A stretch of DNA of 32,000 nt from NCBI GenBank assembly GCA_963752375.1, contig CAVVYF010000026.1:82320-114319 (forward strand), given 5' to 3'. The notes beneath the pieces were generated by a model. It worked only from the letters and a program-made list of their open reading frames with translations. It ran no database searches and was not told where the DNA came from. The stretch comes from Terriglobia bacterium (GTDB lineage: Bacteria > Acidobacteriota > Terriglobia > Terriglobales > Acidobacteriaceae). Shown here one piece after another: positions 1-32,000 of the stretch; the stretch's first letter is position 1; every line of letters begins with the position of its first letter. Made by a program: the position numbers and the translations under genes.

Positions 1-75
1 GTCGAGCATAGCTCGACGAATCTTCTCGCCGGCGGATCTTGATCGTTATCGGAAACAGCGAAGCCCTGCTCCGCC

Positions 76-108
76 AGACAGCCGAGGGCAGCTGTCTCCA
101 CGTGGTCT
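76..108. repeat. GC hairpin repeat, copy 1 (AGACAGC-CGAGGGCA-GCTGTCT followed by CCACGTGGTCT)
   Basis: The stem is 76-82 paired with 91-97, plus G84-C89. The flank is CCACGTGGTCT at 98-108. A near-identical motif occurs at 25842-25878. It lies upstream of the RpiR gene at the window edge, so its context is incomplete. Confidence 0.5.
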
Positions 109-157
109 CAGGGACTCCCCGCGCTCGGTTGAGTTGACAAGAGCGCGGCTTTCTACC

Positions 158-1048
158 ATGCTTTTGTGCCCCATGAGAAAGCCGCGGAAAGTTGCGCGTT
201 CCATTCCAATCCTGAGTCCGTCCGCCCGCATCACTCTCCTGAGCCCAAAGCGACAGCAGATTATCCGGCCGGCTTTCGAACGGCCGCGTGAGTTTGTGCT
301 GATGAGCGTGCGGGCCATGGCCAAGCGCTTGCGCACCGATCCCGCCACCATGGTCCGGATCGTTCGCGGAATGAAGTTTGAGTCTTACCGTGAATTCCAG
401 CACTACGTGCACGAGCTGGCCATCGCCCACGCCACCTCGCTCGATACCATGCAGGCTGGCCCGACCGGCAGGTCCGCCATTTCGACGCAGGTGCGGGCGT
501 CGCTCGACCAGGATGTCAAGAGCCTGAACCATCTCGTCCAGACTCTCGAACCGCAGAGGATAGCGGCCCTGGTGCGGCGGCTGTACGCAGCGCGGCGCGT
601 GGTGCTCATCGGCGGCGATCTGGCCGCCAACCTGGTGAACTTCCTGGAACACCTCCTCATCATCCTGGGACTACCGGTCACCAGCGCCACGACACCCGCC
701 GAGGTGGTGCACAAAGTTCGCATGCTGGGGAAACGGGACCTGGTGATTGCCGTCAGCCACGGCCGCGGCCTGCGCCAGACAGTGGAAGGCTTGCGGCAGG
801 CACGGGCCCGAGGAGCCTATTGCGTGGGCATCACCAACACCCTGGTATCTCCCATCGGAGAATTTGCCCACGAATTTTTTCTGACTTCGATCGCTACTCC
901 TTCGTTTGGTTCTTCGTACGTCGCTCCCATGGCATTGTTCAACGTCATCGTGCTCGCCTGCGCCAATCACCGTCGCTCCCGAACTCTCAAACTGGCGAAG
1001 CAACTTGAGCAGGAACAGCGTCACGGCTTCCGCTGGTACGAATCATGA
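158..1048 (+). CDS. MurR/RpiR family transcriptional regulator (HTH_6 + SIS domain)
   Basis: An N-terminal HTH segment (VLMSVRAMAKRLRTDPATMVRIVRGMKFESYREFQ) is followed by a SIS-type domain (VVLIGGDLAANL, LVIAVSHGRG, GAYCVGITN). The frame is open from TTG 134, with in-frame ATGs at 158 and 173, so the start is uncertain. The stop is TGA 1046-1048. Confidence 0.8.
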   Translation: MLLCPMRKPRKVARSIPILSPSARITLLSPKRQQIIRPAFERPREFVLMSVRAMAKRLRTDPATMVRIVRGMKFESYREFQHYVHELAIAHATSLDTMQAGPTGRSAISTQVRASLDQDVKSLNHLVQTLEPQRIAALVRRLYAARRVVLIGGDLAANLVNFLEHLLIILGLPVTSATTPAEVVHKVRMLGKRDLVIAVSHGRGLRQTVEGLRQARARGAYCVGITNTLVSPIGEFAHEFFLTSIATPSFGSSYVAPMALFNVIVLACANHRRSRTLKLAKQLEQEQRHGFRWYES

Positions 1049-1070
1049 AGACTCGGCATCCGCTTATTCC

Positions 1071-3104
1071 TTGCGGCTTGTTGTAGTCCTGCTGGGGCTG
1101 ATGGTGGCCACGGCTCTCGGGGTCGAGCCTCCATCCCCGCCCGCCTACAACATCCGCATGGAGAACGGCTGGATCCCGATGAAAGACGGCGTTCGTCTGG
1201 CGGTCACGTTGTACATGCCGGACGGCGGCAAAGCCGGCGAGAAATTTCCCGCAGTCCTCGAATATCACCCCTATCGCAAGGACGACGGCACCGCGCAACG
1301 GGATTACGAACTCTACTCCTACTTCGTGCGCCGCGGATACGTGTGCGCCCGCGTCGATATTCGAGGCTTTGGCAATAGCGAAGGCGTTCCCACCGGCCGC
1401 GAATATTCGGAGCAGGAGCAACTCGACGCCTTGCAGATTATCTCCTGGCTGGCGCATCAGCCCTGGTCCAACGGAAATGTAGGCATGATGGGCATCTCCT
1501 GGAGCGGCTTCAATTCTCTGCAGATGGCCATGCGGCACGCGCCTGATCTCAAAGCCATTATCGCGGTGGACGCCACCGCCGAACTTTTCCACGACGATGT
1601 GCACTACATGGACGGCATGGCGCACATCGATGAGTTCGAATTGAACATGGACATGGCCCCGGGCATGACCGGCGCTCCCGATTACACGCTCGACGAGAAA
1701 ATTCTGGACCCGCGCTTCGACGCTCCGCCCTGGTCGCTGCTCTATCTCAAGCACCAGCATGACGGTCCGTTCTGGCGAAGCCCGGTGCGTCCTTACAGCG
1801 AGATCAAGATTCCATGTTTTATTATCGGCGGCCTGCTCGACGGCTATCGCGACAGCATCTCCGACATGCTGCAGCAGACGAAGGCCCCGCTGAAGGCGAT
1901 TGTCGGGCCCTGGAACCACACCTTCCCGCATGACGCCGTCCCCGGCCCTGAGATCGAGTGGCGCGCTGAGGCTGTCCGCTGGTGGGATTACTGGCTCAAG
2001 GGACGAGACACCGGCGTGCTGAACGATCCCAGGCTGGTCATTTATATGCAGCACTGGCACCCGCCAAATCCGAATCTGCAGAACGTCCCCGGTGAATGGC
2101 GGCGTGAAGACAGCTGGCCGCCGCGCGACGTCCGCGAAACAGTTTTCTTTCCCCAACCGAACCATACTCTGGGAACGACCGCTCCCGAGGCGGACGCCCA
2201 TCAACTTAAATACGTTCCTTCCATCGGTGTGGAAGCCGGATTCTGGTGGGGAGAACTGCTGAGCGATCCGCGCCCCGTGGACGCCTTCAGCCTGGTTTAC
2301 GATTCCGCGCCGCTCAAAGAAGACGTGGCGATCCTGGGAAGGCCGCGGGCACTGCTGAAAGCGTCGGCGACTGCTCCCCTGGCGGACTGGTTCGCGCGGC
2401 TTTCGGACGTGGCTCCCGACGGGACCGTCACCCAAATCACCGGCGCAGGCATCAATGGCGCGCAACGCGAATCCATGACGGAGCCGCGCGCGCTCGAACC
2501 TGGCAAAGTCTATCCGCTCGACGTCGTGATGCATTTGACCTCTTGGGTTTTTCCTAAAGGCCATCGCATCCGGCTGGCAGTTTCGAATGCGCTGTGGCCC
2601 ATGATCCTGCCCACTCCCTACTCGATGACCACGTCGCTCGAGCTGGGAGGCGACGGTACGCGCCTGACCCTGCCGGTCGTGCCCGTGAAAGGCACGCCGG
2701 CTCCCGTATTCCAGCCGCCGCAGCCTGCCGAGCAACGCCAGGACATCAAGAGCATCGGCTATCCCTGGCCGGGCGAGTGGACCCTGGAGCGCGACGAAGC
2801 GAACCAGAAAGCCAAAGTGCGCTGGAAGGGCAAGGCGGAAACCGATTATCCCTGGGGAAAGGAAATCGACTACGAGAGTCTGGTCTATGACGTGGACGAT
2901 GCTCATCCCGAAACCAGCGCTGTCCATGGCGAAGCGGAGAGCATTTTCACCCTGAAGGGACGGGAACTCAGGTGGCGCGGACATTTATCCGTGACCACGG
3001 ACCAGAAGAATTTCTATTACAAGTACACGCGGGAATTGCTGAAAGACGGCCAGATGGTAAAGCAAAAAACGTGGGAAGAAACCATTCCGCGCGACCACCA
3101 GTAG
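1071..3104 (+). CDS. CocE/NonD family hydrolase (S15 X-Pro dipeptidyl-peptidase-like), secreted
   Basis: Family hallmarks are LEYHPYRKDD, ARVDIRGFGNSEG and the nucleophile elbow GISWSG, with a long C-terminal beta-sandwich part. The longest ORF starts at TTG 906 but would overlap the RpiR gene by 143 nt. In-frame TTG 1071 gives a clean signal peptide (M)RLVVVLLGLMVATALG. The choice of start is inference. Confidence 0.8.
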   Translation: MRLVVVLLGLMVATALGVEPPSPPAYNIRMENGWIPMKDGVRLAVTLYMPDGGKAGEKFPAVLEYHPYRKDDGTAQRDYELYSYFVRRGYVCARVDIRGFGNSEGVPTGREYSEQEQLDALQIISWLAHQPWSNGNVGMMGISWSGFNSLQMAMRHAPDLKAIIAVDATAELFHDDVHYMDGMAHIDEFELNMDMAPGMTGAPDYTLDEKILDPRFDAPPWSLLYLKHQHDGPFWRSPVRPYSEIKIPCFIIGGLLDGYRDSISDMLQQTKAPLKAIVGPWNHTFPHDAVPGPEIEWRAEAVRWWDYWLKGRDTGVLNDPRLVIYMQHWHPPNPNLQNVPGEWRREDSWPPRDVRETVFFPQPNHTLGTTAPEADAHQLKYVPSIGVEAGFWWGELLSDPRPVDAFSLVYDSAPLKEDVAILGRPRALLKASATAPLADWFARLSDVAPDGTVTQITGAGINGAQRESMTEPRALEPGKVYPLDVVMHLTSWVFPKGHRIRLAVSNALWPMILPTPYSMTTSLELGGDGTRLTLPVVPVKGTPAPVFQPPQPAEQRQDIKSIGYPWPGEWTLERDEANQKAKVRWKGKAETDYPWGKEIDYESLVYDVDDAHPETSAVHGEAESIFTLKGRELRWRGHLSVTTDQKNFYYKYTRELLKDGQMVKQKTWEETIPRDHQ

Positions 3105-3115
3105 AGCAATTCCCT

Positions 3116-3287
3116 GTCATCCCGAGCGCCGCATCGAGCCGCGCTTGCGCGGTGAGAGCAAGTCGAGGGACCCCTATCGTGCCGGGGACTCATCGGTTTG
3201 TAGGGGTCCCCTCGGCTTCGCTCGGGGCAGGCTCTTCGACTCCGGAAGCGCTTCGCAGAGCGAAGCACTGACTCCGCTCAGGATGAC
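3116..3287. repeat. Composite palindromic intergenic element, copy A (divergent member)
   Basis: Inverted termini are GTCATCCCGAGCG (3116-3128) and CGCTCAGGATGAC (3275-3287). Inner inverted boxes are GTCGAGGGACCCCTAT and GTAGGGGTCCCCTCG. The right arm has the hairpin GCTTCGC-AGA-GCGAAGC (3250-3266). The element fills the gap between two convergent stop codons (3104 and 3290). Confidence 0.85.
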
Positions 3288-3289
3288 AG

Positions 3290-4573
3290 TTACTGTTTGT
3301 AAACTTTGCCGTCTTTCATCACAAACTGGACATGCTCCAGTACGCTGATGTCCTGCAACGGATCGCCGGCAACTGCGATGACGTCAGCATATTTGCCGGG
3401 CTTGATGTCACCGACCACATCGGAATGTCCCAGTAAATCCGCGGCCGAGGTCGTGGCTGCCTGTATGGCCTGCATCGGCGTCATGCCGTACTTCACCATG
3501 AAGGCAAACTGGCGGATGCTGCGATCGTAAGGACAAACGCCGGCATCGGTCCCGAATGATAATTTCACGCCGGCTTTCAAAGCCTTGTGGAAATTCTGGC
3601 GCTGAAGCTCTCCCAGTTCCGCGTCGTGCTGCAGAAAATCCTTGGGAATTTTTCCCAGCCGGCCCGCTTCCTGGATACATTCTTCGTCGTAGATATCCAT
3701 GTCCAGGTAGGTGCCGTGCTGCTTGGCCAGCGCAATGCCCTCGTCATCGATCATGGTCGCGTGCTCGACCGAAGCCACGCCGGCCCGGATCGCATTCTTG
3801 ATGCCCTCGGGAGAATGCGCATGCGCCTCGACGCGCAACCCGAAGTGGCTGGCTTCGTCCACTGCGGCCTGCAACTCTTCGAGTGTGAATTCCTGCGATT
3901 TTGGACTGCTGCCATGGGTCAGCACGGCCCCGCTGGAGAGGACTTTGATGTGGTCGGCGCCGTCGTGCACCAACTGGCGGATCCTCTGCCGCACTTCCCA
4001 GGGGCCATCGGCTTGCCCGTAGCGCAGGTTCCAGGGCAGCGTGATGTCGGGCGCGAACCCGGTCATGGCGCCGGCGCCGCCCGTGATCGTGACGTATGCG
4101 CCGGCCACATACATGCGCGGGCCCTCAATGTAGCCGTGAGCGATGGCATCGCGCATGGCAACGTCATTCAACGCGCGGTAAACGCCCACGTCGCGCACCG
4201 TGGTAAACCCCTCACGCAGAAAAGTACGGGCGTTGGGTACCGACTCAAACGCCACCTCCGCCGCCGTCTTCTTCATTTGCGACATGGGGTCGCCGTCGTC
4301 GGTGGGTCCATCGGCAAGGTGAGTGTGGCAGTCGATCAGGCCAGGCAACACGGTCATCTGCGAGAGATCGATGACCTTGGCATCCGCCGGAATGGCCAGG
4401 CCCTTGCCGACCTTTTCAATTTTGTTGTCGCGGATGAGAATGACCTGATCGTTGAGTACCGTGCCTGCCTGCGGATCCACCAGCCGGCCTGCCTTGATCG
4501 CCGTTACCTGGGCAGCCGCATTTGCGGCACACGACAACGTCAACCCCAGCACCAATGCGAGAGCCTTCTTCAC
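3290..4573 (-). CDS. Amidohydrolase family protein (metal-dependent hydrolase), secreted
   Basis: It carries the HxH metal motif LPGLIDCHTHL, later VEAHAH and FGTDAG, all typical of the amidohydrolase superfamily. GTG 4573 is preceded by GAGGTG (4580-4585) and yields the signal peptide MKKALALVLGLTLSCAANAAAQ. The longest ORF reaches TTG 4612. Confidence 0.8.
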   Translation of the reverse strand: MKKALALVLGLTLSCAANAAAQVTAIKAGRLVDPQAGTVLNDQVILIRDNKIEKVGKGLAIPADAKVIDLSQMTVLPGLIDCHTHLADGPTDDGDPMSQMKKTAAEVAFESVPNARTFLREGFTTVRDVGVYRALNDVAMRDAIAHGYIEGPRMYVAGAYVTITGGAGAMTGFAPDITLPWNLRYGQADGPWEVRQRIRQLVHDGADHIKVLSSGAVLTHGSSPKSQEFTLEELQAAVDEASHFGLRVEAHAHSPEGIKNAIRAGVASVEHATMIDDEGIALAKQHGTYLDMDIYDEECIQEAGRLGKIPKDFLQHDAELGELQRQNFHKALKAGVKLSFGTDAGVCPYDRSIRQFAFMVKYGMTPMQAIQAATTSAADLLGHSDVVGDIKPGKYADVIAVAGDPLQDISVLEHVQFVMKDGKVYKQ

Positions 4574-4609
4574 GTGCTTCACCTCAGTCTTTTGATTGTG
4601 TGGCGACAA

Positions 4610-4651
4610 CAATTTCAGATTTCAGATTTCAGATTGTAGATTGAAGATTGG
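4610..4651. repeat. Heptanucleotide tandem array (about 6 units of AGATTNN)
   Basis: The + strand reads CAATTTC AGATTTC AGATTTC AGATTGT AGATTGA AGATTGG. It is AT-rich in a GC-rich background. It sits between the Rieske gene stop (4655) and the amidohydrolase start. Confidence 0.85.
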
Positions 4652-4654
4652 AGC

Positions 4655-5794
4655 TCAATCCGCGGCCGCGACGGCTGTCTCCGCGCCGCCCTTCAAATCC
4701 GCTGCCAGCAACCGGTGAAACAGGTGCTCGCCTGCCTCCCGGCGCACCGACAGCCTGCCCGCGCCATAGGCCCGTGACTTCAACCCTCGCTGCACGGCCT
4801 CGCAGATGCCCAGGTCCTCGTCCTGCACCCGGGCCCCGACAGCCACACTCTGTTCGTTGTATTCACGGCGGGCCTGGCTGATATCGCCGAAATAAAAATC
4901 AAAAATCACGCGGCAATGATCAACGTCGAGCGGCAGCACCAGGTTGGTGTCCATGTAGCCTTCATAGCAATTGATCATCAGGTTGGGATATTGCCAGAAG
5001 TACCAGGCGCGGTCGCCCTGACGAGTCGATGCTGTGGCAGCGTCTTCCTTCCCCGCCACCATCGGACTCGATTGCAGACAGTAACGGTCCTCGTTCTCGA
5101 TGGTGTACTCCTTGTAATCGAGCACCGAACTCAGGCCTTTGTGCAGATGGGGGACGTGGTATCCGCCATCGAGATAGTTGTCGACGAATACTTTCCAGTT
5201 GCAGTGGATGTCGTAAGTCCGGCTGTCGAAGTAGTGCAGCTTGCTGACTCCCAGCGGCGCCACACGCTTGACCAGGCCGCCGAGAAAATCGTGGAGCGGC
5301 GCGGCCTGCGGATCCAGGTTTACGAATACGAATTTCTCCCACGTCTCTGCCTTCACCGGAACCAGCCCGTTTTGCTGGCGATCGAAGTTCTTCACGCCAT
5401 CGAATTCCGGCATGCCCTTTAAAGAACCATCCAGCCCGTAGTTCCATCCGTGATAGGGACAATGCAGGATGGAAGCCTGCCCGCACGGCTCAGTCACCAC
5501 CGCGGCGGCATGGTGGCGGCACACATTGTAAAAGCCGCGCAGAGCGCCGTCATTGCCGCGAACCACGACGATCGGTTCACCGGCAATGCTGGTGGTCACG
5601 AACTGGCCCGGCTTCTCCACCTGCTCGGCCCGTCCCACCATTTGCCAGGTCTTGCTGAAAACGGTCTGGGCCTCCAGTTCGGCGATTCGAGCGTCCACAT
5701 ACCAGGGCGCAGGGATGGTGAAAGCATCCGGCAACGCGGCCTTATCGTTGTAGGCCGCGAGAATTGACGATACCGAGATGTGCCTGTTGTTCAT
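4655..5794 (-). CDS. Rieske [2Fe-2S] oxygenase alpha subunit, choline-monooxygenase-like
   Basis: It has the Rieske motif CRHHAAAV...CPYHGWNY and the mononuclear iron motif DNYLDGGYHVPHLH. The N-terminal PAPWYVD...WQMVG pattern resembles CMO-type enzymes. ATG 5794 overlaps the TetR stop as ATGA. The longest ORF (to 5935) would overlap tetR. Confidence 0.8.
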   Translation of the reverse strand: MNNRHISVSSILAAYNDKAALPDAFTIPAPWYVDARIAELEAQTVFSKTWQMVGRAEQVEKPGQFVTTSIAGEPIVVVRGNDGALRGFYNVCRHHAAAVVTEPCGQASILHCPYHGWNYGLDGSLKGMPEFDGVKNFDRQQNGLVPVKAETWEKFVFVNLDPQAAPLHDFLGGLVKRVAPLGVSKLHYFDSRTYDIHCNWKVFVDNYLDGGYHVPHLHKGLSSVLDYKEYTIENEDRYCLQSSPMVAGKEDAATASTRQGDRAWYFWQYPNLMINCYEGYMDTNLVLPLDVDHCRVIFDFYFGDISQARREYNEQSVAVGARVQDEDLGICEAVQRGLKSRAYGAGRLSVRREAGEHLFHRLLAADLKGGAETAVAAAD

Positions 5795-6468
5795 GCTCCG
5801 ATCGCCCTCTTCAACACGTCCAGAAACTGGGTCACGCGCGCGTCCTTCTTTTCTTGCGGATCGCCCTGGCGGCGGAACAGGCCCGGATCCAATTCCTCGG
5901 TAAGCAGCGCGTCCTGGAAACGTTCCATCGTCCAATCCAGAATCGAGACCATCATCTCCTGGTCCATTTCGCGCAGCAGCTCTCCGCGCTGCAGTCCGTA
6001 ACGCACGAACGCAACCGTGCCGTAGGGATCTTCCGCCATGAGGAAGCGGTTGATCTCGCGCTTCAGTGCCAGATCGGTACCGTAATTTCCCAGCAGCGAG
6101 ACCCGGTAAGGGATCCAGTCTTCATGCAGAAGATGTTCCGTGCTTACCAGCCAGTAACGCAGGACCTCGAAAAAACCGCGCTCGCGCACATCGGCGGGGG
6201 CATCGAGGTAGCGGGGGAAGGAACGCACCGCTTTTTTGTAGACTTCGAAAAACAGGCCGTCCTTGCTGCCGAAGTGCTGAAAGATCGACCCCTTGGCGAT
6301 GCCGAGGGCGGCGGCAATGTCTCCCACCCGGGCGGCATGGTAGCCCTGCTCGGCAAAATGGCGCATGGCGGCGTCAATGATGCGGGTTCGCTTGCCTTCG
6401 GAACGGGGCCGGGGCGGCATGCTGCGATAACGCGGCGGGGAGACGAGACTGCTTCCAATTCCACTCAT
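5791..6468 (-). CDS. TetR/AcrR family transcriptional regulator
   Basis: The HTH region is RTRIIDAAMRHFAEQGYHAARVGDIAAALGIAKGSIFQHFGSKDGLF. ATG 6468 has GAGG 6 nt upstream. Alternative starts are TTG 6480 and ATG 6420. The stop overlaps the Rieske start. Confidence 0.85.
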   Translation of the reverse strand: MSGIGSSLVSPPRYRSMPPRPRSEGKRTRIIDAAMRHFAEQGYHAARVGDIAAALGIAKGSIFQHFGSKDGLFFEVYKKAVRSFPRYLDAPADVRERGFFEVLRYWLVSTEHLLHEDWIPYRVSLLGNYGTDLALKREINRFLMAEDPYGTVAFVRYGLQRGELLREMDQEMMVSILDWTMERFQDALLTEELDPGLFRRQGDPQEKKDARVTQFLDVLKRAIGA

Positions 6469-6587
6469 ATCTGACCTCAAGTCATAAGCACTCTACAGAA
6501 ATGTCCATCGAATTTCAATTCTATTTGCTGGGGAGATGCGGTAATGTATCTTGCCTTCATGGCCACTTCTAACTTCGGGTCATAAAC

Positions 6588-8219
6588 GTGCCGTCGCCTT
6601 CATCATCCAAAATTTATGACGCAGTCGTGGTCGGCGGAGGCCACAACGGTCTCACTGCTGCGGCCTATCTCGCACGCGCCGGACTCTCCACCCTGGTGCT
6701 GGAGCGCCGCGACATCGTGGGCGGGTGCTGCGTCACCGAAGAAATCGCTCCCGGATGCCGCGTATCGACCACTTCTTACATTGCCAGCATGCTGCGTCCG
6801 GAAGTGATCTCGGACTTGCGCCTCGCGGAGTACGGATTGCGCATGGTCCCCTGCGATCCCGCGATTCAGGTTCCCTTCCCCGATGGACACGTCGTTCCCT
6901 GGTGGGCGGACCGTGAACGGGCCAAGGCTGAATTCAAAAAGATTTCTGCGAAAGACGCGGAGACTTTCATTCAGGTGGACGACCGCCTGAAAAAACTGGC
7001 ACGCTACCTGCAACCGTTTTTCATGGAGCCGCCGCCCGAAATTGACACCAGAAGCATGCGCGGATGGACCGACCTGTTTCGCGTGGGAAAGAAATTCCGC
7101 GGCATTTCGAGTGACGAAGTCTCGCAGCTGATTTCCTTCCTGACCGGAAGCCTGGGCGAATTTCTCGATCACAATTACGAGTCCGAAAAGATGAAGACCT
7201 TGTTCCTGGCCAACAACGTCTACGGCAAGCATGGCGGACCCTATCAGCCGGGCACGGCCATCGGCCTGCTCTTCCATCTGCTGAGCGGCGGCGAACACGA
7301 ACTGCAGGGCTTCTATGGACACGTGATGGGCGGCATGGGCGCGATCACCCAGGCGCTGGCGGCGTCAGGCAGAAAGCTGGGCGCCGAAATCCGCACCTCC
7401 GCGCCGGTCGCGCAAATCGATGTCCGTGACGGCCGTGCCCGCGGCGTGGTGCTCGAAGATGGCACCGAGATTCGCGCCCGCATCGTCCTCTCGAACGCCG
7501 ACCCCAAACGTACCTTCCTGAAAATGGTGGCGGCCTCCGAGTTGCCCAGCGAGTTTCTGCATTCGATCCGCGGCATCAAGATGGAAGGCCCTTGCGCCAA
7601 GGTCAACCTGGTGCTTGACGCCGAACCAAAATTCACCGGAACATCCCCCGATGCCACTGCGCTCGAACGCACTTTCTATACGCTCGTCCCTTCCCTGGCC
7701 TTTGCTGAGCGCTGCTATGACATTGCCAAATTTGGCGAGATTCCCGAAGAACTCTGGGTGGATTGCGTGGTTTCGTCGAATGCGGACCCCTCGCTCGCAC
7801 CCGCGGGCAAGCACATCCTGACCTGCTTTGTGCAGTACGTCCCTTATCACCTGCGCCAGGGTCACTGGGACGAGAACCGCGAAGTGCTGGGCAATCGCGT
7901 GATCAAGAAGATCGCTGAGTACGCCCCCAACGTGCCCCATGCGATTGTCGCGCGCCAGGTGCTCACACCGCTCGATCTGGAACGCACCTACGGACTGACC
8001 GAAGGCAATATCTTTCACGGCGACTTGCGCCTGGAGCAGCTCTTTTTCATGCGCCCGGTTTCGGGATGGTCGCAATACCGTACCCCCATCGATGGCCTGT
8101 ATTTGTGCGGGGCGGGCGCGCACCCGGGCGGCGGCGTCACCGCAGCTCCCGGACACAATGCCGCCCACCAGGTACTGCGTGACTGGAAAAAAGGAAGACT
8201 GAAAGAGGCCGCCGCATGA
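6588..8219 (+). CDS. Phytoene-desaturase-family (CrtI-like, COG1233) NAD(P)/FAD-dependent oxidoreductase
   Basis: The N-terminal dinucleotide fold is YDAVVVGGGHNGLTAAAYLARAGLSTLVLERRDIVGG. The C-terminal LYLCGAGAHPGGGV is typical of this family. GTG 6588 is the only start upstream of the FAD motif. The substrate is unknown. Confidence 0.8.
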   Translation: MPSPSSSKIYDAVVVGGGHNGLTAAAYLARAGLSTLVLERRDIVGGCCVTEEIAPGCRVSTTSYIASMLRPEVISDLRLAEYGLRMVPCDPAIQVPFPDGHVVPWWADRERAKAEFKKISAKDAETFIQVDDRLKKLARYLQPFFMEPPPEIDTRSMRGWTDLFRVGKKFRGISSDEVSQLISFLTGSLGEFLDHNYESEKMKTLFLANNVYGKHGGPYQPGTAIGLLFHLLSGGEHELQGFYGHVMGGMGAITQALAASGRKLGAEIRTSAPVAQIDVRDGRARGVVLEDGTEIRARIVLSNADPKRTFLKMVAASELPSEFLHSIRGIKMEGPCAKVNLVLDAEPKFTGTSPDATALERTFYTLVPSLAFAERCYDIAKFGEIPEELWVDCVVSSNADPSLAPAGKHILTCFVQYVPYHLRQGHWDENREVLGNRVIKKIAEYAPNVPHAIVARQVLTPLDLERTYGLTEGNIFHGDLRLEQLFFMRPVSGWSQYRTPIDGLYLCGAGAHPGGGVTAAPGHNAAHQVLRDWKKGRLKEAAA

Positions 8220-8316
8220 GCAAGAGAACTGAGATCCGAGAACTGGCCACTGAAAACTGGCGACTAATTTTCAAAGCACCGGTTGTGATCGATCAATCGC
8301 GCCAGGCCTCCTGCAC

Positions 8317-9519
8317 ATGACTTCCGACTCCAGAACCGCGCGGAACGACGCCAGCACAACTACCGCCGACATCGTGATCCTCGGTGCCGGCGTCATGGGC
8401 GCCTCTATCGCGTTCCAGCTCGCCCGGCGCCAGGCTGGAAAGATCGTGGTCATCGACAAGGGTCATGTCGCGCAGGGAGGCAGTGGCCGTTCCTCCGCGT
8501 TGGTGCGCATGCACTACAGCTATCCACCCGAAGTGCAACTTGCTCTGGTGAGCCTGCGGATGTTCGAAAACTGGCGCGACGTAGTCGGGCCAGAAGGAGA
8601 CTTCCACAAGACCGGATTCGTGCGCATCGTTCATCCAGGAGAAACAGATCGCCTGAAGCAGAATGTGGAAATGCAGCGCCGGCTCGGAGTGAACGTAAAA
8701 CTCATCGATCGTCAGGAACTCAAAGACCTGGAGCCGGATTGGGCGGTTGATGAAGTCGAACTGGCCGCCTACGAACCCGATTCCGGCTACGGCGACGGCG
8801 CCGGAGTGGCCAACGATTTCCTCACCCGGGCCCGGGAACTGGGAGTCACCTACCAGTCGAAGACGCAGGCCCTGGAGTTTCTGGTCGAAGGCGGACGCGT
8901 GCGCGGAGTCAGCACGGTCCACGGGGACATTGCGGCGCCGGTCGTGGTTTCGGCCACAGGACCCTGGACCCAGCCCCTGTTTCAGCACATAGGAATCGAA
9001 CTGCCGATTGAGACGGAATACCACCAGGTAGCGATCCTGAAAAATGCTCCCGGCATGAAGGGTGGCGGGTGCGCCTGCATCGATTCGGTCAGCGCCACCT
9101 ACTTTCGCTCTGACGGGCAGGACAAATTTCTGATCGGAGATTTCTACGGCCGGCGCGGAGCTGATCCGGACAACTTTCCCCAGCGCGCATCCGACGATGG
9201 CCTGGAAGAAATCATCGAGCGGGCCAGCCGCCGCATTCCCAGGCTGGAGAATGCCGAAGTCATGCGCGGCGTAACCGGAGTCTATGACATGACGCCGGAT
9301 TCACGTCCGCTGCTGGGCGAAGTTTCAGGCGTCGCCGGACTGCATGTTTGCGCCGGTTTTTCCGGCATGGGCTTCAAAATTTCACCAGCGATTGGCCTGG
9401 TAATGTCGGAGTTGTTGCTGGACGGGCGCAGTAAGACAGTGGACATCAGCTCGTTCTGTCCGGGACGGTTTGCGGCCGGCCAGCCTATCAAGGCAGAGTT
9501 CGAATACAAAGACGACTAG
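8317..9519 (+). CDS. FAD-dependent oxidoreductase, DAO family (sarcosine oxidase beta / dimethylglycine oxidase-like)
   Basis: It has the DIVILGAGVMGASIAFQLARR Rossmann motif and GGSGRSSALVRMHY. The C-terminal CAGFSGMGFKISPAIG and the ~400 aa length are typical of DAO-family enzymes. Confidence 0.8.
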   Translation: MTSDSRTARNDASTTTADIVILGAGVMGASIAFQLARRQAGKIVVIDKGHVAQGGSGRSSALVRMHYSYPPEVQLALVSLRMFENWRDVVGPEGDFHKTGFVRIVHPGETDRLKQNVEMQRRLGVNVKLIDRQELKDLEPDWAVDEVELAAYEPDSGYGDGAGVANDFLTRARELGVTYQSKTQALEFLVEGGRVRGVSTVHGDIAAPVVVSATGPWTQPLFQHIGIELPIETEYHQVAILKNAPGMKGGGCACIDSVSATYFRSDGQDKFLIGDFYGRRGADPDNFPQRASDDGLEEIIERASRRIPRLENAEVMRGVTGVYDMTPDSRPLLGEVSGVAGLHVCAGFSGMGFKISPAIGLVMSELLLDGRSKTVDISSFCPGRFAAGQPIKAEFEYKDD

Positions 9520-9532
9520 TTCGTCGGGACAT

Positions 9533-9734
9533 GTCATCCTGAGCGGAGGCTTTCCATTCGCTCGCGAATGGAAAGTCGGAGTCGAAGGACCCCTACCGTA
9601 CAGGAACTGTTAATTGAGCAGCGATTTTCGCCGGCTGCAAATGCAACGTTGGCACACGGCGGCTTGGAGGAATAGGGATCCTTCGACTCCATGACTGCCT
9701 CGCGAAGCGAAGCAGTCACTGCGCTAAGGATGAC
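9533..9734. repeat. Composite palindromic intergenic element, copy B
   Basis: Left arm: GTCATCCTGAGCG, then hairpin CTTTCCATTCG-CTCG-CGAATGGAAAG (9550-9575), then GGAGTCGAAGGACCCCTAC. Right arm: ATAGGGATCCTTCGACTCC, then hairpin GACTGCCTCGC-GAA-GCGAAGCAGTC (9693-9717, one mismatch), then GCGCTAAGGATGAC. It lies between the DAO stop and the bhmt ribosome-binding site. Confidence 0.9.
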
Positions 9735-9771
9735 ATTGGAAAATGAAGTGGACAAACCTTAAGGAGCACTT

Positions 9772-10770
9772 ATGGCAAAGAAAAAAGGCATTATCGAGCG
9801 CCTCAAGGACGGTCCTGTCCTGGGCGACGGCGGTTACCTCCTGGAACTGGAAAAACGGGGATGGGTGCGCGCGGGTCCGTTCACTCCGGAGGTCGCTCTG
9901 CTCCATCCCGACGCGCTCCGCGAGTTGCATGTAGAGTTTCGCGAAGCCGGGGCGGATGTCCTGCAGGCGCTGACGTTTTATGCCAGCCGCGACAAACTGG
10001 CGACGGTTGGGCTGGAGAACAGGCTCGAAGAGTTGAACCGCGCGGCCGTACGCATTGCTCGTGAGGTGGCAGGCGACAAGTGCCTGGTCGCGGGCAATCT
10101 GAGCCTTACCTGGATGTACGAGCCCGACAGCCCGTCAGCCGCCGACCGCGTCCGCAAAACTTTCGACGAACAACTCGCGGTCCAGGTTGACGAGGGTGTG
10201 GACTTCATCATTGGCGAAACTTTTTCCTGGCTGGGCGAAGCCCTGATCGCCGTCGAACGGGCAAAGAAAACCGGCCTGCCCGTGATGGTGACCATCTGCT
10301 TCGAGAATAAAGATGAGACCGCGGACGGCAAGTCTGCCGCCGAGTCCGCCAAGGCGCTGCTGGAGGCAGGCGCCGATATCGTCGGCATGAATTGCCTGCG
10401 TCCTCCCGAGCACACTCTTCCGGCGATGGAACAGATGCGCCGGGCGGTCTCCGGCTATCTTGCCTGCCAGCCCGTAGCTTATCGCACACCCCGGGACAAG
10501 CCTGATTTCACCAGCCTGCCGGAATTTCCCCTGGCACTCGATCCGCTGCAGCTCACCCGGAAAGAGATGGGCGACTATGCGCTTCGCGCCCGCGAAATTG
10601 GAATCAACTACATTGGTTCCTGTTGCGGATCGGTTGCCATCCACGTTCGGGAGATGGCGCGCGCGCTGGGCAAGCTATCTGAAGATGGACGCATCTGGAA
10701 AAAAGGTGGAGAGAAGCCGATGTCTGCCTACGAGTATTACGGGCACGACGAAGTCGCCGCGAAAAAGTAG
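9772..10770 (+). CDS. bhmt: Betaine--homocysteine S-methyltransferase (animal BHMT-type, Pfam S-methyl_trans fold)
   Basis: It is collinear from the N-terminus with my recollection of vertebrate BHMT (KKGI.ERL..G....GDGG....LEKRG.V.AGP.TPE....HP.A.R.LH.EF..AG..V.Q..TFYAS.DKL; later QP.AY.TP......LPEFP..L.P). The Zn ligand cysteines are present (GMNC, YIGSCCG). AAGGAG (9761-9766) lies 5 nt upstream of the ATG. Confidence 0.85.
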   Translation: MAKKKGIIERLKDGPVLGDGGYLLELEKRGWVRAGPFTPEVALLHPDALRELHVEFREAGADVLQALTFYASRDKLATVGLENRLEELNRAAVRIAREVAGDKCLVAGNLSLTWMYEPDSPSAADRVRKTFDEQLAVQVDEGVDFIIGETFSWLGEALIAVERAKKTGLPVMVTICFENKDETADGKSAAESAKALLEAGADIVGMNCLRPPEHTLPAMEQMRRAVSGYLACQPVAYRTPRDKPDFTSLPEFPLALDPLQLTRKEMGDYALRAREIGINYIGSCCGSVAIHVREMARALGKLSEDGRIWKKGGEKPMSAYEYYGHDEVAAKK

Positions 10771-10791
10771 TTCACTCCCGGCAAAACAAAA

Positions 10792-10821
10792 GGGCCAGCC
10801 TCCGTGGCTGGCCCAAGTTTT
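10792..10821. terminator. Rho-independent (possibly bidirectional) terminator after bhmt
   Basis: The stem is GGGCCAGCC (10792-10800) paired with GGCTGGCCC (10806-10814), with loop TCCGT. It is followed by AAGTTTT and preceded by AAAACAAAA. It starts 22 nt after the bhmt stop, in a convergent intergenic region. Confidence 0.7.
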
Positions 10822-11018
10822 CCTTGGGGAAAAGGACCATCTCGAACTGCATACGGCAACAGAATTAGATCCCGGGATCTTCCATCTGGAACGGGCCAGC
10901 AGCGGCCGCCCGTTCGTATTGTAGAAAAAGCTAAGGCATCGGCGGGGCGCGTTTGTCACGTAATTGTCATTTTATTGTTAATGCAAACAAGGAGGAGTGG
11001 ACAGCCGGCACGCTCCCG

Positions 11019-11756
11019 CTAATGCCGTTCATACGCGGGGCTGTCCGGCGCCGGCGAGTCGTAATCGCGTCCGTACAGGTTCTTGTGCGCCGTGGACAGG
11101 GTGGCTTCCGTAAGGCGTAACACGCCGAGCGTGGAAGTGGCCTCTGACACCGTGACCTCGCGCGTCATCGCCTTCAAGGTTTCGGGGGGCGTGGCTTCGT
11201 ACCAGACCCGAAGCGTGTACTTGCCGCTGGGAACGTTCGCAATGACGACCTGACCCCGCGAGTCAGAGATGCCGTAATAGGGCGTGTCCAGCGCGATCAC
11301 CACGGCACTCATCTCGGGATGAATATTGCAGAAGATGTAGGAGATGCCTGGCTTGTCAAAGTGAACGTCGCGCGTGGTTCCGGCTTCATACAGGCCGAGA
11401 TCGAAGCGCTTCCCTTCGAACAACGAAAAAACATTGTGAAAGAAGGGATCGCGGTTGGGGAACGCCACCACCGAGCCGACAGGCACCACGAGCACATGCG
11501 GCTCGAAGGTCTTGTTGTGCTGTACCAATCGCGGGACCTGGGCGATGTGGTTTTGACGAAACGCCGCCGGGCGGGCCCCGCCGCCTTCCGGCACCAGCCA
11601 CACCACCACATTTTCCGCGTCAGGCTCTTTTGCGGGTTTGCCGCCATTTAGCAACTCGACCCGGGCCGTCAGCGTGACCTCCTGGGCCCGGGCGAAGCCC
11701 AGGCACAGCAGCGCCAGACAGAAGCACCGGCAAGCGGAAATAAAAAGGTTTTTCAA
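11019..11756 (-). CDS. Secreted cupredoxin-fold protein with amicyanin-like type-1 Cu ligand set plus C-terminal carboxypeptidase-regulatory-like domain
   Basis: The signal peptide is (M)KNLFISACRCFCLALLCLGFARAQ. Candidate ligands are His in FFHNVFS and C-x2-H-x2-M in FCNIHPEM, the same loop spacing as amicyanin CTPHPFM. The C-terminal GQVVIANVPSGKYTLRVW is CarboxypepD_reg-like. The TTG start overlaps the upstream stop as TTGA. Confidence 0.6.
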   Translation of the reverse strand: MKNLFISACRCFCLALLCLGFARAQEVTLTARVELLNGGKPAKEPDAENVVVWLVPEGGGARPAAFRQNHIAQVPRLVQHNKTFEPHVLVVPVGSVVAFPNRDPFFHNVFSLFEGKRFDLGLYEAGTTRDVHFDKPGISYIFCNIHPEMSAVVIALDTPYYGISDSRGQVVIANVPSGKYTLRVWYEATPPETLKAMTREVTVSEATSTLGVLRLTEATLSTAHKNLYGRDYDSPAPDSPAYERH

Positions 11757-13345
11757 AACAGAATTCCCATCATCAGGTTCACCTGGTCAGCCGTTGGACT
11801 GCCGGCATCAATGTCGAAGGTTCGCAGGTGACGGTATTCTCCCGACAGGAGCAGGTCTGAGCGTGGACGATAAATCACATTCACCAGAGAACTCCGGTTT
11901 TGCAGCAGGGGCGCGGGAAAACCCGGGCTCAAGGAAAAGCCGCGCACATCCGCGGCGAACGGGTTGTCCACTCCGAAGGCGCCGTTGAACTCCAGTTTAC
12001 TGGTGGCCGTGACTTTCAGCTGAGACCATCCTCCCACGGAATTCAACGCCCGCAACTGGGTCTGCGGAGCCGGGTTGCCGTTGAACAACACACTCCGTCC
12101 CACAGCGCCTCCCAGTCCGCCGATGGCGCGGCCGCGATAAAATTCACCAGTGAGGCTCACGCGCCGCGCCAAGGGAACACTCCAGTCCGTCATGGCAGCC
12201 CAGCCATCTACATTGTGGTTCATACTCCAGTTCTGACGGCTGTAGTATCCAGCAGCGGCCAGGGTCAGGGGCATGCCAAAAACGCTGCGCGTCCATCCCA
12301 CGCGCGCGGCGTAAGCCGGCTGGCCCGAACTCTCGCCCGCCTGGGCGAAAGGCGCAAACGCGGAAGGAAGCTCTCCGGTTACGTTGTCCAGGATGCCACC
12401 CTGCAACATGACGCTCTGCCCCTCCGAAAGATGGAAGCGGTGCTCCACGCGAACTTGCGGAATCCATCCCCAGAGGTTACCGGCATAACTGAATGCCGGA
12501 ATGGCCAGTGAGGCAAATGAAGTCGGTGAAAGCGGGGAGAAAAAAGTATTGTCCTGTCCCCCTACGATGGAAGTATCTTTCCAATCCATCCGCATGTTGG
12601 CCACACGCAAGCGGGCCAGGCCGAGATTCACGCCATTCGGAGTTCCCGGAGATCCCCCCGCAAAATCGACCTGCAGGCTACCCGAGGTCCGTGCCCCGGC
12701 CAGGTGCGGACCAAACACTTCGAGGCCAATTTCCGATTGCCGCAGGGTAGCGCCGAAAGTCTGCCCGGATACATTGGGGATATTCGGAATCGCCCAGGTC
12801 GGCGTGTCCTGGCTGTCCATGCGTCCGTGATTGCTGAAGAGATTCAGCAACACGATGCCCGAGAGGCGGACTCGATACTTCGAGGCCGCTTCCACTTTCG
12901 TCTGGTACTGGTCGTCCAGCTTGCTGTTCAGCAGCTGGGATGTCTCTTCCAGGGAGGAAACGCGCTCTGCCAACGGGGCCGCGCCGGCCGGAGTCACAGC
13001 GGCAGCTTCGGGGACCGTGCCGCGCGCCGCCTGCAGGTCCTTGCGCAACTGCTCCGTCTCGGCGCGGTACTGTCCGGCTTCGGAACGCAGTTCGACCACG
13101 GCGGTGCGCAACTCGCGCACTTCGGCCTGTAACTCGCGCACCGCATCGGTCATCACATCGGTTGGCGCATTGGTTGGCGCAGCCGCCGGCGAAGCGGTGG
13201 TTTGTGTCCACCCATTGATGCTTCCAGCAAGCAGCAATCCCATCGCGCCGAATTTTCTGATCCGCCCAGGCAAACCATTCTTGTGTCTCACAATTCGCCT
13301 CCCCGCAGAAAAAATGCCGGAGACTCGCCCGTGCGCCCAACGCAT
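11753..13345 (-). CDS. Putative outer-membrane beta-barrel porin with N-terminal coiled coil
   Basis: An N-terminal hydrophobic segment is followed by a coiled coil (ELQAEVRELRTAVVELRSEAGQYRAETEQLRKDLQAA). A long region of alternating amphipathic strands follows. The protein ends in LMMGILF, and a C-terminal Phe is typical of OM barrels. ATG 13345 is the first start; ATG 13243 is an alternative. Confidence 0.55.
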   Translation of the reverse strand: MRWAHGRVSGIFSAGRRIVRHKNGLPGRIRKFGAMGLLLAGSINGWTQTTASPAAAPTNAPTDVMTDAVRELQAEVRELRTAVVELRSEAGQYRAETEQLRKDLQAARGTVPEAAAVTPAGAAPLAERVSSLEETSQLLNSKLDDQYQTKVEAASKYRVRLSGIVLLNLFSNHGRMDSQDTPTWAIPNIPNVSGQTFGATLRQSEIGLEVFGPHLAGARTSGSLQVDFAGGSPGTPNGVNLGLARLRVANMRMDWKDTSIVGGQDNTFFSPLSPTSFASLAIPAFSYAGNLWGWIPQVRVEHRFHLSEGQSVMLQGGILDNVTGELPSAFAPFAQAGESSGQPAYAARVGWTRSVFGMPLTLAAAGYYSRQNWSMNHNVDGWAAMTDWSVPLARRVSLTGEFYRGRAIGGLGGAVGRSVLFNGNPAPQTQLRALNSVGGWSQLKVTATSKLEFNGAFGVDNPFAADVRGFSLSPGFPAPLLQNRSSLVNVIYRPRSDLLLSGEYRHLRTFDIDAGSPTADQVNLMMGILF

Positions 13346-13373
13346 GGCTGTGGACCGCCTCCGCTCCGAAATG

Positions 13374-15173
13374 CTACTCCGATTGTGACTGCTCGGTACG
13401 AGCCATCGACGTGCGCGCCGCTCCCCCCGAATGCCCGGCCTCGGGCGAGGCCAGGGGAAGGAGCAGGTGGAAAACGGTCCCCTCGGCCGAGGTTTTTTCC
13501 ACTATCACATCTCCGCCGTGGTCCTGGACAATCTTTTGCACTACGGTAAGCCCCAGCCCGGTCCCGTTTTCCTTGCCGTGGCTGACGAAGGGCTCAAAAA
13601 GTTGTCCGCGAATTAACTCCGGTATTCCGCGCCCATTGTCGCTGACGCGAATCTCGACTCCGCCTCGCACTTCCTTCAGGGCCACATGGATGACGCCGCT
13701 CTCCGGCACCACCGCTTCACAGGAGTTCAAAAGCAGGTTATAGAGAGCGCGCTCCAGCTTGCGCGGATCGAACCATCCCGAACTGCTGCCTTCCTGGCTG
13801 AGCGTAATACGCACCGGATGGAATTCGGGATGCGTACCGATCGCTTGTACCACGCGTTCGACTGAGTCCTTGACGTTGCCGTAGGTCCGCCGCAGGGACT
13901 CGCGGGTGCGCGAAAATTCCAGCAATGAATCGATGAGATCGGTCATCTGGTTGACCGCCACCCGAACTTCCTGATACAACTCCTCCCGCTGCACAGAAGA
14001 CAGCCGGCTCTCGCACAGAAATTCCGCGTTGGCTACGATGGCCGCCAGTGAATGCCGCAAATCATGAGAGATCGAACTGGCCATGCGCCCGATGGTGGCC
14101 AGTCTTTCCGCTTCCAGCAACTCCTGTTGCGTCTTCTGCAGGCTGGCCCGCATACCGTTGAAGGCCCGGGTCACCTCCGCGACTTCATCGCCGCCACGAG
14201 CGTCCAGCGTATAGGTAAAGTCGCCCTTCTCCAGAGCACGCACGCCGGCCACCAGGTTTCCGAGCGGCCGGGTGAAGGTGTGCGAAATGAAGAACACCAG
14301 GGCGCTGCCCCCCAGCACCGCTGCCAGGCCCAGGGCCAGCAGCAGGCGATTGAGGCTGTCGAGAAAGGCAGTCGCCTGATCGTAGGACTTGAGCACGGTA
14401 AGCCGCACCGAAGAATTTTTTGCCCCGGCAAGCTCCAGCGACGTAATGAGGAACCGCTCATCCCCGAGCTGAATTTCCTCCGGTTCCGACCCTCCCGAGG
14501 CGGTATGAAGCACGCGCTGCCGGGCCAGTTCCGATTCCTGCATCGCGGACAACGTAGTCTTCACCACGGCATCGCCGTAATAAAACGCCACCTGGCTGGC
14601 CGCAATCCGGCCGACTTGCGAGGTCAGCCGGTCATCGATTTCGTAGCCGATCGCCAGAAAACCCAGCAGGTGGTTCTCCTCGGCTGGGCCAAAGTAGACG
14701 GGCCGGAGAAAAACCTCGTAGAGATGCTGGCCGCCAAACCACCAGTGTCCCGAGCTTTCATCGCTCAGGGTCCCGCCCAGTGACTGCTGCGCCATCTCCC
14801 GGGTCATGCCCGGCGACGCGGTGTGCAAAGCCACCACGCGGCCGGTGCGGTCGGCCAGGACAAAGAGGTCGCTGCCTGCCAGGCGCCACAACCCGCTGGA
14901 CGCATCCTGAATGGTGGCCTCGTGCTGCGTGGTCATCAACGCCCGCAGGTTGGGCAGGTCCGCGAGCAGCTCAGCGGAGTGCAGCAGGGTAAGTTCCCGT
15001 TCCCGTTGAAAGTTCTGGAAGGTGCTGACCGAATTGCGTAAGTCGGCGAAGATTTCCCGCCTGACCTGCTTCTGCACGCTGTGCCGCACCAGCAGAAGGC
15101 TGGTACAGGTAAGTCCGGCGGAGATCAGCAGCATGGAGAGCAGAAACTTGGTGCGCATCCGAAGTTTCAGCAT
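13374..15173 (-). CDS. Sensor histidine kinase (TM - periplasmic sensor - TM - HAMP - HisKA - HATPase_c)
   Basis: It has the H-box SHDLRHSLAAI, N-box NLLLNSCEA, G1 DNGRGIP and G2 GTGLGL. Two hydrophobic segments flank a ~250-aa extracytoplasmic domain. GGAGAG lies upstream of ATG 15173. Confidence 0.9.
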   Translation of the reverse strand: MLKLRMRTKFLLSMLLISAGLTCTSLLLVRHSVQKQVRREIFADLRNSVSTFQNFQRERELTLLHSAELLADLPNLRALMTTQHEATIQDASSGLWRLAGSDLFVLADRTGRVVALHTASPGMTREMAQQSLGGTLSDESSGHWWFGGQHLYEVFLRPVYFGPAEENHLLGFLAIGYEIDDRLTSQVGRIAASQVAFYYGDAVVKTTLSAMQESELARQRVLHTASGGSEPEEIQLGDERFLITSLELAGAKNSSVRLTVLKSYDQATAFLDSLNRLLLALGLAAVLGGSALVFFISHTFTRPLGNLVAGVRALEKGDFTYTLDARGGDEVAEVTRAFNGMRASLQKTQQELLEAERLATIGRMASSISHDLRHSLAAIVANAEFLCESRLSSVQREELYQEVRVAVNQMTDLIDSLLEFSRTRESLRRTYGNVKDSVERVVQAIGTHPEFHPVRITLSQEGSSSGWFDPRKLERALYNLLLNSCEAVVPESGVIHVALKEVRGGVEIRVSDNGRGIPELIRGQLFEPFVSHGKENGTGLGLTVVQKIVQDHGGDVIVEKTSAEGTVFHLLLPLASPEAGHSGGAARTSMARTEQSQSE

Positions 15174-15210
15174 GAGTGCTCTCTCCTGCCGCCGCTCGTC
15201 CCTCTCTCAA

Positions 15211-15888
15211 TCACGGTACAAACTTGTAGCCCATGCCGTGGACCGTTCGGAAGTGTATCGGATTGGCCGGATTTTTCTCCAGCTTCTGCCGCAACTTCAG
15301 AATGTGATTGTCCACGGTGCGCGTGGAGGGATAATTCTGGTAGCCCCAGACTTCATTGAGTAGTTCGTCGCGGGAAATCACGCGCTCCGCATTCCGCATC
15401 ATGAATTTCAGGGTCTTGAATTCCTGGGCGGTCAGCCCGATGGTCTGGCCGTCGCGCATCACTTCCATCTTGGTGAAATCCACGGAGATGCCATCAAAAC
15501 TGTTGACATCGCTGGTCGCGGAGCGTGTGCTGCGCCGCAATGCCGCTCGCACCCGCGCCAGCAGCTCGCGCGGGCTGAAGGGCTTGGTCACATAGTCGTC
15601 GGCGCCGAGTTCGAGCAGCAACACTTTATCGGACACGTCGCTGGCTGCGCTCAGCACAATCACGGGCAGAGTGGGCGCCTGCAGTTTGATCTCCCGGCAA
15701 ACATCCCGCCCGGACATGGCGGGCAAACGGAGATCGAGCACGACCGCCGAAGGAGTGGTGGCACGATACGCTTCCAGCGCCGATTTGCCATCCGCGCTGA
15801 TCTCCACCGCGAAGCCTTCCGCTTCAAACAATCGCTTGAGCGCCTTCTGGACCGCCCGGTCATCTTCGACCACCAGAATCCGTTCCAT
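15211..15888 (-). CDS. OmpR/PhoB-family response regulator
   Basis: The receiver domain (ILVVEDDRAVQKAL..., VVLDLRLPAMSG) is followed by a winged-helix output (LTAQEFKTLKFMM..., RTVHGMGYKFV). The start at ATG 15888 (MERILVVEDD) is preferred over the longest ORF (16050). Confidence 0.9.
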   Translation of the reverse strand: MERILVVEDDRAVQKALKRLFEAEGFAVEISADGKSALEAYRATTPSAVVLDLRLPAMSGRDVCREIKLQAPTLPVIVLSAASDVSDKVLLLELGADDYVTKPFSPRELLARVRAALRRSTRSATSDVNSFDGISVDFTKMEVMRDGQTIGLTAQEFKTLKFMMRNAERVISRDELLNEVWGYQNYPSTRTVDNHILKLRQKLEKNPANPIHFRTVHGMGYKFVP

Positions 15889-16034
15889 CGGCCCCCCAGA
15901 ATAAGCAACCCCCAGGCGCGGCACGGGCTCGCCACGCTGCAGGGCCAAACCATGGTTCTGCTCCACTCTCATCGCCTGTGCTCCGCGCTCCCCGGGCAGG
16001 GGATGGCAGCTCAAGCTTACTAGAAATCTATTGA

Positions 16035-16064
16035 TGTATAAGGCCCGCAACCCTTTGTTGACAA
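16035..16064 (-). promoter_or_regulatory. Candidate sigma70-type promoter for the RR-HK operon
   Basis: On the minus strand, TTGTCA (16064-16059) is followed by an 18-nt spacer and then TATACA (16040-16035). It sits in an AT-rich island about 150 nt upstream of ATG 15888. This is pattern-only evidence. Confidence 0.3.
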
Positions 16065-16223
16065 TTTTTTTACAACTTGGGAAGCTCCTGGGTGGGAGCG
16101 ACCTCCGGTAGATGGTCAGCGATCGGTGCGCGGTTCCGAGCCAACCACGCCTTCAGAGCCATCGCCATTGTGCCCGAACACTCACTATTCTTAACTGGCC
16201 GGCGCGGGCAATATTCTAGTCAC

Positions 16224-17099
16224 GTGTTTAGCCTGACTCCGCAATCGAAGTCTTGCGCAGCTGCCGCCGCGGTCGCGTGGCTGCTGTGCTCCTGGGTCAG
16301 TTCCGTTGCCGAGGACATCCGTTACAGTCCAGCCTCGCGCGAGGTCGTCGAAGCCCGGCTGAGGAGATACGCCGGCAACAACACGCAGCGTGAGGTGACG
16401 CTCAAGCAAATGTTTGCCGAAGCCGGTTGTGGCGACCAGCACATTTCCGAACAGCCCGTGAAGGGGGCGAAGCCGCCCAACCTTATTTGCACCCTGCCGG
16501 GCAGTTCCGACAAAGTGATCATCGTCGGAGCACACTTCGATCGCGCGCCGGAAGGCGATGGAGTCGTCGACAATTGGAGCGGGGCCTCCCTCCTACCGTC
16601 CCTGTATGCGGCGCTAAGGACTGTGCCGCGCCAACATACCTACGTCTTCATTGGGTTTACCGACGAGGAGGAGGGTGAAGTGGGCTCCCACTTCTATGTT
16701 CGACAAATGACCAAGGAACAGGCCGCTGCGACTGATGCGATGGTGAATATTGACACGCTCGGCCTGGCCCCTACGAAAGTGTGGGTCAGACGTTCTGACC
16801 AGCGATTGGCGAGACTGCTCGCGTATATCGCCACCAGAATGAACCTGCCCATGGCCGCTGTTAACGTGGATCAAGTCGGCAGTAGTGACGGGGAACAGTT
16901 TGCCAAGATGAAGATACCCCGCATCACAATTCACTCACTGACACAGGAGACCTGGAATGCCGGTATCCTTCACACGTCGAAAGACAGGTTTTCAGCCGTC
17001 CGGCTCGATGACTACTACCAGTCGTACCGTCTTCTCTCTGCTTATGTCGCGCTGCTGGACCAGTTTTCGAAAACATTAGAGATACCGACTGTGCACTAG
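16224..17099 (+). CDS. M28 family zinc peptidase (aminopeptidase-like), secreted
   Basis: Typical M28 metal-site context is VIIVGAHFDRAPEGDGVVDNWSGAS and FIGFTDEEEGEVGS. GTG 16224 gives (M)FSLTPQSKSCAAAAAVAWLLCSWVSSVA, which looks like a signal peptide. The frame is open from TTG 16077, so the start is uncertain. Confidence 0.75.
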   Translation: MFSLTPQSKSCAAAAAVAWLLCSWVSSVAEDIRYSPASREVVEARLRRYAGNNTQREVTLKQMFAEAGCGDQHISEQPVKGAKPPNLICTLPGSSDKVIIVGAHFDRAPEGDGVVDNWSGASLLPSLYAALRTVPRQHTYVFIGFTDEEEGEVGSHFYVRQMTKEQAAATDAMVNIDTLGLAPTKVWVRRSDQRLARLLAYIATRMNLPMAAVNVDQVGSSDGEQFAKMKIPRITIHSLTQETWNAGILHTSKDRFSAVRLDDYYQSYRLLSAYVALLDQFSKTLEIPTVH

Positions 17100-17113
17100 G
17101 AGCAACACTAGCC

Positions 17114-18103
17114 TCACTCCGCCACGAACAGGTTCTCGGCAAAGGGCCATTCCTGATCGATCCACTGCGCCTTGCAGAAAAAGCCCGCTTCCCTCGCGAT
17201 CCGGGACATCTCTTCCGGACAATACTTGTGGCTGCTCTCGGTCCAGATCGTCTCTCCCGCCAGGAAAGAAACCGTCAGCCCCGCCCGGGGAATCGTGACG
17301 TTCTGCCCTTGCCGCGACCGCAGATGCATCTCCACACTGCGCGCCTCGGGATTGAAGCGGGCGGCATGCTCAAACTGTTCGAGGACGAAGTCCGCGTCCA
17401 GTTCCCGATTGATGCGCGCCAGCAGGTTCAGGTTGAACGCCGCGGTCACGCCCAGCGGATCGTCATAGGCTGCCAGCAGCTGCGGGATGGGCTTTTCCAG
17501 GTCGGTGCCCAGTAAAAGCGAATCGCCAGGCTGCAGAATGTGGCGAACTTCCCGCAGGAACTTTGCCGCGGCCGGACGGTCGAAGTTTCCAATCGTGCTG
17601 CCCAGGAACAGCACCAGCAGATTCTGCCCTTCCCGACGCCGCGCCGCCACCTCCACCAGGCCGTCGAGATACTCGCGCTCGAAGCCCACGATGCTCATGG
17701 AATCGATGTCGCCCAGTTCGCGCTCGCACATGGCCAGGGCGGTCGGGGAAATTTCTATGGGGAAGTAAGAAACATGCTGCTGCCGGCAAAGCGCCTTCAG
17801 CAGCCAGCGCGTTTTTTTGCCGCTGCCGCTGCCCAGTTCAGCCACGGCCACCGGCCCCGGGACCTGCTCCACAATCTCGGCGGCATGGCGACGAAGCAGG
17901 CGCTCGTCCGCCCGGGTCAGACCGTACTGCGGCAGAACGCTGATGACTTCAAACAAAGCCGATCCGACGTCGTCATAAAGATATTTGGAAGGCAATTCCC
18001 TTTGCCCCGGTTTCGTCAGGCCGGCGCGCACTTCCACGGCAAATTCCTGCCCTGGGTCGGCGGTGATGGCGTGCGTCAACATGAAATGTCCCTTATGATT
18101 CAT
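17114..18103 (-). CDS. egtD: L-histidine N-alpha-methyltransferase (ergothioneine biosynthesis EgtD)
   Basis: EgtD-family signatures are LPSKYLYDDVGSALFEVISVLPQYGLTRADERLL, the SAM motif VAELGSGSGKKT, and TIGNF. ATG 18103 overlaps the egtB stop as TAATG. ATG 18082 is an alternative start. Confidence 0.85.
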   Translation of the reverse strand: MNHKGHFMLTHAITADPGQEFAVEVRAGLTKPGQRELPSKYLYDDVGSALFEVISVLPQYGLTRADERLLRRHAAEIVEQVPGPVAVAELGSGSGKKTRWLLKALCRQQHVSYFPIEISPTALAMCERELGDIDSMSIVGFEREYLDGLVEVAARRREGQNLLVLFLGSTIGNFDRPAAAKFLREVRHILQPGDSLLLGTDLEKPIPQLLAAYDDPLGVTAAFNLNLLARINRELDADFVLEQFEHAARFNPEARSVEMHLRSRQGQNVTIPRAGLTVSFLAGETIWTESSHKYCPEEMSRIAREAGFFCKAQWIDQEWPFAENLFVAE

Positions 18104-19431
18104 TAATTCCTCACGCAGCGGAATCCCGCATAGACATACTGATAGTGCGGCTGAAACCAGTTCCGGAAAGACCGGCGCAGCATGCTGCTCGCGGTGCGCG
18201 CGCTGCCGCCCTTCATCACATAATGTTGACCATCAAAAAAATTGGCCGAATAGCCCGGATAAAATTCAAAGGGCTCAAAGCCGGGAAACGGCCCGAACAG
18301 AGTGCTCGTCCACTCCCATCCATTCCCCACCAGGTCGGCGACGCCGAAGGCGCTCTGGCCCTGCAGAAAAGCCCCCACCGGGGTGGGGTCCCAACTCTCG
18401 AAATCGAAGTTGCCGAACCTGCGGTCGGGAGCTTCCGCGCCCCACGGGAATGGCCGCTCCGTCCCCTCCGGCGTGCCGTAAGCCGCGCGATGCCACTGCG
18501 CTTCCGTGGGCAGCGACTTTTCCACCCAGCGCGCGTAGGCACTGGCCTCCGCATGGCTTACGTAAACCGGCCAGTCGAGAGGTAAAGGAACATTTTCGAA
18601 CATGGTGCGATACCGCCACGCGCCGTTGCTACGATTCCAAAAGACCGGGTGCGAAATATTCTGCTGCGTCTTCCACTTCCAGTCGGCCTCACGCCACAGC
18701 GACCGGTTCTCATATCCTCCGGCATCGATGAACCGTAGATATTCGCGGCTGGTCACGTCGTATTGATCGATGGAAAATGCGGGCACCGCGACGGTATGCG
18801 TTTCGTACTCGTTGTCCCATCCAAAAGTCGTTGCGTCACGGGAAAGGCCCAGGGTCGCGTCGCCTGCCGGAATCTCGATCATTCGAGGCTCAACCGCAGG
18901 TACAACCAGTTCCGGCAAACGCGGCTTGCGCACTTTATTGTCGAAAGGCAACTGGTGCAGCATGTAGGCCAGCGTTTCCGCGTGCATCAAGCGGTGCTCG
19001 ATGGCTACGTTCAGCAGTTGGCTGGGTGAAGCCTTCTCCTGACCACGAAGTTGCGACAACGGTCCAGCCAGCCCCTCATCGAGAGCCTGCCGGACCTGGC
19101 TCACATACTCACGGACCTGCGTCAGGGAAGGCCAGTCGGAGGGCTGGTCTGAGGGCAATCCGCCATCGACGGGATCAATGCCAAAGGCGAACAGGTTGTC
19201 GAATTCCGAATGGAAGCTGGTCCGTCCCAGGACCCGTTCGCGCAGCAGGTTCCAGTCGAATGCTTCCAGGTGTCCCACGTAAAAGACGATCCTGTGTCTC
19301 TCGGGAATCGGCCGTTCATAAAGGAACTCGGGCTTGAGCTGCTGGAACAGGCGGTCACTCTGAACACGCGCCTGCTGCAGACGGGCAAGCAGTTTATGTT
19401 GACCCTCGGTTCTGTCCTGTGCAGCCAGCAT
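18103..19431 (-). CDS. egtB: Ergothioneine biosynthesis sulfoxide synthase EgtB (DinB-like + FGE-sulfatase domains)
   Basis: The N-terminal DinB-like domain has VGHLEAF and the HX3HXE iron motif HRLMHAE. The C-terminal FGE/SUMF1-like domain contains GNGWEWTS...FRCVR. At 442 aa it has no extra methyltransferase domain, so it is not OvoA. GGAGG lies 7 nt upstream of ATG 19431. Confidence 0.85.
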   Translation of the reverse strand: MLAAQDRTEGQHKLLARLQQARVQSDRLFQQLKPEFLYERPIPERHRIVFYVGHLEAFDWNLLRERVLGRTSFHSEFDNLFAFGIDPVDGGLPSDQPSDWPSLTQVREYVSQVRQALDEGLAGPLSQLRGQEKASPSQLLNVAIEHRLMHAETLAYMLHQLPFDNKVRKPRLPELVVPAVEPRMIEIPAGDATLGLSRDATTFGWDNEYETHTVAVPAFSIDQYDVTSREYLRFIDAGGYENRSLWREADWKWKTQQNISHPVFWNRSNGAWRYRTMFENVPLPLDWPVYVSHAEASAYARWVEKSLPTEAQWHRAAYGTPEGTERPFPWGAEAPDRRFGNFDFESWDPTPVGAFLQGQSAFGVADLVGNGWEWTSTLFGPFPGFEPFEFYPGYSANFFDGQHYVMKGGSARTASSMLRRSFRNWFQPHYQYVYAGFRCVRN

Positions 19432-19606
19432 TGCGGACCTCCCGGTTCTTCAGCAGGGGCGCCGGCCCCGGCCTCGTGGTCAGAATAGGTAGAGCTACTG
19501 AGATGATTAAACTGGCGGAAAGTTGCTCATTTTATTGCGATTCGAAGAAACTTAGTGGCAGCGGCCCGGTAGGCGGGCAGAGCTTTTCCTGAGCGAAGCC
19601 GGACGA

Positions 19607-19623
19607 GCCGGCGAGACGCCGGC
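19607..19623 (-). terminator. Weak terminator-like GC hairpin after ABC-F gene
   Basis: The hairpin GCCGGCG-AGA-CGCCGGC lies 15 nt downstream of the stop at 19638 on the minus strand. There is no clear U-tract. Confidence 0.3.
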
Positions 19624-19637
19624 GCTACAAAACAGCC

Positions 19638-21266
19638 CTAGACCGAAACCGACTGGTAGTCCTCGTAAGCGCCCTTGAAATCCGTAATCTGGTGATTGCT
19701 CTCAAAGTGCCAGATGCGGGTGGCCACTTCATCGATCAGATCTTCGTCGTGGGTGCACAAGAGCACGGTCCCCTGATAGCGCTGCAAGGCGATGTTAAGC
19801 GCGTTGATCGATTCCAGGTCCAGGTGGTTGGTGGGCTCGTCGAATACCAGAACGTTCGGCTTCTGCAGCATCAATTTGCAGAAAATCAAACGCGCCGCCT
19901 CGCCGCCGGAGAGCACTTCGGTCCGCTTGTCGCCATCCTCGCGGGGAAACAGCATCTGTCCCAGCAAGCCGCGAATTTCTTCATTGGACGCCGAGGGGTC
20001 CCACTGATGCAGCCATTCGAAGGCGGTCATCCCGGGCTGGATCAAGGCCCTGTGGTCCTGGGCGAAATATCCCACCGCAGCTTCATGCCCCCAGATAACT
20101 TTCCCGTCGGTAAGAAAGGGGCCGTCGTATCCGCTGGTCTGGCGCAGTTCAGCTTCCGGAATCGTGGGAGAATTTGCCAGCAGGGCGTTCAGCAGCGTGG
20201 TCTTGCCCACGCCGTTGCGGCCCATCAGCGCGATTTTTTCTCCGCGCACGATACTCGCGGTAAAACCTCGCACCACTTCCGCGTCATCGTACGACTTGGT
20301 CACGCCTTCCAGTTCCAGAATGTGCTTGCCAGAGGGCCGCTTCTGGTCGAACTTCAGATAAGGACGCTGAATGTTCGAGCGCGCCAGCTCCGTAACCTGC
20401 AGGCGCTCCACTTCCTTGCGCCGCGACTGCACCTGGCTGGACCGGGTCCCGGCTGAGAAACGCGCGATGAACTCGTTCAACTGCGAAATCTTCTTTTCAC
20501 GCTGCGCGTTCTGCGATTCAATCTGCGAGCGGATCTGGGTTTTCGCCACCACCATGTCATCGTACGTGCCGGTATAGGTGATGATGGTCTGGTAATCGAT
20601 GTCGGCGATGTGGGTGCACACCCGGTTCAGAAAATGACGGTCGTGCGAGATCACGATCACCACGCCGTCATACTGGTTCAGAAAACCCTGCAGCCAGTGA
20701 ATGGAGTCCAGATCCAGATAGTTGGTAGGCTCGTCGAGCAGCAGCGCCTGGGGATGTCCAAAGAGCGCCTGGGCCAGCAGCACTCGCACTTTCTGTCCGC
20801 CCTGCAGTTCGCCCATTTTCCGTTCGTGCAGCGCGTCGGGAATGTCCAGGCCTTCGAGCAGAATGGCGGCATCGCTCTCGGCCGTGTAGCCGTCTTCTTC
20901 GCCCACAACTCCTTCGAGCTCGCCCAGCTTCATGCCGTCCGCGTCGGTCATCTCCGGCTTGGCATAAATTCTGTCGCGCTCTTCCATGGCCGCCCACAGG
21001 CGCTTGTTGCCCATGATCACGGTATCGAGCACGCGATACTTGTCGAAGGCAAACTGGTCCTGGCTCAACACTCCGAGCTTTCTGGGACGCACGACCGTTC
21101 CCTTCTGCGGCTCGAGCTCGCCGGTCAGCAGGTTCATGAAAGTGGATTTGCCGGCGCCGTTCGGCCCGGTCAGGCCATAACGCTTCCCCGGCGTGAAGGC
21201 CGTGGAAACCTCGTCAAACAGAACTTTAGCGCCGTAGCGCATCGACACATTACTGACTGAAATCAT
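19638..21266 (-). CDS. ABC-F family ATPase (YbiT-like, two ABC cassettes, no TM domain)
   Basis: Walker A motifs are GPNGAGKST and GRNGVGKTT. Signature motifs are LQGGQKVRV and LSGGEAARL. Walker B motifs are LLLDEPTNYLD and LVFDEPTNHLD. The N-terminus is collinear with E. coli YbiT as I recall it. Confidence 0.85.
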   Translation of the reverse strand: MISVSNVSMRYGAKVLFDEVSTAFTPGKRYGLTGPNGAGKSTFMNLLTGELEPQKGTVVRPRKLGVLSQDQFAFDKYRVLDTVIMGNKRLWAAMEERDRIYAKPEMTDADGMKLGELEGVVGEEDGYTAESDAAILLEGLDIPDALHERKMGELQGGQKVRVLLAQALFGHPQALLLDEPTNYLDLDSIHWLQGFLNQYDGVVIVISHDRHFLNRVCTHIADIDYQTIITYTGTYDDMVVAKTQIRSQIESQNAQREKKISQLNEFIARFSAGTRSSQVQSRRKEVERLQVTELARSNIQRPYLKFDQKRPSGKHILELEGVTKSYDDAEVVRGFTASIVRGEKIALMGRNGVGKTTLLNALLANSPTIPEAELRQTSGYDGPFLTDGKVIWGHEAAVGYFAQDHRALIQPGMTAFEWLHQWDPSASNEEIRGLLGQMLFPREDGDKRTEVLSGGEAARLIFCKLMLQKPNVLVFDEPTNHLDLESINALNIALQRYQGTVLLCTHDEDLIDEVATRIWHFESNHQITDFKGAYEDYQSVSV

Positions 21267-21347
21267 TATATTTACGGGAACTGCGGGAAATTACCCGACG
21301 GCGGGAACGCAGCTTCTCCATTAAGAATATCACGAGGCCAGACGGTG

Positions 21348-21384
21348 CCCCATTCATTTCGCGCAGTTTGCGAAATGAGTGGGG
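21348..21384 (-). other. 15-bp hairpin between the membrane-protein gene and the ABC-F gene
   Basis: CCCCATTCATTTCGC (21348-21362) pairs with GCGAAATGAGTGGGG (21370-21384), with a 7-nt loop and one G-T pair. It lies 20 nt after the stop at 21404 and 82 nt upstream of ATG 21266. There is no U-tract. Confidence 0.5.
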
Positions 21385-21403
21385 GTCGCACACCTTATCC
21401 AGA

Positions 21404-21808
21404 CTAAGATTTGAAAGAAAGTGAGGGTACCCTCTTCAAACGCACCGCCAACCACAGGCCAAAAATCACGTCGAACGTCAAACAGAAGCCAGGCCACCAA
21501 TGCGGGACTCCAGGGTTTTCAATGATCCAGTGATGGACGAAGTCAAAAACTCCGTGGCCAATGATGCCAGCAACCGCGAACCAAAGGTTTTTCTTGAAGC
21601 CGAGTGCAGCCGCCACCACAAACGCACTCGCCACCACAATCTCTATAACAAGCGTCCGGCGGGAGGCCCCCATCACGGCAAACAATGCATAGTATGAGGC
21701 GACTACGATAACCACCGGAGGATAAAAGCCGCGCTCGCGGTCCAGGCCGATAGCGGTCGCGAATCCGGCCACGGCGACGCAAAGTAGTAGTCCTATCAGA
21801 TATTCCAT
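21404..21808 (-). CDS. Small integral membrane protein, about 4 TM helices, unknown function
   Basis: The 134 aa protein has four hydrophobic stretches and a His/Trp-rich motif HGVFDFVHHWIIENPGVPHWWPGF. It starts 16 nt downstream of the Gfo/Idh/MocA gene. GGGGAG lies upstream of ATG 21808. Confidence 0.6.
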   Translation of the reverse strand: MEYLIGLLLCVAVAGFATAIGLDRERGFYPPVVIVVASYYALFAVMGASRRTLVIEIVVASAFVVAAALGFKKNLWFAVAGIIGHGVFDFVHHWIIENPGVPHWWPGFCLTFDVIFGLWLAVRLKRVPSLSFKS

Positions 21809-21824
21809 TGGATCGAGTCTCCCC

Positions 21825-22829
21825 CTACGGCTTCTCCCACCTGCCTGATTCCGCCGAACGGAATATGGCCTCGATCACCGCCATGTTCCTGATCGCATCC
21901 TCAAGCGGAACCGGCACCTCGCTGTCCTCCAGCACAGCCCGGGAAAAAGCGTCCCCTTGAATTGTGTACTGGTCGCACACAAGAAATTCCTCAGTGGTAA
22001 TGCCGCCGCCGAACACGTCGCGTCCATCGTCGATAAAAATCCGGCAGGGCCGGTCGGGCGGAGCATTAAACGGAATTTCAATTTCGATGCGTCCCTTGGT
22101 CCCAAAAAACTGGCTGCGCTGGTAGGGCACAAGCTGCATGCTGCAGGTGAACGTGGATTGGCCCGAGGGAAAATCCAGCATGGCCGAGGTCAGCCGGTCA
22201 ACCTTCATCTGGGGATCGCGTTCGACCAACCCCATCACCCGCGTGGGTTCTTCTCCGAACACGAAGCGCGATGTGTTGATGGGATAGCACCCGATATCCA
22301 TCACCGCGCCCCCGCCATACGCAGGAATATTGCGGATATTTTTGGGATCGTTATTGAAGTAACTGAAAAACCCGGTAGCCGCGCGCAATTCTCCAATCCG
22401 GCCCGACCTCACCAAGTCGCGGACGCGCAGCCATTGCGGATGGGTGCGCACCATGAACGCCTCGCCGATCTTCACTTTCGTGCGGTCCCGCACCGCTAGA
22501 AGCTGGCGGCCTTCCGCCACGGTCAGGCTGAGCGGCTTCTCGCACAGAACATGCTTGCCGGCCTCCGCCGCCTTGATCGACCAGGGAATGTGCAGCTGGT
22601 TGGGAAGCGGATTGTAGATGGCGTCAATCTGCGGATCAGCCAGCAGCTCTTCATACGATCCGTAGGCTTTGGGAATGCCCAGACTGCGGGCCGCCTCTTC
22701 GGCTTTGCCCCGGTCGCGCGAGGCGATCGCGGCCACTTCGCATAACTCGCTCTTTTGCATTCCCGGTATAACCTTCTTCACCGCGATTTTGGCGGCGCCC
22801 AGAACTCCCCATCGGACTTTGTTTGCCAT
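21825..22829 (-). CDS. Gfo/Idh/MocA family oxidoreductase
   Basis: It has the N-terminal Rossmann VRWGVLGAAKIAVKKVIP and the family motif VLCEKPL. The start at ATG 22829 (MANKVRWGVLG) is preferred. The frame is open to GTG 22913. Confidence 0.8.
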   Translation of the reverse strand: MANKVRWGVLGAAKIAVKKVIPGMQKSELCEVAAIASRDRGKAEEAARSLGIPKAYGSYEELLADPQIDAIYNPLPNQLHIPWSIKAAEAGKHVLCEKPLSLTVAEGRQLLAVRDRTKVKIGEAFMVRTHPQWLRVRDLVRSGRIGELRAATGFFSYFNNDPKNIRNIPAYGGGAVMDIGCYPINTSRFVFGEEPTRVMGLVERDPQMKVDRLTSAMLDFPSGQSTFTCSMQLVPYQRSQFFGTKGRIEIEIPFNAPPDRPCRIFIDDGRDVFGGGITTEEFLVCDQYTIQGDAFSRAVLEDSEVPVPLEDAIRNMAVIEAIFRSAESGRWEKP

Positions 22830-22916
22830 AGGCGGAACATCATAACGGAAACTTTGCGGAGGCAAAAATTGTCTGGGCTTGTGCTCTCCGGGCATGCCGC
22901 GCCCCTGACCCACGCC

Positions 22917-22949
22917 GGATCCTTCGGAACTGAAGTTCCTCAGGATGAC
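22917..22949. repeat. Relic half-unit of the composite palindromic element family
   Basis: GGATCCTTCGGAAC (inner box) is followed 8 nt later by CTCAGGATGAC (terminal box). Order and orientation are correct, but the hairpin module is missing. It lies in the divergent intergenic region. Confidence 0.55.
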
Positions 22950-23057
22950 GCCTGACTGGGATACGGCGCCGCGTGCGAGATTGGTAACGAGGCTGCTATT
23001 ACTATCGGATCAAAACAGCCGGATTACGCGAGCGGCCGGGTAGGTTATGCTTGATCG

Positions 23058-23675
23058 ATGCCGCTTCAAGCGCCAGCCCGGGACCAGCAACTCATCCAGA
23101 TTGTGAACGCAGCCCTCGACGATGCCTTCCAGAAGAGCCGTCAATGGCTGGCATGCAAGCCGGGTTGCTCGCAATGTTGCGTGGGAGTGTTCGCCATTAA
23201 TCAACTCGACGCCATCCGCCTTAGAAAAGGACTGGCGGAACTCGAACTCGAGGATCCGCAGCGCGCCGCCCGTATTCGCGAGCGGGCCCACGCCTCGGTC
23301 GCGCGCCTCTCGCCCGATTTTCCCGGCGACGTCTCCACCGGATTGCTGAATGACGACGACTCCGATGAAGCCTGCAAGCACTGGGACGACTATGGCAACA
23401 GCGAGCCCTGTCCCGTGCTCGACCCGGAAAAGGGCACCTGTGAACTCTATGAATCCCGCCCCGTAATCTGCCGCACTTTCGGGCCGGCATTGACCTCGGA
23501 GAACGACCTGGGACACTGCGAGCTATGCTTTGTCGGCGCCACGGAAGAAGAGGTGATCGCTGCTGAAATGCATCCCGACCCCGACAATCTCGAAGAAGCC
23601 CTGCTGAAAGAACTCGAAGAGACCACCGGCGCGAAGGGAGAAACGATTATCGCGTTCGCGCTGGTCAGAGGCTGA
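23058..23675 (+). CDS. YkgJ family cysteine-cluster protein (UPF0153, CxxCxxCC type)
   Basis: It has CKPGCSQCC near the N-terminus and CPVLDPEKGTCELYESRPVICRTFG later. This is the typical zinc/iron-chelating domain pattern. Confidence 0.75.
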   Translation: MPLQAPARDQQLIQIVNAALDDAFQKSRQWLACKPGCSQCCVGVFAINQLDAIRLRKGLAELELEDPQRAARIRERAHASVARLSPDFPGDVSTGLLNDDDSDEACKHWDDYGNSEPCPVLDPEKGTCELYESRPVICRTFGPALTSENDLGHCELCFVGATEEEVIAAEMHPDPDNLEEALLKELEETTGAKGETIIAFALVRG

Positions 23676-23732
23676 ACCGTTCTCGCTTCGAGCAATAATT
23701 CGAGACAACGCTGATTCAAAAGAACCGGCACT

Positions 23733-23917
23733 GTCATCCTGAGCGGAGGCATTCCCTTCGCTTGCGAAGGGAATGCCGGAGTCGAAGGACCCCTATCCAT
23801 GGTCGAACGCGGTTGAAACCAGGAATCTCCGCGGTGCGCACGCTGTGTTTGACAATAGGGGTCCTTCGACTCCACGACTGCTTCGCGAAGCGAAGCAGTC
23901 ACTCCGCTCAGGATGAC
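23733..23917. repeat. Composite palindromic intergenic element, copy C (best-preserved)
   Basis: Left arm: GTCATCCTGAGCG, then a 13-bp hairpin GGCATTCCCTTCG-CTTG-CGAAGGGAATGCC (23748-23777), then GGAGTCGAAGGACCCCTAT. A 58-nt spacer follows. Right arm: ATAGGGGTCCTTCGACTCC, then an 11-bp hairpin GACTGCTTCGC-GAA-GCGAAGCAGTC (23876-23900), then CCGCTCAGGATGAC. It lies between convergent genes. Confidence 0.9.
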
Positions 23918-23984
23918 AAACCTGGGAGTTGGTCTGACCTGCGGCGTGCCACCGGCGAATCACGGATTTTCACTTCCAATCTGC

Positions 23985-24167
23985 TTACCCCTTCTTCTTT
24001 TCGAGCTCCGCCCAGCGCCGATAGAGTTCGTCCACCTGGCCCTGCGCTTCTTCCATCTCAGCATTCGCGCTCAGAAGGCGCGGACCGTCGCTCGCAATCC
24101 CCGGGTCTTCCAGTTGCTCGCGTTTGGCCTGCAATAGTTCTTCGGCCGCCGCAACGCGCTCTTCAAT
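23985..24167 (-). pseudogene. Detached C-terminal coiled-coil domain of the Uup-like ABC-F gene (shifted frame)
   Basis: The frame-2 translation IEERVAAAEELLQAKREQLEDPGIASDGP...QVDELYRRWAELEKKKG matches the Uup-type C-terminal domain. That domain normally follows the LSY.E.RE motif, and that motif ends the upstream frame at 24163-24200. The two parts are joined only if one nucleotide near 24166-24170 is removed. Confidence 0.7.
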
Positions 24168-25791
24168 GCTCGGCGTATTCCCGGGCTTCAAGATACGAAA
24201 GCCGTGTCTTTCCCGAAGATTTTCCTGCAGAATTTTCGGAGCGAGCGGCGGGACGCGCGGAAGTTCTCGCTGCTTCCCTTCCCTCCGCCTGCCAGACCTC
24301 CCATTGCGAGTAGTCGGCAAAACTTTGCGCGCCGCCGCGTCCATTCAGGCCAAGAACGATGGTGGAAACGCGATCGAGCATGTAGCGATCGTGCGTAACC
24401 AGCACCAGCGATCCCTTGAACTCGAGCAGACTTTCTTCCAGGATTTCGAGCGTCGGAATGTCGAGATCGTTGGTCGGTTCATCCAGCAGAAGCACATCCG
24501 CCGGCTGAAGCATGAGTTGGGCGATCAACACCCGCGCCCGCTCGCCGCCGGAAAGCCGCTCCACCGGCTGGTTGAGCTGCTCTCCGGTGAACAGAAACTT
24601 CGCCGCCCACGACGCCACGTGAATGACCCGGTCCTGATAGATCACCGAATCGCCTTCCGGCGCCAGCGCGCGGCGCAGGGTCACGTTCGAATCAAGTTCG
24701 CGGGTCTGGTCGAAGTACACGATGCGCAGCCATTCGGCCCGGCGAATCTCTCCGCCGCCGGCGGTCAACTCTCCCCGCAACAGCCGCAACAGGGTGGTTT
24801 TGCCGCTGCCATTCGGCCCCACCAGGCCCACCCGCATACCGGCCGTGATCACAAAATTGAGCTTCTCGAACAAGGTGCGGCCTTCGATCTGGTAAGCCAC
24901 ATCCTCCAGTTCGATCAGCCGCTTGGTCTTGCGGTCGGTTGCCGAAAAATCGATCTGCGCCGTCGCCGTGCGGGTCCGCACGTTCAGGTCTGCGAGGTCC
25001 TCCATCAGCTGACCGGCTTTGCCGATGCGCGCCTTGGATTTCCTGGTGCGGGCCTTGGCCCCGCGCCGCAGCCACTCAATCTCGTTGTGCACAAGATTTT
25101 CCAGCGCTTCGTGGCGCTTCGATTGGGCGTGCAGAAACTCTTCTTTCTTCTCCAGGAAGGTTGTGTAATTTCCCCGCACCCGCAGGATGCCGTCGGGATA
25201 CACCCGGCTCAGTTCCGCCATGTCGGTGGCGATATTCTGCAGAAAGTAGCGGTCGTGGCTCACGATCACGCTGGCAAACGCGGCTTGCGCCAGTAGATCC
25301 TCAAGCCACTCGATGCCCTCCAGGTCGAGATGGTTGGTAGGCTCGTCCAACAGCAGAATGTCCGGCACCTGCACCAGGGCCTCCACGATCGCGAGGCGTT
25401 TCTGCCATCCCCCGGAAAGAGCTGCGGCTTCGGCGTCAAGGTCTTCAAACCCGGCGCGGCCCAGGGTTTCCGCAAAACGCGTCCCGCGTTCCGTGGCGTG
25501 GACTGCGCTCCGCTCCATGGCTTTCTCGGCCACGGAACGTACGGTCGCGCCAGAGTCGAATTTGGAATCCTGCTCCACGTAGCTGACCCGGAGCCGCTTT
25601 CGGAAGGCCACTTCTCCGCTGTCCGGTTCTTCGCTGCCGGCCAGAATTCGCAGCAGGGTGGATTTGCCGGAGCCGTTCGGACCAATGAGCCCGATCCGGT
25701 CCCCATCCGTAACGGTGAAGGACACATTCTGAAAGAGCGGGTTCGCTCCAAAGGCCTTCGAAATTTCCTGGACATTAATGATCGGCGGCAA
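24163..25791 (-). CDS. uup: ABC-F family ATPase, Uup-like (main frame, prematurely terminated by a 1-nt frame disruption)
   Basis: Walker A motifs are GPNGSGKST and GPNGSGKTT. Signature motifs are LSGGWQKRLAI and LSGGERARVLI. Walker B motifs are LLLDEPTNHLD and LLLDEPTNDLD. The TTG 25791 start has GGGGAG upstream. The frame ends at ...RLSYLEAREYAEH-stop, exactly where the C-terminal domain should begin. Confidence 0.8.
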   Translation of the reverse strand: MPPIINVQEISKAFGANPLFQNVSFTVTDGDRIGLIGPNGSGKSTLLRILAGSEEPDSGEVAFRKRLRVSYVEQDSKFDSGATVRSVAEKAMERSAVHATERGTRFAETLGRAGFEDLDAEAAALSGGWQKRLAIVEALVQVPDILLLDEPTNHLDLEGIEWLEDLLAQAAFASVIVSHDRYFLQNIATDMAELSRVYPDGILRVRGNYTTFLEKKEEFLHAQSKRHEALENLVHNEIEWLRRGAKARTRKSKARIGKAGQLMEDLADLNVRTRTATAQIDFSATDRKTKRLIELEDVAYQIEGRTLFEKLNFVITAGMRVGLVGPNGSGKTTLLRLLRGELTAGGGEIRRAEWLRIVYFDQTRELDSNVTLRRALAPEGDSVIYQDRVIHVASWAAKFLFTGEQLNQPVERLSGGERARVLIAQLMLQPADVLLLDEPTNDLDIPTLEILEESLLEFKGSLVLVTHDRYMLDRVSTIVLGLNGRGGAQSFADYSQWEVWQAEGREAARTSARPAARSENSAGKSSGKTRLSYLEAREYAEH

Positions 25792-25841
25792 CGGCGGGCG
25801 CTCTCCCCAGTCTCTCTCTTGAGATTATCAGGAAGAATCAT

Positions 25842-25878
25842 GTGGGGACAGCCGCCCTCGGCTGTCCCACGTGGTCTG
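25842..25878 (-). terminator. GC hairpin repeat, copy 2; likely terminator of lctP
   Basis: GGGACAGCC (25845-25853) pairs with GGCTGTCCC (25860-25868), with loop GCCCTC and flank ACGTGGTCT. It starts immediately after the lctP stop (25879). On the minus strand the hairpin is followed by AUGAUUCUUCCU. It is the same motif as 76-108. Confidence 0.55.
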
Positions 25879-27645
25879 TTACTTCACGAACGTCAATCCG
25901 TGGGCCACCGCGTGCGGGAAGACGTAGGCATACAGCATCACGATAATTCCAACGATCGCGCCCAACGCCAGTGAATGCCAGACCACAAAGCGAAAGATTA
26001 CGCCTTCATTCCCCACCTGGTTGGTAGCTGCGGTGGCGATAGTGATGGATTGCGCATCCACCATCTTTCCCATCACTCCGCCCGCGCTGTTGGCGGCGCA
26101 CATCAGCACGGGATCGATGCCAAGTTGCTGCGAGGTAATTCGCTGCAGACTCCCAAACAGCGCATTCGATGAAGTGTCGCTCCCGGTCAACGCGACCCCG
26201 AGCCACCCCAGAAACGTGCCGAAGAAGGGATAAGCCCAGCCGGTGCGGGTAAACGCCAGGCCCAGCACGGCATCCAGTCCTGAATAGCGGGTCACAAAAC
26301 CCAGCCCCAGCATGAACGAGATGGCGATCACCGCCAGTCGCATGCGCGCCAGCGTGTGCCAGAAAGTCCTGCCCAGTTGGACCGGCGACATACCGAGCAG
26401 CAATCCAGAAACAATGGCGGCTATAAAACACCCCGTCCCGGTCGCCGACAGCCAGTTGAAGTCATAGCGCGCCGCTTCCGGCGCCGGCTTGTCCACCACC
26501 GGGGCAGCGCGATAGACCGCATTGTGCAGATAGGGCAAGTCCCAGCCCGGAGGGCCAGGCCGCACCCTGCCATCGGCCTGCACCACTCTGAACGCCGGAG
26601 TGGCCTGGTTCAGCACCAGCTTGACTTTCGGCAGGCCCCACACCAATACCACCACCGACAGGATCCCGAACGGCATCCAGGCTTTCAGAACTTTGCTCAA
26701 CGGATAGGAGCGGACTCCCAGGTTTTTGTCGAAATCCTCCGCCCTCCACTCACCGCCGAAGGAGTCCGCGATTCCTTCCGCCGACGATGCGACCGCTCTC
26801 GTCTTGTCGTCATAGTCGAATCGCCAGATTTTCTTCGGTTTCCAGAACTTGAGGAAGACAACCGTGGAAACGATTGAAATCACTCCGCCCATGATGTCCA
26901 CCAGGCTGCTGTCCACATAGTTCGACCAGAAAAACTGGGTCAGCGCGAACGAAACACCTACCACCAGGATGGCGGGAAGCACTTCAAAAGTCTCCTGCCA
27001 GCTGACCATGGTCCGGACCAGCCAGAACGGCACCATGACAGCGGTGATGGGCAGGATGCGTCCAATGGTCGCGCTCAGGTCCGATTCCGGCAGACCACAA
27101 ACTGCCGCCAGCGTGTGGATGGGAATTCCCACGCTGCCCCACGCCACCGGCGCGGTGTTGGCGATCAGGTTCAGGGCCGCTGCGTGAAATGGCCGGAAGC
27201 CCAGCCCAATCATCAGGGCGCCCGCGATGGCGACGGGCGCGCCGAATCCGGCAGCTCCTTCGATGAATGCGCCAAAGCAGAATGCCACCAGCAGTACTTG
27301 CAGGCGCCGGTCGGCGGTGATGCCGGCCACCGACTCCTTCATGATTTCGAACTGCCCGGTGGCCACGGAAATGTCGTAGAGAAAGACTGCCGCCAGCACA
27401 ATCCAGGCAATCTTCAGCAAACCAAATGCGACCCCAAAACCAAAACTCGTCGCCGCCAAAATCACCGGCATCTTAAAAAACACAACCGCTACCAATGCAG
27501 CAGTCGTAGCGCCCGCGATGGCGCACCAGTGTGGCTTGAGTTTCAGTCCAACCAGTAACCCAAACAACACAAAGATGGGCAGAGTCGCCACCAGCGTGGA
27601 AAGCCACCATCGCCCAAACGGGTCGTAGATCTGGGTCCAGTGCAC
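25879..27645 (-). CDS. lctP: L-lactate permease (LctP family)
   Basis: It is 588 aa and highly hydrophobic. The typical LctP N-terminus is WTQIYDPFG..WWLSTLVATLPIFVLF. The GTG 27645 start has AGAGGG upstream. It is adjacent to lldD. Confidence 0.85.
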   Translation of the reverse strand: MHWTQIYDPFGRWWLSTLVATLPIFVLFGLLVGLKLKPHWCAIAGATTAALVAVVFFKMPVILAATSFGFGVAFGLLKIAWIVLAAVFLYDISVATGQFEIMKESVAGITADRRLQVLLVAFCFGAFIEGAAGFGAPVAIAGALMIGLGFRPFHAAALNLIANTAPVAWGSVGIPIHTLAAVCGLPESDLSATIGRILPITAVMVPFWLVRTMVSWQETFEVLPAILVVGVSFALTQFFWSNYVDSSLVDIMGGVISIVSTVVFLKFWKPKKIWRFDYDDKTRAVASSAEGIADSFGGEWRAEDFDKNLGVRSYPLSKVLKAWMPFGILSVVVLVWGLPKVKLVLNQATPAFRVVQADGRVRPGPPGWDLPYLHNAVYRAAPVVDKPAPEAARYDFNWLSATGTGCFIAAIVSGLLLGMSPVQLGRTFWHTLARMRLAVIAISFMLGLGFVTRYSGLDAVLGLAFTRTGWAYPFFGTFLGWLGVALTGSDTSSNALFGSLQRITSQQLGIDPVLMCAANSAGGVMGKMVDAQSITIATAATNQVGNEGVIFRFVVWHSLALGAIVGIIVMLYAYVFPHAVAHGLTFVK

Positions 27646-27672
27646 GATCCGCCCTCTTTCAGAGAAGAACTA

Positions 27673-27766
27673 GTGATTTCCTTCGTGTACCTTCGTGTCC
27701 TTGGTGGTTAAAGCTCTTTAAAAAGCATGAACCACGAAGGACACGAAGGTACACGAAGGCAATCAC
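27673..27766. repeat. Large palindrome (37-nt arms, 20-nt loop) made of 10-nt CCTTCGTGT subrepeats
   Basis: The left arm is GTGATTTCCTTCGTGTACCTTCGTGTCCTTGGTGGTT (27673-27709). The right arm is AACCACGAAGGACACGAAGGTACACGAAGGCAATCAC (27730-27766). 35 of 37 positions are complementary. The right arm overlaps the lldD stop codon, and the left arm ends 28 nt before the lctP start. Confidence 0.9.
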
Positions 27767-28947
27767 CGCCAGGTCGCTGGCACATCCACGTATGACCGGT
27801 CGAGTGCCGCAATGGACGTGCAGCCCAGCAGTTTGAGGGTGCGGTCCACATCCGCCCGCAGGATTTCGAGCGCGCGGGCCACGCCAGCTTCGCCGGCGGC
27901 AGCCAGGCCATACGCATAAGCGCGCCCGCAGAGAACGGCTTTCGCACCCAGACAGATGGCCTTGACGATATCGGAGCCGCGTCGAATCCCGCCGTCCATC
28001 AAAACTTCGATCTGCCCGCCAACGGCCGCCACCACTTCGGGCAGCGCCCGCAACGAAGGAGATACGCCGTCGAGCTGGCGTCCGCCATGATTCGAGACGA
28101 CCACCGCGGCCGCGCCCGCATCCACGGCACGACGAGCGTCGTCTCCGGTGAGCAGGCCCTTGATCACGATCGGGCCGGGCCAGTGCTTGCGAATCCAGCC
28201 CAGGTCGTCCCAGGTCACAGCCGCGCGGGCCAGCGCCGCCGCAACGTCAATCAGCTCCATCGGTCCCTTGCCCGGGATGACTACGTTCGGCAGCCTGGAC
28301 AAACCGCCGTCGAGCAGGTAGCTGACCAGCCATCCGGGACGCGCCAGCATTTGGGGAAGAAATGGAATCTTCGACAGCAGGCTGCCGCCCATCAGTTCTT
28401 TCATGCCATTGCGGAAGTCGCGCTCGCGCATTCCCGCTACCGGCGTGTCGATGGTGACCACCAGGGCGGCGCAGCCCGCGACTCGCGCCCGTTCGATCAC
28501 CGCTTCAGAGGCCTCCCGGCCTCCCATCAGGTACAGCTGAAAACAAACCGGCCCGCTGGAAGCGGCTTTGACGTCCTCCACCCGGTGGCCGGAGATGGTG
28601 GAAAGAATGTATGCCGTGCCCGCTTTGCCGGCGGCGCGCGCCGCGCCCGCCTCGCCGTCTGGATGCATAAGCCGGCTGTAGCCCACGGGGGCCAGTATCG
28701 CCGGAAATGAAATGTCGAAACCCAGCACGCGCGTCCGTAAATCACAATTCGACAAGGGCACGGCATAACGCGGCCGGAACATCACGTCATCAAAGACACG
28801 GCAATTCTCGCGCAGCGTAACTTCGCCGTCGGCCCCGCCATCGAGATAATCAAAAACCGGACGGGGCAGTCGAAGGCGGGCCAGGGGCCGGAAATCCCCG
28901 ATGCTGACCACATGGGGCGAGGCCACTGCCCGCGACCCTCTGCTCAT
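27763..28947 (-). CDS. lldD: FMN-dependent alpha-hydroxy-acid dehydrogenase (L-lactate dehydrogenase LldD-like)
   Basis: Family motifs are FDYLDGGADGEVTLRENCRVFDDVMFRPR, SNHGGRQLDG and GGIRRGSDIVKA. ATG 28947 is preceded by GGAGG (28958-28954) with a 6-nt spacer. The 845-aa ORF extension upstream is non-coding read-through. Confidence 0.85.
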   Translation of the reverse strand: MSRGSRAVASPHVVSIGDFRPLARLRLPRPVFDYLDGGADGEVTLRENCRVFDDVMFRPRYAVPLSNCDLRTRVLGFDISFPAILAPVGYSRLMHPDGEAGAARAAGKAGTAYILSTISGHRVEDVKAASSGPVCFQLYLMGGREASEAVIERARVAGCAALVVTIDTPVAGMRERDFRNGMKELMGGSLLSKIPFLPQMLARPGWLVSYLLDGGLSRLPNVVIPGKGPMELIDVAAALARAAVTWDDLGWIRKHWPGPIVIKGLLTGDDARRAVDAGAAAVVVSNHGGRQLDGVSPSLRALPEVVAAVGGQIEVLMDGGIRRGSDIVKAICLGAKAVLCGRAYAYGLAAAGEAGVARALEILRADVDRTLKLLGCTSIAALDRSYVDVPATWR

Positions 28948-29070
28948 CGCCTGCCTCCAGCGGGAGAACCATTTCGCTCCATGCATGCCCCCAAAATTCT
29001 GCGACCCGGATTTACCGAAGCACGCGATTATACCGGAGAGCCCTTGCAACGGCGCGGATGCACTCGCAGT

Positions 29071-29106
29071 CCTTCCTTCGTGCACCTTAGTGACCTTTGT
29101 GGTTAA
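29071..29106. repeat. Solo half copy of the CCTTCGTG palindrome arm
   Basis: TCCTTCGTGCACCTTAGTGACCTTTGTGGTTAA matches the left arm at 27678-27710 in 29 of 33 positions, in the same orientation. It lies in the divergent region between lldD and the beta-helix gene. Confidence 0.7.
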
Positions 29107-29148
29107 CGGTTTCGAGAGCTGTGATATGACTGAAAGTTCATTCCGCGG

Positions 29149-29943
29149 ATGATGGTGATCGAAATGACCAGATCTTTCAGACCTCTCGCCCTCCTTGGCA
29201 TCGCGATGGTTGGACTTCAATTCATGGCTGCCGCTCAAAGCCAGACTGCACGGCCGGTCAAGTACGCAACTGAATACGACTGGTCGATGAGTCCGGCCGA
29301 GGAACAGGGTCAGGCGGGCGCGCTGACGGTGAGTCTCCCTTCCTGTCCGCCGGGGGTAAGAGGAAACGAACCTGAATATTGGGTGCTCATCAACGGGTCG
29401 GAAGCCGCCCGGGTCACAGGCGGAACCTGCGCCGGAGACGGTCGTCCCGGGACCCTGCAGTTGCTGGGCAAGCACGCCCATCTCGCGGGAGAAACTCTTT
29501 CGAGCGCATCCGGCGGGCTGCAGGAAGCACTCATTGCCGCGCGTTATACGCCCACCAATCCTGCCGGCACCCCTCAGTCCGGCATGGTGGTGGTACCGCC
29601 AAAAGAATTGAAGGCATTCGCGCGCGTTTCGATCCGCTCTTCCAACCTCACCGTGGATTTCTCCGGCTCCATCCTTGAATGCTGGATGGACGACGCCTGC
29701 ATCTTTGTCGGCGACCCTGCAAACTCCAACGCCTATCAGGACATCACCCTGATCAATCCCCGCGGACGTCCCACTATCGCGCACGGTCAAAAGCCCTTCA
29801 TTGAGGTGAACGCGCAGAAGACCCGGCTGTTCAACGTGTCCACCCGGGTCCCGCTGAAGGGTGGAAGCTTCGGCAGCTATGTGCAGGTGGACGACGACGA
29901 ATCTTCCTGCTGGACGGACTCGATACCGGCCTGGGCAACGTAG
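29149..29943 (+). CDS. Secreted right-handed beta-helix (pectate-lyase-fold) protein, N-terminal part (frame-disrupted gene)
   Basis: The signal peptide is MTRSFRPLALLGIAMVGLQFMAAAQS; candidate starts are ATG 29149, 29152 and 29164. Its LQEALIAA...VVVPP...IRSSNLTVDFSGSILEC pattern resembles the start of pectate_lyase_3-type beta helices. The coding signal leaves this frame near 29899. Confidence 0.6.
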   Translation: MMVIEMTRSFRPLALLGIAMVGLQFMAAAQSQTARPVKYATEYDWSMSPAEEQGQAGALTVSLPSCPPGVRGNEPEYWVLINGSEAARVTGGTCAGDGRPGTLQLLGKHAHLAGETLSSASGGLQEALIAARYTPTNPAGTPQSGMVVVPPKELKAFARVSIRSSNLTVDFSGSILECWMDDACIFVGDPANSNAYQDITLINPRGRPTIAHGQKPFIEVNAQKTRLFNVSTRVPLKGGSFGSYVQVDDDESSCWTDSIPAWAT

Positions 29944-29945
29944 GC

Positions 29946-31343
29946 GTGCGCTGCGATGCCGCGGTCTGCGATCCTGTGATTTACGCGCCGGGATCCTTCC
30001 GCACCTTCCCCGGTGTGGGCTGGCTGAAGAACCTGAATATTTCCCTGCAGTGCGGGGGCAATGGAATTGACTGGCAGGCCGGTAATACCTTGCGAATCTC
30101 CGACAGCGTGATTCAGGGCTACCCGCAATACGGCGTTCGAGCCGGCGTGCAGCGCGGCGGCTATGGCGGCTTTGACCTGACCAACGTGTACGAAGAAGTC
30201 GGCAACTGTTCCAATCCGTCGGGCAGGATTGGGCAAGCCGGCGTGATCGCGCAAGGCAGCCGCGTGAAGATTCAAGGCGGAGAAGCACCCACTGGATCAT
30301 TTCCGCAATTTGCCCGGACCGGAAAGACGGACTACCGTTACTACGTTGTTGCCCGGCACGGCAGACACGGAGCCTCGAATCCTCTTTATGCCGGCAGCGC
30401 GCTGACCAATGGAGTCGGCAACATCGCCGTGACCACGCCGGACATCAGGGGCGCCGCCACTTTCGATCTGCTGCGAGTTTCTCCGGTCGCGGGGACGCGT
30501 GAGCAGGCGCCTTACGGGACCGGGAACTTTGCCGTCGCGACCAACGTTCCCCACAGCACAGCCTGCTCACATGGCGTTTGCACCTTCACCGACACCCAGG
30601 CTGCCCTGCAGCCCTACAAGGTGGAGCTCCCAACCTACTTTCCTCTGCTCGATTTCTGGCCGGGAAATCTGGTGTTAAGCGCGAGCCAGGATTCCAATAG
30701 CGTTCTGGCAGGGGCGCGAGCCTGGATGGATAGTGCTCCTTCCAGTGTGGTGGCGGTGCAGGGAACCACCGCGCCCGCGCTGATTTCCACGAATTGCGAT
30801 TCGCTTTCCGGCTGGACACCATTGTGGCTGAGTTGCTATTCAGCCATGGCTCCATCGGTGTTTTACGAGCAGGGAGCCTTCCTGCTGGCGGTCAAACCCA
30901 ATGCCGACGGCGGCCTGCGCACCAACCTGAAAGGCCGCATGAATTTCTCCACTCTCGGAACGGGACCGGGACACATCCTCACGCTCTCCGATTCCAATTT
31001 CCAGAAAACCATTGCGACCGCGAACAATCGGCCAACCAATGATGCCAACGATGCCTTCATCGGCTACGACCAGGGCGATGGGAACCCCGTGCACGTCGGA
31101 ATCAGCTTCGGCGCCCCCAAGTCGCTTTCCAACTACATCGGCAATGCCGGGGATGGAAAGAAATGGCTGGAGCGTCTTACCTCCGACCTCAAGATGTTTA
31201 CCGTCCCGGTTTCCATTCCATCGGTCGCGCCCCGCCACGCCTCCGACCCCTGCGTCGCGGGCACGGAAACCTGGGATTCGAACTTTATCTATGTATGCGT
31301 AGCGAAAAACACCTGGAAGCGCGCAGCGCTGTCGTCGTGGTAG
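29946..31343 (+). CDS. Same beta-helix protein, C-terminal part in the -1 frame
   Basis: This frame is open from 29805 and looks like protein from about 29901 (IFLLDGLDTGLGNVGVRCD...). PbH1-like repeats are present (NLNISLQCGGNGIDWQAGNTLRISDSVIQGYPQYGVRAG). GTG 29946 is merely the first start codon in the frame. It has no recognisable RBS or N-terminus of its own. Confidence 0.6.
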   Translation: MRCDAAVCDPVIYAPGSFRTFPGVGWLKNLNISLQCGGNGIDWQAGNTLRISDSVIQGYPQYGVRAGVQRGGYGGFDLTNVYEEVGNCSNPSGRIGQAGVIAQGSRVKIQGGEAPTGSFPQFARTGKTDYRYYVVARHGRHGASNPLYAGSALTNGVGNIAVTTPDIRGAATFDLLRVSPVAGTREQAPYGTGNFAVATNVPHSTACSHGVCTFTDTQAALQPYKVELPTYFPLLDFWPGNLVLSASQDSNSVLAGARAWMDSAPSSVVAVQGTTAPALISTNCDSLSGWTPLWLSCYSAMAPSVFYEQGAFLLAVKPNADGGLRTNLKGRMNFSTLGTGPGHILTLSDSNFQKTIATANNRPTNDANDAFIGYDQGDGNPVHVGISFGAPKSLSNYIGNAGDGKKWLERLTSDLKMFTVPVSIPSVAPRHASDPCVAGTETWDSNFIYVCVAKNTWKRAALSSW

Positions 31344-31349
31344 TTCGTT

Positions 31350-31568
31350 GTCATCCTGAGCAAACTCCGGCTGTCATCCTGAGCGCAGAACGCCGATTCG
31401 CTTGCGAATCGGCGTTCGGAGTCGAAGGACCCCTATCGCAACACCACAGCCTGAGTCATAGTTGATTTTGTTCCGCAGTGTCGGCTTGCCACCGGCGAGG
31501 ATGGAATAGCGGTCCTTCGACCGCGTTGTGGCTTCGCGAAGCGAAGCCACAACTTCGCTCAGGATGAC
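31350..31568. repeat. Composite palindromic intergenic element, copy D (with duplicated left terminal box)
   Basis: An extra box GTCATCCTGAGC sits at 31350-31361. The full left arm from 31373 is GTCATCCTGAGCG, then a 13-bp hairpin GAACGCCGATTCG-CTTG-CGAATCGGCGTTC (31388-31417), then GGAGTCGAAGGACCCCTAT. Right arm: ATAGCGGTCCTTCGACCGC, then a 13-bp hairpin GTTGTGGCTTCGC-GAA-GCGAAGCCACAAC (31525-31553), then TTCGCTCAGGATGAC (ends 31568). Confidence 0.9.
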
Positions 31569-32000
31569 CGCTAAGCCGCCCGCCAATGCCGCAATCGCCC
31601 TGGCCGGTGTCGCAGCTCTGCCGTTCACCTTCAGCAACAGATCAGAAATGGTCTCCTGATCGGCCGGCTTCGAGAAGTAATAGCCCTGGGCGAAGCCGCA
31701 GTCCAACTCCTTGAGCTGGTTCACTTGCTCTTCGGTCTCGGTTCCTTCGGCGACTGTCACCAGTCCCAGCGTCTGGGCCAGCATGATGATGACCTGGACA
31801 ATCTTTTGGCTCTCAACGTCGCTGTCCATCTGCGAGATGAAGGCCCGATCGATCTTCAACGAATCTACTGGAAAGCGCTGCAGCCGGCTGAGGGACGAAT
31901 ATCCCGTGCCGAAATCATCCACGCTCAGGCGAACTCCCAACGCCTTCAATTCAGAAAAGACAGAGGCTGCCTTCTCCGGATCGCCCATGGCAATGGTTTC
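31374..32000 (-). CDS. EAL-domain protein (c-di-GMP phosphodiesterase-type), 3' part; continues beyond the window
   Basis: EAL-domain C-terminal motifs are LSVDDFGTGYSSLSRL, LKIDRAFI, VAEGTETEEQ and AQGYYFSKP. The frame is open through position 32000. The last 64 codons and the stop codon (31376-31374) lie inside repeat copy D. Confidence 0.8.
   Translation of the reverse strand, partial: ETIAMGDPEKAASVFSELKALGVRLSVDDFGTGYSSLSRLQRFPVDSLKIDRAFISQMDSDVESQKIVQVIIMLAQTLGLVTVAEGTETEEQVNQLKELDCGFAQGYYFSKPADQETISDLLLKVNGRAATPARAIAALAGGLAVILSEVVASLREATTRSKDRYSILAGGKPTLRNKINYDSGCGVAIGVLRLRTPIRKRIGVLRSG

Follow-up and report, generated by a model that had tools for sequence, protein, structure and literature searches.

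The 32-kb window analyzed here, a stretch of 32,000 nucleotides from a Terriglobia bacterium, contains several copies of a palindromic composite element, one of them at 23733-23917, and raises the question of what kind of repeat these copies represent. The first-pass annotation, which was made from the sequence alone, read them as a BIME-like family of three-part units facing each other in pairs and could not name any described family for them. Such a family can now be proposed: the best explanation, which we hold to be very probable, is that the ~63-nt units are Ssn-related hairpin repeats of the SRM/NTS type, which would be bound and cut by a cognate nuclease. The features found in the window are listed below, P1 denoting the 4-bp stem (UCCU/AGGA) of a unit and P2 its 13-bp hairpin.

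23733..23917, no strand assigned: composite element 3, two inverted long-form units and a unique 59-nt spacer (from the boxes and the fold)
23733..23795, + strand: left unit (A arm) of composite 3, from the alignment, with its fold supported by covariation and its P2 by DNA folding
23796..23854, no strand assigned: unique spacer of composite 3, for which blastn-short against all loci returned only the self-match
23855..23917, - strand: right unit (B arm) of composite 3, with the same modules as the left unit and P2 = GTGACTGCTTCGC-TTC-GCGAAGCAGTCGT
3116..3287, no strand assigned: composite element 1, with units at 3116-3176 (+) and 3201-3287 (-) and a spacer at 3177-3200
9533..9734, no strand assigned: composite element 2, with units at 9533-9595 (+) and 9672-9734 (-) and a spacer at 9596-9671
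31373..31568, no strand assigned: composite element 4, with units at 31373-31435 (+) and 31506-31568 (-) and a spacer at 31436-31505
31350..31362, + strand: orphan terminal box GTCATCCTGAGCA, 10 nt upstream of composite 4
22917..22949, - strand: single short-form unit in a divergent intergenic region, GTCATCCTGA-GGAAC-TTCA-GTTCC-GAAGGATCC

The window thus holds nine units in 32 kb, and the two boxes by which they were recognized occur there far more often than expected. With up to 2 mismatches allowed, the terminal box GTCATCCTGAGCG is found 11 times against 1.28 expected, a count that none of 100 shuffles reached, and the inner box GGAGTCGAAGGACCCCTA, with up to 3 mismatches, is found 7 times against 0.04 expected, which was likewise reached by no shuffle. 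The boxes were recovered where the first-pass annotation had placed them, in the four composites as well as in the short copy, and all eight composite arms can be aligned over ~63 nt as copies of one unit that varies in its middle, the stems differing between the eight aligned units as had been described. Several other parts of that description had to be revised. The copy at 22917-22949, which had been taken for a relic, is a complete short-form unit, for which DNA folding gives P1 and a small hairpin (z = -3.2), and its variant recurs at loci L107 and L114. The fourth copy had been given as 31350-31568, of which the part from 31373 onward is the composite and 31350-31362 is the orphan terminal box; stuttered terminal boxes of this kind also occur at L048, L068, and L205. 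The right unit of this composite carries the inner-box variant GCGGTCGAAGGACCGC. In composite 1, the left unit has the variant but compensated P1 pair TCCC/GGGA, a left-arm variant that is seen again in L005 at 7232, and the right unit has an extra module, CCCCGAGCGAAGCCGAGGGG, nested within the inner box and present also in L076, L117, and L135. Finally, three of the four copies had been placed exactly between convergent stop codons, an arrangement that is tight in copy 1 only, with distances of 11 nt and 2 nt; the convergent stops around copy 3 are 57 and 67 nt away, copy 2 lies between co-directional genes encoding a DAO-type oxidoreductase and an S-methyltransferase, and a convergent EAL-domain ORF on the - strand runs through composite 4 to a TGA at 31374-31376, in the far terminal box. 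Most window copies are located at gene 3′ ends.

The proposal that the copies belong to a dispersed family, and are not a local duplication, was borne out by an exact-pattern scan of 185,579 species genomes, which returned at least 119 loci, mostly from Terriglobia. Among the matches listed, 109 are from Acidobacteriota (Terriglobia, Granulicella, Terracidiphilus, Sulfotelmatobacter, Korobacteraceae) and 10 from Eremiobacterota, Dormibacterota, and Verrucomicrobiota, and a relaxed search within the listed loci brought the set to about 243 units. Where neighboring units are less than 400 nt apart, the ‘+-’ arrangement, in which the terminal boxes point outward, is found 42 times, as compared to 3 cases of ‘-+’ and 25 of tandem units, and the inner distances of the composites are 28-139 nt, apart from a single case of 325 nt. 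The architecture can be called BIME/REPIN-like because the units often form inverted doublets around non-conserved spacers, as had been noted, although facing pairs are not the rule for the family as a whole, in which about half of the units (~122 true singles, counted after a search for degenerate partners) stand alone. Likewise, the division into left-arm and right-arm subtypes is real within one recurrent subfamily of composites, with the A arm ATTCG-CTTG-CGAAT and the B arm CTGCTTCGC-NNN-GCGAAGCAG, to which window copies 2-4 belong, but it does not extend to a general rule, the arm-type parity over 31 composites being 17/12/2 versus about 14/13.5/3.5 expected, i.e., near-random pairing. 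A literature search with the box sequences returned only unrelated PCR primers. As a separate observation, the units, which are common in soil metagenome-assembled genomes, give rise to spurious extensions of ORFs that terminate in ...LRSG*.

Orthologous sites allow the turnover of the elements to be followed directly. The site occupied by composite 2, an intergenic stretch that follows the oxidoreductase gene (8317-9519 in the window), was compared in the window and five other loci, with the following result.

L204: flanking protein identity 87%, intergenic region of 21 nt, empty
Window: query, intergenic region of 252 nt, composite
L201: flanking protein identity 92%, intergenic region of 249 nt, composite
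L202: flanking protein identity 91%, intergenic region of 267 nt, composite
L200: flanking protein identity 94%, intergenic region of 117 nt, unrelated GTAG...CTAC palindrome
L203: flanking protein identity 89%, intergenic region of 118 nt, unrelated GTAG...CTAC palindrome

The same site being empty, filled, or replaced, the elements are therefore turned over at intergenic hot spots by gain, loss, or replacement, and they are also vertically inherited over roughly 10% protein divergence. At the composite 2 site, the junctions of filled and empty states have diverged too far for an insertion target, a duplication, or a clean boundary to be defined.

In its single-stranded form, each unit is one irregular hairpin, which is formed on the strand that carries GTCATCC. 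Read along that strand, the rod consists of (T)GTCA, the P1 stem (UCCU/AGGA), tandem G·A pairs, a G:C pair, and a C:G pair with a bulged U, followed by a symmetric GNA/GNA internal loop and the 13-bp hairpin P2, with a conserved C positioned 3′ of the stem. In the left unit of composite 3, this order takes the form of GTCA, the 5′ strand of P1 (TCCT), GAGCGGAG, and the P2 hairpin GGCATTCCCTTCG-CTTG-CGAAGGGAATGCC, following which come GGAGTCGA, the 3′ strand of P1 (AGGA), and the tail CCCCTA. The structure was scored as ....((((..((...(13 bp)...(13 bp)...).)..)))) on a gap-free alignment of 64 non-redundant 56-nt units, assembled via anchors that excluded the tested positions. In this alignment 92.8% of the cells are paired, as compared to 72.6% in shuffles, and 17 of the 19 pairs have changed on both sides; the covariation score, which by itself does not distinguish RNA from ssDNA, is 0.532 versus 0.150 in shuffles (0 of 500), with slid controls at 0.08-0.13.

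In the P1 stem, the fold departs from the earlier description. When its positions 5-8 (TCCT) vary, the four bases following CGA change in step, which yields the compensated variants TCCC/GGGA, TCTT/AAGA, TGCT/AGCA, TTCT/AGAA, CCCT/AGGG, and TTCC/GGAA, and each of the four P1 pairs outscores every shuffle across 204 units. Because these changes compensate, the terminal box and the inner box pair with each other as opposing sides of a single stem and are not separate parts of a three-part unit. The 6-bp hairpin that had been drawn within the inner box has no support from covariation, as the pair 46:59 is Watson-Crick in 42% of cases, the same as in shuffles, and the pair 47:58 would be an A·C mismatch in 197 of the 204 units. 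Above P1, the G11:C pair is replaced by A:T at L074, L081, and L119, where GAG...CGA becomes GAA...TGA. The P2 stems contain 87 G:T versus 48 A:C combinations, and the internal loops are purine-rich on the GTCATCC strand only; the G:T excess and the one-sided loops therefore both indicate that a single strand is functional. The P2 apex is semi-conserved (TTCGC-NNN-GCGAA) and the outer stem is nearly free, with 130 distinct 9-mers in 140 hairpins. GTCA is invariant in the alignment and is preceded by T at position -1 in 208 of 242 units, and AGGA is followed by C or T, which is able to pair with A4, and then by C in 226 of 243 units. Nearest-neighbor DNA folding of the nine window units, using an energy model that gives no credit for sheared G·A pairs, predicted P2 well and P1 in two units only. 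Units occur in three sizes, namely a short form of 23 nt, GTCATCCTGAGCGNAGCGAAGGA, an intermediate form, and the long form of the window type, with 56-58 nt plus a tail; in the short form GCGNAGC closes the hairpin directly, and in the long form P2 is inserted into that triloop. A hammerhead ribozyme was also considered and rejected, as UGA is missing from the core when the units are compared by eye with CUGANGA...GAAA, and Rfam gives nothing.

Among 935 ORFs on 120 sequences, covering 0.93 Mb around units, clustering yielded no widely recurrent neighbor family, the largest cluster spanning just six loci. The sole cluster located directly between units comprises three ~100-aa ORFs, at L063, L080, and L115, which carry a GIY-YIG domain (PF01541, E about 1e-11 to 1e-14). 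A metagenome scan by the GIY-YIG protein alone listed 80 loci, 69 of them with enough flank, and in these units are present within 250 nt of the gene on both sides in 46 of the 69 loci and on at least one side in 64. The density of units within 300 nt of the gene is 3.69 per kb versus 0.20 per kb over the remainder of these loci, an 18-fold enrichment. The protein is a single domain of ~95 aa with 48% identity to the 94-aa N. gonorrhoeae SsnA homolog (E = 3e-27), it matches the UPF0213 structures 1ZG2 and 1YWL, and the catalytic tyrosines and glutamate that were mutated in PMC11893778 (Y6, Y17, and E64) are kept in the acidobacterial protein; NCBIfam and PADLOC models gave no match to it. Its distant homologs on annotated replicons, from Planktothrix, Spirosoma, Azospirillum, Neisseria gonorrhoeae, and Sinorhizobium, are all flanked by GTCAT hairpins. 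A tblastn search at E ≤ 10 detected no ssn gene in the window, and none was found on 120 viral contigs carrying units; on the strength of its relatives, the source organism is assumed to encode a cognate Ssn nuclease.

The Neisseria repeat, CGTCATTCCCGCGCAGGCGGGAATCTAG, led to a recently described system. The Ssn system was reported in 2025 from Neisseria, Wolbachia, and relatives, and Chenal et al. (Nat Commun 2025; PMC11893778) defined both the NTS and the broader Ssn-related motifs (SRM), which are found near 71% of ssnA homologs and on both sides of 42% of them. SsnA is a 94-aa cd10448 GIY-YIG protein whose binding to the NTS hairpin is restricted to ssDNA and to one of the two strands, with cleavage a few nt upstream; it does not bind RNA and acts as an ssDNA nickase without dsDNA activity (PMC11893778). 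The GTC that is 5′ of the palindrome controls cutting and the C that is 3′ of it controls binding, removal or extension of the loop is tolerated in vitro, and the sequence of the palindrome matters as well as its structure (PMC11893778). Transformation by NTS-containing DNA is lowered by SsnA, and the authors remarked on the IS-like NTS-ssnA-NTS layout and on its parallel with REP/BIME/RAYT (PMC11893778). The units described here are assigned to the NTS/SRM kind because of the flanking GIY-YIG gene and because they share the GTCAT 5′ flank and the 3′ C. The published SRM search sequence (PMC11893778), HGTCWYN(0-2)YYVSBRHN(0-5)WNVSBRGN(0-2)RNCYNB, which was built from 29 genomes and is a search heuristic, not a functional definition, finds none of the 243 units and has no match in the window, while it does recognize the controls from Neisseria, Azospirillum, and Sinorhizobium. 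The main text of PMC11893778 makes no mention of Acidobacteria.

In the model that we propose, a small single-domain GIY-YIG Ssn nuclease, encoded elsewhere between repeat copies, would bind the base of the hairpin. By analogy with SsnA, binding would require ssDNA and be limited to the GTCATCC strand, with a nick being placed a few nt 5′ of GTCAT, which for the left unit of composite 3 predicts a cut on the + strand a few nt 5′ of 23732. An inverted doublet would offer the nuclease a hairpin to cleave on either strand, its two outer borders being the predicted cut sites. The gene-less doublets, which are REPIN/NIME-like, and the single units would most likely be non-autonomous copies that descend from, or are spread by or with, unit-ssn-unit cassettes, and the copies would persist in intergenic sites where they are tolerated, for the most part at the 3′ ends of genes. 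For the host, the effect may be, in analogy to Neisseria, a site-specific restriction or processing of ssDNA, whether incoming, replicating, or recombining. The window spacers have no similarity elsewhere in all loci, including ssn gene remnants and cassette leaders, so that descent of the composites from full cassettes by deletion would be a conjecture. A bolder version of the model, which we regard as conceivable but rather doubtful, takes the long-form composites to be active REPIN-like replicators mobilized by the GIY-YIG ssDNA nuclease. In such a scheme, Ssn would read the base of the rod only (GTCA, P1, the G·A loops, and the 3′ C), leaving P2 to evolve freely, which would explain why the framework is kept across at least four phyla when the stems differ in nearly every copy.

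The main rival to an Ssn-targeted repeat holds that gene and repeat are separate parasites, the GIY-YIG gene being a homing cassette that targets pre-existing repeats, and the repeats persisting or spreading by other means, such as recombination, replication slippage, or an unknown transposase. Some of the layouts agree with that: at L125, as in Azospirillum (L207), the gene lies between two whole composites in direct repeat, not inside one, and cassettes are found within operons, as sufB-ssn-sufC in Azospirillum (L207) and gltA-ssn-lpxB in Sinorhizobium (L209). The spacers of gene-less composites, being devoid of gene remnants, and the large share of single units, which is about half, are also in its favor. 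However, the gene is often found inside one inverted pair, in the order unit(+) - gene - unit(-), with its stop codon often within the antisense terminal box (...LRSG*) and with arms that are perfect inverted repeats of up to 43 nt (L182, also L156 and L191), and a gene within an inverted pair is the layout of an autonomous element accompanied by miniature derivatives. Furthermore, an ssDNA nickase that lacks dsDNA activity (PMC11893778) would make a poor classical homing endonuclease. We thus consider two independent parasites to be improbable, if less so than the readings that follow.

A second alternative moves the function to the level of RNA and takes the copies for bidirectional terminators, 3′-end mRNA stabilizers, or structured non-coding RNA, with the link to the nuclease being incidental. 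The folds are indeed very stable, the region 23725-23925 around composite 3 being predicted to fold as a four-way junction, with z scores versus shuffles of -16 for one strand and -14 for the other; the window copies are mostly at gene 3′ ends, and the covariation fits RNA as well as ssDNA. Against this, Rfam returned no window match at the gathering score, its best sub-threshold hit having 26.8 bits versus 71.4 for gathering and only chance-level matches appearing at E ≤ 10, so that the check for a known RNA family, which had been suggested, came back empty. A scan of the window called no copy promoter-like or intrinsic-terminator-like, in the latter case because none has a T run, whereas a canonical terminator was detected at 10792-10814. 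The orientation of single units with respect to the genes beside them is not significantly biased (28 sense versus 17 antisense, by crude gene calls), and 15 of them are in divergent intergenic regions. Given in addition that SsnA does not bind RNA (PMC11893778) and that an 18-fold enrichment of units beside ssn genes is not incidental, a role at the RNA level appears unlikely.

It is very unlikely that the units are a REP/BIME-type family mobilized by a RAYT, that is, by an IS200/IS605-like Y1 transposase, even if inverted doublets of imperfect palindromes in intergenic DNA and the single-strand structure of the units bring such a family to mind. The gene flanked by units encodes a GIY-YIG nuclease and not a Y1 transposase, for which the first-pass annotation, having seen no RAYT gene in the window, had suggested a search; in the clustering of ORFs over 0.93 Mb only GIY-YIG genes were directly flanked by units; the units, of 23-63 nt, carry TGTCAT and not the GTAG or CGTC tags; and the true GTAG...CTAC palindrome is a different element, which replaces the composite at L200 and L203. 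An ordinary MITE, i.e., a deletion derivative of a DDE-transposase IS with ~60-bp terminal inverted repeats, would account for the inverted termini, the small size, and the presence/absence polymorphism, but is hardly credible given that no direct repeats indicative of a target-site duplication flank any of the four window composites, no locus has a transposase between inverted units, singles are as common as pairs, and covariation within an arm is unexpected for terminal repeats that serve to bind a transposase.

If the units are Ssn targets, as we favor, the Ssn/SRM system extends to Terriglobia and other dominant soil phyla, and the published search motif overlooks a whole structural class of repeats. 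The covariation also serves as a map of the hairpin, with GTCA, the G·A loops, and the 3′ C under constraint and the outer P2 free to vary, information that could guide the choice or engineering of Ssn/target pairs as ssDNA tools. The empty, filled, and replaced states of one orthologous site are direct evidence of repeat turnover, which bears on whether Ssn cassettes are domesticated mobile elements, and the replicator version, if true, would make Ssn the first enzyme outside the HUH class for which the spreading of hairpin repeats is shown.

Among the known systems, IS200/IS605 elements and PATEs resemble the present repeats in that subterminal ssDNA hairpins are recognized, with no target-site duplication and with no terminal inverted repeats recognized as dsDNA. 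They differ in that their end hairpins are direct, on one strand, and are served by a Y1 transposase, whereas the units here are mostly inverted or single. With the REP/BIME/REPIN-RAYT systems, the units share imperfect palindromes that act as ssDNA hairpins, an organization in inverted doublets, a low-copy nuclease gene situated between its own repeats, and long persistence at orthologous sites. The enzyme in the present case has a GIY-YIG fold, in contrast to the HUH Y1 fold of RAYT, and the units lack the GTAG tag, are modular, and are about twice as long. We know of no transposition chemistry for Ssn. No relevant literature was found that connects GIY-YIG proteins (COG2827/UPF0213) with MITEs or REPINs. 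The dRS3/NIME repeats of Neisseria are likewise inverted nuclease-associated hairpins around an intergenic segment of 20-140 nt, and the N. gonorrhoeae ssnA locus (L208) has the same inverted-hairpin layout as the composites. The internal segments of NIMEs are themselves repeat families, which differs from the composite spacers here, all of which are unique, and dRS3 is a 20-bp perfect palindrome.

The closest relatives are the Ssn-associated repeats themselves. As in these, an oriented hairpin has (H)GTC(A/T) directly 5′ and a conserved C directly 3′, many copies are intergenic, and the repeat adjoins a gene for a ~95-aa GIY-YIG protein on one or both sides; the tolerance of SsnA to loop extension in vitro also fits the natural insertion of P2 in the acidobacterial units. 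Unlike the plain palindrome of the SRM, the acidobacterial stem runs from 4 bp through tandem G·A pairs and 2 bp that include a bulge to a 3x3 purine loop, and the unit measures 56-63 nt as compared to about 28 nt because a 13-bp hairpin replaces the loop. The acidobacterial units further differ in their nested modules and inverted doublets and in their hosts, Terriglobia and other soil phyla, which are absent from the main-text discussion of the paper, and their activity, established for SsnA by experiment, is presumed from this likeness. Since the sequence of the palindrome matters for SsnA (PMC11893778) and the stem is here interrupted by G·A pairs, recognition is predicted to have co-evolved with it. 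By their flanking gene and their shared 5′ and 3′ flanks, the units represent an acidobacterial form of the NTS/SRM repeats, a kind of repeat that has been known since 2025, in an architecture that is new.

The ssn-type cassettes, built around a gene for a small single-domain GIY-YIG ssDNA nuclease and flanked by hairpin doublets, are located within or next to housekeeping operons both on a plasmid of Azospirillum lipoferum (L207), between sufB and sufC, and on pSymB of S. meliloti (L209), between gltA and lpxB. In L207, as in locus L125 (370-1137), the layout is composite-gene-composite, with two nearly identical whole composites placed as direct repeats around ssn. If the two units lying on one strand were both cut, a piece of ssDNA comprising the gene and one composite would be set free. 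The homologue on plasmid p1 of Planktothrix agardhii (L205, record 18241-19716) is accompanied by stuttered arrays of partial terminal boxes and lies in a defence-island context, with an MmeI-type restriction-modification gene on one side and the DISARM helicase gene drmA on the other.

ORFs running into an antisense unit terminate as ...LRSG* because CGCTCAGGATGAC provides the TGA, as is seen in the window (31374-31570, minus strand) and in two loci with an ssn gene beside units (L063, 5103-5125; L115, 3018-3080). By such read-in the minus-strand EAL-domain ORF of the window gains about 65 extra codons from the element, and the ssn genes often stop likewise at the TGA of an antisense unit (...LRSG*). 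Short and intermediate units (GTCATCCTGAGCG...CGAAGGA) are also carried by at least 120 predicted viral contigs (IMG/VR, L210-L329); no Ssn-like protein is encoded in the 1.1 Mb of stretches fetched from these contigs.

One copy of the composite in the window holds a nested module:

Window 3201-3233, minus-strand part of the right arm of copy 1: mini-module CCCCGAGCGAAGCCGAGGGG (N4-GAG-CGAAG-CGA-N4'), inserted in the inner box.

Modules of this type also occur in L076, L117 and L135; the GAG...CGA building block is thus used again recursively within the inner box.

Near composite 3 lies an ORF with a possible change of frame:

Window 24163-25791, minus strand: ABC-F ATPase ORF, ending at 24163.

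The expected C-terminal coiled-coil runs on in another frame to 23985 (23985-24344, minus strand); this points to a frameshift, to an error in sequencing or to a programmed overlap.

Other palindromic repeats are found in the window and at the sites orthologous to that of composite 2 in relatives (L200, L203):

Window 27673-27766: near-perfect palindrome of 47+47 nt, made of CCTTCGTG-type repeats (TTCCTTCGTGTACCTTCGTGTCCTTGGTGGTTAA).
Window 29073-29106: second half-copy of the CCTTCGTG-type palindrome, within ORF 27763-30300.
L200 2707-2823 and L203 2707-2824: palindromic element of about 100 nt with ends GTAG...CTAC (GTAGCGCCGCCGTCCCGGCGGCTGTCC...GACAGCCGGCG.GACGCCGGCGCTAC).

The 47+47-nt palindrome is positioned between two minus-strand ORFs. 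The CCTTCGTG-type family is distinct from the composites of GTCATCC units. The GTAG...CTAC element, which occupies exactly the same intergenic site as composite 2 does in the window, possibly represents a RAYT-type REP family of Terriglobia.
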